The position numbers were made by a program, and so were the translations under genes. Positions 1-64,000 of a stretch of 64,000 nt of DNA are shown here, piece after piece; within the stretch, counting starts at the first letter, position 1; every line of letters starts with the position of its first letter. The DNA is from an uncultured Planctomycetaceae bacterium (GTDB lineage: Bacteria > Planctomycetota > Planctomycetia > Planctomycetales > Planctomycetaceae). Where the stretch lies: the NCBI GenBank assembly GCA_963815195.1, contig CAWFGE010000004.1, positions 32,001 to 96,000 on the forward strand. The letters run 5' to 3'. The notes under the pieces are model-generated. The model was given only the letters and a program-made list of their open reading frames with translations. It made no database searches and was not told where the DNA came from.

Positions 1-9
1 ATGTGACGT

Positions 10-408
10 ATGCCGACGAGTGAAACCTTCGCCAAAGTTCAAGAAGTCCTGGTGGACGCCCTCGGCGTCGATGACGATGAGGTGACGCCCGAAGCGACGC
101 TGCAAGGCGATCTGGGAGCCGAGTCCATCGACTTCCTCGACATCGTGTTCCGCCTGGAAAAGAGCTTCGACATCCGCATTCCCCGCGGCGAGCTCTTCCC
201 GGAAAACCTCACCGGCTCGGACGCGGGCTATGTCGAAAACGGCAAGCTCACCGATGTCGGCATCAACGCCCTTCGCAAACGGCTGCCGCACACCGACATC
301 GACAAACTCGCCGCCGACCCCCGCGTGGAAAACATCCCGGATCTGTTCACCGTGCAGTCGGTGGTCAATTTCCTGGACCAGAAACTGGGCGAATCCAAAG
401 CCGCCTGA
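10..408 (+). CDS. acpP: Acyl carrier protein, long planctomycete type
   Basis: DLGAESIDFLDI phosphopantetheine motif; acidic; internal insertion gives 132 aa; upstream of fabZ/fabF. Confidence 0.9.
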   Translation: MPTSETFAKVQEVLVDALGVDDDEVTPEATLQGDLGAESIDFLDIVFRLEKSFDIRIPRGELFPENLTGSDAGYVENGKLTDVGINALRKRLPHTDIDKLAADPRVENIPDLFTVQSVVNFLDQKLGESKAA

Positions 409-439
409 GTTTGGCCAAGGATTTCGCGTAAATCCCATC

Positions 440-489
440 CCCAAGCCGACGCCTTGGCGTCGCGACCGACCACAAGTGGTCGGCTTGGG
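440..489. repeat. Intergenic inverted repeat (REP-like hairpin)
   Basis: cccaagccgac (440-450) pairs with gtcggcttggg (479-489). Confidence 0.6.
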
Positions 490-514
490 AAGTTTCAACC
501 AAAGGCCGTAGGCG

Positions 515-1000
515 ATGCGCTGGGTTTGGATTGACCGATTCCTTGAATTTGAAAGCGGCTCCCATGCCAAGGCGGTGAAGAACATCACCTTGGCCGAGGA
601 GCATTTGCACGACCATTTTCCCGGCTTTCCGGTGATGCCGGGGTCGCTGATGATCGAAGGCATGGCCCAAACGGGCGGGATTCTGCTGGGGGAAGCCAAC
701 GACTTTCGGCACATCGTGATCCTCGCCAAGGTCCCCAAGGTCACGTTCCATAGCTGGGCCTGCCCCGGTGACACGTTGATTTACGAGGCCCGCCTGATCG
801 ATGTCCGCGACGAAGGCGGCACGGTGGAATGCCGGGCGACCGTCGGCAGCCGGCTGGTCGCCGAGGCGGAAATCATGTTTGCCCACCTGGATCAAAAAGG
901 CCCCGAACTCCAGGCGGTCGATCAAAAGAACTTTGTATTTTCGACCGGTTTATTAAGCGTCCTCGACGTCGGCAAAGCCGGCGACGGTATGAAAACATAA
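515..1000 (+). CDS. fabZ: 3-hydroxyacyl-ACP dehydratase (FabA/FabZ hotdog family)
   Basis: HFPGFPVMPGSLMIEGMAQ motif. Confidence 0.9.
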   Translation: MRWVWIDRFLEFESGSHAKAVKNITLAEEHLHDHFPGFPVMPGSLMIEGMAQTGGILLGEANDFRHIVILAKVPKVTFHSWACPGDTLIYEARLIDVRDEGGTVECRATVGSRLVAEAEIMFAHLDQKGPELQAVDQKNFVFSTGLLSVLDVGKAGDGMKT

Positions 1001-1002
1001 AT

Positions 1003-1145
1003 GGCGAGCGGGGGGCGTCAGCCCCCCGGTTTCATGGATCGCTTCAAAACCCTGACAATCGCAATCGCGGTTGTTCGTGAAATCTTGGTTTCTAAGGGTT
1101 TTGATCCATGGGGAATAACCAGGGGGCTTACGCACCCCGCTCGCC
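1003..1145. repeat. REP/REPIN element, family A
   Basis: ggcgagcggggggcgtcagcccccc ... gggggcttacgcaccccgctcgcc inverted arms; second copy at 27398-27532. Confidence 0.8.
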
Positions 1146-1181
1146 TGGGTTTTACTTTTTCTCAAGCGACGAGCCAAATCC

Positions 1182-2465
1182 ATGAGACGCCGAGTGGTGG
1201 TGACGGGCCTGGGCTGTGTGACCCCCGTGGGAAACGATGTCAACACAATGTGGGAATCGCTCCGCAAATCGCGGAGCGGGATCGGCAAGATCACGCACTT
1301 CGATGCCGGCAACTTCCCCACCCGGATCGCCGCGGAGGTCAAAGGCTACGACTTCCGCCCATTCGTCGATGATCCCGCCCGCTTCGAGCACGCGGGCCGG
1401 AACATCCGCTTTGCGATCGGGGCGGCTCATCAAGCGGTCCACGATGCGGGCCTTCCGGAAATCGATCTCGATCCCACGCGGTTCGGAGTTTATCTGGGAG
1501 CCGGCGAAGGGCAGCAGGATTTCCCGCTGTTTATGAGCATGGTCGCCCAATCCTACGTGGACGGCGAGGTCGATCTGACGAAGTTCACCGAATGCGCGCT
1601 CGCGATGCTCAATCCGCAGGAAGAATTGGAGCAGGAGCCGAACCGCACCGCCGGGCATCTGGCGAGCCTGTTCCACGCGCAAGGGCCGAACCTCAACTGC
1701 CTGACCGCGTGCGCCGCGTCGAGCCAGGCCATCGGCGAAGCAACCGAGATCATCCGCCGGGGCGATGCCGACGTGATGCTCTCCGGCGGAGCACACAGCA
1801 TGATTCACCCCTTCGGCGTCACGGGTTTCAATCTGCTCACGGCCCTTTCGACGAGCAACGCCAATCCCCCGAAGGCCTCGCGGCCGTTCGACAAGAACCG
1901 CGACGGCTTTGTCCTGGGCGAAGGCGCGGGCATGCTGATCCTCGAAGAACTGGAGCAGGCCAAAAAACGCGGGGCCCAGATTTACGGCGAGGTTTTGGGT
2001 TACGGCACGAGTGCGGACGCCTACGCGATCACCGACATTCATCCCGAAGGCCGGGGCGCCGTGTCCTGCATTTCGCATGCGCTCAAAGATGCCGGTTTGA
2101 ATACCGATCAGATCGATTACATCAACGCCCACGGGACGAGCACGGCCGTCAACGACCGCGTGGAGACGTCCGCGATCAAGCAGGTCCTCGGAGCCGACGC
2201 CAAGTCCACGCCCGTCTCCAGCATCAAAAGCATGATGGGCCATCTCATCGCCGCCGCCGGCAGCGTGGAAGCGATTGCCTGCCTGTTGGCGATCCGCGAC
2301 GGCATCCTGCCGCCGACCACGAACTACGAGACGCCCGATCCCGATTGCGATTTGGATTACATCCCCAACACCGCACGGGAGCAAACGGTCAACCGGGCGC
2401 TCTCTAACAGCTTCGGCTTCGGCGGCCAGAACATCTCGCTCATCTTCGGCAAGTTCGCCGCTTGA
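1182..2465 (+). CDS. fabF: Beta-ketoacyl-ACP synthase II
   Basis: TACAASSQAIG catalytic Cys, NAHGTST, KSMMGHL and SNSFGFGGQN motifs. Confidence 0.95.
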   Translation: MRRRVVVTGLGCVTPVGNDVNTMWESLRKSRSGIGKITHFDAGNFPTRIAAEVKGYDFRPFVDDPARFEHAGRNIRFAIGAAHQAVHDAGLPEIDLDPTRFGVYLGAGEGQQDFPLFMSMVAQSYVDGEVDLTKFTECALAMLNPQEELEQEPNRTAGHLASLFHAQGPNLNCLTACAASSQAIGEATEIIRRGDADVMLSGGAHSMIHPFGVTGFNLLTALSTSNANPPKASRPFDKNRDGFVLGEGAGMLILEELEQAKKRGAQIYGEVLGYGTSADAYAITDIHPEGRGAVSCISHALKDAGLNTDQIDYINAHGTSTAVNDRVETSAIKQVLGADAKSTPVSSIKSMMGHLIAAAGSVEAIACLLAIRDGILPPTTNYETPDPDCDLDYIPNTAREQTVNRALSNSFGFGGQNISLIFGKFAA

Positions 2466-2723
2466 TCAGACGAGGTGCGTGTCTGAGCGCGCATTGTCCG
2501 GAGAGGCGATTTCGAACCGCCGAGATCCTTGCTCGATGGCACGGTGCAGGGGAGGATCGCCGGTGCGAACTTCATCGATACCACGCGTGAAACGCTATCG
2601 CGGGGTCGCCCCGGCAATATCGCGGCCGGCTTGGGAATGGAATTCCTGCCGGCGATCTTTTATCCTCCAACCGGAATTCCCTCCCTGCTCGAGATGGAAA
2701 CATCAAACCGAAAGGACGCTTCC

Positions 2724-3326
2724 ATGATCCGAAACCCCCTCTTCCCGGCACTGCTCGCCGGTTGCTGTAGTTTGGCCTTGCTTGGCTGCGCACGCTCGGA
2801 GGCCAAAAAAGACGATCTCTCCCAAGCCGAAAAAGAACTGGCCAAGGAGAGAGACACGAATAAAGACAATCCGCCCAAAAAGCAAACCGTCACGGTCAGT
2901 CTCGTAACCCCGCAAGAACTCGGCGCGGCGATCGAAAAGCACAAGGGTCAGGTTGTGTTGGTGGACTTCTGGGCGACGTGGTGCATTCCCTGCATCAAGA
3001 ATTTCCCTCACACGGTGGAATGGCAGAAAGGATACGGCGACAAAGGGCTGGCCGTGATCTCGGTGAGCATGGACGACACCGATGAGGAAAAGCAAACCGA
3101 GGTCCTCGAATTCTTAAAAAAGCAGAACGCCACGTTTACCAACTTTCAAAGCAAGCTGGGCGGCGATGAAGAAGGCATGCAGGGCTTTCAAATCCCCGGC
3201 GGCGCGATTCCCTATTACAAACTCTACGACAAGACCGGAAAACTCGCCAAGACCTTCGAGCAGGATCCCTGCAATCCCTTCGACGCCAAAGACATCGAAG
3301 CCGCCATCCAGGAAGCCCTAAAATAG
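2724..3326 (+). CDS. TlpA/ResA family thiol-disulfide oxidoreductase, probable lipoprotein
   Basis: LVDFWATWCIPC motif; lipobox-like LLGC; ATG at 2724 after AAGGA RBS. Confidence 0.85.
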   Translation: MIRNPLFPALLAGCCSLALLGCARSEAKKDDLSQAEKELAKERDTNKDNPPKKQTVTVSLVTPQELGAAIEKHKGQVVLVDFWATWCIPCIKNFPHTVEWQKGYGDKGLAVISVSMDDTDEEKQTEVLEFLKKQNATFTNFQSKLGGDEEGMQGFQIPGGAIPYYKLYDKTGKLAKTFEQDPCNPFDAKDIEAAIQEALK

Positions 3327-3352
3327 CGTGGCCGTTTTGCGCGATTTCTGCT

Positions 3353-4111
3353 TCAAATCCGAAGCACGAAATCCGAAATCCGAAACAAATTCAAAACTCC
3401 AATTCCGAATGTCCCAAACAATAAGGCACACCCGAAGCGGGGAGTTTGGTTTTTGGAATCTCGGTCATGAGGATTTATTTCGGATTTCGAGATGCGGACT
3501 TCGGATTTTCCGGCCCGGCGGGGTCGGGAGAATCTCCAAATAAGAAGGACGGCTCCGCCAAACATCAGGGCGACCCATGTCCAATAGGCGGGGCCGAACA
3601 CGACCGTGGCGTTGAACATCATGAACGCAAACGCCGCGTGCGTCGCCCAGAATTGGAAACGGGGCGGATTGGTTTGCGCCTTTCGCCGCCGCCAGCGGAA
3701 TGCGTCGAACAGCCAGTACGCCGCGAAGGCATAGTTGAAATAAATCCCGCCGCCCCAGTCCCAGCCGGTGACTTGGGCGGTTTGTTCGGCGGTGTGCCGG
3801 ACGGCCTCGGCGTGGCTCCAATGATGGACGAACTGAAACGCCGCCCCAACGTGCACCGCCATCGCCAAAGCCCCCAGCGTCCAAGACCGCCGCGTCCACA
3901 CGGCGAGCGATTGCGACGGTGAACCGCTCAAATCCGCCAGGACGCGAAGCAGATAACACGCGACCGCGAGCTGTGCCGTTCCCCGCGTGATCGCTTCTCC
4001 CCACGGCATTTTTCGATGAACCTTTCGGACGTTCGGGCGGTTCGCTTGCGAATCCTGCCGGAGTTGGGATGATGCGCTAAGTGGCGTGATTGGAAACATA
4101 AATTCCGCCAA
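3353..4111 (-). CDS. Hypothetical integral membrane protein; start uncertain, C-terminus reads through a repeat element
   Basis: Several hydrophobic segments with His-rich motif HHWSHAEA; last ~50 aa come from the 3355-3510 repeat. Confidence 0.6.
   Translation of the reverse strand: MAEFMFPITPLSASSQLRQDSQANRPNVRKVHRKMPWGEAITRGTAQLAVACYLLRVLADLSGSPSQSLAVWTRRSWTLGALAMAVHVGAAFQFVHHWSHAEAVRHTAEQTAQVTGWDWGGGIYFNYAFAAYWLFDAFRWRRRKAQTNPPRFQFWATHAAFAFMMFNATVVFGPAYWTWVALMFGGAVLLIWRFSRPRRAGKSEVRISKSEINPHDRDSKNQTPRFGCALLFGTFGIGVLNLFRISDFVLRI
3355..3510. repeat. Imperfect inverted repeat built of AAATCCG-type heptamers
   Basis: aaatccgaagcacgaaatccgaaatccgaaac ... tttcggatttcgagatgcggacttcggatttt. Confidence 0.75.
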
Positions 4112-4112
4112 A

Positions 4113-4211
4113 GTGAGCGGCCGGGTACCCTCTGGGTGGCTAGCCGCCGGTCTTGGCTTTGGGAATCTCGCTTCATCTTCATAGAAACCGGAGGCTAGCG
4201 CCTACCGCTCA
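4113..4211. repeat. REP/REPIN element, family B
   Basis: gtgagcgg..gctagccgccgg ... ccggaggctagcgcctaccgctca; related copies at 24769-24840 and 62204-62269. Confidence 0.8.
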
Positions 4212-4250
4212 GATTTTCCCCTTTCGACCTCCAACCGCGAACGAGGCCTT

Positions 4251-5460
4251 ATGATCGATATTCACCAATTCACCCGGCAATTGCAAAGGAAGAACGATTT
4301 CGAAGATCGTCCTCGTCGTCAGTGACGGCCTGGGCGGACTGCCGCTTAAGCCCGGCGGCAAAACGGAATTGGAGACCGCGAAGACGCCGAATCTCGATGC
4401 CCTCGCCCGCCGAGGCGTGTCGGGATTGAGCACGCCGGTGTTTCCCGGGATCGCGCCGGGCAGCGGGCCCGGGCACTTGGGGCTCTTCGGGTATGATCCG
4501 CTGAAATATCAAATCGGCCGCGGCGTGCTGGAGGCGTTGGGCATCGATTTCGATTTGGGGCCGAACGACGTGGCGATCCGCGGCAACTTTTGCACGCTGG
4601 ACGAGGCCGGCAATATCACCGACCGCCGAGCCGGGCGGATCGCCTCGGACATTGGAGCAAAACTCTGCGAGAAGCTCGATCAAATCCAAATTGCGGGCGT
4701 GGAAGTTTTCGTGCGGCCGGTGAAGGAATACCGGCTGGTGATCGTCCTGCGGGGCGAAGGGCTGACGGCGGGCATTCACGACACGGATCCCCAAGCCACG
4801 GGCGTGCCGCCGCTCGATCCCGTCCCGCAAAATCCCGATTCGCAATCCGCCGCGGAGATCATCCGGGAGTTTTTGCGCCAGGCCCGCGAAGTGCTGAAAG
4901 ACGATGCCCCGGCGAACTTTTTGACGCTCCGCGGGATTGCCAAGCGGCCGGAGATCCCCACGTTTGACGATGTGTACGGCACTCGGGCGTCGGCGATCGC
5001 GGTGTATCCGATGTATCGCGGTTTGGCGCGGCTGGTGCATATGGATGTGCTCGACGCCGGCAGCACATTGGACGATCAACTCGCCCGGCTGGAAGCCGTC
5101 TGGAACGATTACGACTTCTTCTTCGTGCACTACAAGTACACGGACTCGACCGGGGAAGACGGGAATTTCGACGCGAAGGTCGAGCGGACGGAGACGTTGG
5201 ATGCCGCAATTCCCCGCATCACGGCGCTCGAGCCGACGGTGCTGATCGTCACGGGCGACCACAGCACGCCGTCGAAATTGAAGTCCCACAGTTGGCATCC
5301 CGTGCCTGTGGTTTTGGCCGCGGAGACCTGCCGGTTCGACGGCTGCGAGTCGTTCGGGGAAAGCGAATGCCTGAAAGGAGGCTTGGGGCAGTTCGAGGCG
5401 AAATACCTGATGCCGTTGGCGTTGGCTCATGCCGGGCGATTGGAAAAGTTCGGCGCGTGA
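4251..5460 (+). CDS. apgM: 2,3-bisphosphoglycerate-independent phosphoglycerate mutase (ApgM type), frameshifted near 4298
   Basis: KIVLVVSDGLGG, PGSGPGHLGLFGYDP, TGDHSTP and HSWHPVP motifs; ATG at 4251 is one frame off the main ORF. Confidence 0.88.
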
Positions 5461-5655
5461 GAGGAAAACACATTCCAAAGAATGAGACGAGCCCGGAGGC
5501 TGAGGGGGCCTCCGGGCAGTCTGTCTCACGACATATCAAAAACGGGATTGAATAGGCGTGTGGGAGGCACGTCCGTGAGGTTCAATCCCTGGGTGGCCGA
5601 ATCTTCCAAGATTGTCGAGCAAGAAGGAAGCAGTCCCAACCGGACTTCCAATGCC

Positions 5656-6055
5656 TTAGTTACCGAACAAGCAGCATTTCTTCGCCGGAGCGCAGCAGAC
5701 TGGGAGCGACATTGCAGCAGGTCGGCGTGGGGCAGCAGCAGCTGGGAGCGACGTTGCAGCAGGTGGCCGAGGGGCAGCAGCAGCTCGGGGAGGTGTTGCA
5801 GCACTTGGGCGCACAGGACGGAGCGCAGCTCGGGGCACAGCTCGGGCCACAGGCCGGAGCGCAGCAGCTGGGAGCGACGTTGCAGCAATGGGGCGCCGGA
5901 GCGCAGCAGCTCGGGGCACAGCCCGTTTCGCAACACTGAGGCGCGGGGCAGCAACAGGTCGCCTGCTTGTTGAAACAGTCGAACAATCCGGCTTTAGCGT
6001 CCACGGCGCTAAAGCAACAAACCATCATAGCGGCAGACAGGGTGATCCATTTCAT
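5656..6055 (-). CDS. Secreted Cys/Pro-rich repeat protein, probable 1-nt frameshift near 5700
   Basis: Signal peptide (AKA) followed by repeated [13 protein letters not shown] units; removing one base gives ...[20 protein letters not shown] at 5656. Confidence 0.75.
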
Positions 6056-6401
6056 ATCAGCGCATCTCCACGAAAAGATTGATGAGACGAACAGGGGAAC
6101 CCAAGAGGTTGCGACGGGGTGGAAGGGGCCACCCGATGAATAGCAGTCTTGCTTTCCTGTGTTCTGTTGGGAAGGTGATTAACACTGACAATGTTTTCGT
6201 CATTCCCTTCCGAGTTCGCTGACGGAAAACCCGCGTGTTCCGAGGCTCGCTCCGGAAGTGGTCCACACGTGTTGATTGTGCGGGTTGTGTGACGGGCCGA
6301 TCGGCAATCTGCCGCCGGAAAGTCTAAAGTTGCTACGATGTTAGGAGCATTCGTCGAGCGAAATCCGACGCAAACGCTCGCCCGAAATAAGACCGAATCC
6401 A

Positions 6402-7298
6402 ATGGAAAATGTTGTATCGATTTTGGGGGCCGTTTCGCTTCTGATCGTCGCGCCTGTTGTGCTTCGTGTAGGGCGGTTTGTCCGCGGCACGACGCTCGTC
6501 ACGGCATGGCGCTGGGGGGTCGCCGGCCTTTTGATGTGGGAAGCCGCGTGGGCCGCGGATGGCTTCAACGTGCCGCTGTCGGTCCAGGACCAGCTGTGGT
6601 ATGCCGCCGGCATTTTGGGATTGTGCCCCCCGATTGCGGTCCTGGGAGCCAAACGTCCCGGGGCCCGCGTGTGGGCCGCGTTTGTCGTGCTGCCTTTGGT
6701 GCTGGTGTTCGCTTGGCCGGCGTTCGTCGAATGGATTCGCCAAATCCCGCCCGAGCGATTGCATCTGGAAACGCCCATGCTGTTGGGGTATTTCCTGGTG
6801 TTGCTTATGGGCTACGGGAATTACGTGGGCACAAGGCATACGCTCCCCGCCCTCTTGGCCGCGGCCGCCTTGGGCTGGCTGGTGTTCCAACTGTCTCAAA
6901 CCGCAGAGCCCGACGAACCGTTAAAACCCCTCGGGCCCACCCTGCTCTTTGTCACAGCCGGTTTAATCGCGCAATTCCTCAAAGCCCCGCGAGAGACCGC
7001 CGCCGGCTTCGATCGGCTCTGGCAGGATTTCCAGGATGCGTTCGGCATCGTCTGGGCCAGGCGTGTGCTCGACCGCGTGAACTACGCCGCCCGCCAGGAG
7101 CAATGGTCCGCTCACTGGGAAATGCAGGGGATCGTCTGGAATCCCGATGCGACCGACTCGGAGCGGCAGCACACGCTGGACCGCGCGGACCACACCTTCC
7201 GCTGGCTGTTCAGAAGATTCGTCGATCCCGAATGGATCGAAGAGCGCTTGAAGCCACAGCAGCCCGAAGCGCCAGCGCGGGAATTGCCGTCGGGGTAG
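6402..7298 (+). CDS. Hypothetical multi-pass membrane protein
   Basis: About 8 hydrophobic segments and a soluble C-terminus; GC-rich codon usage. Confidence 0.75.
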   Translation: MENVVSILGAVSLLIVAPVVLRVGRFVRGTTLVTAWRWGVAGLLMWEAAWAADGFNVPLSVQDQLWYAAGILGLCPPIAVLGAKRPGARVWAAFVVLPLVLVFAWPAFVEWIRQIPPERLHLETPMLLGYFLVLLMGYGNYVGTRHTLPALLAAAALGWLVFQLSQTAEPDEPLKPLGPTLLFVTAGLIAQFLKAPRETAAGFDRLWQDFQDAFGIVWARRVLDRVNYAARQEQWSAHWEMQGIVWNPDATDSERQHTLDRADHTFRWLFRRFVDPEWIEERLKPQQPEAPARELPSG

Positions 7299-7307
7299 AA
7301 CCAAAGC

Positions 7308-8697
7308 TCATTTGCCGATGCAGAACTTGCTGAAAATGCGGTCCAGAATGTCGTCCGTATACACGCTTCCCAGAATCCGGCCCAGATGCTCGAGGGCCTG
7401 GTGGAGTTCCACCGCGATCAATTCATCCCCGGCACACAGCGTCGCCGCGCCCACCGCTTCCCGCAATGATTCGGCCGCCGAGGTCAAACTCTCCCGGCAG
7501 CGGGCGGCGGTGGTGCCGATCAACTGCCGGCTTCGCCCGGAGGCCGACGCCATCCGCCGGGCGATTTCCGCCTGAAGTTCCGGAAGCCCTTCCCCCGTGA
7601 GCGCCGACACGCGAACCGCCGGCGTTTCCTCATTGGGGAATGCAGGCAGGCTCGGCAAATCCGATTTCGTCCGCACCAGAACGAGCGGAACTTGCCGGGC
7701 GTCAAATTCCGCGAGCAGTTGCCGATTGATGCCGGCTTCGTCCGCGGAAACGTCGCTCGCGATGCAGTACAATAACAGATCGGCATTAGTGGAATGCTCG
7801 TGCCGGCGTTGGTCGGCTTCCCGCATCAGTTCTGTCGGGGCGGACTCCCAGCCGGCGGTGTCATAGAGTTCCAAGGCCAATCCGTACCAATCCGCCGCCG
7901 CGTAGAGCACGTCGCGGGTCGTGCCTTTGATGTCGGAGACGATCGCCGCCTCGTCACCGACGAGTGCATTGAACAGAAAACTTTTCCCCGCATTCGGCAG
8001 CCCCGCCAAAACAACCCGCAAACGCCCGGTGGATTGCATGCGGCTTTCCGCCTGCGTGGACAGCCGGCCGATCGTCTCCGCGGCGGCGTTCAAGCGGGCG
8101 ATGAGATCCGCGCGTTCGACGAACTCGATGTCCTCTTCGACGAAATCGAGGCCGGCTTCCAGATCGGACAGCAAATCGAGGAGGTCGCCACGCACCTCGG
8201 CGATTTTCCCGGACAGTCCGCCGCCAAGCTGTTTGAGAGCGGTCTCCAACTCCTCGTGGTCCCGGGCATCGATCACGCCGAGCACGGCCTCGGCCTCGAT
8301 CAAATCCAATCGCCCCGCCAGAAACGCCCGCAGCGTAAATTCCCCCGGACTGCGCCGCGCGAACACCGTGCCGAAATAATTCGGACAGCAGAAGCTCCAA
8401 AATCGGCGGGGAACCCACGGCGTGGATTTCCGCCAAGGGCTGCCCCGTGTAACTCCGGCGGGTCGGCCAGAACAGCACATCGGCCGGCACGGGAGGAAAA
8501 TCGCGTTCCACGTCCAATCGAAAGACCCCGTGAAACCGCCTCGGCAGCCGCGAATCGGCGGGTGGGGAAAATTCTTCGAGCACATCCAACAGCGCGGTTC
8601 GCACCTCAGGACCGCTGATGCGAATGATCCCCCGCGCCGCCGCACCGGGAGCCGACGCCAACGCCGCCACGGTATCATCAAGCTGGAAACTGGCCAT
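7308..8697 (-). CDS. mnmE: tRNA modification GTPase MnmE, frameshifted near 8349
   Basis: DTVAALAS N-terminus, PGEFTLRAFLAGRLDL, GLPNAGKS, GTTRD, DTAG and C-terminal FSKFCIGK; adjacent to yidC. Confidence 0.93.
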
Positions 8698-8821
8698 GCA
8701 TCAAAGGGAAGGAATGTGAGCGCCGACAATTCGACTCGCCAACCTCGATCCTCAATTGGAATCGCTCCGACGGCTTGGGCTGATTAGAGACACGACCCGA
8801 AGATTCCGTGATGACGAAACG

Positions 8822-10822
8822 CTACCGGCGGGTTTTGGATTTCTTGCCGCGACGTTTCGACGCGGTGTTCTGGCCTTTTTCGCGTCCGGCATTCTGGCCG
8901 GTCGGGTACAGTCCCCGACTCGCCGAGGCGGCCGCCGCGTTGTCGCCGGATTGGGAACCTTCACTCGCTTTTTTTTTGCCGATGTCCAAGAGTTTGCGTT
9001 CGCCCATGCCCCACAAACTGGAGGCGATAAAGTAGACGCACAAACCGGCCGGGACATGATAGAACAAGAAGCCCATGAAGATCATCATGAAGTTCATCAT
9101 CTTGTGCTGCATCTGGGCTTGCTCGTCGTCCGGATCGGGGGCCGGCATGAACATTTTCTGCTGGACGATGAACAACACCACCGTCACCATCGGCAGCAAA
9201 TTGAAGTTCCACCCGAGAAACGGCACGCGGAAGGGAAATGGAAACAACGCATCCGGGGCGGCCAGGTTGTCCACCCACAAAAACGGAGCGCCCCGCAAAT
9301 CGACCGCGTGGCCCAGGGCGCTATAGAGCCCAATGAAGATCGGCAACTGAAACACCATCGGCAAGCAGCCGGCGAAAGGGTTGTAGCCCGCGTCGCGGAA
9401 CAGGTCCATTTGGGCCTGGGCGAATTTTTGCTTGTCGTCGCCATACTTCTTTTTGAGTTCCTGCAGCTTCGGCTGGAGTTCCTTCATCCGGGCGGCGCTT
9501 TGGGCTTGCTTCCGGGACAGCGGAAACAACGCCCCCCGCACCATGATGGTCAAACAGATGATCGCCAGCCCATAGGGAAACAACAGGGCGTTGTGCAAAA
9601 ACGACAGCACCGCGAGCATGCCTTTGCTGATCCAGCCGAACCAGCCGAACTCGAGCACCGCCCCGGCTTGCATATTGTCCAAAAGCGCTTGCCGTTTGGG
9701 GCCGGCGTAGAGCGTGTAGTGATCCTCGAATTGGCCGTCCTTCGCCAGTTCGCGCGGTTTGGACGTCAGTTCGATGCTGACCTCGCTTGTCTGGGGCTCG
9801 TCCGTATCGATCCAAATGGCTTCCGGGGTGTAGGAGGCGATTTTGTCGGTCGTGGGCTCCTTGGAATCGTTGTAAATCAACGTCGCGAAAAACTGCCCGT
9901 CCACACCCACGTAGCGAAAGGGGGCGGACCATTCCTCCACGTCGTTCGCCTCGATGGATTTCACGAGATCCTTGGCGGTGACGGAGTCATCAGAGATTTT
10001 CCCGCCTTTGACGATCCCCAGCTTGATGTCGCGAAACTTGCGGGTGCTTTCGCGATCTTCCAACGGCATGCCCACGGGGCCTTGCAGCTTGTAGTGGACC
10101 TGGGCTTTTTCCGCCTGAAGGTTTTGAACCCGGACCGCCAAATGCAGGAAATAGCCTTCGGTGTTGGTGTCGCGATTCTCCTTCGAGTAGCCGCCTTTGC
10201 CGTTGCCTTTTTTCAGTTCGTAAAGTTTATCCAAGCGAAATTTTCCGGGGATTTCGTAGTGAAACACCGCCCTCGATTGGTTGGACTCTTTGTTGTCGTA
10301 GTCCCAGTCCACGGTTTTGAGGTTCACCCGCTCGGCGGCGAGCAGGCGGTCGATTTCGGGAAAGTCCGTCTGGAACGTGCGAAAGATTTCGCGGTTTTTG
10401 CCTTCGGTCGGCTCCGCCAACGTGAGGGGCTGCTTGTGATCGACCAGGTCGCGGTAGCGGGGATCGTTCAATTCGATTCGCGAGACGGCCGCCCCGGCGG
10501 TGGTGAGAAGCGCCCGGTAGAAGTAGCCGCTGTCGGGATCGAGCGAACCGATGGCGATGTTGTCCAAATGGGGATGCCGTTTGCGTTTTTGTTTTTGCCC
10601 GTCCGCTTGGGGCTTCGCGGGCTTCTCGGCAATGGCGGGGACGTGTTCCGGCTGTTTTGGGGGTTTGGGTTTCTCGCCGGGTTCATTTTTCCGCGCTGGG
10701 GCCGGCTGGCCGGCGTTTTGGCGCTGCGGCAGGAGTTTGGGAAGGATTAAAGTCTGCCAACTGATCAGCAGGAGTGCCGAAACCAGCACGAACAGCACGA
10801 CGCGTCGGGGGGAAAATTCCAT
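8822..10822 (-). CDS. yidC: Membrane protein insertase YidC
   Basis: YAGPK, YGLAIICLTIMVRG, MKELQPKL, NPFAGCLP and PAGLCVYF motifs. Confidence 0.95.
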   Translation of the reverse strand: MEFSPRRVVLFVLVSALLLISWQTLILPKLLPQRQNAGQPAPARKNEPGEKPKPPKQPEHVPAIAEKPAKPQADGQKQKRKRHPHLDNIAIGSLDPDSGYFYRALLTTAGAAVSRIELNDPRYRDLVDHKQPLTLAEPTEGKNREIFRTFQTDFPEIDRLLAAERVNLKTVDWDYDNKESNQSRAVFHYEIPGKFRLDKLYELKKGNGKGGYSKENRDTNTEGYFLHLAVRVQNLQAEKAQVHYKLQGPVGMPLEDRESTRKFRDIKLGIVKGGKISDDSVTAKDLVKSIEANDVEEWSAPFRYVGVDGQFFATLIYNDSKEPTTDKIASYTPEAIWIDTDEPQTSEVSIELTSKPRELAKDGQFEDHYTLYAGPKRQALLDNMQAGAVLEFGWFGWISKGMLAVLSFLHNALLFPYGLAIICLTIMVRGALFPLSRKQAQSAARMKELQPKLQELKKKYGDDKQKFAQAQMDLFRDAGYNPFAGCLPMVFQLPIFIGLYSALGHAVDLRGAPFLWVDNLAAPDALFPFPFRVPFLGWNFNLLPMVTVVLFIVQQKMFMPAPDPDDEQAQMQHKMMNFMMIFMGFLFYHVPAGLCVYFIASSLWGMGERKLLDIGKKKASEGSQSGDNAAAASASRGLYPTGQNAGREKGQNTASKRRGKKSKTRR

Positions 10823-10824
10823 AA

Positions 10825-11589
10825 TTACCGACCGTCCCTGAGACGGTCACCCAAGAAGTTGTCGAGGTCGGGGATGTTGTAAATCTTCTCGGCGGTTTTG
10901 CCGAAATCGTATTCGACCCGTTGGAACTTCACCGTGGACCCATCCGCGTCCGAACTTTCGATAATTACATAAGACGAGCGGTTGTCGCCGTTTCGCGGTT
11001 GTCCGACCGAACCGACGTTGATCAGCACTTTTGGCTCGCCCAGAGGGTATTTCATGTCGATTTCTTCGGGGGCGAGAAAGTTCAAATCCTCGGTGAAAAC
11101 GCCGGGGATGTGCGTATGCCCTTGGAAGCAATACTTCTTCACCAGGCCGAAAATGCGTTCCATTTTCCGCTGGTTGTAAATATCTTCGGGGAAGACGTAT
11201 TCGTTGAGGGGATTCCGCGCCGAGCCGTGGACAAAGAGGAAGTCCCCGTCGCGGTGCATGCGGGGCAACTCGCCGAGAAACTCCCACCGCTGTTTGTTGC
11301 CTTTGGGGTCGCCCGTTTCGAGCATTTTGCGGGTCCAGAAAATGGCCCGCTCGGCCCCGGCGTTAAACCCTTCCGGATCGAAGAGCGCGCCCTGGTCGTG
11401 GTTTCCCAACAGGCACATTTGGCAGTTTTCGATTACCAAATCGATGCATTCGCGGGGGTTGGGACCGTAACCAATGATGTCGCCCAGACAATAAATCTCG
11501 GAAACCCCTTGTTCTTTTGCGTGCGCGAGCACCGCCTCGAGGGCTTCGAGGTTTCCGTGAATATCGCTGATAAGTGCTTTCGAGGACAA
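10825..11589 (-). CDS. Metallophosphoesterase family protein
   Basis: [25 protein letters not shown] and NVGSVGQPR motifs; TTG start after AGGGAG. Confidence 0.9.
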
Positions 11590-12153
11590 CGGTCGCTCCC
11601 TGGATGAATCGTCCGTCAGGTTCCAAGGGATCTTCGTTACACAAATTCCCTGTCTAACCCCGGAGTGTAAGTTTGAGACGACGAGAGGGTCAAGTTCACT
11701 AGGCAAAAAGGGGGAGGGTCCGGCATTCGCATCCCGGAAAATCCGCGTCCTGGGCCATTCGCCCGCTGGACGGGAATCTTATATGGATCGGCCGGAAACG
11801 CCCGCCGCGGCAAAAATTCTCCCCAAATCGGGGGCTTGCGAACACAACCCTGCGTCGGTGAGGGGAAAACGCTCAATTATAGATCGCTTTTCCGGTGATG
11901 CAACTCGTCAACACGCCAATGTCGCAAACCCGCATCATTCGGGCGAAATCGGGCCTCCACCGCGTTTGAGGACAGTTTTTTGCGCCGATTTTGTTTGGGC
12001 CCCAAACTGGTCCCGCCGAAAGGGGGTCGCGTGCTGCCGATGGTAATCATAAAGCGGATCATCCCGCCAGGAATCGTTTTTTTGCAGCCGATCTAATAAA
12101 TTCTTCGAGAAACTTCGCGTTGGCGTCGCGAAACGCCTGCTGGGATGCCGTTT

Positions 12154-12978
12154 CTAGGGAGAAATCGTCGTCGAGATTTTCCGCGAATTCCCAATGGTTG
12201 AGGAACCCCGCACTAAGATCTGCTCTCGGGGATTTTTGTTTCGTTTCGCGGAGGACTCCGCGACCCATTCGCTCCAGGCGGACTCCAACGCCTCCACTCC
12301 GGTCAGGCGGTAATGGCGTTCGATCGCCCCGTCCCAATCGCCCGCCGCTCCGTCGCGCACAAAGGCAAGAAACCGCGACCGTCCGCCGTGCGCAATCAGA
12401 TACTCGGTGACGGAATGGCTCTGCGCATAAAAGGCGAACATCCGGCTCTTTTCTTGGGGATACTTTTCGAGTTCGAGGAATTTGCGGAACGAGATCGCCT
12501 GCCCGGTCTTTAAAAGTTGCTCCGCGACCAGCCGCTGCCGGATTTGCTCGGATTGCGCCTCGGCGATCATCGCGGCCCCTTCATCCGCCCAGCGAGGCAA
12601 TGTTTTTCCCAAAGCCGTCACCAAAATCGCATGCGTGATCTCGTGGGGCAGCACGTAATCCATCAGACGGTCGGGGGAGCCTTGCATCTCGATCCCGATG
12701 CGGATCACGTTTCCGCCGAGAAGCTCGTAATTGGTCCAGCCGCTGCCGTCTTCGTCCCGGCACTCCACCTCGATCCGGCAACGGAAATTCCAATCGCCCA
12801 GCGGCCGGTCCAGCCAACTGCGGGCGAGCGTCGTCCGGGACTGCTCCGCGGCTTCGCCGATGTCCCGGGCCACCGTCACCGAATCCGCGACGACTTCAAA
12901 ATGTTGTGTTTGATACTCCGCGGCACACAACGGGTGCAGAATCCCCCATCCCAGGAAGATCCCGGCTGCAATTTTCAT
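12154..12978 (-). CDS. Secreted zincin-like metallopeptidase (Peptidase MA-like)
   Basis: LPHEITH...PRWADEGAA...FYAQS gluzincin motif; signal peptide. Confidence 0.75.
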   Translation of the reverse strand: MKIAAGIFLGWGILHPLCAAEYQTQHFEVVADSVTVARDIGEAAEQSRTTLARSWLDRPLGDWNFRCRIEVECRDEDGSGWTNYELLGGNVIRIGIEMQGSPDRLMDYVLPHEITHAILVTALGKTLPRWADEGAAMIAEAQSEQIRQRLVAEQLLKTGQAISFRKFLELEKYPQEKSRMFAFYAQSHSVTEYLIAHGGRSRFLAFVRDGAAGDWDGAIERHYRLTGVEALESAWSEWVAESSAKRNKNPREQILVRGSSTIGNSRKISTTISP

Positions 12979-13257
12979 CCAATTCACGAGAAAGACCATC
13001 CTTGTTCTGTGAAGCCTATTCGGTGGGAATCCGGTCGTGAATCCCCCACAGTGATGGGACAATTCCATACCACAAGCCTAGAAGAAACTCCTAGGCCGAT
13101 CAAGGCAACTTACAAGAATCGCCCTATGACATTTACTGAGCAAATTTCTAGATTAAGTCCGATAGATTGCCATTCTGCGGACGGTACGATGAACCGAAAT
13201 TGCTCAGAAGGTCTGAGCGCAAGGAGACGTACTTCCACAGGAACAAGGAGAAGTCGG

Positions 13258-13881
13258 ATGAGAATGACATGGAAAGCGACGTGCGGGATGGCAATGGCGA
13301 TGAGCCTTTTCGTCGTGGTCCAGGCCTATTCCCAAGTGGGTCAGGCGCGAAACCAACGCGAGCAAAATCCCCTGGAAAGGAGAGCGGCGGGCCAACACCA
13401 GTTGAACCTGGCCAGCAAGCTCCTGGACATGAGCGTGAAGGACAAAGCCAATCAAACGATTGGCCAGATTCAGGATTTGGTCATCGATGAATCGGGGCAG
13501 GTCCAGTATCTGGCGGTCAGCACTCAGTCGCAGGACGCGCGAACGGGTGTGCCGGGAGCCCGCCAGCCCCAGCCTCGGACCCCTCGGACGACCACGCAGC
13601 CAGGACAAGCGGGAGCGGATCAGAATGAAAAGCTGACGCTGATCCCGTTCGAGCTGGCGCAAATCCACGAAGGCCAAACGCCGACCCAGAACTACGCCAG
13701 CGTGAATCTCGACAAGGACAAAATCACGCAGGCCCCCTCGTTCACGCGGACCCAGTTGACCATGGGCGGCCAACAGGCCCAGTGGATGTCGCAGGTCGAC
13801 AAGTTCTTCAATCGCCAAAAAGGAAACGTGGCGCGCCCCAATCTGAATGACCGCGAAGAACGAAAGGAACAGCAGAAATAA
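13258..13881 (+). CDS. Secreted PRC-barrel domain protein
   Basis: ASKLLDMSVKDKANQTIGQIQDLVIDESGQVQYLAV motif; AAGGAG RBS; signal peptide. Confidence 0.8.
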   Translation: MRMTWKATCGMAMAMSLFVVVQAYSQVGQARNQREQNPLERRAAGQHQLNLASKLLDMSVKDKANQTIGQIQDLVIDESGQVQYLAVSTQSQDARTGVPGARQPQPRTPRTTTQPGQAGADQNEKLTLIPFELAQIHEGQTPTQNYASVNLDKDKITQAPSFTRTQLTMGGQQAQWMSQVDKFFNRQKGNVARPNLNDREERKEQQK

Positions 13882-14014
13882 CTCCGGCCGCGGTCGAGAC
13901 GACTCCACCGCAATGTGTTCGTGCCCGTTGTGCCAAGCCCCGCGAGTCCCCGGATTCGCGGGGCTTTGATCTTCGCCCCGGTTTAAGGCGGCCGACGACC
14001 CAGCACGCCATTTT

Positions 14015-14773
14015 TTAGCCCGACCAGGATTGGCCGTTCCAGTGGATGACGCGTTCGAGCAGGTTCACCACGTCGGCGGCGAAGACGCTGAACAGCGTTT
14101 CCCCTTTTTCCGCGGTGGCGGGACGCGGGTCGCCGATGTGCCCGGTGGGACTGCGGTCCTTCGTGATCCAGCCCCGGCTCGCGGGTTGGAACGGATTGCC
14201 GAACTCCACCGGCTGCACCGACTCCAGATTCTGCACCAGTTCCGGGCGGATGCGGAGCATCATCGACGTTTCCCATTCGCAGGCGTGGCCCATGTGGGTT
14301 TGCTGGATCTCGGTGTTGACTTCGTGCGGCTGGCCGCCCAATGTCCAATAGGTCGAAGCCAACAGCAACAAGTCGTTCCGCTCGCGGTATTTCTGCCGAA
14401 GCTCGAACACGGCCTGCTGGCTGGGCACGATATTCCCGCCGTGCCCGTTGAGAAACACGATCCGCTTGAAATCGTGGAACAGAAAATTCTCCGCGAGGTC
14501 CCGCAGCAGATCGAGATACACCCGCGGCGAGGCGGTCATCGTGCCGGGGAAGTCCAGATGATGCTCCGAATTCCCCAGCCACATCAGCGGCGCAAACAGC
14601 ACGCGGTCCTCAAGTTTTTCCTGCGCCCTGCGGACCACTTCGCCCAACAGCAGGCTGTCCGTAAACACCGGCATGTGCCGGCCGTGCTGCTCAAGCGCGG
14701 CGATCGGAATCAGCACGGGCATATCCCTCGGCAACTTTTCCACTTGCGCCCAAGTCAAATCCGTCAACTGCAT
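14015..14773 (-). CDS. Creatininase/creatinine amidohydrolase family protein
   Basis: EQHGRHMP..TD, NGHGGN and GHACEWETS motifs. Confidence 0.9.
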   Translation of the reverse strand: MQLTDLTWAQVEKLPRDMPVLIPIAALEQHGRHMPVFTDSLLLGEVVRRAQEKLEDRVLFAPLMWLGNSEHHLDFPGTMTASPRVYLDLLRDLAENFLFHDFKRIVFLNGHGGNIVPSQQAVFELRQKYRERNDLLLLASTYWTLGGQPHEVNTEIQQTHMGHACEWETSMMLRIRPELVQNLESVQPVEFGNPFQPASRGWITKDRSPTGHIGDPRPATAEKGETLFSVFAADVVNLLERVIHWNGQSWSG

Positions 14774-14893
14774 AACGAGAACTCCTCAAAGAAAACCCAC
14801 GAACAAACCACCCCCACGCACCAAGAAAGCCATTGTGCGGTTTGGCGGGCGTTCTCGCAATCAGAAACTCGAAAGCGCCGATTCGGGGTGGCG

Positions 14894-14990
14894 CAGGTGG
14901 CACGTCCCTGAGCGAAGCGAAGGGCATGGCGAAGGGCAAAACTCGCTCCAAAAGTCCACGCCCTTCGCGGCGCTCCGGGGCGTGCCACCC
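14894..14990. repeat. REP/REPIN element (GGTGGCAC type)
   Basis: ggtggcacgtccctgagcgaagcgaagggc ... gcccttcgcggcgctccggggcgtgccacc inverted arms. Confidence 0.7.
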
Positions 14991-15003
14991 GATTCGATGA
15001 GGT

Positions 15004-15894
15004 TCAGGCGGAGGCGGCTTTGGGCGGGGCGATGTCCAGTCCGCCCAGGATTTCCTCGCAGGCTTTCGACTTGTTGAGCACATAAAAATGAATGCCCGGC
15101 ACGCCTTGGGCGATCAGTTCCCGGCATTGCTCGATCGCGTGCTCGACGCCGATTTCGTATTGAGCCTGTTTGTCGTCCTGGACCGCTTCCAGGCGGGACG
15201 CGAGATCGTCCGGGAAGATCGCCCCGCACATCCCGGTGATGCGTTTGATGCGGGCAAACTCCGTGATCGGCATGATGCCCGGAATCAAAGGCACGCCGAT
15301 CCCCGCCTGTTCGTAACACTCGCGGAAGCGGAAAAAGTTCGCGTTCTCGTAAAACAGTTGCGTGAAGACCGCATCCGCCCCGGCTTCGACCTTGCGCTTC
15401 AAGTTGAGAAGATCGGTCTCGGCGTCGGCACATTCCTGGTGCTTCTCGGGATAGCCGGCCACGCCGATGCCCAGCTCGGGGTAATGCTCGCGAATCAAGC
15501 CGACCAGTTCGTTCGCATAGCGGAGTCCGCCTGCGACGGCCTGGAACGTTTTCTCGCCCTGCGGCGGGTCGCCGCGGAGAGCCATGATGTTGCGAATCCC
15601 GCTCGCGGTCGCCTTTTCGAGCCAGGCCAGCAGTTCCTCGCGGGTCGAACCCACGCAGGTGAAATGCGACGTGGCCGGGATGTGAAACGTCTTCTGAATC
15701 TTCACGCACCAGTCGATGGTCCGGCTTTGCGTGGAGCCGCCGGCGCCGTAGGTGCAGGAAAAAAACGCCGGCCGATACGCCGCAAGCCGTTCCAGCGTCT
15801 GTTCGAGCGCCTCGTCGCCTTCGGAGGTTTTTGGGGGAAAGATCTCGATCGAGAGGCCAAAGTCTCCTTGGTGGTAAAACTCGCCAATCCGCAT
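15004..15894 (-). CDS. metF: 5,10-methylenetetrahydrofolate reductase
   Basis: [34 protein letters not shown] and HFYVLNKS motifs. Confidence 0.95.
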
Positions 15895-16097
15895 GGGCCA
15901 TTCCTTTCTGCCGTCGCGGCCGGTTGGGGTTTCCGATTTGGGAAATTGGGATTCGGGCACGTTCGGCAATCTACAAAATTCTGGGTGTCGCTAAAATATC
16001 AATCGAATTTCCATTGTGTCAAACAAACACGCGTCGTCAAGAACGCGCTCGCACCTGCGGGAAAAAGCCGACGGAAAAAGCCAAAATCGGAGCGTTT

Positions 16098-18398
16098 TCA
16101 CTCCATTTCTTGCGGCTCTTCGGCGGAGGCTTCGCTCTTGCGGCCGAACAGCGACAAGAGCGCCGGCAGAAACACCAGGTCGCCGAACAGGGCGGACGAA
16201 ATCGTGAGGCCGCCCATCGTGGCGAAGATTCGCTGGTCGCGCATGTCGCTGAACATGACCGTGGCGAAGCCGACGACGAGCACGAGGGTCGTCATAATCA
16301 GCGCGGTCCCCGTGCCGATGAACGCCCGCTGGATCGCGTCGGTGATGGTCGCGGTTTTTAATTCCTCGCGATACCGCGTGAGGAAGTGAATCGTATCGTC
16401 CACCGCGATCCCCAGGCACACCGTGAACGCGCACACGCTCGCCAGTTCCAAAGCTTGCCCGGTCGCCACAAGATACGCCCCCGTCACCGCCAACGGGAAC
16501 AGGTTTGGAATCACCGCGATCAAGCCCAACCGCAGCGAACGGTACGCGAGCATCAACGTCAGAAAAATAATGAACGACGCGCTGCCCAGACTCCAGGCCA
16601 GGTCCATCACGATTTGATACAGGTTCTCCCACCGCCGGACCGGCGAGCCCGTCAGCTCGAATTGGAATTGCGGATGCTGTTTTTGGAGTTCCTGGAGGCC
16701 GTGTTGAATCCGCGTAAACACGGGGCCGTATTGGGCGATGCCCAAATCCTGCACGCGGAAGTTGACCACGGCCCGCCTATCTTCCGGCTGATAAAACGCC
16801 CGCTTGAGTGGCGGCGGCATGAGTTCCAACAGCGGCATCCGATCCTCCGCCCGGCCTTCGCCCGGGAGCACATCCACAAAATTCCGCATCGACAGCGGAT
16901 GCCCGATCAGGTCTTCTTTCTTGAGAAGTTCGTTGACCCGGCTCACGGCGGTCAGGATTTCGGGCGAATCCTCGGGCACCTTCTCCGACCAGCGGATGTC
17001 GACCAGGCCCGTCTCCAAGCCGCCGAACGCGCGGTCCATGTGGTCGATCGCAACCGAGGCTTCCGAAGTGGACGGCAGGGCGTTCGATCGGCGTTCGTCG
17101 GGGCGCAACGTCAGCGAGATGCCCGCGAGAATCAGCGTGGACAACACGCCGACGAGGCTCACAAGTTTCGCCTGCCGGAGCACCCAGGCAATGACGTCTC
17201 CAATGCGGCTCAGATGCCGATGCACGATCGCCTTTTCCTGCCCGAGATGAATCTTCGATCCCAGCCACGTCGAGCAGGCGAGGGGAATGATCGTGATCAC
17301 GGCGAGAAATGTAAGCACGACGCCGATGACGCAGCTCCAGCCGAACTCGCGGACGATTTCGTGATGCGCAAGTCCCAGCGAACCGAAGCCGATGGCCGTC
17401 GTGAGGGAAGTCAATCCGCACGCCAGTCCGACTTTGCAGATCCCTGCGCGGGCGGCATCGCGCGGAGCCAGCCCATTGCCGCGCTGCCGGCGGATTTCGA
17501 CCATCAAATGCACGCCGTCGGTGAGGGCGACAAGACTCAACAGAACGGGCAGCACGACGTCGTTAAACGGGTTATCCTGCAGCTCGAAAAAATGCAGAAT
17601 CCCCAGCGACCAGAACACGCCCAGGCAAGGGGCGAGCGACACGATCATCACCGCCCGCAGCCCGCGGAACAGAACGATCGCCATCAAAAATACGCTGGCA
17701 TAGCCGATGACCTGGTAATTCCAGCGGTTCTTTCGCTGGGCCTCCATGAAGGTCAAATAGATCGGCACCCGCCCGGTGACCAGAAACGAAAACTTCGCAT
17801 CCGGATAATCCGCAGCCGCGGCTTCGGCGGCTTCTTTGAGATGCGTGGTGCAATCTTCATCGCTGGTGACGAACAGCCAATCCAGCTTGACCATCATGAG
17901 CAGCGTTCGCCCGTCGGGGGACAAGAGTTGCCCGCCGACCAACGGATGTTCGAGGGCTTTTTCGCGAGCCGCCGCGAACTGCCGGGCGGAGGCATCCGAG
18001 CGGGGGAACAGCGATTCCCGCAGGCCGAACACATTCAGCACCGGCACGCGGTCCATCCAGAATACGCTTTCGACGTAATCCAACCCTTCGAGCGACCGCA
18101 CCATCGCCCGCAGCGCCTCGGCTCCGGCCGGCGTGAAGATGTCGTCGGACTCCACCACCAAAATCACGTCCGCATCGTTCAGCCGGATCGGTTCGACGTT
18201 CGGCCCGCGGGGAGCCTTTTGCTCAGGACCCGGCGACCATTTCGCAGGCTCCGTCTCGTCGGATCGAAGAAACCGCGTCAACTTTTCGGGAGCAACATAT
18301 CCCAACCCCGCCAAACCGCTGAGCGCAATGATAAAAAGCCCCACCCACCACGGATGATCCACCGTCCAGCCAAACACACGATCAAAGAGGCGAGTCAC
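16098..18398 (-). CDS. MMPL/RND family transporter
   Basis: Two transmembrane blocks with TDGVHL and GIAVDDTIHFL; LTSLTTAIGF. Confidence 0.88.
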   Translation of the reverse strand: MTRLFDRVFGWTVDHPWWVGLFIIALSGLAGLGYVAPEKLTRFLRSDETEPAKWSPGPEQKAPRGPNVEPIRLNDADVILVVESDDIFTPAGAEALRAMVRSLEGLDYVESVFWMDRVPVLNVFGLRESLFPRSDASARQFAAAREKALEHPLVGGQLLSPDGRTLLMMVKLDWLFVTSDEDCTTHLKEAAEAAAADYPDAKFSFLVTGRVPIYLTFMEAQRKNRWNYQVIGYASVFLMAIVLFRGLRAVMIVSLAPCLGVFWSLGILHFFELQDNPFNDVVLPVLLSLVALTDGVHLMVEIRRQRGNGLAPRDAARAGICKVGLACGLTSLTTAIGFGSLGLAHHEIVREFGWSCVIGVVLTFLAVITIIPLACSTWLGSKIHLGQEKAIVHRHLSRIGDVIAWVLRQAKLVSLVGVLSTLILAGISLTLRPDERRSNALPSTSEASVAIDHMDRAFGGLETGLVDIRWSEKVPEDSPEILTAVSRVNELLKKEDLIGHPLSMRNFVDVLPGEGRAEDRMPLLELMPPPLKRAFYQPEDRRAVVNFRVQDLGIAQYGPVFTRIQHGLQELQKQHPQFQFELTGSPVRRWENLYQIVMDLAWSLGSASFIIFLTLMLAYRSLRLGLIAVIPNLFPLAVTGAYLVATGQALELASVCAFTVCLGIAVDDTIHFLTRYREELKTATITDAIQRAFIGTGTALIMTTLVLVVGFATVMFSDMRDQRIFATMGGLTISSALFGDLVFLPALLSLFGRKSEASAEEPQEME

Positions 18399-18450
18399 AA
18401 AGCGGACAATTCAGAAGGAACCACGGATAACACGAATAAAACCGATTCGC

Positions 18451-18598
18451 CCTCGTTCCCAAGCTCTGCTTGGGAACGCACTCTCGCGAAGCTCCGCTTC
18501 GCAACGCATCGATATACCATTGGCCGGCCGACATTACACGCGCGGCCAAGGAGAGCTTGGCGACCAGTGCGTTCCCAAGCTGGAGCTTGGGAACGAGG
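18451..18598. repeat. REP/REPIN element (CTCGTTCCCAAGCT type)
   Basis: cctcgttcccaagctctgcttgggaacgcact ... agtgcgttcccaagctggagcttgggaacgagg. Confidence 0.85.
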
Positions 18599-18708
18599 GG
18601 GAGACTGCATCCGTCGATTGGTCGCAGCTCAACGAGGGCAACAAACACTCTTTTTTCCATTTCATTCATTGCAGGAACCCGCCTGAATATGCGTTGTATA
18701 CATTGGCC

Positions 18709-20736
18709 TCAAAAATCTCTCGCCTCCGCGTGGGATTGGATTTCATTGTGTTCGATGCGGTTGTCGTAATTCAGATCGAATTCGCGCATGCCGTAGCGCT
18801 GTTGGGCGAGGGGCAGTTCGGTTTTGACGATCACCCCGTCGCCGTTGGCGTCGAAGCGTTTGAAAAAGCGGTCCACGAAGGCTTGGATTTTTTGCCGGCG
18901 CTCCGGCGTGTCTTTTGGAACCTTCTGGCGGTTGTGGAAACGCTGGACCTGGGTGCCGCGGGGCACGGCAACTTCGAAGAAGCCGATCGCCATTTCCTCC
19001 CAGGTCTGATCGCCCCAGGTCACGTGCCGCTTTGGATCGGGGTTGAACGGATTGGCGGCGGAGTTGTCGAAGCGGGCGGTGAACCGCAGCTTGGTAATGC
19101 CCTGCAAAGGCAATGGCTCCGCGAGTTCGTAAATGTGCTGCCAGTTGAAATCGTAACGCGGCACATCGAGCAGGATCTCCGTTTGATCCCCTCGCTCGGC
19201 GAACACGCGAAACGACTTGCCGCGGTAGTGCATGTGCGGCGTGATCGCGAGGATTTCCCCCTGGGCAGGCAGCCGGGAGATGCCGGCCGAGACCAGGTAG
19301 TTTGGATGGCCGGGCGGGATTTCAAAATCGTGATTGAGCGCGGTCAGCGTGGAGACTTCGTGCGTGATGTCTTTGTCGTCGCCGAAGATCAGGCCGATCT
19401 TCGTGAGGTCAGTTTGCGGAGTGCCGGTGGGCGTGTAGTGCATCTGGAACACCAGCCGCGAACCCGCGGGAACTCGGCGGGCATAACCGGCCGGCAACAT
19501 CGCCGTCCGCTGCCCGGGAACATAACCCGTGAGCCAACCGACGCCCCGAAACTCGGCCCCGTCAGGCGGCCGAACAAAGACGATGCAATGATGCACCACG
19601 GCGGGGTTCCCCGGAATGACCTGGGCCCCGGTGATCCACTTGTCCTCTTTAAATCCCGGATCGACGACGAAGTATTGATATTCCACGACGCCGTCGGCCG
19701 GGACTTTAAACGGGGTATTATTCATGGCGATGACCTGATCGGGTTTTCGCGGCAGTTGCCAGCCCGCGGCGGTTTGGAACGGTTCGGGCAAGTCCGCCGG
19801 ATCGCCGAAAGGCATCCCACCAGACACCCACTTGCGGAGAGATTCTTTCTCGGCATCGGGCATGTGCCGGGCGTTGGCAAAGTGTCCGTACTTCGGATTG
19901 GCGTGCCAGGGCGGCATGCGGCCGTCGTCGATGACTTCCAGCATCGTCTCGCCCCAGCCTGTGACCTCATCATATTCGGTCAGCGAGAACGGCCCGATCT
20001 CGCCCGCGCGATGGCATTCCACGCAGTGCTCTTGGAGGATGCGGGAAATCTCCCCGCAGTAGGTGAGCTTCGTTGTCGTTTCCGTTTGGCGAATCTTGCC
20101 GATCAAACACCCCGCCGGTGCGGTGCGGGGCACGCTCGGCGCCTTTCCCGCGAGCAATTCCTCCAGGGCGATTTGTAGATCTTGCCGTTCGGGTTTGGTG
20201 CGGGCGATGCCCGGTTCGTATTGGTCGTCAATCCGACCGCGGTAACAGATTTCCTCCGCGGCATCGAGCACCACCACTTCCGGCGTGCGGGTCGCTTCGA
20301 AATAATCGGCCGCTTTGTTGTCGTAATCCTTGACGACCGGAAATGTCAGCCGATGCTCTTTGACATATTCCCGCACGTCGGCCATCGAATCCTGACGATT
20401 GCTGTCGATGCCCACGAACCGCACGCCGTCGGCTTGGAAGCGTTCCGCGAGTTTCTGCAACCGCGGCCCATACAACCGGGCCAAGGGGCACTCCGCCCCC
20501 AAGAAACACAGCACCGTGAACCGCGGCGGCGTTTTCATTGGAATGCGAACGACCTCGCCATCCGTCGCGGTCAGTTCAAACACCGACTTCGTGGAACGCT
20601 GGGAAGCCGACTCCGCCGTCGCCGGACCGTCGGCACCCAAAGGTGGTTCGGCGGCGATCGCCACCGCCATCCCCAAACCCGCGGCCATACCGCCGACGAC
20701 TACGAGGCATCGCGAAGAGAAGTTTGGCTGCATCAT
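18709..20736 (-). CDS. Redoxin + c-type cytochrome + copper monooxygenase (PHM-like) + EF-hand multidomain protein
   Basis: AhpC/TSA-like ECPL...TPEV..YRGRIDDQ; CVECH heme motif; VVHH, MHY, PHMHYRG and EMAIG Cu-ligand-like motifs; DANGDGVI EF-hand. Confidence 0.8.
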   Translation of the reverse strand: MMQPNFSSRCLVVVGGMAAGLGMAVAIAAEPPLGADGPATAESASQRSTKSVFELTATDGEVVRIPMKTPPRFTVLCFLGAECPLARLYGPRLQKLAERFQADGVRFVGIDSNRQDSMADVREYVKEHRLTFPVVKDYDNKAADYFEATRTPEVVVLDAAEEICYRGRIDDQYEPGIARTKPERQDLQIALEELLAGKAPSVPRTAPAGCLIGKIRQTETTTKLTYCGEISRILQEHCVECHRAGEIGPFSLTEYDEVTGWGETMLEVIDDGRMPPWHANPKYGHFANARHMPDAEKESLRKWVSGGMPFGDPADLPEPFQTAAGWQLPRKPDQVIAMNNTPFKVPADGVVEYQYFVVDPGFKEDKWITGAQVIPGNPAVVHHCIVFVRPPDGAEFRGVGWLTGYVPGQRTAMLPAGYARRVPAGSRLVFQMHYTPTGTPQTDLTKIGLIFGDDKDITHEVSTLTALNHDFEIPPGHPNYLVSAGISRLPAQGEILAITPHMHYRGKSFRVFAERGDQTEILLDVPRYDFNWQHIYELAEPLPLQGITKLRFTARFDNSAANPFNPDPKRHVTWGDQTWEEMAIGFFEVAVPRGTQVQRFHNRQKVPKDTPERRQKIQAFVDRFFKRFDANGDGVIVKTELPLAQQRYGMREFDLNYDNRIEHNEIQSHAEARDF

Positions 20737-20843
20737 TTGTTTCCAAAAAATGTTCCACGGATCGATCCGCGGAGTTCACTATATGTGAGGACCGGGAAAA
20801 CCGACAAGGGCCTCGTGTGATCGGGGGTGCTCGTCAAGGTGGA

Positions 20844-22138
20844 TCAGGGAATATTCAGAACAACCCGCGCGGAAAATAGCATCGACCGGTCGCCGCGGCG
20901 CCGGGCGTGCTCCAAAAGAACTGGCAGCGAGCGGCGAACCGGCTTCTGCCAGAGGACCCGGCCGTTGACGGTGATGCGGACCGGTGCGTCAAGGTTTAAC
21001 ATTTTATCGCTGAGGTAAATCGCCAACTGCTTGACACCCCGCGTGCGCGCGGCCACGGAGTTGGTTTGCGAATCGTATTCCGCCTGGACGATCGCATCGC
21101 TGAGATACTCCTTCCGCGCGCCGGCGACCTTGCCTTCGAAATCCAGCGTCTTGACGGTGGCTGGCGGCGTGCCGGCGAACTTCGCGATCTCCACCCACCA
21201 CAGGCGGTTGTAATCCGGCCGGTTCGTATGAAACACGACCTGTTTCGGATACGGATCGCGGCGGTGCGCGTCCATCCATTTCAGAATATTCGGGTTCTCA
21301 TCCAGATAGGCCAAATGTCCGCCCGGCTTCTCGCGATAGGTCACATCGTACTTCAACTCCTTGAAACGATCGTATCCGCGGCGCATCAGGTCGATGGAAA
21401 TGCCCGGGTCGGTCTGGCCCACAATCCAGTACAGCGGCGTGTTATTGAGGTTCTCGACGAATCGGGGCTGGAGGTTTGAGCCATCTTTTTTCGCCGGCTG
21501 GCCGGGCGGCGGTTGGAAGATCGGGCCATGCACGCGGCAGATCAACCCAGCGTAGCGGTCCGCGCGAAAACAGCCGATGCGAAACGCGGCATACCCGCCC
21601 ATCGACATGCCACCCATAAAGATGTTGTTATCATCGACGGCGAACTCCCGCGCAGATGCCAAACCAGCGTGTGTACGTGCGAATGTGCGGTTCGCGATCC
21701 GCCCCACGGTTCGCCCGCAATCGTCGGGGCGGCGAGGATCGTGTCGTCTCGCTTCTGTATCCATGGCAGCCAGGCTTGGATGTACTCTTTCCCGTTCCCA
21801 CCGGTCCCATGCAGGGCCACCAACAGCCGATAGCGTTTCTTGGCCGAATAGTTTTTGGGAATGTAGATCAGCGTTTCAAACTCCCGCTCCCCATAGGCGG
21901 TCGTGAGCCTGCGTTCGATGAGCGTGTCGGTTTCCGATTGCGGTTGGGCCAAGGTGCCGGTCCGCAGGGCGTTTTCCACTTCCGCGAAATGAGCCTGGGC
22001 GAGACTCCGCAAGATGGAGTTGCGCTGGCTTGCTTTGTCGGATGAGAGGTACTGATTCACCTCGTCTCTTACGTCGCCATCCGCCGCGGAGACGCTTGCG
22101 GAAATCAGCACCATCCAGGCGATCGCTATCGTGCGCAT
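20844..22138 (-). CDS. Secreted alpha/beta hydrolase (esterase/peptidase), frameshifted near 21655
   Basis: VALHGTGG in the first ORF; GMSMGG nucleophile and GGH in the second ORF; one continuous family architecture. Confidence 0.75.
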
Positions 22139-22154
22139 GATATTCTCTCCGAGA

Positions 22155-22955
22155 TTAGGGCACCGGCGTGAGTTCCAGTTTGCTGATCCGGTAGCGGGTG
22201 TTCCACGTCGCGATTTGCAGAGCGCCCGGCGGGCCGTTGGGCCAGCGGCGGTCGAGGCTCAGCCGATTCGGATCGCCCTGCCAATCGATCGCGACCTGGC
22301 CGTTGACCGTTGCGCGGACGGAATCCGGCCCCACCCTCAGCACGAGCGTATTCGGTCTTCCATTGACGAGAAACGGACCCCGCCGGCGGGATTCGTTGCG
22401 GTCGGCGGTGTTGCCTTCGATCAGGTTCAGCCCGCTGTAGACGCCGTTGTACCCGTCGAGGCAGACCATCACGTCCCGCCCGCCGATGCGTACGCCGAAG
22501 CTGAAGGAATCAATTCCCTGGAGGCGTTCGACGACGGCGGTGATCTGGTAACGCTCCGGCAGTTTGACGGGGACAATCAACTTCGCAGGCATATCGAGCG
22601 ACGAAACGAGGCCGCCGTTCTCGCGCGTCCACAAACCCGACAGCCGATGCCGGGCTGGGTCGATCTTTTGAAGCAAATCCATAGAACCACTGGCCGGGTT
22701 GGTATCCACCGAGTCCAGCCCCAACGGTTCCGCCAGCGGATTTTCCACCGGACCGCTTGCGGGGGACTTGGACAAGATCACCACCAACAGCACAATCGTC
22801 AACACCCCCAAGCCCGCCGGCACGCCGACGGCCGTCGCCGGGCGACTCCGCAATCCGAATGCCAAAAACCCGGCCCCGGCCATAGAAGACACCAAACCGA
22901 ACCAAACCAACCCATCCATCGAAAAAACCCTGCTGCCGACCTGAAAAATCCGCAA
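22155..22955 (-). CDS. Hypothetical membrane-anchored protein with a beta-sandwich-like C-terminus
   Basis: Two N-terminal TM helices followed by a beta-rich domain; start uncertain. Confidence 0.6.
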   Translation of the reverse strand: MRIFQVGSRVFSMDGLVWFGLVSSMAGAGFLAFGLRSRPATAVGVPAGLGVLTIVLLVVILSKSPASGPVENPLAEPLGLDSVDTNPASGSMDLLQKIDPARHRLSGLWTRENGGLVSSLDMPAKLIVPVKLPERYQITAVVERLQGIDSFSFGVRIGGRDVMVCLDGYNGVYSGLNLIEGNTADRNESRRRGPFLVNGRPNTLVLRVGPDSVRATVNGQVAIDWQGDPNRLSLDRRWPNGPPGALQIATWNTRYRISKLELTPVP

Positions 22956-23061
22956 TCCGCGTAACCGATTCTATCAAATTCCCGAATTCCACAAGGGCGG
23001 GTTTCGAAAACCAGAAACATCAATCTCCATTGATGAATCGCGGCGTCTTCGTTAATTTGAA

Positions 23062-24765
23062 ATGAGTGAATCAAGATCGAAAATCCTATCCATTGGGAGC
23101 CGGCACGTGCGACATTGGGTTTTCTTGCGCTGGGGATTGGCGGGGCTGTTGGTGCAGGCGGCGGTGTCTCTTTCCGCCGCGAACGCCGAGGAACCGCTTT
23201 CCGCGCAGATCGACCGGTTGATCGCCGCGAAGTTGGGCGACGTTCCCGCAGGCAAGAAATCGAGCGATGCGGAATTCATGCGGCGGATTTCTCTGGACCT
23301 CATCGGCCGGATTCCCACCGCGGCCGAGACGCGAACGTTCCTCGCGGACACGTCACCGGACAAGCGCGACAAACTCATCGACCAACTGCTCGCCAGTCCC
23401 GAATATCCCCGGCACATGCAGGAGCAGTTTCACGTCCTCTTGATGGAACGCCGGGGCGAGAACGAAGAGTGGACGAAGTTTTTAAGGACTTCGTTCGAGG
23501 AAAACAAATCCTGGACCCAGATGGTGCAGGCGATGCTCGATCCGCCCGCCGACGATGAAAAGTGCCGCGGGGCGGCGTTTTTTTTGACCGCCCGGCTCAC
23601 CAAAGAGGGGGCGATGGCCGAGGTCGATGTGCCCGGCCTGACCCGCGACGTGGGGCGGCTGTTCGCGGGCGTTGACTGGCAATGCGCCCAATGCCATAAC
23701 CATCTCACGATCGACCACTACAAACAAAAGGATTTCCAAGGCCTGCATTTGTTCTTTACGAACATCACGCCGCGAAACGATGTAAAATTCCCCGCCGTCG
23801 GCGAAAAACTGCTCTCCCAGAAGCAGGATTTCATGTCGGTGTTCGATCAGGTGCCCTTGAAAACCGGCCCCGTCGTTCCCGGGCGCGGGGAGTTAAACAT
23901 TCCCACATTCGCGAAGGGCGAGGAATACCTCGAATCGCCCGACCGCAAAAAACGCACGCCGGGCGTGCCCAAGTTCAGCCCGCTCTCCCAACTCGCCGAG
24001 GGCCTGCCCGCCGCCGACAACGAACTCTTCTGCCGGCACTCCGCGAACCTGATGTGGTTCGTGATGATGGGCCACGGCCTTGTCAACCCGTTGGACTTGC
24101 ACCACCCCGACAACCCGCCGTCGCATCCCGAGCTTTTAGAGCTTCTCGCCAAGGAATGGGCCAAGGAGAACTTCGACTTCCAATGGATGTGGCGGACGCT
24201 TGCGCACACGGAAACCTATCAGCGAACGAGCATTCTGCCCGCTGGGCAACCCGCACCGCCTTTGGAGTCGTTCGCGTTGATGCGGGAAAAACATCTGACG
24301 GCGGAATCGCTGTTCTGGAGCGTGCTCGCCGCCACCGGCGAGTTGGACCGCTATCGCAGCCAGGAAAAATACCAAGGCAAAACGGCCGAGGAAATCGTGG
24401 CCGACGTCAAAGACCTCGAAACGCTCCGGGAGCTATTCCACAAAACTTTCGCCAACCCGCCCCAGGAACCCGAATATGAGTTCGCCCCCACGGTGAAGGC
24501 GGCTTTGTTTGTGCTCAACGACAAACGAGTGCTGAGACTCTTCGACCGCAAGGCAGGCAACTTGATCGATCGGCTCGCGAAACTCAGCGATGACGGGCAA
24601 GTCACCGAGGAATTGTTCCTGAGCATTCTGTCCCGAGAACCGACCGCCGCCGACCGCGCGGATGTCGCTCTCTACCTCAAAGAAAACAAAGACCGCCGCG
24701 ATGAAGCCCTCGGCCAGCTCGCCTGGGCACTCGTCGCCTCCACGGAATTTTGCGTGAATCATTAA
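23062..24765 (+). CDS. DUF1549/DUF1553 (PSCyt2/PSD1) protein
   Basis: RRISLDLIGRIPT, CAQCHNH, NPPSHPELL and STEFCVNH motifs. Confidence 0.9.
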   Translation: MSESRSKILSIGSRHVRHWVFLRWGLAGLLVQAAVSLSAANAEEPLSAQIDRLIAAKLGDVPAGKKSSDAEFMRRISLDLIGRIPTAAETRTFLADTSPDKRDKLIDQLLASPEYPRHMQEQFHVLLMERRGENEEWTKFLRTSFEENKSWTQMVQAMLDPPADDEKCRGAAFFLTARLTKEGAMAEVDVPGLTRDVGRLFAGVDWQCAQCHNHLTIDHYKQKDFQGLHLFFTNITPRNDVKFPAVGEKLLSQKQDFMSVFDQVPLKTGPVVPGRGELNIPTFAKGEEYLESPDRKKRTPGVPKFSPLSQLAEGLPAADNELFCRHSANLMWFVMMGHGLVNPLDLHHPDNPPSHPELLELLAKEWAKENFDFQWMWRTLAHTETYQRTSILPAGQPAPPLESFALMREKHLTAESLFWSVLAATGELDRYRSQEKYQGKTAEEIVADVKDLETLRELFHKTFANPPQEPEYEFAPTVKAALFVLNDKRVLRLFDRKAGNLIDRLAKLSDDGQVTEELFLSILSREPTAADRADVALYLKENKDRRDEALGQLAWALVASTEFCVNH

Positions 24766-24768
24766 CTC

Positions 24769-24840
24769 TGAGCGGCACGGCGCTAGCCGCCGGCACATAA
24801 AACCGGCGGCTCGCAACCCAGAGGGTACCCGGCCGCTCAC
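24769..24840. repeat. REP/REPIN element, family B
   Basis: tgagcggcacggcgctagccgccgg ... ccggcggctcgcaacccagagggtacccggccgctca. Confidence 0.8.
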
Positions 24841-24888
24841 AAAATCCAGTTTATGAGACGGTCCATAACGTCGGAGTAAAAGATTGTA

Positions 24889-26178
24889 ATGAAACAACAA
24901 ACTCACCGATGCCAGCCTTGGGAACACCAGATCTCCCGGCGGCGGATGTTGGGCGGACTGGCGGGAACGGCCGCCGGGCTGGGATTGGGGACGTTTCTCC
25001 AACCCGCCGTGGCCGAGCAATTGAAGTCCAAGGAAAAACAGGTGCTGCTGTTGTGGCTCGACGGCGGCATGAGCCAACTCGAATCCTGGGACCCGAAGCC
25101 CAACTCACAGTACGGCGGGCCGTTTCGCTCGATCTCGACTTCGCTGCCTGGCGTCCAAATCAGCGAACTCATGCCGAACGTCGCGAAGCGAATGCACCTC
25201 TTGTCCATCGTGCGCAGCATGCGGACGGAAGACCCGAACCACTCCTCGGGCATCGGCAAGATTCTCCGCGGGCATCCCAAAAACCGCGGCGTGGTGTATC
25301 CCTTTATCGGCTCGGCGGTCGCGAAACTGCTCGGTCCGTGTTCGAGCGGATTGCCGCCTTATATTTGGGTCAAGCCGGGCAGCGGCGGGTTTATCTCCAA
25401 GTACGCCGGCTTTCTGGGGGCGAAATATGGAGCGCTCGCCCTGGGCGACGGCAAACCGCCCGATAACATGCTCCGCCCCGAAGGCTTGAGCGACGCCGAC
25501 GATTTGGCCCGCAACCGCCTGCGGAAGTTGTTCAACGACCGCTACGCCGCCGAGCACCGGAAAGACAGCAGCGAAGCCCACGGCTATGTTTATGACGTGG
25601 CCCACAAGCTGATGGAGCGGACCGACCTGTTCGACGAATCCCGGCTCCCCGACTCCGACCGCGAGCGTTACGGCAAGCACGATCTGGGCCGGCATATGCT
25701 CTTGGGCCGCAGACTTTTGGAAGCGGGCGTGCGGTTTGTGAAAGTCACCTCCTACGGTTGGGACACGCATGGCGACAACTTCAACGCCCACGCCAGCCGC
25801 ATGCCCAAAGTCGATCAATCTCTTTCGGCCCTCTTGGACGATCTGAAGGACCGCGGGATGCTCGATCACGTGTTAATCATCGTGATGGCCGAGTTCGGAC
25901 GGACGCCGCGGATCAACGGTTCCGTCGGCCGCGACCACTGGCCGAACGCCTGGTCGCTGGCGACAGCGGGCACGGGCATCCGGCCGGGCGTGGTCGTCGG
26001 CGAAACCAACGCCCAAGGCACCGACATTGTTACCGAACCCCACGACATCGGAGCCATGTTCCACACCTGGTTCCGCGCCCTGGGCATCAATCCCGAAAAC
26101 ACCCAATACATGAACGGCACGCAGCCGCTGCCGATCGCGCACGATGAGATGAGCGCGGTTTCCGAGTTATTGGCGTGA
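24889..26178 (+). CDS. DUF1501 protein with Tat signal
   Basis: SRRRML Tat motif; GGMSQLESWDPKP, WDTH and EFGRTPRIN..GRDHW. Confidence 0.92.
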   Translation: MKQQTHRCQPWEHQISRRRMLGGLAGTAAGLGLGTFLQPAVAEQLKSKEKQVLLLWLDGGMSQLESWDPKPNSQYGGPFRSISTSLPGVQISELMPNVAKRMHLLSIVRSMRTEDPNHSSGIGKILRGHPKNRGVVYPFIGSAVAKLLGPCSSGLPPYIWVKPGSGGFISKYAGFLGAKYGALALGDGKPPDNMLRPEGLSDADDLARNRLRKLFNDRYAAEHRKDSSEAHGYVYDVAHKLMERTDLFDESRLPDSDRERYGKHDLGRHMLLGRRLLEAGVRFVKVTSYGWDTHGDNFNAHASRMPKVDQSLSALLDDLKDRGMLDHVLIIVMAEFGRTPRINGSVGRDHWPNAWSLATAGTGIRPGVVVGETNAQGTDIVTEPHDIGAMFHTWFRALGINPENTQYMNGTQPLPIAHDEMSAVSELLA

Positions 26179-26314
26179 TCGCGAAGCCTGAGGGAAGGGG
26201 AGATCGGGAGAAGGAAGGATAATTGTCCCGTAAATTAGCCGCAGGGCGTTAGCCCCGGTTCGTCGGATAACTTTTCCAATTATATTCTTAGATCAAGATA
26301 CACTTCGACATTGG

Positions 26315-27394
26315 ATGAAGATCATGGCGAAAGCAAAAGAGAAACCGACCACGGAGCCGCGGGAATTGCGGGCGATCGAATTAGATCGGCAGGTTTACGG
26401 GGTGCGGTTCAGTCCGGATGGCCGGTTCCTGGCGGCGGGGGGTTATGATGCCCTCGTTCACCGCTGGAGTTGGGAAGGCGAGGAGCCGAAGGAGCTTCCC
26501 GCGCTTGCGGGGCACCGCGGATGGGTGACAGCGATCGCGTTCGCTTCCCAGACGAAGTTGCTCTTCACCGCCGACTCTTGGGGCGGCCTCATCGCCTGGC
26601 CTTTTGAGGAAGACAAGCCCCAACCTCGCTGGCAAAAAGAACAAGCCCACGATGGCTGGGTGCGGTCGATCGCCTTGAGCGCGGATGGTTCCAAACTTTT
26701 GACCTGCGGGCGCGACGGGCATCTTCGGTTGTGGTCCGTCGACGACGGCAAATCGATTCTCGAACTCGATCACGGCGAAGATGTGTTCGCCGTCGCCTTA
26801 CATCCCGACGGCAAAACCGCCGTCAGTGGGGATTTGCTCGGCAAGATCAAAGTCTGGGACCTGGAGACGGGAAAATCCACGCGGGAAATCGACGCTTCTT
26901 CGCTGCATTATTACCAGCGGGACGAGGATGTCGCGGGCATCCGCGTGTTGGAGTTTCACGAGGAAGGAAACACGCTCTTAGTCGCAGGCTCCGAACCGAC
27001 GAGCACCGGCCGGGGCTTGGGCATTCCCACCGTGCGTTTCTTCGACTGGAACACCGGCAAGCCTGAGGAGGCGTTCCATCAAGGCGATTCCAACGATGGG
27101 TTCGTGTTCGACCTCGCCCGGCATCCCGAAGGCTTTTTTATGACCGTCACCAGCGGCCAACCGGGACGCGGGCAGTTCGCCTTTCTCCGCCCGGGCGAAG
27201 AAAAACCGTTCTGGGTTTATAAGAAGCTCAGCAACTGCCATTCCCTAGCGCTGCACCCCGGCGGCCGGCACGTCGTCGTCTCCGCCACCAACCGCAACAA
27301 CCAAGGCAACGGGGCAGTCAAAGATAAAGAGGGCAAATATCTGGGGAACTATTCGCCGCTGCACGTCTTCGAGTTGCCGGAGAAGCTCGGCTAA
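26315..27394 (+). CDS. WD40 repeat protein
   Basis: GHRGWVTAIAF, AHDGWVRSIALSADG and IKVWDLETG repeats. Confidence 0.9.
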   Translation: MKIMAKAKEKPTTEPRELRAIELDRQVYGVRFSPDGRFLAAGGYDALVHRWSWEGEEPKELPALAGHRGWVTAIAFASQTKLLFTADSWGGLIAWPFEEDKPQPRWQKEQAHDGWVRSIALSADGSKLLTCGRDGHLRLWSVDDGKSILELDHGEDVFAVALHPDGKTAVSGDLLGKIKVWDLETGKSTREIDASSLHYYQRDEDVAGIRVLEFHEEGNTLLVAGSEPTSTGRGLGIPTVRFFDWNTGKPEEAFHQGDSNDGFVFDLARHPEGFFMTVTSGQPGRGQFAFLRPGEEKPFWVYKKLSNCHSLALHPGGRHVVVSATNRNNQGNGAVKDKEGKYLGNYSPLHVFELPEKLG

Positions 27395-27397
27395 CCC

Positions 27398-27532
27398 AGG
27401 CGAGCGGGGGGCGTCAGCCCCCTGGTTTTGCGCGATTGCTCCCGTTCGCTGACGTTCCGATGAGCCTTGGAATGAGATCTGAAGCCTCGATTCGTTCAAA
27501 GTGACCAGGGGGCTAACGCCCTCCGCTCGCCT
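27398..27532. repeat. REP/REPIN element, family A, between convergent genes
   Basis: aggcgagcggggggcgtcagccccctggt ... accagggggctaacgccctccgctcgcct. Confidence 0.8.
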
Positions 27533-27906
27533 TATTCTTCTTCCTTGCCCGAGGCCGATTCGCTGCGTTTGCGGAGGAAGCGGCCGCCGCTTAAGAACAT
27601 GCCGTTGTCGCAGGGATGGCACCATTCGATGAGCACGCGGTACTCGAACTGGCGGGTTTCGCTGGCCATCCGCACGGTGACTTCGCCGGGCGTTAACGAG
27701 CCGCGGTGCAAGAGCCCGATCCCCAGCCGGCTGATTTCGCGGGTCATCGCGGAGATCGTGTTCCCGCGGCGGGTCGTGATTTCCGCGGGCACGGAGAGTT
27801 CCAACCGCTCGGCCTCGCGAACGTGCTCGCCGGGCGATTTTTCGATGCTTTCCAAGACCCGTTGCAGATCTTCCAACGTGGGACGGCTCCAGGGATCACC
27901 CGACAT
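27532..27906 (-). CDS. PilZ domain protein
   Basis: REAER (RxxxR) and EISRLG (D/E-x-S-x-x-G) motifs. Confidence 0.7.
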   Translation of the reverse strand: MSGDPWSRPTLEDLQRVLESIEKSPGEHVREAERLELSVPAEITTRRGNTISAMTREISRLGIGLLHRGSLTPGEVTVRMASETRQFEYRVLIEWCHPCDNGMFLSGGRFLRKRSESASGKEEE

Positions 27907-28193
27907 AAGATGTTTCTCCAAAGCAGAGGGCGAACCGCGCAAAAATCTGGCGCGGGCAATGATCCAATCGACTTTAGAAAAACATAGCTCACGGTTTCCA
28001 AAAAACGAGGCGATTCCCGTTTTCGAACCGGGATTCCGCCTGGTTCGAGTTGGTTCTATTTTGCCGGATACTCACGCCCGGCGGACTCTCGGGATGAGTG
28101 GGGCTCTGGATATTTTTTCAGCAGAGGAGTATTGTGACACCAATTCCTTTTGATGCCGGTTTGTCTTCGCAGCCGTTGATTCGGAGAAAGCAT

Positions 28194-29330
28194 ATGAGTG
28201 ACCGCAATCAACAGGTTCCCGAAGAAGAGGACGATCTCAAAGGATTTACGACGGGCCGACGGCGGGCGTGCGAACGAGGACGGATCTTTGTGGCGATGCC
28301 GCTGAATGCAAACCATTCAAACGCACTTTGGGAATTGATCCAACATACATGCAGCATCCACCAGTTCTCCATTCATCGAGGGAACACTTCGCACCGTCCG
28401 AGCAGCATCACCGCCGCCATTATCGATGAAATCGAACGGGCGGAAATTGTGATCGCCGACCTCACGGCAAGGAACCCCAATGTGCTTTATGAACTCGGTT
28501 TGGCACACATGCTTTGCGACGCCTTGATCCTGGTGGCGCAACAGGGAGAGAAACTCCCCTTCGACCTGCAGGATTTCCGCTGCATTTTCTTCGACTTGAC
28601 TCAAAACCAGGGGCACATTGAATTCTCGACGGCGCTCGGAAATACTCTGGAATCGATTCGAGCGAATGCGCCGCCGATTGTGATTGACGATCCCATTCGT
28701 CGGACGCGAGAAATCATCGCGGATTTGGAGACATTGCTCCGTGGTTCAAAACGGCTCAAGGAGGAAAAAGTCTGGTACAGCGGGTTTCTCTCTTCGTTTG
28801 CGATCGGTCCGGGAGATGAATTTGACGGAGTGGAGGCCGAATATCAAAAAGCCTTGCTCGAGGAGAAAGAGGCTTTGTTGAAGCTCGCCCAAGAGGGGTG
28901 CCAGATGTATTGCATTATCAGCCCGCCCGCTCATGACCTGATTGTCGAACGCGCCCGGTTCGCGAATGCGAGAATCTCCCATCTGTTGAAATTCCTCGAA
29001 AGCGGCGATTCCGCGCTCGAGAATATTTATTGGGCCACGTCTCCCTTTCGTCAAAAGAACATGCACATTATCGGGAGAATCTCCTACTTCGAGGGATTTA
29101 GCAGGCCGCTTGAGCCGGGTTATGGCCTTACGTTGCGGCAATCCAGTCCGGACGCCATTGCCGCAAACATTTCCTTATACGAAACGTTATTCAAAACCCT
29201 GTCGGATCACACGAAAGCGAACTATCCCAGCGCAAAAGGGCACGATGAAAAAGCCTGGTTGCGGCAGGCAACGGTTCAGGCTCTCCGCCAGGCGTTGACC
29301 GCGTGTGATGAAGAAGAAGTCGGCGGGTAG
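28194..29330 (+). CDS. Nucleoside 2-deoxyribosyltransferase-like domain fused to an unknown C-terminal domain
   Basis: IFVAMP...IADLTARNPNVLYELGLAH...LPFDL motif; GGAG RBS; less GC-rich than neighbours. Confidence 0.75.
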   Translation: MSDRNQQVPEEEDDLKGFTTGRRRACERGRIFVAMPLNANHSNALWELIQHTCSIHQFSIHRGNTSHRPSSITAAIIDEIERAEIVIADLTARNPNVLYELGLAHMLCDALILVAQQGEKLPFDLQDFRCIFFDLTQNQGHIEFSTALGNTLESIRANAPPIVIDDPIRRTREIIADLETLLRGSKRLKEEKVWYSGFLSSFAIGPGDEFDGVEAEYQKALLEEKEALLKLAQEGCQMYCIISPPAHDLIVERARFANARISHLLKFLESGDSALENIYWATSPFRQKNMHIIGRISYFEGFSRPLEPGYGLTLRQSSPDAIAANISLYETLFKTLSDHTKANYPSAKGHDEKAWLRQATVQALRQALTACDEEEVGG

Positions 29331-29336
29331 CCCGGG

Positions 29337-29717
29337 CTATGGCGCGCCTTCGATGGGGTAGCCGGCTTCTTTCCAGCCGCGGAAGCCGCCGTCCATCGAA
29401 ATCACGTTGTCATAGCCCATCCGCTGGAGGTTTTCCGCCGCGAGAGCCGAGCGGTACCCGCCGCCGCAGTACAGGACGATGCCCGCATGGGGATCGGGGA
29501 TCGCGTTTTCGACGTCGCGCTCGATCACGCCTTTGCCCAGGTGCAGAGCGCCCGGCAGGTGCCCCTTGGCGTATTCGCTTTCCTCGCGGACATCGACCAG
29601 ATGAAACGATTCCCCCGCGTCGAGCCGCCGTTTCACATCCTCGACCACGCATTCGCGCACGTGCTGCTTGGCATCGCTGGCAATCTTTAAAAACCGCTCC
29701 GAGTGCTTCTTGCCCAT
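29337..29717 (-). CDS. Rhodanese-like domain protein
   Basis: VDVREESEY..GHLPGA, YCGGGYRS and GGFRGW motifs. Confidence 0.9.
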   Translation of the reverse strand: MGKKHSERFLKIASDAKQHVRECVVEDVKRRLDAGESFHLVDVREESEYAKGHLPGALHLGKGVIERDVENAIPDPHAGIVLYCGGGYRSALAAENLQRMGYDNVISMDGGFRGWKEAGYPIEGAP

Positions 29718-29802
29718 GCTGATTTCTCCTGTGTTGCCTCTGTCCAATAACTATCCAATTATCAGCCGGAACGCGCTCGTGTCCGGTTCTTCCCAAGAAC
29801 CG

Positions 29803-29870
29803 GGGCGGTGCCCCCCTGCGGGCGGTGCCCCCCTGCGGGCGGTGCCCCCCTGCGGGCGGTGCCCCCCTGC
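29803..29870. repeat. Perfect tandem repeat, 4 x 17 bp (gggcggtgcccccctgc)
   Basis: Four identical units read directly, inside a TAGCCG/CGGCTA-type palindromic element. Confidence 0.9.
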
Positions 29871-29906
29871 GGCTAATAAATCGGACAATTATTGATCGAG
29901 CGATCC

Positions 29907-32823
29907 TTACTTCTTCGCGGTCGAGGCTTGGACCTGGGCCGGGTCCGCGGGGGGGGCGGGCGGTTCAAAGTTGTAGAGGCTTTGCCCGTTCTCGCCGTTC
30001 CAGATGCGGACCACGCCGTCTTCGCCGCCGGCGATCACGAGTTTTTCATCGGGGGTCGCGGCCACGGAATACACGTAATCCGTGTTGCCGGCGAAGTTGC
30101 GGTAGTTCTGGCGGTTCGACGTGCGATGATACCGCACCGTCTGGTCGCCGCCAGAGCTGACGATGTTCTCGCTGGTGCCCAGGAACTGGATCGAGGTCAC
30201 CTGCTTGGAATAGTTGGTGATCGTCGTTTTCTGCTCGCCGGTGTCGGCGTTCCAGACCTTGATGGCATTATCGGCCCCCGCACTGACCAGCGTCGATTGG
30301 TCGGCTTGCCAGGAAACGTCCATCACGTGATGGGTGTGGCCTTCAAACGAGCGAATGTGCTTGCCGCTGGCGACATCGAAGGTCTTCACGAACTTGTCCG
30401 CCGCCCCGGAGACCAGAAACTTGCCGTCGCGGGAGAACTCCACGCCCAACACCGTGTCGCTGTGGGCGTCTTCGATGTTCTTGAGTAACTTCCGGCCGGC
30501 CACGTCCCAGATCATGAGTTCGCCGGACCGCGAAGGCTCTCCGCCGCCGGTGGCAAGGAGCTTTCCGTCCCGGCTGAAATCGAGGGCCAACACGCGGTTG
30601 ACGAAAGGCGACGCCGACAGATCGAGCGGATTCTCCGCCGAAGGCCCCAACGTGGCGACCAGCTTCCAGGGGGCATTCGTCCGCCAGGCGATCAGCTTGG
30701 TGTCGGCGGAGGCGGAAAGGAGGACATCATCCGCTCCGAAGGCCAACTGCTGCACCTGGGCGGCGCTGCCTTTCAGAACGTCCAAAGGCTTCCCAGTCAC
30801 GGCCGACCACAACTGCACGATCTGGTCGTCGCCCGCGGTCGCGAACACCCGGCTGTCCGCCGAAAACGCCACGCTTTGGAGAGGCTTCGCCGAGGCGTTG
30901 TTCTCGTCGGTGGCTTTCTTGACCTCGGCCACCACGCCTTCCTGGTGCTTCTTCGCGGCTTCGTGCTCTTTCTTGGCTTCGTCCAGCTTGGTCTTGGCCC
31001 GTTCGACCGACTTCTTCGCGAGTTCCAAAGACCGGTCGGCGGCTTCCTGGGCGTCCGTCGCTTTTTTCAGTTCCGCTTCCTGCTTGGTGAGTTCCTTCTG
31101 GGCGTCCTCGACCTTTTTCTGGAGGCCTTTGTCGTCGGTCTTCTTCGCCAACTCGTCCTGGGCGGCTTTCAACTTGGCTTTGGCGTCGTCGACTTTTTTC
31201 TGCGGGTCCTTCACCGCTTCGTCGGCTTTCTTCTTGGCTTCCTCGGCCGTTTTGACGGCGGCTTCGCGGTCTTTCTGGTTCTTGTCCGCGGCCTTTTCCG
31301 CATCGTCCGCGAGCTTGACCAACTGGTCGGCCACGGTTTTGTCCTCATTGACGGCGTCCAGCTTCCGTTGCAGCTCGATGCCGCCTTTGACCTCGGCGAT
31401 CTGCTGTCCGTTCGCTGCGTTCCAGAGCTTGGCGGTGTTCGCGGTGCTGGTGCTGGCGAAGGCTTTGCCGTCGGGACTGGCCGCGACATCGGTCACGCTG
31501 CCGCCGTGGGTCATGCTGCGGACTTGCCCGCCGCTGTTAATGTCCCACACGCGCCACGGTGCCGTCTTCGCTGCCGCTGAGGACCTGGTTGCCGTTCGGA
31601 AGAATCAAATCGACCGAAGTCACCGGCTTGCCGTGGCCGTTCAGTTCGCGGACGGGCTGGATCGGTTCGGGCTTGCCGTCTTTGTCTTTTTTCTCTTCCG
31701 GCGTGCTGTTCCAGACGCGGAGCTTGTTGTCCTCATCGGCCGAGACCAACAGCGTGCCGTCTTTGTTGATCGCCAAATCCCGCATCGCCGCGGGGGATTC
31801 CACTTGCCAAAGCTGTTTGCCGTCGGCGAGGTTCCAGCCGCGGAGCGTTTTGTCGGCCGAGGCGGAATAGAGTTTCGTCCCGTCCGGCGCGAAGGCCAGG
31901 CCTTTCACGGGGCCGCTGTGGCCGGCGAGGGTTTTCGTCACTTTGCCGTCGGCGGCCTGGGCGATTTGGATGCTGTTGTCGGCGCGGGCGATGGCGATTT
32001 GCTTTTTGTCGGGGCTATAAGTCAACGCCGTCGCCGGTTGGTTGCCCACGACTTCGAAGGCCTGTTCGTTTTGGGGCCGTTGCCAGAGTTTCACCACGCG
32101 ATACCCGCCGGAGGCAAGCAGGTTGCCGTCCGGGCTGAACGCGAGCGAATGCACGAAATCCCGGTGGGCCGCGCCCTGGGGATACATCGGCTTGCCGTTA
32201 AACTGGAGCGAGCTGAGGTTCGGGTCGAAGAGTTGTCCCAGTTCCCGGCCGCCCGCGACATCGTAGAGGGTGATCTGATTGCCCCGCCCCGCCGCCGCGG
32301 TGTTGGTGCGCGGAGAAAGGGCCACGCTGTAAACGGCTTTCATGCCGCTGGGCAGAGGTTGCCAGTTGACGGCATGCTGGGCCGCCCCGCTGCCGCCCGC
32401 GGCCCCCTCGACAATCCACTGTCGGAGGATGCCGACTTCTTTGGGGGTCAACGCGTGGGCATCGACCTGGTTGGGGAGCGGAGGCATCGCCGGCTTTTGC
32501 GACCGCGAGGCGAGCTTGTAGAGCAGGCTTTTGTCGGGTTCCTTGGGAACGATCGCCGGGCCGCGTTTGCCGCCTTTCTTGATCGTGTCGATTTCTTCCA
32601 GGTTGAGCTTGCCTTCCGAGATGGCGACGTTATGGCAGCCGACGCAGTTGGCTTCCAGAAACGGATACACGTCCCGCTGGAAATCCACCGGCCGGCCCAG
32701 GCTGATTTTCTCGGGCTCGATCTTGCCGACGTCCTTTTCCTTGTCGGCTCCCTGAACCGGACCGGAAACGAACAAGCCCAAACCCAAGAGCACAACAGCG
32801 GAGAGAGCGGCTGGGATCCTCAT
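29907..32823 (-). CDS. Planctomycete cytochrome c (PSCyt1) + WD40 protein with a coiled-coil insert, frameshifted near 31550
   Basis: VDFQRDVYPFLEANCVGCH...MPP...WIVEGA; many WD40 repeats; Lys/Ala/Glu-rich coiled coil. Confidence 0.85.
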
Positions 32824-33013
32824 CAAATTTCCCCGTAACAAAAGGCGTGTGTCAAAACGGCCGCGCCCGGCGGCGACGAACCAAATCGGAAAATCAGGAC
32901 CGGGCGGGAAAGGTAGGGTATGATTAGCCATCCATGGAATGAAAAAGCCGCGGACGAGGGCCACCCGCCCGCGGCGATTGGATTGGTTCCGGTCCATCAG
33001 GCGGACCGTGTGC

Positions 33014-35551
<2,538 letters not shown>

Positions 35552-35957
35552 GTGTCTCTCCCACTTGATTCAAAACTCGTGAACAGCTTGGGAGATGGCG
35601 CACTCAGCGTTTGAGAGGGGCCATCGTTGTGGTTGGTTTCGGTATGTTCGTCGTTGGCTGGTTTGGGTTGGTGTGGTTGGCGGAGAAATCAGGCGAGTTC
35701 CCATCTTGGAAGATAAGACAGCTTCTCCACTTTCAACATATCAATATCCGTTGGAATGTCAACGTTCCAATCCCGTTTCCTGGAAAACTCTCTTTTCAAC
35801 AATTGACGGTTTGGACCGGCCGGTTATCCGGTTTTTGCCGAAACCTCCAAAATTTCCCTGGGATTGGCCCCGGCCGCCCTGGGACCTACAATAAATCCCA
35901 GTCCAAGCGCAAAAGATTTCTTCGCGTTGACAACTCAATGGAGCAGTATCCACAACC

Positions 35958-37204
35958 ATGACCGATCACTCGCATACCGTGGAGGAAGCTCTCGCCGCCC
36001 TCAAAGAAGGCCGGCTGGTGATCGTCGTCGACGCCGAGGAACGCGAAAACGAAGGCGACTTCATCTGTGCGGCCGAGACGATCACCGCCGAGACGGTCGA
36101 TTTCATGCTCCGCTGGGGCCGGGGCGTGGTCTGCGTGCCCATGACCAAAGACACCGCCGACCGCTTGAACCTCCATCCCATCGTCCAGGACACCTTAAAC
36201 ACCTCCGCCCACGGCACCCCGTTTCTCGTGCCGATCGACCACAAAGACAGCGGCACCGGCGTCAGCCCCCACAACCGGGCCCTCACAATTCGCAAGCTGA
36301 GCGACCCCAAAACCGCTCGCCGGGGAATTCCAGCGGCCCGGGCACGTCAATCCGCTGTTGGCGAAAGAAGGCGGCGTCCTCCGCCGGGCCGGCCATACCG
36401 AAGCCACCGTCGATCTTCTGCAAATGGCCGGCATGCGGCCGGTCGGGGCGCTCATCGAAATCTGCAGCCAGACCACGCTCGACATGGCGAGCTACGATGA
36501 ACTCCGCCAAATCTCCCGGGAGCACGACATCCCGATCATCACGATCGAGGAACTCATTCGGCATCGCCGGGTCCGCGAACGCCTCGTGCACCGCGAAGCC
36601 GACGTCGTCATCCCCACCACCAACTTCGGCAACCCCCGGCTCATCGGCTACCGCGTCGAGCACGAAAACCAGGAACCGCTTGGCGATGGTCTGGGGCGAT
36701 CTCAAAGCCGCCGACAAACCGCCCCTGGTCCGCATGCACTCCTCGTGCTTCACAGGGGATTTGATGGATTCCCTCCGCTGCGACTGCGGAGACCAGCTCC
36801 ACATGGCGATGGAAATGATCCACCGCGAAGGCCAAGGCGTCGTGGTCTATCTGCCCCAAGAGGGCCGGGGCATCGGATTGCTCGCGAAGCTCAAAGCCTA
36901 CGAGCTCCAGGACACAGGCAGCGACACGGTGGAAGCCAACGAGCAACTGGGCTTCAAAGCCGACCACCGGGACTACATGGTCGGCCTGCAAATCCTCAAA
37001 GACCTGGGCCTCTCCGAAATCCGCCTGCTCACGAACAACCCGAAAAAGACGGACGCCTTCACGCTCTCCGGCATGGATCTCAGGGTCGTCGAGCAAGTCC
37101 CGATCATCGCCCCCCCGCACAAACACCGCGAACGCTACCTCGCCACCAAACGCGACAAACTAGGACACCTCCTCCCCGCCGGCAACCAGGACGCGGCCGA
37201 TTGA
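35958..37204 (+). CDS. ribBA: Bifunctional DHBP synthase / GTP cyclohydrolase II, frameshifted near 36315 and 36680
   Basis: DAEERENEGD, RAGHTEA, RMHSSCFTGD..SLRCDCG, QEGRGIGL, LLTNNPKK and YLATKRDKLGHLL. Confidence 0.93.
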
Positions 37205-37298
37205 GCGAAGAATGGAGAGCCGGTTCCGCCCGCCTTTTGGTTTGAGAACGCCATCCACCCTAACATCGCTGGCCGGCACAGCCGGCCCTACGCCACTC
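37108..37298 (+). repeat. 191-bp direct repeat, copy 1 (ribBA 3' end plus downstream GTAG-type REP)
   Basis: Reads identical to 41008-41198, offset exactly 3900 bp. Confidence 0.92.
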
Positions 37299-37323
37299 AT
37301 GGGGAGAACAGGAGGTCCATACC

Positions 37324-38331
37324 ATGAAGTATTTCACCGTGCTGATTATCACTTGCCTACTGAATTTCCCAATTCAGGCGGGGGGTGTTCGTAGCCCCAA
37401 AAAGCCGAAATCAGAGCAAGAATCGCCGATGTCGGAATCACCGAAACATCTCTTCAGTCGATTGCCCGAGTTTAAAGCCGGTGCCCTCTGGAATGACAAC
37501 AAACTCAAGATGAAGTTCCGCTGGTGCCCGCCCGGATCCTACTTGATGGGCAGCCCGAACGAGGAGTTTAACGGTCACGCACTTGGACAGGTTCCCGTCA
37601 AGCTGACCAAAGGGTTTTGGATCGGTGAGACCGAGGTGTCGCAGAAACAATGGCAGTCGTTGATGGGCAACACGGTCCAAGACCAGCGGGACAGGGAGCA
37701 AGCTGAGCTGACGAAAGGAGTTGCCGACGATCCGGCCAAATTTGGAAAAGGGGATCGGTTTCCCATGTATTTCGTCAGTTGGGAGGAGGCAATGCAGTTC
37801 TGCCAAAAACTAACGGAAGCCGACCGAAAGTCTGGAAAACTGCCGGCCGATTGGGAGTACACCCTGCCTACTGAAGCCCAATGGGAATACGCTTGTCGAG
37901 CCGGTACGACTACAGCGACCGCGTTTGGCGACTTGCTGAGTAGCCATCAAGCCAATTTTGACGGCGATCACCCCTACACAAACATCAACGATAAAGACTT
38001 GGAAGATCGTGCTCCCGAAGGCCCGGATCGGCGTCATGCCGTGCCAGTGGGCAGCTTCCGACCCAACGGGTGGAATCTGTATGATATGCACGGAAACCTT
38101 CAGGAGTGGTGCCGCGACTGGTACAACGAGAAAATGCTCCTTGGTGGAACAGATCCGGAAGTGACGGAAAAGGCCGATTTCCGAGTACTGCGGGGTGGAA
38201 GTTGGCTCCATACAGGTGCGGGTTGTCTTTCCTGCTACCGGTTTTATGATATACCAGGAAGCCGCACGACCAAGATTGGTTTTCGCGTCGCTTTGGTGCA
38301 AATCCCCGTTAAGCCAGGCAAGAAGAAATAG
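37324..38331 (+). CDS. Formylglycine-generating enzyme (SUMF1/FGE-sulfatase) family protein, exported
   Basis: LPTEAQWEYACRAGT, PNGWNLYDMHGNLQEWC, RVLRGGSW and IGFRV motifs; AGGAGG RBS. Confidence 0.9.
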   Translation: MKYFTVLIITCLLNFPIQAGGVRSPKKPKSEQESPMSESPKHLFSRLPEFKAGALWNDNKLKMKFRWCPPGSYLMGSPNEEFNGHALGQVPVKLTKGFWIGETEVSQKQWQSLMGNTVQDQRDREQAELTKGVADDPAKFGKGDRFPMYFVSWEEAMQFCQKLTEADRKSGKLPADWEYTLPTEAQWEYACRAGTTTATAFGDLLSSHQANFDGDHPYTNINDKDLEDRAPEGPDRRHAVPVGSFRPNGWNLYDMHGNLQEWCRDWYNEKMLLGGTDPEVTEKADFRVLRGGSWLHTGAGCLSCYRFYDIPGSRTTKIGFRVALVQIPVKPGKKK

Positions 38332-38371
38332 CGTCAAGTCGTCTCCTTTTCGGGTTTTGATAAAGGCACGA

Positions 38372-38526
38372 CGGCGGGGTGGCATGCTCATGGCTTTGCA
38401 TGAGCATGCATTTGGATGAAACTTTGATTCCTTGAAATCAAAAAATACGGCCAAAAAACAGGGGCCATGTCACATCACGTTCGGAAAACATGCTCATGCA
38501 AAGCCATGAGCATGCCACCCTGCCGC
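38372..38526. mobile_element. ~155-bp MITE/REPIN-like element, copy 1
   Basis: Terminal inverted repeats gggtggcatgctcatggctttgcatgagcatg / catgctcatgcaaagccatgagcatgccaccc; near-identical copy at 40855-41010. Confidence 0.8.
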
Positions 38527-38742
38527 TCAAAATGGCAGGCGGGAGCCTGCCCTACAATTACTTGAGGATCATCGGCAGCGAGTCGTAGCTCAAATCGGAA
38601 GTCTGTATACTTCATGGTTGTGTTTCTCCGGGGAAGCCAAGTAGGGCAGGCTCCCGCCTGCCTTCCCCAATTTCCCGACACGAGCCAAGTCAATTGCGGA
38701 CGTCGCTCAAAATGGCAGGCGGGAGCCTGCCCTACAATTACT
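38524..38742. repeat. Cluster of three GTAG-type REPs (gtagggcaggctcccgcctgcc)
   Basis: 39-bp cgctcaaaatggcaggcgggagcctgccctacaattact at 38524 and 38704; inverted copy at 38641. Confidence 0.85.
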
Positions 38743-38744
38743 GC

Positions 38745-38973
38745 GGTTGCCCAGAAACCTAAACGAAAAGCAACAGAGAAATCCAATGGAAAGCAAACAG
38801 AGGCGACACAAGAACAAAACGAAAAGTCAGCCGAGCACTGGTTAAACAAAGCAAAAGGGTTGGAGGCCAGTAACCCTGGATATTATCGCGCCTATCTCAG
38901 GAAAACTTTAAAAGACTTTCCAGGGACCAAGGCTGCTGCAGAAGCCAAACAACTATTGGAGAAGGAAAAATGA
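38745..38973 (+). pseudogene. 3' fragment of an unknown protein gene
   Basis: Ends ...KDFPGTKAAAEAKQLLEKEK, a protein-like helical tail; the 5' part is replaced by REP sequence. Confidence 0.5.
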
Positions 38974-39007
38974 TTAACTACTTTTTCGCCGTTCTATGTG
39001 CTGTTTT

Positions 39008-39547
39008 CAGTTCGAGTTTCGCACATTTCTGGCGTCACCCGGTGAGGGTGGCCAGGTACGTTAGCAGGTTTATGTTGTTATTTTGGAGACTGCTGCCTGG
39101 CGGCACTGTCGATTTTCTCTTCCCAGGTCAAGCGGCGGAGGGTGGTCAGCATATCTGCAAAACTCGGCTGTGCTTGCGCGTGTACCAAGGGCGGTTCGGA
39201 GACCGCACGTGCGCGTGGCCGTGTTCGGCATACCACAACACGGTCAAGCTATATAAGAACATGGCCATCGGCGTTGTGCGTTCCACCGCCAGAGGCAGGC
39301 GGTTGGCCGGGTCTTCCAAACCCAAATACTGTTTGGCATCGTGATGCGTGACTTCGATCGACCACCGACAAGCATAGGCCGACAGGATGCTGCGTGCGTC
39401 CCTCGCCAAATCGGTGCAGTAGTAGATTTGCATCGGCGCCTTGCCTTCCAAGTCGCGGGTCAATACGAATGTGAGCAAGCGGTCCTTGCCGGCTTTGTAA
39501 TACAATCCCTGGCGGGTCTTGACCTCGAGTGTCGTGTGCAGTCCGTC
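39008..39547 (-). mobile_element. Truncated DDE transposase (IS701/IS4-like) with its probable right end
   Basis: YACRWSIEVTHHDAKQYLG (Y-2-R-3-E-6-K) signature; PWY..K and frameshifted FADML tail; 5' part missing. Confidence 0.8.
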
Positions 39548-40688
39548 TCAGTCATTGTCAAATCCGTCGATAAGACACATTAATGAAACGCCCACGTTGT
39601 TGAAGTGCGTTCAGTCGGGCGAACCCCAAAGCGGATCAGCCTCAGAAGCCCTTTTTTCTGGAAATCGATTGGTTACATGGCCACCCCGCGACCGGCGTAC
39701 TACCCGACCTCCGAGCTTATTCCAGATTCGCGACCCTCATTCGCTAAAAGTCGTGCGTAATGTGAACCTAAAGCTTGGTGGCGCGGGTGGTCTTACCTCC
39801 TTGGATGGAACCCCTTGGGTGAGTTTTGTAGGAAACGAAGAATCCGATAAGAAAAAGATCCCTGATGAGATACTTTACCTGGTCAACACAGATTCCGGCA
39901 ATGTCGTAGTCCGCTTCAGATGCGCGCCGTTGCAGGATGGTCGCTTGACAGGTGATAACATCAACTTGGTAGGGGTGTGGAAGAAACGCCTGTGGGTCGA
40001 ACTTTCCAAGAGTGACGGTAAAGGGATCAACAGAATAGTTTTTGGTCCAATCGAGAAAGGTGACTTGCACCCTCTTTGTAAAATGGAAGGGTTTTCGATT
40101 CCCGTGGGCTGTCTTTCCAATGGTGAGCTTGGAGTAATGCGAGGTGGTGAGCTTTTCTCTGTGAGCGATAACGGAAAAGTGACGAAGACCGGCATCGACA
40201 ACGCCAATGCCGAGCGCCTTACTCTAAGCCACGACGGCCGTCGGTTAATCACCACGAGTACAAAATGGGGAGAGGGAAATACAAAATGGGGAGAGGGAAA
40301 GAATTGGGACGCCAAAGGATTGATCGACATCTATGATATCAAAACCAAGCAGCGCATTATCCGCAAACAAATCGACTCATGTGTTTCATCGATCCAGTTT
40401 GTCAGATTTGGCGGTAAAGAGTATGTCCTTTACACATCGAATCGCTACAAACCAGGCCCTGAATTTGAAGAAAATGGTAACTGTATTTACGAGGGTCGAC
40501 TTACCCTGTGGGATTATGCAAATGACCGAGAAATCATGGTAAAGGATTTTCCACACAGTGTGCATCAAGTGCATCTGTCTTCGAATCAGGATCATCTTTG
40601 CCTCGAAATTGGAGCAGCAGAGGGCACACCCTTGCAAGATACCTGGACGCGTTACCTCATTTGGTCTGTCAAACATGCGAAAAAGTGA
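39519..40688 (+). CDS. Low-GC hypothetical protein, possibly beta-propeller-like; probably 5'-truncated
   Basis: 389-codon open frame in AT-richer DNA; LTLSHDGRRLIT and LTLWDY WD-like segments; start overlaps the IS remnant. Confidence 0.55.
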   Translation: MTSSVVCSPSQSLSNPSIRHINETPTLLKCVQSGEPQSGSASEALFSGNRLVTWPPRDRRTTRPPSLFQIRDPHSLKVVRNVNLKLGGAGGLTSLDGTPWVSFVGNEESDKKKIPDEILYLVNTDSGNVVVRFRCAPLQDGRLTGDNINLVGVWKKRLWVELSKSDGKGINRIVFGPIEKGDLHPLCKMEGFSIPVGCLSNGELGVMRGGELFSVSDNGKVTKTGIDNANAERLTLSHDGRRLITTSTKWGEGNTKWGEGKNWDAKGLIDIYDIKTKQRIIRKQIDSCVSSIQFVRFGGKEYVLYTSNRYKPGPEFEENGNCIYEGRLTLWDYANDREIMVKDFPHSVHQVHLSSNQDHLCLEIGAAEGTPLQDTWTRYLIWSVKHAKK

Positions 40689-40774
40689 TATAGCGACTGT
40701 TTAGCATGTCAGCCCAGTAGAAGACACTGTATGAAGCATTTGTTTTGGCCGATGTTGTGATTATGCCAAATAAT

Positions 40775-40858
40775 GGGCAGACGAATCCGCTCGATCTGAT
40801 CACGACCACCGCTTACGATGCCGCCGACCGAAAGACGCTCAAACTCGATCCCCGCGGC
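40775..40858 (+). pseudogene. RHS/YD-repeat fragment
   Basis: Translates GQTNPLDLITTTAYDAADRKTLKLDPRG, matching the YD-repeat pattern. Confidence 0.55.
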
Positions 40859-41010
40859 GGGGTGGCATGCTCATGGCTTTGCATGAGCATGCATTTGGAT
40901 GAAACTTTGATTCCTTGAAATCAAAAAAATACGGCCAAAAAACAGGGGCCATGTCACATTACGTTCGGAAAACATGCTCATGCAAAGCCATGAGCATGCC
41001 ACCCTGCCGC
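40855..41010. mobile_element. ~155-bp MITE/REPIN-like element, copy 2
   Basis: Differs from 38372-38526 by one substitution and one homopolymer A. Confidence 0.8.
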
Positions 41011-41198
41011 CCCCCCGCACAAACACCGCGAACGCTACCTCGCCACCAAACGCGACAAACTAGGACACCTCCTCCCCGCCGGCAACCAGGACGCGGCCGA
41101 TTGAGCGAAGAATGGAGAGCCGGTTCCGCCCGCCTTTTGGTTTGAGAACGCCATCCACCCTAACATCGCTGGCCGGCACAGCCGGCCCTACGCCACTC
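41008..41198 (+). repeat. 191-bp direct repeat, copy 2
   Basis: Reads identical to 37108-37298. Confidence 0.92.
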
Positions 41199-41300
41199 CG
41201 GGGAAGTACTTGACGCCTTTGGAATTCAGTTCGTTTTGGCTGGAACATAGAGTTGTCCGAGACTAAGGATGAAGATCTGTTGCTGCCGCGGCGATGCGGT

Positions 41301-44300
41301 TCAGTTACCGGGTAGTAACCACTCAAGGCCGGCTTCTATAAACAATAGCCGGGTTTGAACAGATTTGGGATTGAGCGAAAACTGATGCTGAATCGCCGTG
41401 CGATAGGCTAGGAGTTGCGGTTGATAGAACTCGCCGAGTTCGCCTAAGGCTTTCGACGCATTCTTATCGATATGATCGGTTTTGAAGTCGATCGCGTCGG
41501 CACCGACAACGTGCCCGTCCTGCACAATGAGCACCAGCCGGTCGATGATGCCGTGCGTCAAGAGGTTATTGTGGCGATAGGCGGTCGGGTACTCGTGATG
41601 GAGTTCCAACGCAACCGGGCCGGAGGACATGGAATGGCTCGTATAGGATTCCCGTGAGAGGATTTGCCGAACCGCCGGTTGAATCAGGGCTTTGCCGAAG
41701 TGTTCGATTTCTTGGTCCAGGTTCAATCGCGGGTGGAGGAATTGCCCGGCGAGTTGCTTGAGGGTTTCATCGTCCGGCGGACCTTCCGATGGCGCTGCGT
41801 CCAGCCAGTCCACGTGCTCGAGCCAGGCATGCCAAAGGCTGCCGCGCGTGCGGGAGTAAACGGAATCCTCGCGAAACGTTTGCCCGATCGAGACAATCGT
41901 TCCGCCTTCCAAATCCGAAGGGGTCTGGCGTTCCAAGCGGCGGGTGCGATGCAAAGCGGGCGGCTTCAATCGGAGGCTTAAGAGTTGCTCTTGGGGTGGT
42001 TCGCTTGTTGATTCTCTGTTAAGGGGTTGCCCGGCAAACCAGTGTTTGTCGCCATGCTCATAGAGCGTTTTTTCGGGCGGGATTTCCAGGCGGCCGTCGG
42101 TCAACGCCGACCTTAAGAGCCCGGCGTAGGTTTTGGGCAGCGAGCGTTCGTTCTCGCGGCTGGGGGCGACGATCATATAAAGCGCGTGCACCGCCCTGGT
42201 CATCGCGACATAGAGCAGGCAGAGGCTTTCGTTGTCGATTTGCTGATTGTAGTTTTCGAGCATCGCGTTAAACCGCGCCGGCAAGAGAGGCATGACTCTG
42301 CTGGGAATATAGCGGAAGACAGCCTCGATGGGGGCGGTGGGGTTTTTGCGGCCGACGATGACCGAGGGCGTCAATCCGCTCAATCGGCCGTCGAGTTCGG
42401 GGAGGACCACGATGTCAAACTGCAAGCCCTTCGATTGATGGATATTCATCACCCGCACGTCGGCGGCGCTCGGATCTTCCACCTTCGTGGCGGAGACCAT
42501 TTCGATAAAGTCCCCCGCCTGGAGGCTCGCCTGGTCTTCGTAGCGGTAGGCGAGGCTGACCAGTTGCATCAGCCGCGTGAGTTCGCGTTCGTTGCAGAAG
42601 GGCGTCAATTCCCGCACCCACTGATAGATCGTCCCCCCGTAGCCTGCTTCGAGCAACATTCGGCGGATGTCCAGCGACAACCGCCGGGCCGCGTCGTCGT
42701 CGGCGTAATCGGCAAAGCCCACGATCGTTCCCAGGCTGGAATGGGCCACGTGAAAGCGGGCGATGGTGTCCCCCGGATGGTCGGTGATCGCGAGGAGCGA
42801 AAGCACCAACTGCACGGCGGCGGAATCGAGCAGCGGGTTGCCGCCTTCTTCGCTGGCTTCGATGCCGTGCGTGTGGCGGAGTTCGTAAATCATCCGGGCG
42901 ACGGCCTGGTTCTTCCGCACGAGGATCCCGATCGAAGCCCCCGGCGTTTCGCGGTGGAGCCTGGCGACCTCGGCGGCCGCGTATTTCAACGTTTCGACGG
43001 CCTGGCTTTCATCTTCCTCGGCCTGGGTCGCGGTTTGGAGGACAGAGTAGCCGGGGAAGTCGCGGGCGGTGGTATGGGTTTGAAACCGCTTCCGCCAAAG
43101 CTCGGCGATGCCGGGCAGCTTGGACATGACCTTGTTGGAATCGAGCCGGCCGAACACGCGGTTGACGACATCGATCACGATCTGGCTCGAACGATAGCTG
43201 CGGGTCAGTTCGCGCTCGGTCAGCCGGGGCAATTCTTGATCGAGCGAGGCGAACAAATCCGCCACGCCGCCGCGCCAACCGTATATCGCCTGCTTCACGT
43301 CGCCGACGCAAAAAAACGACCGCGCGGGATCTTCCGCGGCGGCCTCCGCAAACGGGCGAAGCACCGTCCACTGGAGCAGCGACGTGTCCTGGAATTCATC
43401 CAGAAGCAAATGCCCCACATGGGCATCGAGCCGGAACTCCAACTGCCCCGAGTCCATGTCCTGGATCGCATTCGCGAGCAGTTGGGTGATGTCCTGGAAG
43501 CGGTAGGACCTTTGCTCGGCTTTCAAGCGTTCGTAGGAACGGTGAAAGTGATCCAAGAGCTTCCAGGTGGCTTCCGTCTGGTCGGCGATGCGGTTGACCA
43601 GCTGGGCCTTGACGTGCTCGATGATGGGCGCGTAAACCGCTCCGACTTCCGCCGGCACGAGCTTGTTGTAGTAGGTGGTTTTCCCTTCCAACAGAACTTT
43701 GATGAAACCCCCGCCGATCAGCTTGTCCCAATCGCCTTCGCTGGCGGTTTGCAAATCCCGCACGGCGGCGGTTTGAAAGCGCTTGTCGGGAAACCGGAGC
43801 GACGCGAGCGCGGAGAGGGCCTGTTCCCATTCCTCTTCGTCCAGCTTTTTGTAGCGATTGATCGGCTTCCACGCGGCGGGGATGTCTTCGCCGGCGGAGT
43901 CGGGGGTCGTTTCGAGATACAGGTTATAGAGGCCGTTTGCCGTTTGGCGGATTTGATCGCTGACGGCCCGGCTCACGTCGCCTTTGTTCAAGAGATGGAG
44001 CAGCGTGAGCAGTTCCGAGACGCTGCCCTCGGCCAGAACGTTTTGAATCGCCAACGAGCGGAGCCGCTGGTCGGCGACTTCATCCACAATGGCCCAACCG
44101 GGCGGCAAGCCGAGTTCCAATCCGAAACTGCCCGCGATTTGCACGAAAAAACTGTCGAGCGTGCTAATCCGCAGGCGGTGCAGATTGCGAATGAGTTTCG
44201 CCAACAGGTCCAGGCAGTCGGTCCGCTGGAAACTCTCGAGGGGGACATCTTCCCGAACCAGGCGGGAAAGTTCTTCGAGCTTTTGCGGATTGCCCGCGGC

Positions 44301-44540
44301 CTCGGCGAGACGCAGGACGACGCGGTCGAGAATCTCGCCGGCGGCTTTGCGGGCGAAGGTGGCGGCGAGGATTTCGTCCGGCCGGTCCGAGGCCCGCGCG
44401 AGCGCGATATAACGATTGGAAAGCTGGAACGTCTTTCCCGTGCCGGCGGAAGCGCGAATCACCTCGTTGGGAAACGCGACGTGGCTTCCCAACGAGGTGT
44501 TCTGTTCCTCGTCGTTCCAATCGAAGAGGGTTTGTCTCAC
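41301..44540 (-). CDS. addA: AddA/RecB-like UvrD helicase with C-terminal PD-(D/E)xK nuclease
   Basis: ASAGTGKT, LDEFQDTS, VGDVKQAIYGWRG, IHQSKGLQF, YVAMTRA and GIIDRL...DFKTD...QLLAY motifs. Confidence 0.85.
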   Translation of the reverse strand: MRQTLFDWNDEEQNTSLGSHVAFPNEVIRASAGTGKTFQLSNRYIALARASDRPDEILAATFARKAAGEILDRVVLRLAEAAGNPQKLEELSRLVREDVPLESFQRTDCLDLLAKLIRNLHRLRISTLDSFFVQIAGSFGLELGLPPGWAIVDEVADQRLRSLAIQNVLAEGSVSELLTLLHLLNKGDVSRAVSDQIRQTANGLYNLYLETTPDSAGEDIPAAWKPINRYKKLDEEEWEQALSALASLRFPDKRFQTAAVRDLQTASEGDWDKLIGGGFIKVLLEGKTTYYNKLVPAEVGAVYAPIIEHVKAQLVNRIADQTEATWKLLDHFHRSYERLKAEQRSYRFQDITQLLANAIQDMDSGQLEFRLDAHVGHLLLDEFQDTSLLQWTVLRPFAEAAAEDPARSFFCVGDVKQAIYGWRGGVADLFASLDQELPRLTERELTRSYRSSQIVIDVVNRVFGRLDSNKVMSKLPGIAELWRKRFQTHTTARDFPGYSVLQTATQAEEDESQAVETLKYAAAEVARLHRETPGASIGILVRKNQAVARMIYELRHTHGIEASEEGGNPLLDSAAVQLVLSLLAITDHPGDTIARFHVAHSSLGTIVGFADYADDDAARRLSLDIRRMLLEAGYGGTIYQWVRELTPFCNERELTRLMQLVSLAYRYEDQASLQAGDFIEMVSATKVEDPSAADVRVMNIHQSKGLQFDIVVLPELDGRLSGLTPSVIVGRKNPTAPIEAVFRYIPSRVMPLLPARFNAMLENYNQQIDNESLCLLYVAMTRAVHALYMIVAPSRENERSLPKTYAGLLRSALTDGRLEIPPEKTLYEHGDKHWFAGQPLNRESTSEPPQEQLLSLRLKPPALHRTRRLERQTPSDLEGGTIVSIGQTFREDSVYSRTRGSLWHAWLEHVDWLDAAPSEGPPDDETLKQLAGQFLHPRLNLDQEIEHFGKALIQPAVRQILSRESYTSHSMSSGPVALELHHEYPTAYRHNNLLTHGIIDRLVLIVQDGHVVGADAIDFKTDHIDKNASKALGELGEFYQPQLLAYRTAIQHQFSLNPKSVQTRLLFIEAGLEWLLPGN

Positions 44541-45316
44541 GGTTCGATTTCGTATCGCTTCAGGAAATCTTCCGGGATCTCCGCCGTCTTCTGGGCCACG
44601 AGGGCGAAATAAAACAGCGGGTGCCCTTCCATCGACAACCGATGGCGGTATTTCTCCAAATGATACAGTTCCAGATACTCCGAGAAAATGAGTTCGCGGA
44701 TGAATCGCGAAAATCCGGAGTCGTCGGACTTGTCCAGAAACGTCTCTTTGATGTTGAACGCGACCCAGCCGCCGACCTGAATGAACTGGAGCGCTTTAAA
44801 AAACGCCCGCGGCGGAATGTCGCCGAAGCCCAAAGCCGCCACCGAAGTCAGGCAGTCGAAGGACCAGTCGGCGATCTGTTCCTCCAGCTTGGGCGACAGG
44901 TCGGTGAAGTCGGCGACATAGTATTCATCATACACGAAGGGCCGATCGCGGTAGGCGGCGTCTTTGGCTTCGGGGATGATGTCCACACCCACGAGCCGGG
45001 CCACGCCTTTGGACTTCAAAATCTCGCCCATCATGCCGTTGCCCGCGCCGAGATCGAGCACGCGGAGTTCCGTGGGCGGCTTGTCCCCGCCTTCCAGCGT
45101 CCGGTAGAGGATTTCGCCGACTTTTTTCGGCGACGTGCATTTCAGCCGGTCGTAAAACAGTTGTTCGTAAAGTTTGGGCCTGAGATAGATTTGATTGTAG
45201 TCGTGAAAACGCAGCTTCGTTTTGCGATCGCCTTCCTCGATCAAATAGAAATAGACTTCGTCCTGGTTGAGGTCGGTGCTTTCTTGCGGCGGAAATTGAA
45301 TTCGGTGTCTAGACAT
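44537..45316 (-). CDS. Class I SAM-dependent methyltransferase
   Basis: VLDLGAGNG motif I and VGVD motif; stop overlaps the helicase GTG start. Confidence 0.85.
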   Translation of the reverse strand: MSRHRIQFPPQESTDLNQDEVYFYLIEEGDRKTKLRFHDYNQIYLRPKLYEQLFYDRLKCTSPKKVGEILYRTLEGGDKPPTELRVLDLGAGNGMMGEILKSKGVARLVGVDIIPEAKDAAYRDRPFVYDEYYVADFTDLSPKLEEQIADWSFDCLTSVAALGFGDIPPRAFFKALQFIQVGGWVAFNIKETFLDKSDDSGFSRFIRELIFSEYLELYHLEKYRHRLSMEGHPLFYFALVAQKTAEIPEDFLKRYEIEP

Positions 45317-45525
45317 TATGTCGCGCGTGCCCTCCTTAAAAAGAAAAACGGACGTTGGAAGATCGTCGGGGCGGTATTCCGTTTTTCCGTCCCGTTCGAT
45401 TCCAACGCGTGAAAACGATGGGCATCCCCAGGGAAAGGGAGAAATCCCGAATCCGGCGTGGGAGGATGCCCGTTCCCTTCCAACCCTACAAAACCCGGGC
45501 GGCGAAGGTAAGGGCAATCGGAAAA

Positions 45526-48500
45526 TCAGGCGGCCCCGCCGGCCGATTCGTCGGTTTTCAAGCTGGGGTGAAAATGCCGAATGCGGGTGACGGCCACCAG
45601 GCACGCCGCCTGCTCGCTGGGGCCGTGGGAGGCTTGAAACTCCTCGAGCAGCGGCAACAGAAATCCCGCGAACTCGCCGTCCTCGACCGCGGCGTCGCGG
45701 AGCGTTTCCACGAGCGCCAACTTCGCCTTGCGGTGGGGCAGCGGCTTTAAGCGGGTTTGGATCGTGCCCGCTTCCTCGCGGCGGGCTTCCGGACGGCCGG
45801 GCGGAAGCTCGAACAGCATCCGCCTTAAAAACCGCCTGAGCGCATCCGCCTCGGCGGGCAGGTTCTCCGGCTTCGGCGGAGCCCCCGTGCCCACGCTGTC
45901 TTCGGGAGATTTCGCCTCTTTTTTGCGTTTGCTCTTGAGCTGCGATTCGGGCAGCGGCGCGGGTTTCCAGTCCGACGTGATGCCCCGCGCGCGGTACAGC
46001 GACCAGAAGCTCTGAATCACGAACGCCCGCACCCGGCGGTCGGGGCTTTCGGTCAGGCGGAACAGTTCCGCCGGCAATTTCAATCGCGGATGCCGTTCGA
46101 TCAAGTCCATCCCCAACGCCCGCGTGCCCTCGTCCCGCGATTCGCAAAAGCTGTAAACCGCATCGGCCGTGAGCACCCTTGGATCAATCCGATACCGGCG
46201 GTGCTCGGTGGTGTCCTCCGCGGTCATCGCCTTCGCCACGAACTGCCGGACTTCCCCGTAAGGCGATTCGCACATCTCGATCAAACCTTCGATCGGCGGC
46301 GCCCAGCGGGCAAACTCATAACCGGCGATCTCAAGCGCAAACTCCCTGAGCGGCAATCGGCGTTCGAAAAACAACGGCTGCATGCGGTCGAAGGTGAGAA
46401 ACTCCGCGGGAATCTCCGCACCCGGATCGACCGGCCGGTCCGTCTCCGCAAGACAAATCTCGGGATGATGCCGGCGAAAATACTTCAGGGCAAACTGCCG
46501 GAGCGGCGCGTCCGCTTTGCCCTCGCTGGTGAGCATCTCCCACAGGCGTTCGCAGCCGGCGGTCACGGCATCGGCGGAGAACTCCCGCTCTTCGCCCGCG
46601 AGCCTTTGCAAGAATGCCGTCTCCGAAATGATCTTCAGCTCGGCCCCTTCCTCCATCAGCGACTCGGCTTTGACCTGCTTGCTGCCTTTTCGCCCCTGGC
46701 CATAAAGCGGGCTGCCCTCGTCGCCGATGACGAGGTAATTCAAGTTTTTGTTGACGGCCGAGGCCACCTTGCCGCCGGCTTCGCGGACTTTCTTCTGGGC
46801 TTCGCCGCGGCTCATCGTGGCGAGCTTGCCCGTGAACAGAAACGAATCCCCGCCCAGATCGACCGCGGGTTTCTTGGGCTCGGCTTTTTTCTTTTTGGAT
46901 TTTGCGGCGGGCTCGGGTTCCGGAGCCGCGTCTTTCGGAGCAAAATCCGCCGGCAAGAAGGCGCGGATCATCGTCTCCACCGCAAAGTCGTGATACCGCG
47001 GCTCGCTCCGCTGGACCAGTTCCATCAGCCATTCAAACCCCAACTGCCCCGGCGAAAACCGCCGCGGGTCGCTCAGCCAATGCAGAATCTCCGCCGAGAG
47101 TTGCTCATCGAAGTTCACGCCCCAATTCTTGACCGACGGGTAGTCCGACTTTTTCAGTTCTGCAATTTCGGGAGCGGCTTCGAAGGCGGGATGGTACGCC
47201 AATATTTTCAACCATTGGACGCCGACGGTTTCCGCTTTCAGCTTCCCTTCATCAATCCAGTTGGTGATGGACGCCGCCGCATGATTGTTGAGCATGGACC
47301 GCTTTAAGAAATCGGGAGCGAGTTCGTTCGCATCGAATTTTTGCAGTTCGCCCATCGCGAAGAGAATCAGGTTCCGAACCTGCCAATACGAAATGCGATC
47401 CGTGTCCACCCAATCGACAAGGTCCATGAAAAAATCGGGGCCGAGCTTTTTGGTGGGATGCACGTCCGGCAGGAGTTTTTGCGCGAACGCTTGCGCGGAT
47501 TCGTTTTCGCCCAACAGCCGTTCGCGGAACCACTCCGGGGTGAGTTCCTTCGCGCCGAAATGTTTGCGGATCATGTCCTGGGCCAGGTCGCCGCCGTGCT
47601 CGGTTTCGAGGAGCCGCCCCCAGGCGTCCAGGCCCACGTCTTTTCGCGGATCGCGGGCTTTGACGAGATCGAGCGCCAGCTTGTGGACGTGGGAGTTCGG
47701 ATTGTCGGCGAGGCGGATCAAATCCTCGATCGGCAAATCGCGGGCGTGGGTGCGGGCATAGTCGGCGGCATAGGCGCACGCCGAGTCGCTGGAAGAATCG
47801 AACAGCCGCAACACCGCGTCGTGCAAGCCCAGTTCGCGAAACGCCGCCTGCTCGAACTTGGGAACGTTCTTCAGGATCCATACGACGAACTCATCCACGA
47901 CGCCGCTGCCCGCGCTGACCAATCGCGCGACCCAATCCGGCTCGACTTCCCGCAGCGTCGCGCGGAAGTCGGTCTTCAAACCCTCCACGGCGAACTCGCG
48001 GATGTCGTCGGACTTGGCCCGCTCCAAAAGTGAAAACAACGGCCGGGGCGTTCGCTGCCAAAGCTCGCCGAACGCCCGCTGCTTGATGAGCGACTTGGGA
48101 CGCGAGCGGTAGCGAAACCGGCGGGCGGTGTAGCTGCCCGTCTCGTGAAACAGGATGTGGTTCAAAACCCAACACCGGGGCCAATACCCGCTGTGGAAAT
48201 CCTGCGGATAGTGCGCGAGGAAATCGACGCAGTGATCGGCATAGACCGCCGGCAGCGTTTGACCGGTCCGCCTCAAGAACCGCCACGCCCGCCGGACCAG
48301 ATAGCCCAACGTCATTTTGCTGACCGCGGGCGATCCCCAGCCCGCAAACGCCATGTCGAACCGGGCCGCGAGCGCCCCGTAGATTTCCAGATCGCCCCGG
48401 GCCTCGGCTTCCTTGAAAATCCGCTTGAGCGCCTTCCAAGGCCCGTAAGTCAAAGGCACCTTCGCGATAATCCGCAGCAAACACGAGCGGGCAAAGACGC

Positions 48501-48810
48501 CGTTGTCTTCCCAGAGCACGCTGAGGATTTCGTGCAGCCGAAGCTTGTCCGGAAGCGGCACCTCCGCCTCGGGCGACTCAAGGGCCTTGAGCGTTTCCAC
48601 GCGGTAATGGGCCTGCTCTTCCCGCGGCTTCTTGCGGAACGCGGGCGACGTGATCTCCCGCACGAATTTCTCGAACGTCAGCGCCCCCTCGCGCACGGGC
48701 GCTTCCGCTTCGGGCGGCGGCGCGGACGCGAGCCGCTCGACATAAGCGACGAGTTCCGGGTCGCTCGTTTCCCAAGCCCGCCGAATGTCATCCAATGCGA
48801 GTTGCGCCAT
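45526..48810 (-). CDS. Large helical-repeat (ARM/HEAT-like) protein with an internal BRCT domain; candidate retron-associated protein
   Basis: BRCT: FLFTGKLATMSRGEAQKKVREAGGKVASAVNKNLNYLVIG...KGSK..KA...IISE; the rest is amphipathic-helical. Confidence 0.8.
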   Translation of the reverse strand: MAQLALDDIRRAWETSDPELVAYVERLASAPPPEAEAPVREGALTFEKFVREITSPAFRKKPREEQAHYRVETLKALESPEAEVPLPDKLRLHEILSVLWEDNGVFARSCLLRIIAKVPLTYGPWKALKRIFKEAEARGDLEIYGALAARFDMAFAGWGSPAVSKMTLGYLVRRAWRFLRRTGQTLPAVYADHCVDFLAHYPQDFHSGYWPRCWVLNHILFHETGSYTARRFRYRSRPKSLIKQRAFGELWQRTPRPLFSLLERAKSDDIREFAVEGLKTDFRATLREVEPDWVARLVSAGSGVVDEFVVWILKNVPKFEQAAFRELGLHDAVLRLFDSSSDSACAYAADYARTHARDLPIEDLIRLADNPNSHVHKLALDLVKARDPRKDVGLDAWGRLLETEHGGDLAQDMIRKHFGAKELTPEWFRERLLGENESAQAFAQKLLPDVHPTKKLGPDFFMDLVDWVDTDRISYWQVRNLILFAMGELQKFDANELAPDFLKRSMLNNHAAASITNWIDEGKLKAETVGVQWLKILAYHPAFEAAPEIAELKKSDYPSVKNWGVNFDEQLSAEILHWLSDPRRFSPGQLGFEWLMELVQRSEPRYHDFAVETMIRAFLPADFAPKDAAPEPEPAAKSKKKKAEPKKPAVDLGGDSFLFTGKLATMSRGEAQKKVREAGGKVASAVNKNLNYLVIGDEGSPLYGQGRKGSKQVKAESLMEEGAELKIISETAFLQRLAGEEREFSADAVTAGCERLWEMLTSEGKADAPLRQFALKYFRRHHPEICLAETDRPVDPGAEIPAEFLTFDRMQPLFFERRLPLREFALEIAGYEFARWAPPIEGLIEMCESPYGEVRQFVAKAMTAEDTTEHRRYRIDPRVLTADAVYSFCESRDEGTRALGMDLIERHPRLKLPAELFRLTESPDRRVRAFVIQSFWSLYRARGITSDWKPAPLPESQLKSKRKKEAKSPEDSVGTGAPPKPENLPAEADALRRFLRRMLFELPPGRPEARREEAGTIQTRLKPLPHRKAKLALVETLRDAAVEDGEFAGFLLPLLEEFQASHGPSEQAACLVAVTRIRHFHPSLKTDESAGGAA

Positions 48811-48892
48811 GAGAGATGCTCTCTAACAGAAACAGTCTCGATGTCCGACATTAGCCCCCTGCGGCTAATGAATGAGAGAAAAAGGTAAAAAA

Positions 48893-48963
48893 GAATGACC
48901 GAGCACCAATTCCGATTGTTGCCGAGCGCGGGCACGTTCTGGGTCATTGTGTGTCGGTCATTC
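48893..48963. other. Stem-loop between the ncRNA and the BRCT gene
   Basis: gaatgaccga (48893-48902) pairs with tcggtcattc (48954-48963). Confidence 0.55.
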
Positions 48964-48964
48964 C

Positions 48965-49218
48965 TGTTCCTGAGAGCCGTCTACTTCTAGACCTGGGACA
49001 TGGAAGGCTCACTGACCCGCCGTCCCGGTAGTGCAATTACCTGCAGCGGAACCACGATGGGCGGGGTTGATCCAGACCGCTGCGAGGTAATTGCACTACC
49101 GGGACGATCAGCGGGTCTGAAACAGCCTTCCTTGTGAAGAGTGACAGGCAAAACGCTAGAACGGCGCAACGCCGCTCGCGGTGCAAGGCACCAAGCTAGA
49201 CCTGGACTCTCGGAAACA
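48965..49218 (-). ncRNA. Retron msr-msd non-coding RNA, Mx162-like
   Basis: a2/a1 imperfect inverted repeats (49197-49218 / 48965-48983); candidate branch G at 49196; msr hairpins at 49180-49192 and 49159-49177; msd hairpin 49002-49131 with a perfect 22-bp core. Confidence 0.8.
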
Positions 49219-49265
49219 ACACCTGTCTATCAAACTTGAGGGGCAAACGCAAGCATATGGCGATC

Positions 49266-49332
49266 CGCTTACTTTGTGCGCGGCTCTCCGCAGGTTTCGC
49301 GGCCGGTTAAAGAGCCACGCACGCAGTAAGCG
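49266..49332. repeat. Inverted repeat downstream of DUF58 (REP-like or terminator)
   Basis: ccgcttactttgtgcgcggctct pairs with agagccacgcacgcagtaagcgg. Confidence 0.6.
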
Positions 49333-49344
49333 GGAATCTCCTCC

Positions 49345-50682
49345 TCACAACAGGTTCTGTTGGCGGAGTTCGATGAACTGGTTGATAAGGGGGAGCGTCA
49401 GATGTTGGGGGAGCGTGTCGATCACGTGGATGCCGCCGTGCTTGAGGGCGTAGATCGCCCGGCCGCGGTCCCGCAGCAGCCCGAGCGCCACCGCCTGGTC
49501 CGCTCCCTCTTCGATGGACTCAGGCTCGGCATAGACGACCTGCCTTAACAGCGGCGTTTGCAGGGCCGCGAACAGCACCAGGTGCTGGCGATTGAGCCGG
49601 GCGAGGGCCGCACAGTGCGTCCGCGATGTTTCCGCATCGCCCAGGTCGGAGAGAATCACAAGCAGGCAGCGTTTGGATTGGCGGTGCTTGAGCTCGGCGA
49701 AGAGTTGCGTGAAGTCGGTCTCCCGCCATTCGGTTTGCAGGTCGTAAACACACTCCACGAGCCGCCCGAGTGATTTGGGGCCGGCGATCGGGGCGAGATA
49801 CCCGCGGAGCGTGCTGTCGAACACGCCGACGCCGCAGCGGTCCCCGCTGTGAAGTGCGACCCGCGCCAGATTGAGGGCGGCGTCGATTGCGCAATCCAAC
49901 TTCGACCCGCGATCGGTGAGCGCCTCCATCAACCGCCCCGAGTCCACGAGAATCAACACGTCCCGGTGCCGCTCCACTTGATACCGCCGGACGATCGGCG
50001 TGCGCTGCCGGGCGGTGGCCCGCCAATCGATCCGCCGGGGGTCGTCGCCTTGCCGATAGGGAAACAGCGAGACGAACTCCGTCCCCGCGCCGACTTGCCG
50101 CGAACGGGAGACTTTGTCCAACAACAGCAAATTCGCCCCCACATCTTTTTGCAGCTCGTCGCGGGACGCGAACGTTTCCGGGAGTACGCGGATTTCGCCC
50201 CGGCAATCGGTTTCCTTCTGGACTTCCGCGAGATCCCAAGGCCCGCGGACGCGAACCCACACCGGCCCGAAGCGGTGTTCGCCGCGCACGGGGATTCGGC
50301 ATTCGGTGGTCATCGATGTGGCCGCATCCTCGGGCGAATCCGCTGCGGCGAGTTCAAACGGATGAATCGACCATTGGGGCACACAGTCCGCGGGGAAAAC
50401 GTCCCGCAGTTCTCCGCGGATCGGTTTCGAGCCGGCGTTCATGATCGCGAGTCTGGACTCGAATGGCAGATTCCGCCCGACCAGGCCGGGCAGCGTTCGC
50501 GAGACAGAGCATTCCTGGACCAGAGCTTTCGCGGCCCGGCTGTCTCGCCAGAACGCGAAACCCAATAAGATGAGCGCCGCCCCCAAGACCCATAAAACCT
50601 CCACCCAGAGAAACGCACCGAATCCGAACGCCGTCAGCACGCCTGCGAGTTCCATCAGGCGGGGGCCGGGCCGCGTTTTCAC
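49345..50682 (-). CDS. DUF58 domain protein
   Basis: GTEFVSLFPYRQGDDPRRIDWRATAR and LVDSGRLM (vWA-like). Confidence 0.9.
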   Translation of the reverse strand: MKTRPGPRLMELAGVLTAFGFGAFLWVEVLWVLGAALILLGFAFWRDSRAAKALVQECSVSRTLPGLVGRNLPFESRLAIMNAGSKPIRGELRDVFPADCVPQWSIHPFELAAADSPEDAATSMTTECRIPVRGEHRFGPVWVRVRGPWDLAEVQKETDCRGEIRVLPETFASRDELQKDVGANLLLLDKVSRSRQVGAGTEFVSLFPYRQGDDPRRIDWRATARQRTPIVRRYQVERHRDVLILVDSGRLMEALTDRGSKLDCAIDAALNLARVALHSGDRCGVGVFDSTLRGYLAPIAGPKSLGRLVECVYDLQTEWRETDFTQLFAELKHRQSKRCLLVILSDLGDAETSRTHCAALARLNRQHLVLFAALQTPLLRQVVYAEPESIEEGADQAVALGLLRDRGRAIYALKHGGIHVIDTLPQHLTLPLINQFIELRQQNLL

Positions 50683-51626
50683 CGGGGCACCTCGACGATT
50701 TCGAGGATTTGGGCCAGCACCTCGTCGGCCGCGGTGCCTTCGAGTTCGACGCTGGGGCTTAGGATCACGCGATGCCGAAGCGCCGGCAGAAACGCTTCCT
50801 TGATGTCGTCCGGGTTCACATAATCCCGGCCGCTGAAGCGGGCGAGGCTTTTCGCCCCCATCAACAGCATCAATCCCGCCCGCGGGCTGCCGCCGACTTC
50901 GAGGGCATCATCGTCGCGCGTCGCCTGGATCAACCGCTGGACATACCCGAGCACTTCGTCCCGCACGAACGTCTCGCGAATCAACTGCCGGCTGGCGATC
51001 AGATCGTCCGGCGTCATCACCTTTTGCAACAGCAGTCTCTCCGGCGACGACAACCCCGACGTGGCGTGATGGGCCGCCAGCACCCGCACCTCGTCCTGGG
51101 GGTTCGGATAAGAGACCAGCACCTTGAACATGAACCGGTCCAACTGGGCGAGGGGCAGCGGATAGGTGCCTTCCTGCTCGATTGGGTTTTGCGTGGCGAA
51201 CGTGATGAACGGCTCGGGCAGCCGATGCGTGATGCCGTCGTACGTGACCTGGAGTTCCTGCATGGCTTCCAGAAGGGCCGACTGCGTGCGGGCGGAGGCG
51301 CGGTTGATTTCATCGGCGAGCAGGAAGTTCGTGAACACGGGCCCTTGGCGGAACTCGAAAGTCCGCGTGTCCTCGCGATAGATCGACGAGCCGGTGACGT
51401 CGTTGGGCAACAGATCGGGCGTCATCTGGATGCGGTTGTGCGCGAGGTCGAGCACCGCCGCGATCGAGCGGACGAGCAGGGTCTTCGCCACGCCGGGCGG
51501 CCCTTCCAGGAGCACGTGCCCGCAGCTAAACAGGGCCGCAAGCGAGTAGTCGATCACCTCGTCCTGGCCGAAGATCACTTTGGAAAGTTCGCCGCGAATG
51601 GCTTGGATACGTTCTTCTAAAGACAA
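50679..51626 (-). CDS. moxR: MoxR family AAA+ ATPase
   Basis: HVLLEGPPGVAKT, RIQMTPDLLP, LADEINRA and ATQNPIEQEGTYPLP..QLDRF. Confidence 0.93.
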   Translation of the reverse strand: MSLEERIQAIRGELSKVIFGQDEVIDYSLAALFSCGHVLLEGPPGVAKTLLVRSIAAVLDLAHNRIQMTPDLLPNDVTGSSIYREDTRTFEFRQGPVFTNFLLADEINRASARTQSALLEAMQELQVTYDGITHRLPEPFITFATQNPIEQEGTYPLPLAQLDRFMFKVLVSYPNPQDEVRVLAAHHATSGLSSPERLLLQKVMTPDDLIASRQLIRETFVRDEVLGYVQRLIQATRDDDALEVGGSPRAGLMLLMGAKSLARFSGRDYVNPDDIKEAFLPALRHRVILSPSVELEGTAADEVLAQILEIVEVPR

Positions 51627-52930
51627 GCTGCCAACCTCCGCATCGCATCGAGTGTCTGGGCTTCCGTCAATCGGCCGGGCCATTCGGCCAGGCGATCGGC
51701 CTCGGCAACCGCCTCGCGAAGTTGCCGGGCGCGGGCCGGGTTCCTGCGTTCGATCAGATTCGCGACCAGATCGACGTCTTGAGTTTCGGGAGGTAGAGCA
51801 TACCCGGTGTTGAGTTCCCGCAACACCCCCGCGCGGATTTGCCGGATAAGAAACGCCCGCGCCTTTGCCCCTTTCGCAAACAGCCGCCCCATCGCAGAGA
51901 TGTATTCGCCGATGTCCCGGCGGGAATGCGGCTCGTCCGGCAGCGGCGGGCCGAGCAGCGACGCTTTTCGCCAGGAGTCCAGGCCGATCCACAATAACAG
52001 CCCCAGCGCGATCGCCGCGTACCCGGGCAGCGTGAGCAAAAAAAACGGATTCCCCCGCACGCCCAGGCCGTGGTAAAACTCGTCGAACACGACCGGCTCG
52101 CCCCGCGGCGAAAGCAGGTACGCCGCCGCGACGCTGTTGTCCTGTTGCGGCAGGAGGCGGTTGCGAAACAGCCCCTCATCGACGACCAGGATCGCGCCTT
52201 TCCCGCGCGGGAACTCCGCGGCGACGATGCGTTCTTCGCCGTCTTCGGTGAAATAGGAAATCTGTCCCGCCGGTTCGGTCTTCTCCCACACCAGCGTTTG
52301 CTCGGCATCGCCGGGCAAGGCCAGTTCGCTGACGTCCTTTTGCCAATCGGCCAATGTTCCCGTGCAGTCCACAACCACCACCCGCGGCGGGACGAGTTCG
52401 CGGTTGAGTTCCTTCAGGAAGGATTTGGAAAAGTCGTCTTCTTCGTCATGCTCCTGCTGGAGTTTTTGAAATTCCGCCTCGTGGTTCGCCCGTTCAAACT
52501 TCACGCCCTTGAGTCCCAGCGTTTCCAAGATCGTGGGCAGTTCCGTGGGCGACTGGGACAATTGGCTCAGCTTCAAATCGAGCGGAGTGGCCGCGCGCAC
52601 GGCGACAACAAGCCGGCCCCCACCTTCGACCCAGGGCAGAAGATTCTTGAGGTAGCGCGGCTCCACCCCGGCGATCTGCGGGTCGGGATTCAAAAAGGCG
52701 ATCGTCCGGTTTTCCGGCGCGGGATGCGGCGGGCGGAGTTGGCGGTCCACCTCGACGCCGAGTTCGCCGAGCGTTTCAAAAATCGCCCGATAGCCGGCCT
52801 CGCGTGTCCCGTAGGTGTCGCGGCCCATCCCGCCGGAATCCGGCGTCTGGAACAGGCTCAACCAAACCGCGATCAGGCACAGCACCGCAATCAACACCGC
52901 GATCTGGATCAGGCTACGCACGGAGGGCAT
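51617..52930 (-). CDS. DUF4350 domain protein
   Basis: N-terminal TM, WVEGGGRLVV and VVFDEFYHG; moxR operon context. Confidence 0.75.
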   Translation of the reverse strand: MPSVRSLIQIAVLIAVLCLIAVWLSLFQTPDSGGMGRDTYGTREAGYRAIFETLGELGVEVDRQLRPPHPAPENRTIAFLNPDPQIAGVEPRYLKNLLPWVEGGGRLVVAVRAATPLDLKLSQLSQSPTELPTILETLGLKGVKFERANHEAEFQKLQQEHDEEDDFSKSFLKELNRELVPPRVVVVDCTGTLADWQKDVSELALPGDAEQTLVWEKTEPAGQISYFTEDGEERIVAAEFPRGKGAILVVDEGLFRNRLLPQQDNSVAAAYLLSPRGEPVVFDEFYHGLGVRGNPFFLLTLPGYAAIALGLLLWIGLDSWRKASLLGPPLPDEPHSRRDIGEYISAMGRLFAKGAKARAFLIRQIRAGVLRELNTGYALPPETQDVDLVANLIERRNPARARQLREAVAEADRLAEWPGRLTEAQTLDAMRRLAACL

Positions 52931-53585
52931 GCCGGCTCCTTTCCGCAATGCCGCGAATGCGGGTGTGCTCGTCCCGGCAGCTGAGAAAGTCCTCTTCCCG
53001 GCACACATCGTGCCCGTACCACTTCGCATCGATGACGGCCACGAACCGGGCGAGCGGCTCAAAAAGCGGCGTCGCGCGATACCGGCGGAGCAATTCACGA
53101 TTCGTGATGCCTTTGCGAATTGGCCGCTCCTGGGCGCGCTCGATCCGCAAAATCGCCGCTGCGAACAAATACCGCACCGCCGCGATATAATCCCCCCGCG
53201 CGGAGGCCTCCTCCGCCGCCTGCTCGAGGTCGGCGGGCATGGCGGGCAATTCGCGCTGTTGCTTCGGCGAACGCCGCAGCGGCACTCCGCGGAATGCCCG
53301 GACGAACGTGAGGATAATATGCGAGATCAGCACCACAACCAACACCGTCAGCGCAATGACAATCACCCACCGCAGACCGTCCGGCAGTCCGTCGAGCAAG
53401 TGAAAAAACGCGGCAATTTTTTCCAAAAACCACAAGAAGAGCCGGGTCAACAGGCCCAGCGATTCGGAGTGTTGCGGGTTTTCCAATTCGTAATCCGGCC
53501 GCGCAAGCACCTCTTTCGCTTTCTCGCGGATCTGCTCCGGCGAAGCGATCGCCGCCAGGATGATGCAGTTGAAACCGCCGTTCAT
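52914..53585 (-). CDS. DUF4129 domain protein
   Basis: GDYIAAVRYLF...TNRE...WYG motif; moxR operon context. Confidence 0.75.
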   Translation of the reverse strand: MNGGFNCIILAAIASPEQIREKAKEVLARPDYELENPQHSESLGLLTRLFLWFLEKIAAFFHLLDGLPDGLRWVIVIALTVLVVVLISHIILTFVRAFRGVPLRRSPKQQRELPAMPADLEQAAEEASARGDYIAAVRYLFAAAILRIERAQERPIRKGITNRELLRRYRATPLFEPLARFVAVIDAKWYGHDVCREEDFLSCRDEHTRIRGIAERSRHALRA

Positions 53586-53631
53586 GCGACCATCCGCCCC
53601 CAAACTTGGCTTTTCAGATTCTGCCGGACGA

Positions 53632-54453
53632 TCATTCGCCTTCCACGTCGTCAAAAAAGACCGGCTCATCGTGCGGCGGGGCGGATTCGCCGACGGCTTG
53701 CGCCAAAAGTTCCAGGTCGAAATTCTCCACGCCGGACCGGCAGGAGAAATAGAACACCACAAACACCGCGGTGGAAATCAACGTCACCACGGACTGCAGC
53801 AAAGCCTGAACAACGATTTGGGCATGAATCTGCGGAATCAGTCCCGCGCCGCCTTGGATCATGCCTGAGATCACAGCGATCAGGATCCCCAACACCAGAA
53901 ATTGTCCCCAATAGGGCTTCATCAATAACTTGCTGCGGCTTAACGCGTCCGATCCACTTTTGTCCTCGATCACGACGACGTACTGATAGAGTCCAAACAA
54001 AACGGCGAAAATGATTCCCGGGATAATACACAACAGCGTGCCCCCAAAGACCGCCAGCGAGTACAGAATCGTGGTTCCCAACAAGGGGAGGAATTTGGAG
54101 AACCCCTTGCGGAGGGATGCGCCCACGGTCACTTGCTTGCCGAGATACCGCTCCGCCACGGCATAAGTCACCGCGGCATTGGTGATCGGCAAGATCACGT
54201 AACCCCCAAACAAGGCAAAGCCGAGAAGGACGGGCATGGTGCTCGTCAAATACTCGAGTTGCTCGGCGGGGGTCGAATCGGGCGTGGGCGGGGGAACGGA
54301 GGAAACCATCAAAGGCGCGAAGCCGGCCAGCAGTTGAAACGGAATCCAGAGGCAGGCCAAGATTCCCAACAACAGGCCGAAGTTGTCCCTAATGACGGCG
54401 ATGCCTTGATCCAGGCATTCCCCCAAACTCAGTTCCCGAATCTCATATTTCAT
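53632..54453 (-). CDS. Integral membrane protein of the MoxR-associated type
   Basis: RELSLGECLD N-terminus, LCIIPGII and ALSRS..L; about 6 TM segments. Confidence 0.75.
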   Translation of the reverse strand: MKYEIRELSLGECLDQGIAVIRDNFGLLLGILACLWIPFQLLAGFAPLMVSSVPPPTPDSTPAEQLEYLTSTMPVLLGFALFGGYVILPITNAAVTYAVAERYLGKQVTVGASLRKGFSKFLPLLGTTILYSLAVFGGTLLCIIPGIIFAVLFGLYQYVVVIEDKSGSDALSRSKLLMKPYWGQFLVLGILIAVISGMIQGGAGLIPQIHAQIVVQALLQSVVTLISTAVFVVFYFSCRSGVENFDLELLAQAVGESAPPHDEPVFFDDVEGE

Positions 54454-54567
54454 GACAGCCCCCTCTTCATGGTGGATCGAACGGTGCGTCCCGGTGAACA
54501 AGTCACCTAGGTTACAACCTGACCGCCCGGTTCGCCAGCAAGTTTTTGGGAAACTGTCGCCGCTTCG

Positions 54568-55419
54568 CTACGAGTCGCGGCCCGGGCGTTTGAGGTGGTG
54601 CGGCTTGACGAGTTCGGCGTACATTTCGGGCCGGCGGTCCGCCAGGCGGTCGATGGCGTGCTCGCCCGGTTTGCGGACCGCGGTCTTCTGGCGGGCGAGG
54701 GCGGGATCGATCTCGGCGTACAAGATCTCTTCCCGCGTATGATCCGCCCCGGCAAGCGTGGAACCATTGGGCGCGCAAATCCGGCTCCCGCCGATGAACT
54801 CGAACCCCCGCTCGTGCCCCACGCGGTTGACGGCGATCATATACACCGCATTCTCCATCGCGCGGGCATTGATGACATGAGCCGAAACGCACTCGGCCCC
54901 CGGCGGCCAGTTCGTGGGGAGCGCGATCACATCCGCCCCCAACAGCGCGAGCGTCCGCGAAGCTTCCGGGAACGCCGCGTCATAGCAGATATTCATCCCG
55001 ATCTTCACATCCCCCGCCGAGTGCACCGCAAACGGCCGATCGCCGTAGCTCACATATTTATCGACGCCCAGAAACGGCAGATGCACTTTGCGGTAGCTGC
55101 CAAGGACGCCCGCCGGCCCCGTAAGCACCGCGGCGTTATAAACTGCGTCCCCGTCGCGCTCCAGCATCCCGAACACCGCGAACGCGCCCGCTTCCTGGCA
55201 GAGCTTCGTCATCAACTCCGTCGCCGGCCCGGGAATCGATTCGGCAAACGGCCTCGCCTCTTCCAGGTCCTGAAAGCAATACCCCGTCACCGCGCATTCG
55301 GGAAACACGATCAATTCCGTCCCGGCGTTCGCCGCTTCCCGAAACCGCCCCGCCATCCGCTCCAAATTCCCCGCCACATCCTGAAGTCGAACATCCATCT
55401 GCACGCCGGCGATCTTCAT
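54568..55419 (-). CDS. Carbon-nitrogen hydrolase (nitrilase superfamily)
   Basis: FPE, YRKVHL and ICYD catalytic triad motifs. Confidence 0.92.
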   Translation of the reverse strand: MKIAGVQMDVRLQDVAGNLERMAGRFREAANAGTELIVFPECAVTGYCFQDLEEARPFAESIPGPATELMTKLCQEAGAFAVFGMLERDGDAVYNAAVLTGPAGVLGSYRKVHLPFLGVDKYVSYGDRPFAVHSAGDVKIGMNICYDAAFPEASRTLALLGADVIALPTNWPPGAECVSAHVINARAMENAVYMIAVNRVGHERGFEFIGGSRICAPNGSTLAGADHTREEILYAEIDPALARQKTAVRKPGEHAIDRLADRRPEMYAELVKPHHLKRPGRDS

Positions 55420-55594
55420 TCATTGGTTTCCTTGTCTTGGGTATCAAACTGCGCTACAACGCGTCTCTGTCTTCATAACGAGGTTAGAGGATTGAGGTTA
55501 GAGATTAGAAAGTGATGCGGTGTCGTCACGCGGTTCGATCCTTCATCCTCTAACCATCCTCACTCCGAAACAATGAGTCGTGCCGCGACCAGAG

Positions 55595-55963
55595 TCAATC
55601 CCGGTAGTCGCGGGGCGGGCGGTATTTGCCGCGGGGTCTGAGGAAGAACGCCAACGCAGCGATGACGAGCAGGAACGGGATTGCGACCTTCGGTTTCCAG
55701 GCGACCCAGGCGATGCCCAGGATCAAGCCGATCAGCGTCGTAATCGAAACGTCCGTCCCCGCGGAATCTTCGCCCTTGGAAGGCAGCGCGAGCCACAGCG
55801 CCCCCATCAACAAACCCACGCGTCCGAACGCCCCGGCCCACATGAGCAGGTTCTCTTCGGGACTGTTGAGGCTCGCCGTCATCAGATAGCCGAACGCCCC
55901 CAGGCAGCCCAAGGCGATCATCCCCACAAGGGGCCGATTGAGTGTCACTTTTGCACCATTCAT
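55595..55963 (-). CDS. Small hypothetical membrane protein
   Basis: Four hydrophobic segments; RVGLLMGALWLALP. Confidence 0.6.
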   Translation of the reverse strand: MNGAKVTLNRPLVGMIALGCLGAFGYLMTASLNSPEENLLMWAGAFGRVGLLMGALWLALPSKGEDSAGTDVSITTLIGLILGIAWVAWKPKVAIPFLLVIAALAFFLRPRGKYRPPRDYRD

Positions 55964-56086
55964 TCCTGCATTATGGCGCGTGAACCAACGTCCCGGCAAG
56001 GCTTGCGGCGGAATGCCATTTCCCATTCGAGTATGCTAAAGTGACATCATCAGATTGACCTCCTCGCTTCGCGAAAGGAACCGGAG

Positions 56087-56908
56087 ATGCAACTGGGATT
56101 GATCAACTCCGCCTGGGCGCAGGCGGGCAAAGACACGGCTTGGGGCATTCGCAAAACGAAAGAGCTGGGCTTCGATACGATCGACATCTTCACCGATCCT
56201 TTGGACATCGATGTCGAGGAGCGCTGCCGAATTCGCGATGAATGCCGCCGGCAGGATTTGCCGATCGTGTCTTTGTGCTGCGTGGCGGTGGGTTTGATCG
56301 ATTTCAACCCCAGCGTGCAGCGTTTCCATTTGGAACGCGTGCAGGAGTATCTCGATTTGGCGTATGAGTTCGGGGCCAAGAACGTGCTGTTGGTGCTCGG
56401 CGAATACATCTGGAACCGCGAGGTCATCCCGCCCGACGAGCAATGGCGGACCGGCGTGGAAAACTGCCGATTGTTGGCGGAATACGCCGAGGACTTGGAA
56501 CTCCAAATCGCGTTGGAACTGGAGCCGTTCCCGCTGTCGCTCTTGAACGACGTGGACAGCATGTCCTGCTTTATCGACGAGGTCGATCACCCGGCTTTGC
56601 GGGCGAATATCGACATCTCGCATTTGCAACTGGCCGACGTGCCGCCCGAGGAACTCCGCAAGCTGAAGGGCAAGGCGATCCACGTGCACATTTCCGATTG
56701 CGACGGCAAAGTCCACGGCGACCTGCCGCCCGGTCGGGGCGTGGTGGATTTCGTGCCCTACCTGCGGGAGATCAAAGACCTCAACCTGGACGGGGCGATC
56801 TCGATCGAATTGGAATACTCCCCGGAGCCGGACAAAATTGAAGCCTGGGTCGCCGAGGCCTACGCCGAAACCGACAAGCTTTTGCAAGCGGTCGGATTGC
56901 GAGGCTGA
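56087..56908 (+). CDS. Sugar phosphate isomerase/epimerase (TIM barrel)
   Basis: LELEP, DISH, HVHISD, PGRG and SIELE metal ligands. Confidence 0.88.
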   Translation: MQLGLINSAWAQAGKDTAWGIRKTKELGFDTIDIFTDPLDIDVEERCRIRDECRRQDLPIVSLCCVAVGLIDFNPSVQRFHLERVQEYLDLAYEFGAKNVLLVLGEYIWNREVIPPDEQWRTGVENCRLLAEYAEDLELQIALELEPFPLSLLNDVDSMSCFIDEVDHPALRANIDISHLQLADVPPEELRKLKGKAIHVHISDCDGKVHGDLPPGRGVVDFVPYLREIKDLNLDGAISIELEYSPEPDKIEAWVAEAYAETDKLLQAVGLRG

Positions 56909-57030
56909 GGTCCAACTTTCGCGAACTCACCCAAGCCGACTGCCGCGGCAACAGGGTCCCAAAGTTAGGTCCGTCGACTCTCGAGAGGGTTATTTGCGCC
57001 ACAAGCCTGTTTAAGAACGTAAACCGCTTC

Positions 57031-57888
57031 CTACAAACGGTTTTTGCGGGAGTGGCGGGCGATGGCGTGGGATTTTTTGGTGATTCGGCGGATGAAGGCC
57101 TGGTCCCGCGAATTGAGCGACCGCTGGAAGTACCCGTGCAGAAACCGCTGCCAGGTATCGCCCGGCAACCGGCGCGACGAATAATGCAGTTGGGCCAGAT
57201 CTTTGATGATCCAATGCGACCGCAATCGCTGCCGTTCCCGCACCCGGCCGAGGTCGATCACGTAGATGTTGGCCCTCGGATCGTGTTTGGGGACGAGCAA
57301 ATGCGTCAAGTAGAAATCCTGGTGATGCAAACCCGCCTGGTGCATCCTGCGGGCGATCTCCGCGACGCGGTTCGTCAGCGCATGGGAATGGGCGAGCACA
57401 TCCTGCGGGACATCCCCAATCTGCATCGGCCGGTCCAAAAGCTCGGCGGGGAACTGCGAGTCCACCCAATCCGAAAGCTTGATGCAATCCTCAATCGCCG
57501 CGGTGATGAGAAACGAACAGGCCCCCGATTGCCCGAGAGCCACGGGCGTCATCGTGGGAATGCCGACTTCGTGAAACCGCAGGATCGCGTTCCATTCGTT
57601 CGCGGCTCCCAGGATCGGTCTCCGGAGCCGGATCATCGGCTTGAGGTATTCCTTCATCGGCGATCGGCCGTGCCGCTTGATGTAGAACCCTTGAGAGTTC
57701 CCGCCCGGCGACGTCAGCTCAAACCGCATCGTGATCCGCTGGCTGAGCAGATTTTTCGCGACTTGCCCATCTTCAAATTCCATCACGGCTTGAAACGTCG
57801 TCAACCCGTGCGCGTGCAAGACCTTTGCGAAGTCCGCATTCACGATCAATCGGCCATCGTCCCAGGTTTCCAGTTCAAAGCGATTCAT
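57031..57888 (-). CDS. LPS kinase (Kdo/WaaP family)
   Basis: YIKRH, NEW, HQDFYLTH, IDLGR and KDLAQL motifs. Confidence 0.85.
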   Translation of the reverse strand: MNRFELETWDDGRLIVNADFAKVLHAHGLTTFQAVMEFEDGQVAKNLLSQRITMRFELTSPGGNSQGFYIKRHGRSPMKEYLKPMIRLRRPILGAANEWNAILRFHEVGIPTMTPVALGQSGACSFLITAAIEDCIKLSDWVDSQFPAELLDRPMQIGDVPQDVLAHSHALTNRVAEIARRMHQAGLHHQDFYLTHLLVPKHDPRANIYVIDLGRVRERQRLRSHWIIKDLAQLHYSSRRLPGDTWQRFLHGYFQRSLNSRDQAFIRRITKKSHAIARHSRKNRL

Positions 57889-59057
57889 CGTGCGCCTCCC
57901 CCCAGCGCTATATAAGAGCGTGATTGTTTCTCATGGAGCACCTCCTCAAAAACGACGAGCGTTTTTTCGATGTTTTTTTCGATCGTCATTTCTTGGGCGG
58001 TGCTCCAACAATGGGCGGACATTTCTTGCCGGGTGCCATCCGGCAGATCGAAATAGTGATTGAGGCAATCGACCATCTCGCCGACGGCGTGCACGTCGGA
58101 AATCAAATAGCCGTTCTGCTCCGGTTCGAGGATGTCCGCGCCGCCGGAGGAGGTGGTGGTCATCACCGGCAGGCCGCAGGCCATCGCTTCCAGCACGACG
58201 TTGGGGAAGGGTTCATAGGCCGTGGGCAACAGGAACAAATCGCCCGCACCGTAAAACTTCGCGATGTCGCTCCGCCGGCCGGCGAAGATCACGCGGCTCT
58301 CGACGCCCAAATCCTCCGCAATCCGCCGAAACCGCCGCTCCGGTCCGCTGCCCAGGACGATCAATCGGCCGTCTCGATGATGCGTTTGCTTGAGCGCCTT
58401 TAAGATCGACCTCAATCCCTTGCCTTCAAAGTCCATCGAGGCGAACACCAACAGCGGTTCGTCCGCGGCGATCCCAAACTCCTCGCGGACCGCCGCCCGA
58501 TCGTCTCGAAGTCCCGGATGAAACGCCGTGATGTCCACTCCGTTGTGGATCGTGCGGATTTTCTCTTCGGGGATCTGGTAATACTCCTGCACCAGCCTGC
58601 GATCGAGCCGGGATTGCGTGACAACGCGGCGGGTGCGATCGGAGCGATAGATGCTGCGTTCCAATTCGATCAACGTGCGATGCCGGGGATTGATCCGTTG
58701 CAGCCAGCGGTTGGCGGGGCGGTAGTTGACGTTGAGCCAATGCGATTGCAGCCGCTCGGTCACGCGGACCGCATCGAGTCCAAACGACCGCCCGAGCCCA
58801 TACACCAGATCGAACCCGCCCGTCTCGGCGATCCGCCCGGCGTTCTCCGCAAACGAGCGGTTGTGCGTCCATGAGGTCAAGCGATTCACCGGCACCTTCC
58901 GAAACCCGACTTCGCCTGCGAGTTCTTCATCCATTCGCTCGCCGATCACCGTCACCTCATGTCCGCGCAGCGTCAACCGCCGGGCGAGGTTGACGCAATA
59001 CCGTTCCGACCCGCCGTGCCTGAGGGAGTATCTCTTTTTCACTAACGCAAGTTTCAT
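57885..59057 (-). CDS. GT4 glycosyltransferase (WaaG-like)
   Basis: GGSERY, HNGVD, KGL and YEPFPNVVLEAMACGLPV. Confidence 0.9.
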   Translation of the reverse strand: MKLALVKKRYSLRHGGSERYCVNLARRLTLRGHEVTVIGERMDEELAGEVGFRKVPVNRLTSWTHNRSFAENAGRIAETGGFDLVYGLGRSFGLDAVRVTERLQSHWLNVNYRPANRWLQRINPRHRTLIELERSIYRSDRTRRVVTQSRLDRRLVQEYYQIPEEKIRTIHNGVDITAFHPGLRDDRAAVREEFGIAADEPLLVFASMDFEGKGLRSILKALKQTHHRDGRLIVLGSGPERRFRRIAEDLGVESRVIFAGRRSDIAKFYGAGDLFLLPTAYEPFPNVVLEAMACGLPVMTTTSSGGADILEPEQNGYLISDVHAVGEMVDCLNHYFDLPDGTRQEMSAHCWSTAQEMTIEKNIEKTLVVFEEVLHEKQSRSYIALGGGAR

Positions 59058-59126
59058 TACAGAGTTATCCGGTAATGGCAGAGGATGGAGGATGGAGGAT
59101 GGAGGATAAATGAAGAATTCTGTCTT

Positions 59127-59335
59127 TACGCCGAAGGCGTTACATATCAAAGCCCAGGGTCAGCGGCGCAGCCGCGCCACCCTGGGTTTCGGATTCCAAA
59201 ATTAACCTTACGCCGAAGGCGTTATATAGAGGATTTATATAACGCCTTCGGCGTAAGGATGTGGATCTTGGGTTCTCATTCACCCAGGGTGCGCTGCGCG
59301 ACCCTGGGCTTCGTTATATAACCGCTTCGCGGTAA
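59127..59335. repeat. Composite REP/REPIN element
   Basis: tacgccgaaggcgtta / taacgccttcggcgta and agcccagggt / accctgggct palindromic arms. Confidence 0.75.
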
Positions 59336-59529
59336 AACCTCGCCGTACAGATCCATTTGCAGATTCCCGGGGTTTTGGCTATTTGGCATTGGGATTTGTT
59401 TTGAAGCTCGAGGCTATGATTTTCTTCTAGTAATTGAGGCCAAACGCCGCGCCGTGGTCGATCCTGTAACTTCTAACCTCCAACTTCTATGCTCTAACCT
59501 CATTTCCTTTGCTCCTCCGCTGCCTTTCG

Positions 59530-60583
59530 TCAAGACGCGGCGGCCGGGGGAACGCGGTACAAATCGAGCAGCCGGATCGCGGTGTGGAAGACCTGGTCGG
59601 GGGAGAGCAACCGCATGCAGTCGTGATGGCCCAAGGGACAAACGCGCTGCTGGCAGGGGCCGCAGGGCATGTCGAGTTGCAGATGCACGGCTTTTTCGTA
59701 GGAGGTTTCGCTCCAGGCGATGTGCGTCGGGCCGAACAATGTCACCACCGGGACGCCGAACGGTGGAGCGAAATGCCTGGGTCCCGAATCGGTCGTAATC
59801 AACAGCTCGGCGGATTTGACGGCGGCTTTCGTCAAGCCGATGCCGGGCTCCACATGGGCCAGGCTGGTGACGAACGGATGCCGGGCGTCCCGCTCGATCT
59901 GCCGGGCCTGCTCGCGTTCGGCCGGTCCGCACAGAACGAGCACGGTCTTGTGCCGCGACTCAGCCAATCGGCGGGCGAGCTCCGCGAAATGCCCCGCGGG
60001 CCAATGCTTCGCGGCCCCGAAGGCTCCGCCGGGATTGAGGCAGATCACGCCCTGCGCGGCGAGGCGCGAATCCCGCGTCGCCCAGAACGCGTGGAGTCGC
60101 TCTTCGTCTTTGGGCAGCGTGACGAGTTCCATTCGCCGCGGGCGGTCGGCACAACCCAGATGCTCCGCGAGCCGGAGGTATTCATCGAGCACCGGATGCG
60201 GCTCGGCTTTGGGTTTGGGCGTCACGCCGTCGGTCAAAAGCCAACCCCGCATGTCCCGCCGAAATCCCACCCGCCGGCGGCGCTCCCGACAGGCTCGCCA
60301 TCAAACCCGTTCGGAAAGAATTGGGGAGGAGCACCGCCATTCGGAATCTCTCATTGCGGAGCCGCTGGATGACTTTCCAGCACCGAAGCGACGGGTCTTT
60401 CCCGCGCGGATCGAACAGAATCGTGCGGTCGATGCTGCAAAGGCCCGCGAGCACGTCCGCCACGTAAGGCCGCATCACGCCCACGATTTCCTCATCGAGG
60501 AAATGCCGGCGGATCGCCCGCAGCGTCGGCGTGGCCATCACGGCATCGCCGATCCAGTTTGGCAAAAAGATCGCGATTTTCAT
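59530..60583 (-). CDS. waaF: LPS heptosyltransferase II, frameshifted near 60280
   Basis: PNWIGDAVMATP, PNSFR, NPGGAFGAAKHWP, TDSGPRH and LFGPT. Confidence 0.88.
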
Positions 60584-62141
60584 CCGGCTTTGCGTTCGGA
60601 GGTTTGAGGATCAAGTGTCCCGCTCGAACTCGAGGGGTGCGGCAGCGTGTTCGGCTCTTCGCCGCGCAGCCGGCTCAGAATCGCCGTCGTGGAAATGCCC
60701 GGGACTTCGCCCAGCGGCTTGACCTGGCCGCCATACGCTTCCACCAATTCCCAACCGACAATTTCCTCGTGGGAGTACGTTCCGCCTTTGACCAACAGAT
60801 CCGGCTTGAGCCGATCCAACAGAGCATGCGGCGTCGCTTCGTCGAAGACCACCACATAATCCACCGCCTCCAAAGCCGCGAGCATCGCCGCCCGCTGCTT
60901 TTGATCGAAGATCGGCCGGTCCGGGGCTTTGCCCAACTTTCGGACGCTGTCGTCGCTGTTGATGGCGACGATCAAGCAATCGCCTTCGTCGGCCGCCTGC
61001 TGAAGATAACTCGCGTGGCCGATGTGCAGGACATCGAAACAGCCGTTGGTCAGCACAATCCGCTGATTGAGTTTCCGCCTCGCATCGACGTGCCGGGCCA
61101 ACTCGTCGAGCGTGCAAATCTTTCCCGTCCGGCCGTGCTTGTGCGGATCGTGGGTGACGAGGTCGGTGAGAATCTCTTCCCGGCTGATCGAGACGACGCC
61201 AATTTGCTCGACTTCCAGCCCGCCTGCAACGTTTGCGAGCCGGGCGAGATTTTCGGGTTCGACGCCCGCCGCGGCTCCCATGCCGATCATCGCGAGCACC
61301 ATGTCGCCCGCGCCGGTGATGTCGTAAACTTCGCGTTTTCGCGTGGGGAACATTTCGCTCGAGCCGCCCTTTTTCGTGAGGGCGATGCCGTCGCTGTCGA
61401 GCGTCACAAAGGCATATTCCAATTCCAACTGGCGCACAAAATCCGCCCCGCGGCGAAGGCGTCTTTGGGCGTTTGAATCTCGCGTCCCGTGGCCCGGCGG
61501 GTTTCCAGGCGGTTGGGCGTGACCGCGGTCGCTCCCACATAAGACCCGCAATCGCCCGAGCCCGGCGGATCGACGATCACCGGCACGCCGCATTCCTTCG
61601 CGCGGGCGATGACCTTCTGGGCCACCTCGCGCGTGCAGACGCCTTTCGCGTAATCCGAAATCAGCACCGCCTGATAATCCTCAAGGCACGCGAGCACCGC
61701 GCTCAGCATGTCGTTCGCGAGGTCGCTGGAAATCGGCGTGCGGACTTCGCGATCGACGCGGAGCATCTGATGCGGATGCCGATGCTGCGCCCGCCCGAGG
61801 TAGCGCTGCTTCATCGTGGTCGGCCGATGCGAATCGCAGACGACGCCCGTGCAATCGACGCCTTGGCGTTCGAGTTCCAACCGCACCAGTCGGCCTTCGA
61901 GGTCTGTCCCGACGACGCCGGCCATTGTCACGTCGGCATCCAATCCGCGGAGCAGGTTCGCAACGTTCGCCGCCCCGCCGAGCCGGACTTCCTGCCGGTC
62001 TTCGCGGAGCAAAATCACCGGGGCCTCCTGGCTGATGCGCTCGGCATCGCCCCACACGTAGCGGTCGAGAATCAAATCCCCGATCACCAAAATCCGGGGC
62101 CGGCCCAGGTTTTGGACAATGTCAATCAGGTGCATAGACAT
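60580..62141 (-). CDS. hldE: Bifunctional heptose 7-phosphate kinase / heptose 1-phosphate adenylyltransferase, frameshifted near 61435
   Basis: RISQEAPV, GGAANVA, DITGAGD, TNGCFDVLHIGH, NSDDSV and LVKGG. Confidence 0.92.
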
Positions 62142-62203
62142 TGCGGACAATCCTCTTTGTATTGAGGCCACAAAGGCCGCAGAGTCCCAGGGAGACAGGA
62201 TTT

Positions 62204-62269
62204 GTGAGCGGCAAGGCGCTAGCCGCCGGTATGATGTGCAAGACCGGCGGCTCGCGCCTTGCCGCTCAC
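62204..62269. repeat. REP/REPIN element, family B
   Basis: gtgagcggcaaggcgctagccgccgg ... ccggcggctcgcgccttgccgctcac. Confidence 0.8.
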
Positions 62270-62460
62270 TGGCTTACATCATTGACAATTTCGCATCCAT
62301 GAAACGAAGCCGCGAATGATGGCAAGCGGGGCGAAATCGGTCAATCCCGAAATCGGCTCTTTCGCCGGATGCCGATTTCGCTAAAATCCCGGCGAATCGG
62401 AGCCGCTCATGAAGCATCAGATCAACATCGGAATCCTCGCGACAGTGATTCTCAGCGGTT

Positions 62461-62600
62461 GGGTGGCTGGGGCGCAATTATGCCTTTGACTAAGTTTGAA
62501 TCGCGAATGCTGGGGCTGTGGACAAACCATAAAAAGATCACACGGCCCCAGCACGCACAGCCCGACTGACTCGGCCAATGGTTTTGCGCCCCAGCCACCC
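62461..62600. repeat. Nested inverted repeat (GGGTGGCTGGGG-type REPIN)
   Basis: Perfect 17-bp arms 62461-62477 / 62584-62600 with an inner stem 62508-62553. Confidence 0.75.
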
Positions 62601-62658
62601 CGCAATCCCTCGCATTTGTCCGTTGTCCTCGGAAACTTGAGATTTGAAGGGACGAACC

Positions 62659-64000
62659 GTGCGGCAATCTCTATCCTCCATCCTCCATCCTCCAACCTCA
62701 CGCTTGATCCTGTTGATGTTCGCGTTCATTGCGAGCGGCGGCATCGCGAACGCCCAGGCGCTGCCCGTGCAGGAAGACGCTGCGCTTCATGACGTGCAGT
62801 TCGTCGGCGGGAAGATCGGGTGGGCGGTGGGCGATCATGGGGTGATCTGGCACACGGACAACGGCGGCCAGACGTGGGAGTTCATCGCCTCGCCTGTCGA
62901 TTGCCCGCTCAGGAGCATTTGTTTCCTCACCGACCGCGTGGGCTGGATCGCCGGCGGCGGCACGACGCCTCACACCCGCTTGAGCTACGGCGTCGTGCTG
63001 TTCACCGACGACGGCGGCAAGTCCTGGCAACTTTTGGCCCGCGACACCGTGCCCACCTTGACCTACATTCACTTCTTCGGATTGCAAGAAGGCGTCGCCG
63101 TCGGGGAAGCAACACAGGAGCATCCCACCGGCGTGCTCATCACCAAAGATGGCGGCAAAACCTGGCTGCCGACCCCCGGCGAACGCCACTCCGGCTGGCG
63201 AACGGCGGAGTTTCTCGAACCTGAAGTCGGCGTCGTCGCCGGGCTTCGCGGGCAGGTGAAACTCGTCGGCGGCGGGCAAATGCTCGCGTCGCAATCGGGA
63301 ACCGACGGCCTCAGGAACATCCACGCCGTCCGCGTGAACCGCGACGATGCCGGCTGGCTCGCGGGCGACGGCGGGCTGTTGATGCAAACCGACAACGGCG
63401 GCGTATCCTGGCATCCGCCCGCCGGCCAGTTGCCTCAAACCGCCCAAAGCACGATCGACTTCCGAGCCCTCGCCAACCAGGGCACGCACGTCTGGGTCGC
63501 GGGAAATCCCGGCAGCGTGGTTTGGCATTCGCCGGACAACGGCCGGAGCTGGCAGAAACAGTTCACCGGGCAGCCGCTGCCCATTTCCGCGATGACGTTC
63601 ACCTCCGAAACCACGGGTTGGGCGGTCGGGGCGATGGGGCTGATGCTCTGGACCGGCGACGGCGGCCAGACTTGGCGGACGATTCGCGGCGAGCACCGCC
63701 GGGCCGCTTTGATGATTCTCTCCGCCCGGCCCTCGGGTGTTCCGTTTGCGCTGTTGACCAAGCTCAGCGGCGATGAAGGTTACCGCAGCGCCGTGTATCT
63801 TCCCGCCCGCCGGGATCTCGGTGCGGACGCCGCGGACTTCGCGAGTCTCGATCTGCAATTGTCGGAAGCTGTCGCTGATGTGGGCGGTTCGTTCGCCGAA
63901 ACCAGTTGGCAACTGCCGCTGGTGGTGCCGGGCCTGGAAAAGAATTCCGAACGCCTGCTCGCCGACTGGAACGCGCGAACGGAAAACAAATTTGCGAATG
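62659..64000 (+). CDS. YCF48-like BNR/Asp-box beta-propeller protein, runs off the window end
   Basis: Open frame from GTG 62659; DAALHDVQFV..GWAVGDHGVIWHTDNGGQTW and repeated TDDGGKSW-type Asp-boxes; not in the ORF track because there is no stop. Confidence 0.85.
   Translation, partial: MRQSLSSILHPPTSRLILLMFAFIASGGIANAQALPVQEDAALHDVQFVGGKIGWAVGDHGVIWHTDNGGQTWEFIASPVDCPLRSICFLTDRVGWIAGGGTTPHTRLSYGVVLFTDDGGKSWQLLARDTVPTLTYIHFFGLQEGVAVGEATQEHPTGVLITKDGGKTWLPTPGERHSGWRTAEFLEPEVGVVAGLRGQVKLVGGGQMLASQSGTDGLRNIHAVRVNRDDAGWLAGDGGLLMQTDNGGVSWHPPAGQLPQTAQSTIDFRALANQGTHVWVAGNPGSVVWHSPDNGRSWQKQFTGQPLPISAMTFTSETTGWAVGAMGLMLWTGDGGQTWRTIRGEHRRAALMILSARPSGVPFALLTKLSGDEGYRSAVYLPARRDLGADAADFASLDLQLSEAVADVGGSFAETSWQLPLVVPGLEKNSERLLADWNARTENKFAN

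Follow-up and report, generated by a model that had tools for sequence, protein, structure and literature searches.

We propose, at a probability of roughly 60%, that a five-part type XIII retron lies split over separate loci of one genome, that of an uncultured Planctomycetaceae bacterium, and likely still acts in trans. In the window, by which we mean the whole 64,000-nt stretch analysed, an intact msr-msd on the minus strand leads the gene of a 1094-aa HEAT/BRCT protein and no reverse transcriptase (RT) match was found, as a sequence-only reading of this DNA had described. The label 'RT-less' given there was dropped, because the cognate RT, a SWIM gene and a second HEAT gene are all present in the same genome, whose four type XIII protein genes are spread over three contigs (C4, which holds the window, C8 and C23). 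The accompanying guess that an RT and a SWIM partner are encoded elsewhere was borne out, both being located on C23.

Table 1 Parts of the split type XIII retron; positions refer to the window unless a contig is named.
Feature	Position	Strand	Basis
Retron ncRNA (msr-msd), type XIII	48965..49218	-	Fold, covariation, model R1
a1 arm, ends adjoining the TAGC branch-point G at 49196	49197..49218	-	Sequence
Two msr stem-loops (49180-49192 and 49159-49177)	49159..49192	-	Fold, covariation
msd hairpin	48998..49135	-	Outer stem conserved, ~26-bp stem variable, apical loop conserved
Opposing G (48984) and a2 arm	48965..48984	-	Sequence, fold
Hairpin then U-rich tract, between RNA and gene	48880..48968	-	Fold z -3.7
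Gene 1 of the type XIII operon: HEAT-repeat protein of 1094 aa into which a BRCT domain is inserted	45526..48810	-	PDLC02921
BRCT domain, RFC1/NAD-ligase class (aa ~655-737)	46600..46848	-	Best solved matches RFC1 and LigA BRCT
Cognate RT	C23:234474-235783		RT_XIII best model, E 4.5e-145
SWIM-WGR gene	C23:245055-246911		SWIM_XIII, E 1.9e-193
2100-aa WD40/HEAT gene	C8:535693-542061		PDLC02919, matched in three pieces

The RNA segment (48964-49219, minus strand) folded at -139.5 kcal/mol with a z of -10.5, which none of 200 shuffles equalled, and two-sided changes at 35 of 71 predicted pairs in a nine-sequence alignment upheld the earlier view that its stems are under selection. It contained the a1/a2 arms, which co-vary among homologs, the branch G and a long msd hairpin, all features of a type XIII retron RNA, and this architecture together with the type XIII protein models supported the class first proposed for it. 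As it reads, the RNA is intact. The branch G stands 212 nt from the opposing G, equal to the distance in Nannocystis copy 1, and TAGC is the most frequent retron branch context in the accessible portion of a retron review (PMC6868368), where the description of other retrons makes the two msr stem-loops the likely RT recognition site here by analogy. A perfect 22-bp inverted repeat (49021-49042/49085-49106) formed the core of the variable msd stem, and the msd hairpin folded as DNA with a z of -11.2; the predicted msDNA would comprise ~155-160 nt of the plus strand from about 48985, its ends being inferred. Model R1, whose training set included the window copy, recovered a single full RNA copy in the host genome at 220 bits. 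Rfam returned no family at gathering score for the window RNA, and its miRNA-hairpin matches, which fell below that score, were rejected as chance.

The PADLOC model HEAT-ARM_XIII (PDLC02921) matched the window protein at 1200 bits, in agreement with the suggestion that this protein is part of the system. Scoring of 8000 candidates gave 611 homologs of it; homologs do co-occur with the RT and the RNA, a point on which the sequence-only reading had let its case depend. AlphaFold modelled the protein as an alpha-solenoid with the BRCT domain inserted (mean pLDDT 88), and a fold search with this model returned generic HEAT solenoids only (TM <= 0.20). The BRCT match at aa 656-703 exceeded the Pfam cut-off, with residues T660, G661, R668 and K711 at least 90% conserved among 120 homologs.

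On C23, the N-terminal piece of the RT likewise scored best against RT_XIII, the RT grouped with four operon RTs in a tree (support 97/100), and NAxxH, YADD and VTG all lay in its frame, with one frameshift upstream of these motifs. One row of the tree had been translated out of frame and was disregarded; the RT concerned was included in the branch-length comparison below. The SWIM protein, encoded 9.5 kb from the RT, contained the CxCx12CxH motif and a C-terminal WGR-like domain that scored below the Pfam cut-off. No RNA match was found near this RT, and with RNA and RT on different contigs the arrangement falls outside the contiguous cassette. Two other retron-type RTs of the genome were rejected as partners, one on C13 with its own shorter RNA just upstream and one on C20 that scored best as RT_other. 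Although the RT and WD40/HEAT reading frames are broken in the assembly, the retron genes carry 3 frameshifts in ~12.8 kb compared with 6 over the 18.3 kb of a control set of 28 conserved genes, rplB, rplC, rplE, secY and rpoA among them, so their frameshift rate is about that of assembly error. Ranked by length among 14, the terminal branches of the four genes came 2nd, 5th, 6th and 2nd from the shortest, while the genes kept 201/204, 204/209, 125/127 and 126/128 of the otherwise invariant columns; by these measures the host genes are as conserved as those in intact operons.

Such a split could be an error of assembly or binning, if the operon is in truth unbroken or if pieces of different organisms were binned together. 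Completeness of the genome is 94.6% and contamination 2.8%, indel errors are numerous, and among the contigs listed from sequencing runs none was shown to bridge the junctions; among the matches listed, contigs of X1 and X2 matched pieces of the region at >= 99% but were short, and no holder of the RNA appeared among the runs listed. However, no part comes closer than 42 kb to the end of its contig, the C4 and C8 flanks match same-genus DNA at 79-94%, no IS copy was seen at the C4 junction, and each part occurs once and is cognate to the others, making an artefact highly improbable in our judgement.

The usual gene order, RNA > HEAT/BRCT > WD40/HEAT > SWIM-WGR > RT, was contiguous in 44 of 53 other carriers, and in intact planctomycete operons the RNA precedes the BRCT gene, ~12 kb upstream of the RT. 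Singulisphaera acidiphila DSM 18658 carries one such intact operon. The arrangement that the sequence-only reading had singled out as odd, an RNA before a BRCT gene, is thus real but ordinary among planctomycetes, and the oddity of the host is that three downstream genes have moved away. The system was carried by 2 of 398 genomes of the family and 54 of 401 of the class, and splitting in the manner of the host was seen in 2 of these 54 class carriers, the second case, genome G286, being broken at the same gene boundary. The RNA was present in all 40 carriers and none of 8 non-carriers searched, and the 21 of 150 evenly drawn class genomes that held it were all carriers.

The rarity of the split would also fit a relic, an operon recently broken by rearrangement and IS activity whose pieces have yet to decay. 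The genome is IS-rich, and a 700-bp duplication along with 9.5 kb of DNA made up of IS and other sequence separates the SWIM gene from the RT; its gene order is unlike that of even same-genus genomes; and one other genome (G175) has an RT truncation that looks real. All parts are absent from the three same-genus genomes (85-94% complete), which therefore give no age for the split, and a recent scattering would likewise leave genes intact-looking. Against decay, the four genes and the RNA are whole despite two breaks and an insertion, no remnants were found at the junctions read, and in all four genomes of the host genus another type XIII system is also found split, its RT and SWIM genes both retained (~70-88% identity). 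We therefore rate a relic as distinctly unlikely.

Separated layouts were also found in relatives. In and around Nannocystis the RNA occurred in 15 of 41 genomes, all 15 with the RT, and in four of the 15 it lay 3-9 Mb from the RT on one contig, from which we read RNA-RT separation as a lineage trait. Two tandem RNA copies and one partial were found in N. exedens DSM 71, whose RT operon lies 5.6 Mb away; a separate ~85-nt piece in N. exedens matched the 3' half of a remote copy and ended 2 nt before the opposing G, as would the start of an inserted msDNA. One planctomycete genus had 7-36 dispersed RNA copies per single RT, whose 26-bp stems differed between copies, were enriched in palindromes (z 6.5) and appear to be replaced as blocks. 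The window stem showed a 4-bp dyad only, not significant alone (p 0.47), and stem turnover is not universal, since Nannocystis stems are conserved across four species. An origin of the stems as phage-derived spacers was rejected, two 20-nt stems (2 of 60) having no exact match in viral contigs.

These copies also bear on whether the RNA might need no reverse transcription and serve the HEAT/BRCT gene as a cis-regulatory leader or small RNA. The window RNA ends 154 nt before the ATG of the 1094-aa gene, and the attenuator-like hairpin with its U-rich tract in between is a possible terminator or attenuator; a promoter and terminator scan of the window made no calls, at this hairpin included, and upstream of the RNA no sigma-70 promoter was predicted. 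A downstream hairpin was counted in 31 of 34, a count made without a shuffle control and given no weight. By contrast, the branch G, the opposing G and a1/a2 are conserved, and the HEAT/BRCT gene lies away from every Nannocystis copy and from the majority of copies in the multi-copy genus. In the genomes searched the RNA was never found without an RT, which leaves its working alone, as the sequence-only reading had allowed, unsupported; a leader or small RNA is scarcely credible.

For the split retron acting in trans, we envisage that the window RNA would be transcribed and that the RT quite probably recognises it by its msr stem-loops and starts synthesis from G49196, giving a branched msDNA of ~160 nt. 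A single complex would unite this msDNA with the RT, both HEAT scaffolds and the SWIM-WGR protein. If msDNA is made, there is an even chance that its variable, palindrome-rich stem serves as a double-stranded decoy and that the SWIM protein is released as the effector; the decoy might report on proteins that act on DNA in a sequence-specific way, for example phage methyltransferases, nucleases or regulators. Because the RT would read the RNA scaffold only, its template could sit anywhere and multiply. More tentatively, a single RT-HEAT-SWIM machine may serve a genome-wide RNA library, of up to at least 36 members, whose stems are exchanged as cassettes to give a renewable decoy panel; such a panel would be an array-like sensor repertoire against DNA-binding or DNA-modifying invader proteins, with the window as its minimal split case.

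Vertical inheritance and a codon use like the host's are as compatible with a cellular role as with defence, and a trans system in which msDNA and the BRCT, WGR and SWIM domains sense DNA ends or titrate host regulators is an unlikely though serious alternative. It draws on the RFC1/ligase class of the BRCT domain, the WGR-like end of the SWIM protein, the host-like codon use of the retron genes, the stable separation across Nannocystis, and the accessible text of Mestre et al. 2020 (PMC7736814), in which type XIII follows the 16S phylogeny and domestication is proposed. However, the distribution given above is patchy, like that of defence systems, and of two stems checked neither turned up again as a host site: in the host genome the window stem had no second match, and across nine genomes a shared stem matched 3 times outside RNAs with two mismatches, versus 2 control hits, so both were rejected as host operators.

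Retrons have been defined and mined as contiguous cassettes, and published RNA searches, which covered the RT vicinity or 10 kb either side (PMC13712802), would tend to miss remote RNAs. If trans action is true, what current surveys list as an 'orphan' RT or an RT-less RNA may in fact be a complete system, and defence annotation based on gene neighbourhoods counts too few retrons. Our literature search found no functional study of type XIII and no report of the distant RT operon of Retron-Nex1 or of a dispersed library, though the supplement of PMC7736814 or the 1997 Nex1 paper may list some of the RNAs. A natural RT accepting dozens of templates with freely exchangeable stems would be a ready multiplex retron for ssDNA production, and the stem library a direct handle on what type XIII senses.

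Type XIII retrons, RT clade 10 with Mx162, Mx65, Ne144 and Sa163, are defined in the available text of Mestre et al. (PMC7736814) as contiguous cassettes, some having a pair of HEAT genes ahead of the SWIM gene, whose protein has a DEDE motif. The host genes match the RT_XIII, SWIM_XIII and two HEAT-ARM_XIII models and the msr-msd architecture is the same, whereas intact operons have ~12 kb between RNA and RT, the host has the two on different contigs, and relatives have the RNA dispersed in many copies. An msr-msd lacking an RT has one precedent, Retron-Nex1 (Ne160) of Nannocystis exedens (Lampson and Rice 1997), for which section 9 of the 2019 review (PMC6868368) describes a duplicated msr-msd more than 1 kb from any RT and a suspected distant RT, naming neither the RT nor an operon or variable stems. 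The RNA homologs of N. exedens DSM 71 are likewise duplicated with no RT within 1 kb, whereas the window has one copy; organism and layout suggest that they are the published Ne160, which would offer a candidate RT for Retron-Nex1 in a cultured strain. The sensing proposed here resembles that of Retron-Sen2, whose msDNA hairpin, in the portions of two reports available, senses Dam methylation and nucleases (10.1101/2020.06.22.160242, 10.64898/2026.10.13.758329) and so reports on a sequence-specific DNA enzyme, a precedent for msDNA that senses phage proteins acting on DNA; unlike the window system, Retron-Sen2 as described there is a single locus with one small toxin, a fixed msDNA and an unrelated effector.

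The intact retron RNA that the sequence-only reading had placed ahead of a BRCT/helical-repeat gene, with no reverse transcriptase (RT) in 64 kb, was borne out. The window (G000:C4:32001-96000, from a planctomycete as judged by its relatives) carries a type XIII msr-msd RNA and a HEAT/BRCT gene matching its PADLOC model over the full length at 1200 bits, the RT is absent from the 64-kb window, and the feature is real. The RNA stems, which that reading took to be intact and under selection, show two-sided changes at 35 of 71 pairs, with the structure retained across homologs. The HEAT/BRCT protein contains an internal BRCT domain most similar to the RFC1 and NAD ligase BRCT domains, a class that binds DNA ends.

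Features of the window and of related loci (window positions unless a locus, L, is named; G, genome; C, contig)
Feature	Position	Strand	Remarks
HEAT/BRCT ORF, 1094 aa	45526-48810	minus	PADLOC HEAT-ARM_XIII PDLC02921
msr-msd RNA, 254 nt	48965-49218	minus	upstream of HEAT/BRCT ORF; a1/a2 arms, two short stem-loops, long msd hairpin
TAGC branch G of RNA	49196
REP-like hairpin	49265-49333		about 70 loci in G000; separate from RNA
MoxR/DUF58/DUF4350/DUF4129 operon	49345-54501
ribBA-like gene	35864-37245		spread over several frames
Duplication, 700 bp, 95%	L101:7040-9240 (G000 C23)		SWIM 3' end and end of LRR gene
tRNA-Met	L011:8173-8247		about 230 bp downstream of C23 RT
Stand-alone retron-type RT	L012:8438-9868 (G000 C20)		PADLOC RT_other/outgroup; RNA sought with covariance model R1 only
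Second type XIII system, G000	C12:1097002-1100454 (L014); C13:1180378-1182300 (L013)		split HEAT-SWIM / RNA-RT
rsmH/mraW-like gene	L122:14858-16071 (G175)		between SWIM and RT; RT match only 85 residues
Tandem RNAs, two or three	L045:4865-5624; L053:6570-7793; L122; L125		head intact operons
Dispersed full-length RNAs, one RT	L140-L174 (G149:C1, G094, G056, G217, G126, G064, G102, G367)		7-36 per genome (lower bounds)
N. exedens DSM 71 loci	L187, L192, L194		RT operon beside L055

The REP-like hairpin also lies directly upstream of the SWIM gene on contig C23. The frame breaks of the ribBA-like gene resemble indels in ribosomal genes and are probably assembly indels.

A survey of homolog neighbourhoods, which the same reading had proposed, found RT and RNA together in a usual operon of, in order, RNA, HEAT/BRCT, WD40/HEAT (2100-2250 aa), SWIM-WGR and RT genes; in planctomycetes an RNA leading the BRCT gene is the normal operon start rather than the oddity it had been taken for. 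Its expectation that the RT and SWIM gene are encoded elsewhere held, both lying on C23, separated by 9.5 kb of IS and other DNA, with the WD40/HEAT gene on contig C8 and no part closer than 42 kb to the end of its contig. Of six RVT_1 matches in G000, three are retron-type and the others look like group II intron RTs; the C23 RT clusters with four operon RTs (support 97/100).

The scattered parts have short branches in trees of 14 rows each, retain 98% of the columns that are invariant in the other rows, and resemble the host in codon use. One frameshift falls in the RT and two in the WD40/HEAT gene, while 28 conserved control genes (18,270 bp) contained six, all in ribosomal-operon genes, a rate at which about four error frameshifts are expected over 12.8 kb. 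Long decay of the parts is excluded, and recent scattering is still compatible with the data. A second type XIII system is contiguous (HEAT-SWIM-RNA-RT) in three outside genomes; in this genus its SWIM gene is separate from RNA-RT in 4/4 genomes, with both retained, which supports the view that splitting is tolerated. No HEAT gene adjoins the SWIM gene of this second system in G001.

Within the class, 54 of 401 genomes carry the HEAT/BRCT gene. Among the 53 other carriers, the RT lies on the same contig, 9-13 kb off, in 44, on a different contig in eight, and is truncated in one. Six of these eight are contig breaks in the fetched loci, G267 reaches a contig edge by coordinates only, and G286 is genuinely split, at the gene boundary that is also broken in G000. 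At the family level 2/398 genomes are carriers; no part is present in any of the three same-genus genomes, and in G001 the syntenic site, otherwise 85% identical, is missing window 45527-54550 and with it the MoxR operon as well as the RNA and the HEAT/BRCT gene. The arrangement in G175 possibly reflects decay or rearrangement. Stems of the tandem RNAs are mostly unlike, and identical in L045.

A covariance model built on 16 RNA copies matched 40 of 48 chosen genomes (40/40 carriers, 0/8 non-carriers) and 21 of 150 evenly drawn genomes, all 21 carriers. In one planctomycete genus (g26), a single RT ortholog accompanies from at least 7 to at least 36 RNA copies in 8/8 tested genomes, and three further genomes hold from at least 6 to at least 8; with 50 candidates scored in each genome, all these counts are minima. 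The RNA occurs in 15 of 41 relatives of Nannocystis punicea, the RT in 16 and neither in 25. In 3/15 the RNA is next to the RT, which is more divergent in these genomes (51-53%); in 4/15 the two share a contig at a distance of 3-9 Mb, and in 8/15 they are on different contigs, where contig breaks are possible. The roughly 8 kb of upstream sequence at 8/8 myxobacterial operon loci contained no RNA. Because related genomes are not independent, none of these co-occurrence counts amounts to a statistical test.

Copies for stem comparison were taken from G149 (20 of at least 36), G094 (9 of at least 26), G056 (8 of at least 14) and G403 (4 of at least 7). Their scaffold is constant, and a promoter-like motif precedes 8/34 copies against 0.6% in shuffles, while a 26-bp stem varies between copies (median identity 35%) with its pairing preserved. 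Of 60 distinct stem arms, 52 were extracted in register and eight, including the window's, were dropped. The mean length of the longest internal dyad was 5.04 bp, compared with 4.15 bp for dinucleotide shuffles (z 6.5). Dyads of at least 5 bp occurred in 37/52 arms against 14.7% of flank 26-mers; however, the weak dyad in the window's own stem counts against general palindromy. Among 36 copies in three genomes, 17 pairs had flanks in common; 16 of these had unrelated stems (at most 58%), one pair kept its stem (96%), and a single identical stem stood at two unrelated loci, a pattern that suggests exchange of stems as blocks. Nannocystis stems, by contrast, are conserved over four species, which runs counter to general turnover.

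N. exedens DSM 71 carries two tandem RNA copies 5.6 Mb from its RT, and an additional piece of about 85 nt that differs at a single position from the 3' half of copy 1 and ends two nucleotides before the opposing G. We read this piece as a putative inserted msDNA start, which would record past reverse transcription in trans; the loci are candidates for Retron-Nex1 (Ne160), its remote RT operon and a partially inserted msDNA.

Parts, layout, conservation and co-occurrence are directly established, and the G000 system is predicted to work like a type XIII retron. In other retrons the RT recognises msr through region Y and primes at the branch G (review PMC6868368); by analogy, the RT here would read msr in the same way, making linkage unnecessary. 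The msDNA would form a complex with the HEAT scaffolds and the SWIM-WGR protein, and by analogy with Retron-Sen2, which senses Dam, its stem would act as a decoy. SWIM, a putative nuclease according to Mestre et al. (PMC7736814), would be the effector. Recombination with msDNA is one candidate route of stem replacement.

A table in PMC10849725 has 17 type XIII rows, and Singulisphaera, Gemmata, Nannocystis and Planctomyces were not found in three files of that paper. Literature outside largely uncovered subscription journals yielded no report of the split operon, a distant Ne160 RT or a dispersed library. The window by itself is a modest case; the interest rests on the lineage-wide trans arrangement and the stem library. 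Compared with a type XIII retron, the G000 system shows every tested feature except contiguity, its parts lying at separate loci, and an RT-less msr-msd already had a 1997 precedent in Ne160 (Lampson and Rice, as cited in PMC6868368).

Follow-up and report, generated by a model that had tools for sequence, protein, structure and literature searches.

Type XIII is the family of the first retron to be found. It corresponds to RT clade 10 and is represented by Retron-Mxa1/Mx162, Mxa2/Mx65, Sau1/Sa163 and Nex2/Ne144, as set out in Table 1 of Mestre 2020 (PMC7736814). The main text of that paper gives SWIM/winged-helix and HEAT/ARM proteins as the partners of this type, sometimes with two HEAT/ARM proteins (clusters 259_1 and 1688_1), defines retrons as contiguous cassettes, and describes a search conducted in the vicinity of the reverse transcriptase (RT) gene. 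Mx162 is described with a 162-nt msDNA, a 71-nt msr and an 8-nt overlap, and the priming context is CAGC in both Mx162 and Sa163, TAGC being the commonest overall (Simon 2019, PMC6868368). The SPIRE survey (2026, PMC13712802) reports 26 type XIII retrons in Planctomycetota, and its de novo RNA search took in the 600 bp upstream of the RT. In Retron-Sen2 (St85)/Vmi1, as outlined in PMC11701397, the RNA gene lies ahead of an accessory gene and the RT further downstream, with one small intervening gene in a single cassette.

We analyzed an RNA element on the minus strand of contig C4 in an 8.87-Mb planctomycete genome assembled in 25 contigs, and determined its structure, homology and covariation, the identity of the neighboring gene and the locations of the partner genes. 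The window, by which we mean the whole stretch of 64,000 nt under study, is C4 positions 32001-96000. In our judgment the element is likely the msr-msd gene of a type XIII retron of a subtype with the gene order HEAT1-HEAT2-SWIM-RT, whose ancestral operon has been broken up in this genome and whose RNA is used in trans with an RT encoded on contig C23. This is not a new kind of system: the retron class and the occurrence of type XIII in Planctomycetota are known, and the departure from published descriptions lies in the layout, with the parts of the retron unlinked.

The locus resembles type XIII retrons in its a1/a2 arms, priming G, short msr hairpins and long msd hairpin, as well as in an RT that matches RT_XIII and in its SWIM and HEAT/ARM partners, including the two-HEAT/ARM variant (PMC7736814). 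It differs from the retron definition in the main text of the same paper in that the RNA gene and the RT do not form one contiguous cassette, the RT lying here on another contig. Its priming context is UAGC, whereas Mx162 and Sa163 have CAGC (PMC6868368). With Retron-Sen2/Vmi1 as presented in PMC11701397 it shares the order of RNA, accessory gene and RT, but relatives of the candidate have three intervening genes (~11.5 kb) in place of one, the RNA has a terminator-like end of its own, and in this genome the parts are unlinked.

The RNA element and its flanking signals

The features of the element and its surroundings, all on the minus strand and numbered within the window, are as follows.

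49218-48965, minus strand: predicted retron msr-msd RNA gene
49197-49218, minus strand: a1, 5' arm of the closing stem, from sequence and duplex energy with a2
49196, minus strand: predicted priming (branching) guanosine in the context UAGC, opposite template G48984
49150-49195, minus strand: predicted msr, with hairpin 1 (49192-49180), conserved hairpin 2 (49177-49159) and linker; R1 match (see below)
48984-49149, minus strand: predicted msd template region; stems checked, the 3' limit near 49149 being a guess
48965-48983, minus strand: a2, 3' arm of the closing stem, with GAAG just before it, from sequence and duplex energy
49224-49252, minus strand: promoter-like pair TTGCGT - 17 nt - TAGACA, with 5 nt between it and a1, read by eye
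48887-48964, minus strand: terminator-like long stem (~48965-48891) followed by UUUUUU (48892-48887), from the fold
45526-48810, minus strand: HEAT1, an intact 1094-aa HEAT/ARM protein of type XIII that includes a BRCT domain, from PADLOC, Pfam and homologues

An earlier note, made from the sequence, had described the arms, hairpins and stems of this element and a priming geometry of G49196 opposite G48984, and every one of its coordinates holds on re-reading the minus strand. The a1/a2 pairing consists of 5 inner bp, an internal loop and 12 outer positions that include one C.A mismatch. In the msr, hairpin 1 is GGUGC-CUU-GCACC and hairpin 2 is GAGCGGCG-UUG-CGCCGUUC. The msd has a perfect stem of 22 bp (49021-49042/49085-49106) that cannot be extended, together with two further stems, 49002-49009/49124-49131 and 49014-49020/49111-49117, both of which are perfect complements. 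The note had also proposed a folding check; a 266-nt RNA folded at -140.6 kcal/mol, against -92.4 +/- 5.2 kcal/mol for shuffled sequences (z = -9.4; none of 200 shuffles equaled it). An Rfam search of the window gave no match at gathering scores. Matches of microRNA type appeared at loose thresholds (E <= 10), far below gathering, and are due to the long hairpin and nothing more.

The RNA gene seems to stand by itself, flanked by a promoter-like site and a terminator-like hairpin. A TTG(A/C)(A/G)T-N17-TA.A.. pair precedes the first RNA copy at seven related loci (L100, L101, L102, L112, L108, G087 and G251), and the pair at 49224-49252 may be the promoter of the RNA gene; a scan for the sigma-70 consensus returned no promoter site. 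Of 11 orthologous copies, 7 have a hairpin and U-run after the RNA. A look-up of RNA sequencing runs found none that contains this stretch. A simple terminator scan, limited to loops of 3-8, returned no site and did not pick up the long terminator-like stem.

Assignment to type XIII

To compare the element with RNAs of known RTs, we gathered RT_XIII genes from 401 Planctomycetota genomes, 33 of which had one at E <= 1e-110. Of the 30 loci retrieved, 25 have a conserved hairpin, CGG(C/U)G-NNN-CGCCG, ahead of the RT, the other five being L060, L064, L075 (cut off), L084 and L085. The 25 loci minus L057, which contains Ns, plus two same-genus loci gave a training set of 26 RNAs. Their boundaries were anchored on motifs; RNAduplex applied to long flanks over-extended. 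These RT-adjacent RNAs have a common plan: an a1 end of the form ...(U/C)A|G|(C/A), the conserved hairpin, a linker that often ends in CUUCAC, the msd hairpin, and an a2 with GAAG before it in many cases. All of these elements are present in the candidate. Its priming G occupies the same position as in the related RNAs (...UA|G|C...), its GAAG|UA junction recurs in L074 and L080, and its distance of 213 nt from the G to a2 is identical to that in L072, L073, L074 and L077.

In a full-length alignment of the 26 RNAs (A1), the 3' ends of the short group did not line up, and thus only the msr part was modeled. The resulting covariance model, R1, spans 87 positions and was built with the candidate left out; its 8-bp hairpin shows covariation in 4 pairs. 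R1 scored the candidate at 30.7 bits over 49177-49121, with an E value of 1.2e-5 when the window was searched. Across the whole 8.87-Mb genome the candidate had an E value of 0.0017 and was the sole match outside the training set below E = 1, the next matches having E > 2. Similarly, an nhmmer profile built without the candidate returned it as the sole non-training hit in the whole genome (E 0.019). The search with covariance models that the earlier note had proposed thus finds the candidate with a model of type XIII RT-adjacent RNAs. The close likeness to Mx162 itself that the earlier note proposed is a lead; the class shared with Mx162 is established, and the RNA at 49218-48965 is identified as a type XIII (Mx162-class) msr-msd gene. 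The retron reading of the earlier note is borne out and narrowed to type XIII by the R1 match, the HEAT/ARM neighbor, covariation across orthologues and matches in Nannocystis, the last two of which are described below.

Distances from the priming G to a2 in the loci examined (L056-L083, L053 and L054) fall into classes of 211-213, 173-180 and 113-121 nt, which suggests that type XIII may hold discrete msDNA size classes.

Position of the RNA in related genomes

A DNA search in 40 relatives gave only three matches of 23-25 nt (E 0.001-0.01), because the RNA is too diverged for BLAST, and a protein search with HEAT1 in 60 genomes of the family gave mostly BRCT-only matches, which were set aside. 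The same-genus genomes G002 and G003 were considered as sources of orthologues and rejected: their type XIII locus is a different, canonical one, arranged as WGR/HEAT, SWIM, RNA, RT, and they were kept for comparison only.

A HEAT1 scan with one genome per species yielded 16 loci in which the protein is 52-63% identical to HEAT1 over its full length. They belong to Pirellulaceae, Singulisphaera, Gemmataceae, Paludisphaera, other planctomycete records, Nannocystis species, two Myxococcota MAGs and one Desulfobacterales MAG. HEAT1, HEAT2, SWIM and RT genes stand in a row at 13 of the 16, and the other three loci are cut by contig ends. The subtype is characterized by a HEAT1 of ~1090 aa, a HEAT2 of ~2100 aa, an RT of ~430 aa and a SWIM/winged-helix protein.

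At seven planctomycete loci (L100, L101, L102, L112, L108, L103 and L106), members of the candidate's RNA family are found upstream of HEAT1, the copies at L103 and L106 being partial at a contig start. In this arrangement the RNA is ~13 kb upstream of the RT, with three genes (~11.5 kb) between them. In L100, from a Pirellulaceae MAG (4870-5623), there are two tandem copies with identical msr-msd and differing a1/a2 arms, each self-complementary; in L108, from a Pirellulales MAG (8577-9796), three diverged copies stand in tandem. Another arrangement was seen in G087 and its congener G251, both of which are among the loci with no RNA upstream of the RT, the SWIM gene abutting the RT gene. The operon of these two genomes consists of HEAT1 (PDLC02921, 1023.5 bits), HEAT2 (PDLC02919, 2066 aa, 1503.6 bits), SWIM_XIII and RT_XIII, and the RT is closely followed on its downstream side by an RNA plainly homologous to the candidate.

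At the eight Myxococcota HEAT1 loci, no copy of the RNA family was present within the stretch retrieved. We then built a second covariance model, R2, from the 5' 117 positions of ten family members, candidate included, and applied it to five Myxococcota genomes to which these loci led, four of which gave strong matches. Two Nannocystis genomes have two tandem copies each at 85-87 bits (for example L116, G469:C1:9285030-9285479), and two Myxococcota MAGs have one copy each, at 80 and 65 bits. No type XIII protein is encoded within 1.5 kb of these RNAs. In the Nannocystis genomes the RNA lies on the same contig as the operon RT at distances of 5.62 Mb and 3.39 Mb, and in the MAGs the two are on different contigs, so that the RNA is unlinked from the operon in all four. 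The RNAs of N. exedens and N. punicea (group F) resemble the candidate over the full length of R2, with the same msr hairpins, msd base and loop motifs, and are likewise unlinked from the HEAT1-HEAT2-SWIM-RT operon; they differ from it in being tandem pairs away from any type XIII gene, whereas the candidate is one copy beside HEAT1. Since the RNA gene takes different positions among relatives, its placement is not fixed with respect to the protein genes, which is what action in trans would predict. The candidate's genome contains one further R2 match, at C12:370817-370926 (24.5 bits), which was rejected as chance; its fold was no better than those of shuffles (z -0.10).

Covariation and arm pairing

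Eleven full-length RNA copies, candidate included, were aligned (A3). RNAalifold predicted 60 pairs, 35 of them with compensatory changes. For pair counting we used the same structure with the inner a1/a2 stem added, giving 62 pairs, and 36 of these show double-sided changes, so that the covariation test in homologous planctomycete loci suggested by the earlier note comes out in favor of its structure. Paired cells make up 90.0% in A3, against 71.2% in shuffles and 37-45% when partners were slid by 1-3 columns. None of 500 shuffles reached any of the five measures used, a count that is not a probability because the sequences are related, and the slid control is the fairer one. In helix 5 of the alignment, which lies in the msd, 26 of 27 pairs have changes on both sides.

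The outer a1/a2 arms are out of register between sequences, and therefore duplex energies were compared instead. The candidate's a1 and a2 form a duplex of -21.0 kcal/mol, against a mean of -10.3 kcal/mol for its a1 with the a2 arms of the ten orthologues, the best non-cognate value being -14.4 kcal/mol. The cognate pair was much better than the non-cognate mean in all 11 copies, indicating that the arms differ in sequence while their complementarity is kept.

Two Singulisphaera species (L101 and L102) have an identical msr and a mid-msd stem that is rewritten with full compensation; judged from this pair, the msd stem is evolving fast under structural constraint.

Protein partners in this genome

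A search with RVT_1 found no reverse transcriptase on contig C4. Six matches are present in the genome, on C10, C13, C14 (two), C20 and C23. The parts of the subtype were located as follows.

C4: RNA and HEAT1
C8, 535717-542049: HEAT2
C23, 245061-246908: SWIM
C23, 234504-235767: RT (type XIII)

All five parts are present, scattered over three contigs, with only the RNA and HEAT1 still adjacent. The scatter is not an effect of contig ends, since each part is located far from the ends of a long contig. The set of type XIII RT, SWIM and HEAT/ARM proteins is thus found in the genome in unlinked form. HEAT1 and SWIM are intact, and the reading frames of RT and HEAT2 are in doubt: in the assembly the C23 RT carries a +1 frameshift where the N-terminal extension meets the RT domain, and HEAT2 on C8 shows two apparent frame changes, near 539,26x-539,32x and 536,91x-536,97x. 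Two of these three sites are outside homopolymers. SWIM and RT are separated (C23:237750-242334; L028:2751-7338) by a DDE transposase gene and by an istA/istB pair of IS21 type, both with multiple copies in the genome, some of them 98-100% identical. At least that break is therefore due to insertion sequences.

The frame changes, the multi-copy insertion sequences and the spread over three contigs would all fit a relic, that is, a well-preserved RNA left over from an operon broken by insertion sequences, in a decaying system that makes no msDNA. We regard this as unlikely. An independent contig from the soil-metagenome run X1 covers L019:10018-10733 and has one base fewer at L019:10451 (= C23:235450), the very position predicted for the RT frameshift, which this contig therefore lacks; there is no other difference, and the depth is only 4.5. 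Runs X2, X3 and X4 contributed no useful coverage at the RT locus. Because the lost base coincides with the frameshift site, an assembly error or a variant is likelier than a fixed pseudogene, and the assembly may carry indel errors. Against decay also stand the intact HEAT1 and SWIM genes, the a1/a2 arms, which are unique in sequence yet complementary, and the retention of every conserved motif in the RNA. Unlinked RNA genes, moreover, are the rule in the four Myxococcota genomes above.

A second type XIII set, also split, was observed in the same genome. Its RT (557 aa) and its own RNA stand alone on C13, and its short HEAT/ARM and SWIM genes are on C12.

C13:1180378-1182057: second-set RT, type XIII (508.6 bits), with an RNA of another group just upstream (L018 ~11060-11230)
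C12:1097002-1100451: second-set short HEAT/ARM gene and SWIM gene

Could the candidate RNA be used by this C13 RT instead of the C23 RT? The C13 enzyme is intact and of the right type, and the conserved msr hairpin is common to all type XIII RNAs, but it has an adjacent RNA of its own from a different group, and in the RT tree the RT clades match the RNA groups one to one. The C23 RT is sister to the RT of G087 (SH-aLRT 100), the partner of the candidate's RNA type, and is 54% identical to it; in a separate comparison with the G087 RT the identity was 58.6% for the C23 RT and only 43.5% for the C13 RT. Use by the C13 RT is accordingly very improbable. No R1 or R2 match is present near the C23 RT, and the pairing of the candidate RNA with this enzyme is predicted from phylogenetic parallels only.

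A third retron-like RT is encoded at C20:330437-331867, with PADLOC RT_other/RT_outgroup as its best match (496 bits). NAxxH and VTG are the usual motifs of retron RTs, and by eye the C20 RT has neither.

Proposed working and significance

In the working that we propose for the type XIII reading, transcription, priming, msDNA length, pairing with the C23 RT and any biological function are all predicted. The RNA would be transcribed on its own, and a1 would pair with a2. The C23 RT would recognize the msr hairpins and start synthesis at the 2'-OH of G49196, and the msd would be copied from G48984 towards ~49149 to give a hairpin msDNA corresponding to the plus strand from 48984. From the 213-nt distance between the priming G and a2, and provided that the msr has a length like that of Mx162, this msDNA would be roughly 160-166 nt long. 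It would then act with the SWIM and HEAT proteins. The ancestral operon would have been broken up in this genome, at least partly by insertion sequences, and with the operon broken up the RNA must be used in trans; the RNA gene thus probably acts at a distance from its RT.

More tentatively, it is possible that in the whole HEAT1-HEAT2-SWIM-RT sub-lineage the gene for the template RNA is autonomous, acts in trans from a promoter and terminator of its own, can be placed anywhere in the chromosome and can be multiplied into arrays. The present genome would then be the extreme case, a distributed retron whose five parts, scattered over three contigs by insertion sequences, still work together; we hold this wider proposal to be somewhat more doubtful than not. 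If it is true, RT-centered searches systematically miss such genes, and contiguity is no requirement of retron biology. Our literature search found no account of an unlinked type XIII RNA, and the supplementary data of Mestre 2020 may bear on RNA positions. An RNA family that lies 13 kb from the RT, on its far side or megabases away gives a concrete reason why some retron RTs seem to lack an RNA. The unlinked parts in this genome constitute a natural test of a retron RNA working in trans, and the 15 natural RNA copies from 10 genomes (the 11 aligned plus 4 in two Nannocystis), with their hypervariable msd stems, are a resource for the Mx162 class.

Neighboring genes and repeats

HEAT1, which starts 155 nt downstream of a2, matched PADLOC HEAT-ARM_XIII (PDLC02921) with 1200.1 bits; Pfam recognized only the BRCT domain. 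Dispersal in the manner of a REP or MITE, which the earlier note had set against its own retron reading, does not apply to the RNA: it is single-copy in the genome, the only matches at E < 1 being itself and its own inverted arm, and the remaining 12 matches are 15-26 nt long (E >= 2.2). That the element might not be a retron RNA at all, and might be a dispersed palindromic repeat or a cis-acting leader of HEAT1, as its place just upstream of HEAT1 and a true REP-like palindrome adjoining it at 49265-49333 could suggest, can be dismissed, since the single copy removes the REP/MITE reading and the positions of the RNA in G087, G251 (downstream of the RT) and Nannocystis (megabases from the operon) show that it is not tied to the HEAT1 5' end, from which a terminator-like hairpin separates it here.

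The 3' side of HEAT1 (41301-45412) holds, directly after HEAT1, genes for a class I methyltransferase and for a UvrD-type helicase of 1079 aa that carries a PD-(D/E)XK nuclease at its C-terminus, both of which are absent from the homologous HEAT1-HEAT2-SWIM-RT operons. Upstream of the RNA are genes for MoxR, DUF58 and DUF4350 proteins (Pfam).

The palindromic unit at 49265-49333, which separates the RNA from the DUF58 gene and has the arms GAGCC.CGCAC...AGTAAGCGG, is outside the retron. It belongs to a genome-wide REP-like repeat with 377 arm matches at up to 3 substitutions, and one such unit also lies upstream of the C13 retron RNA.
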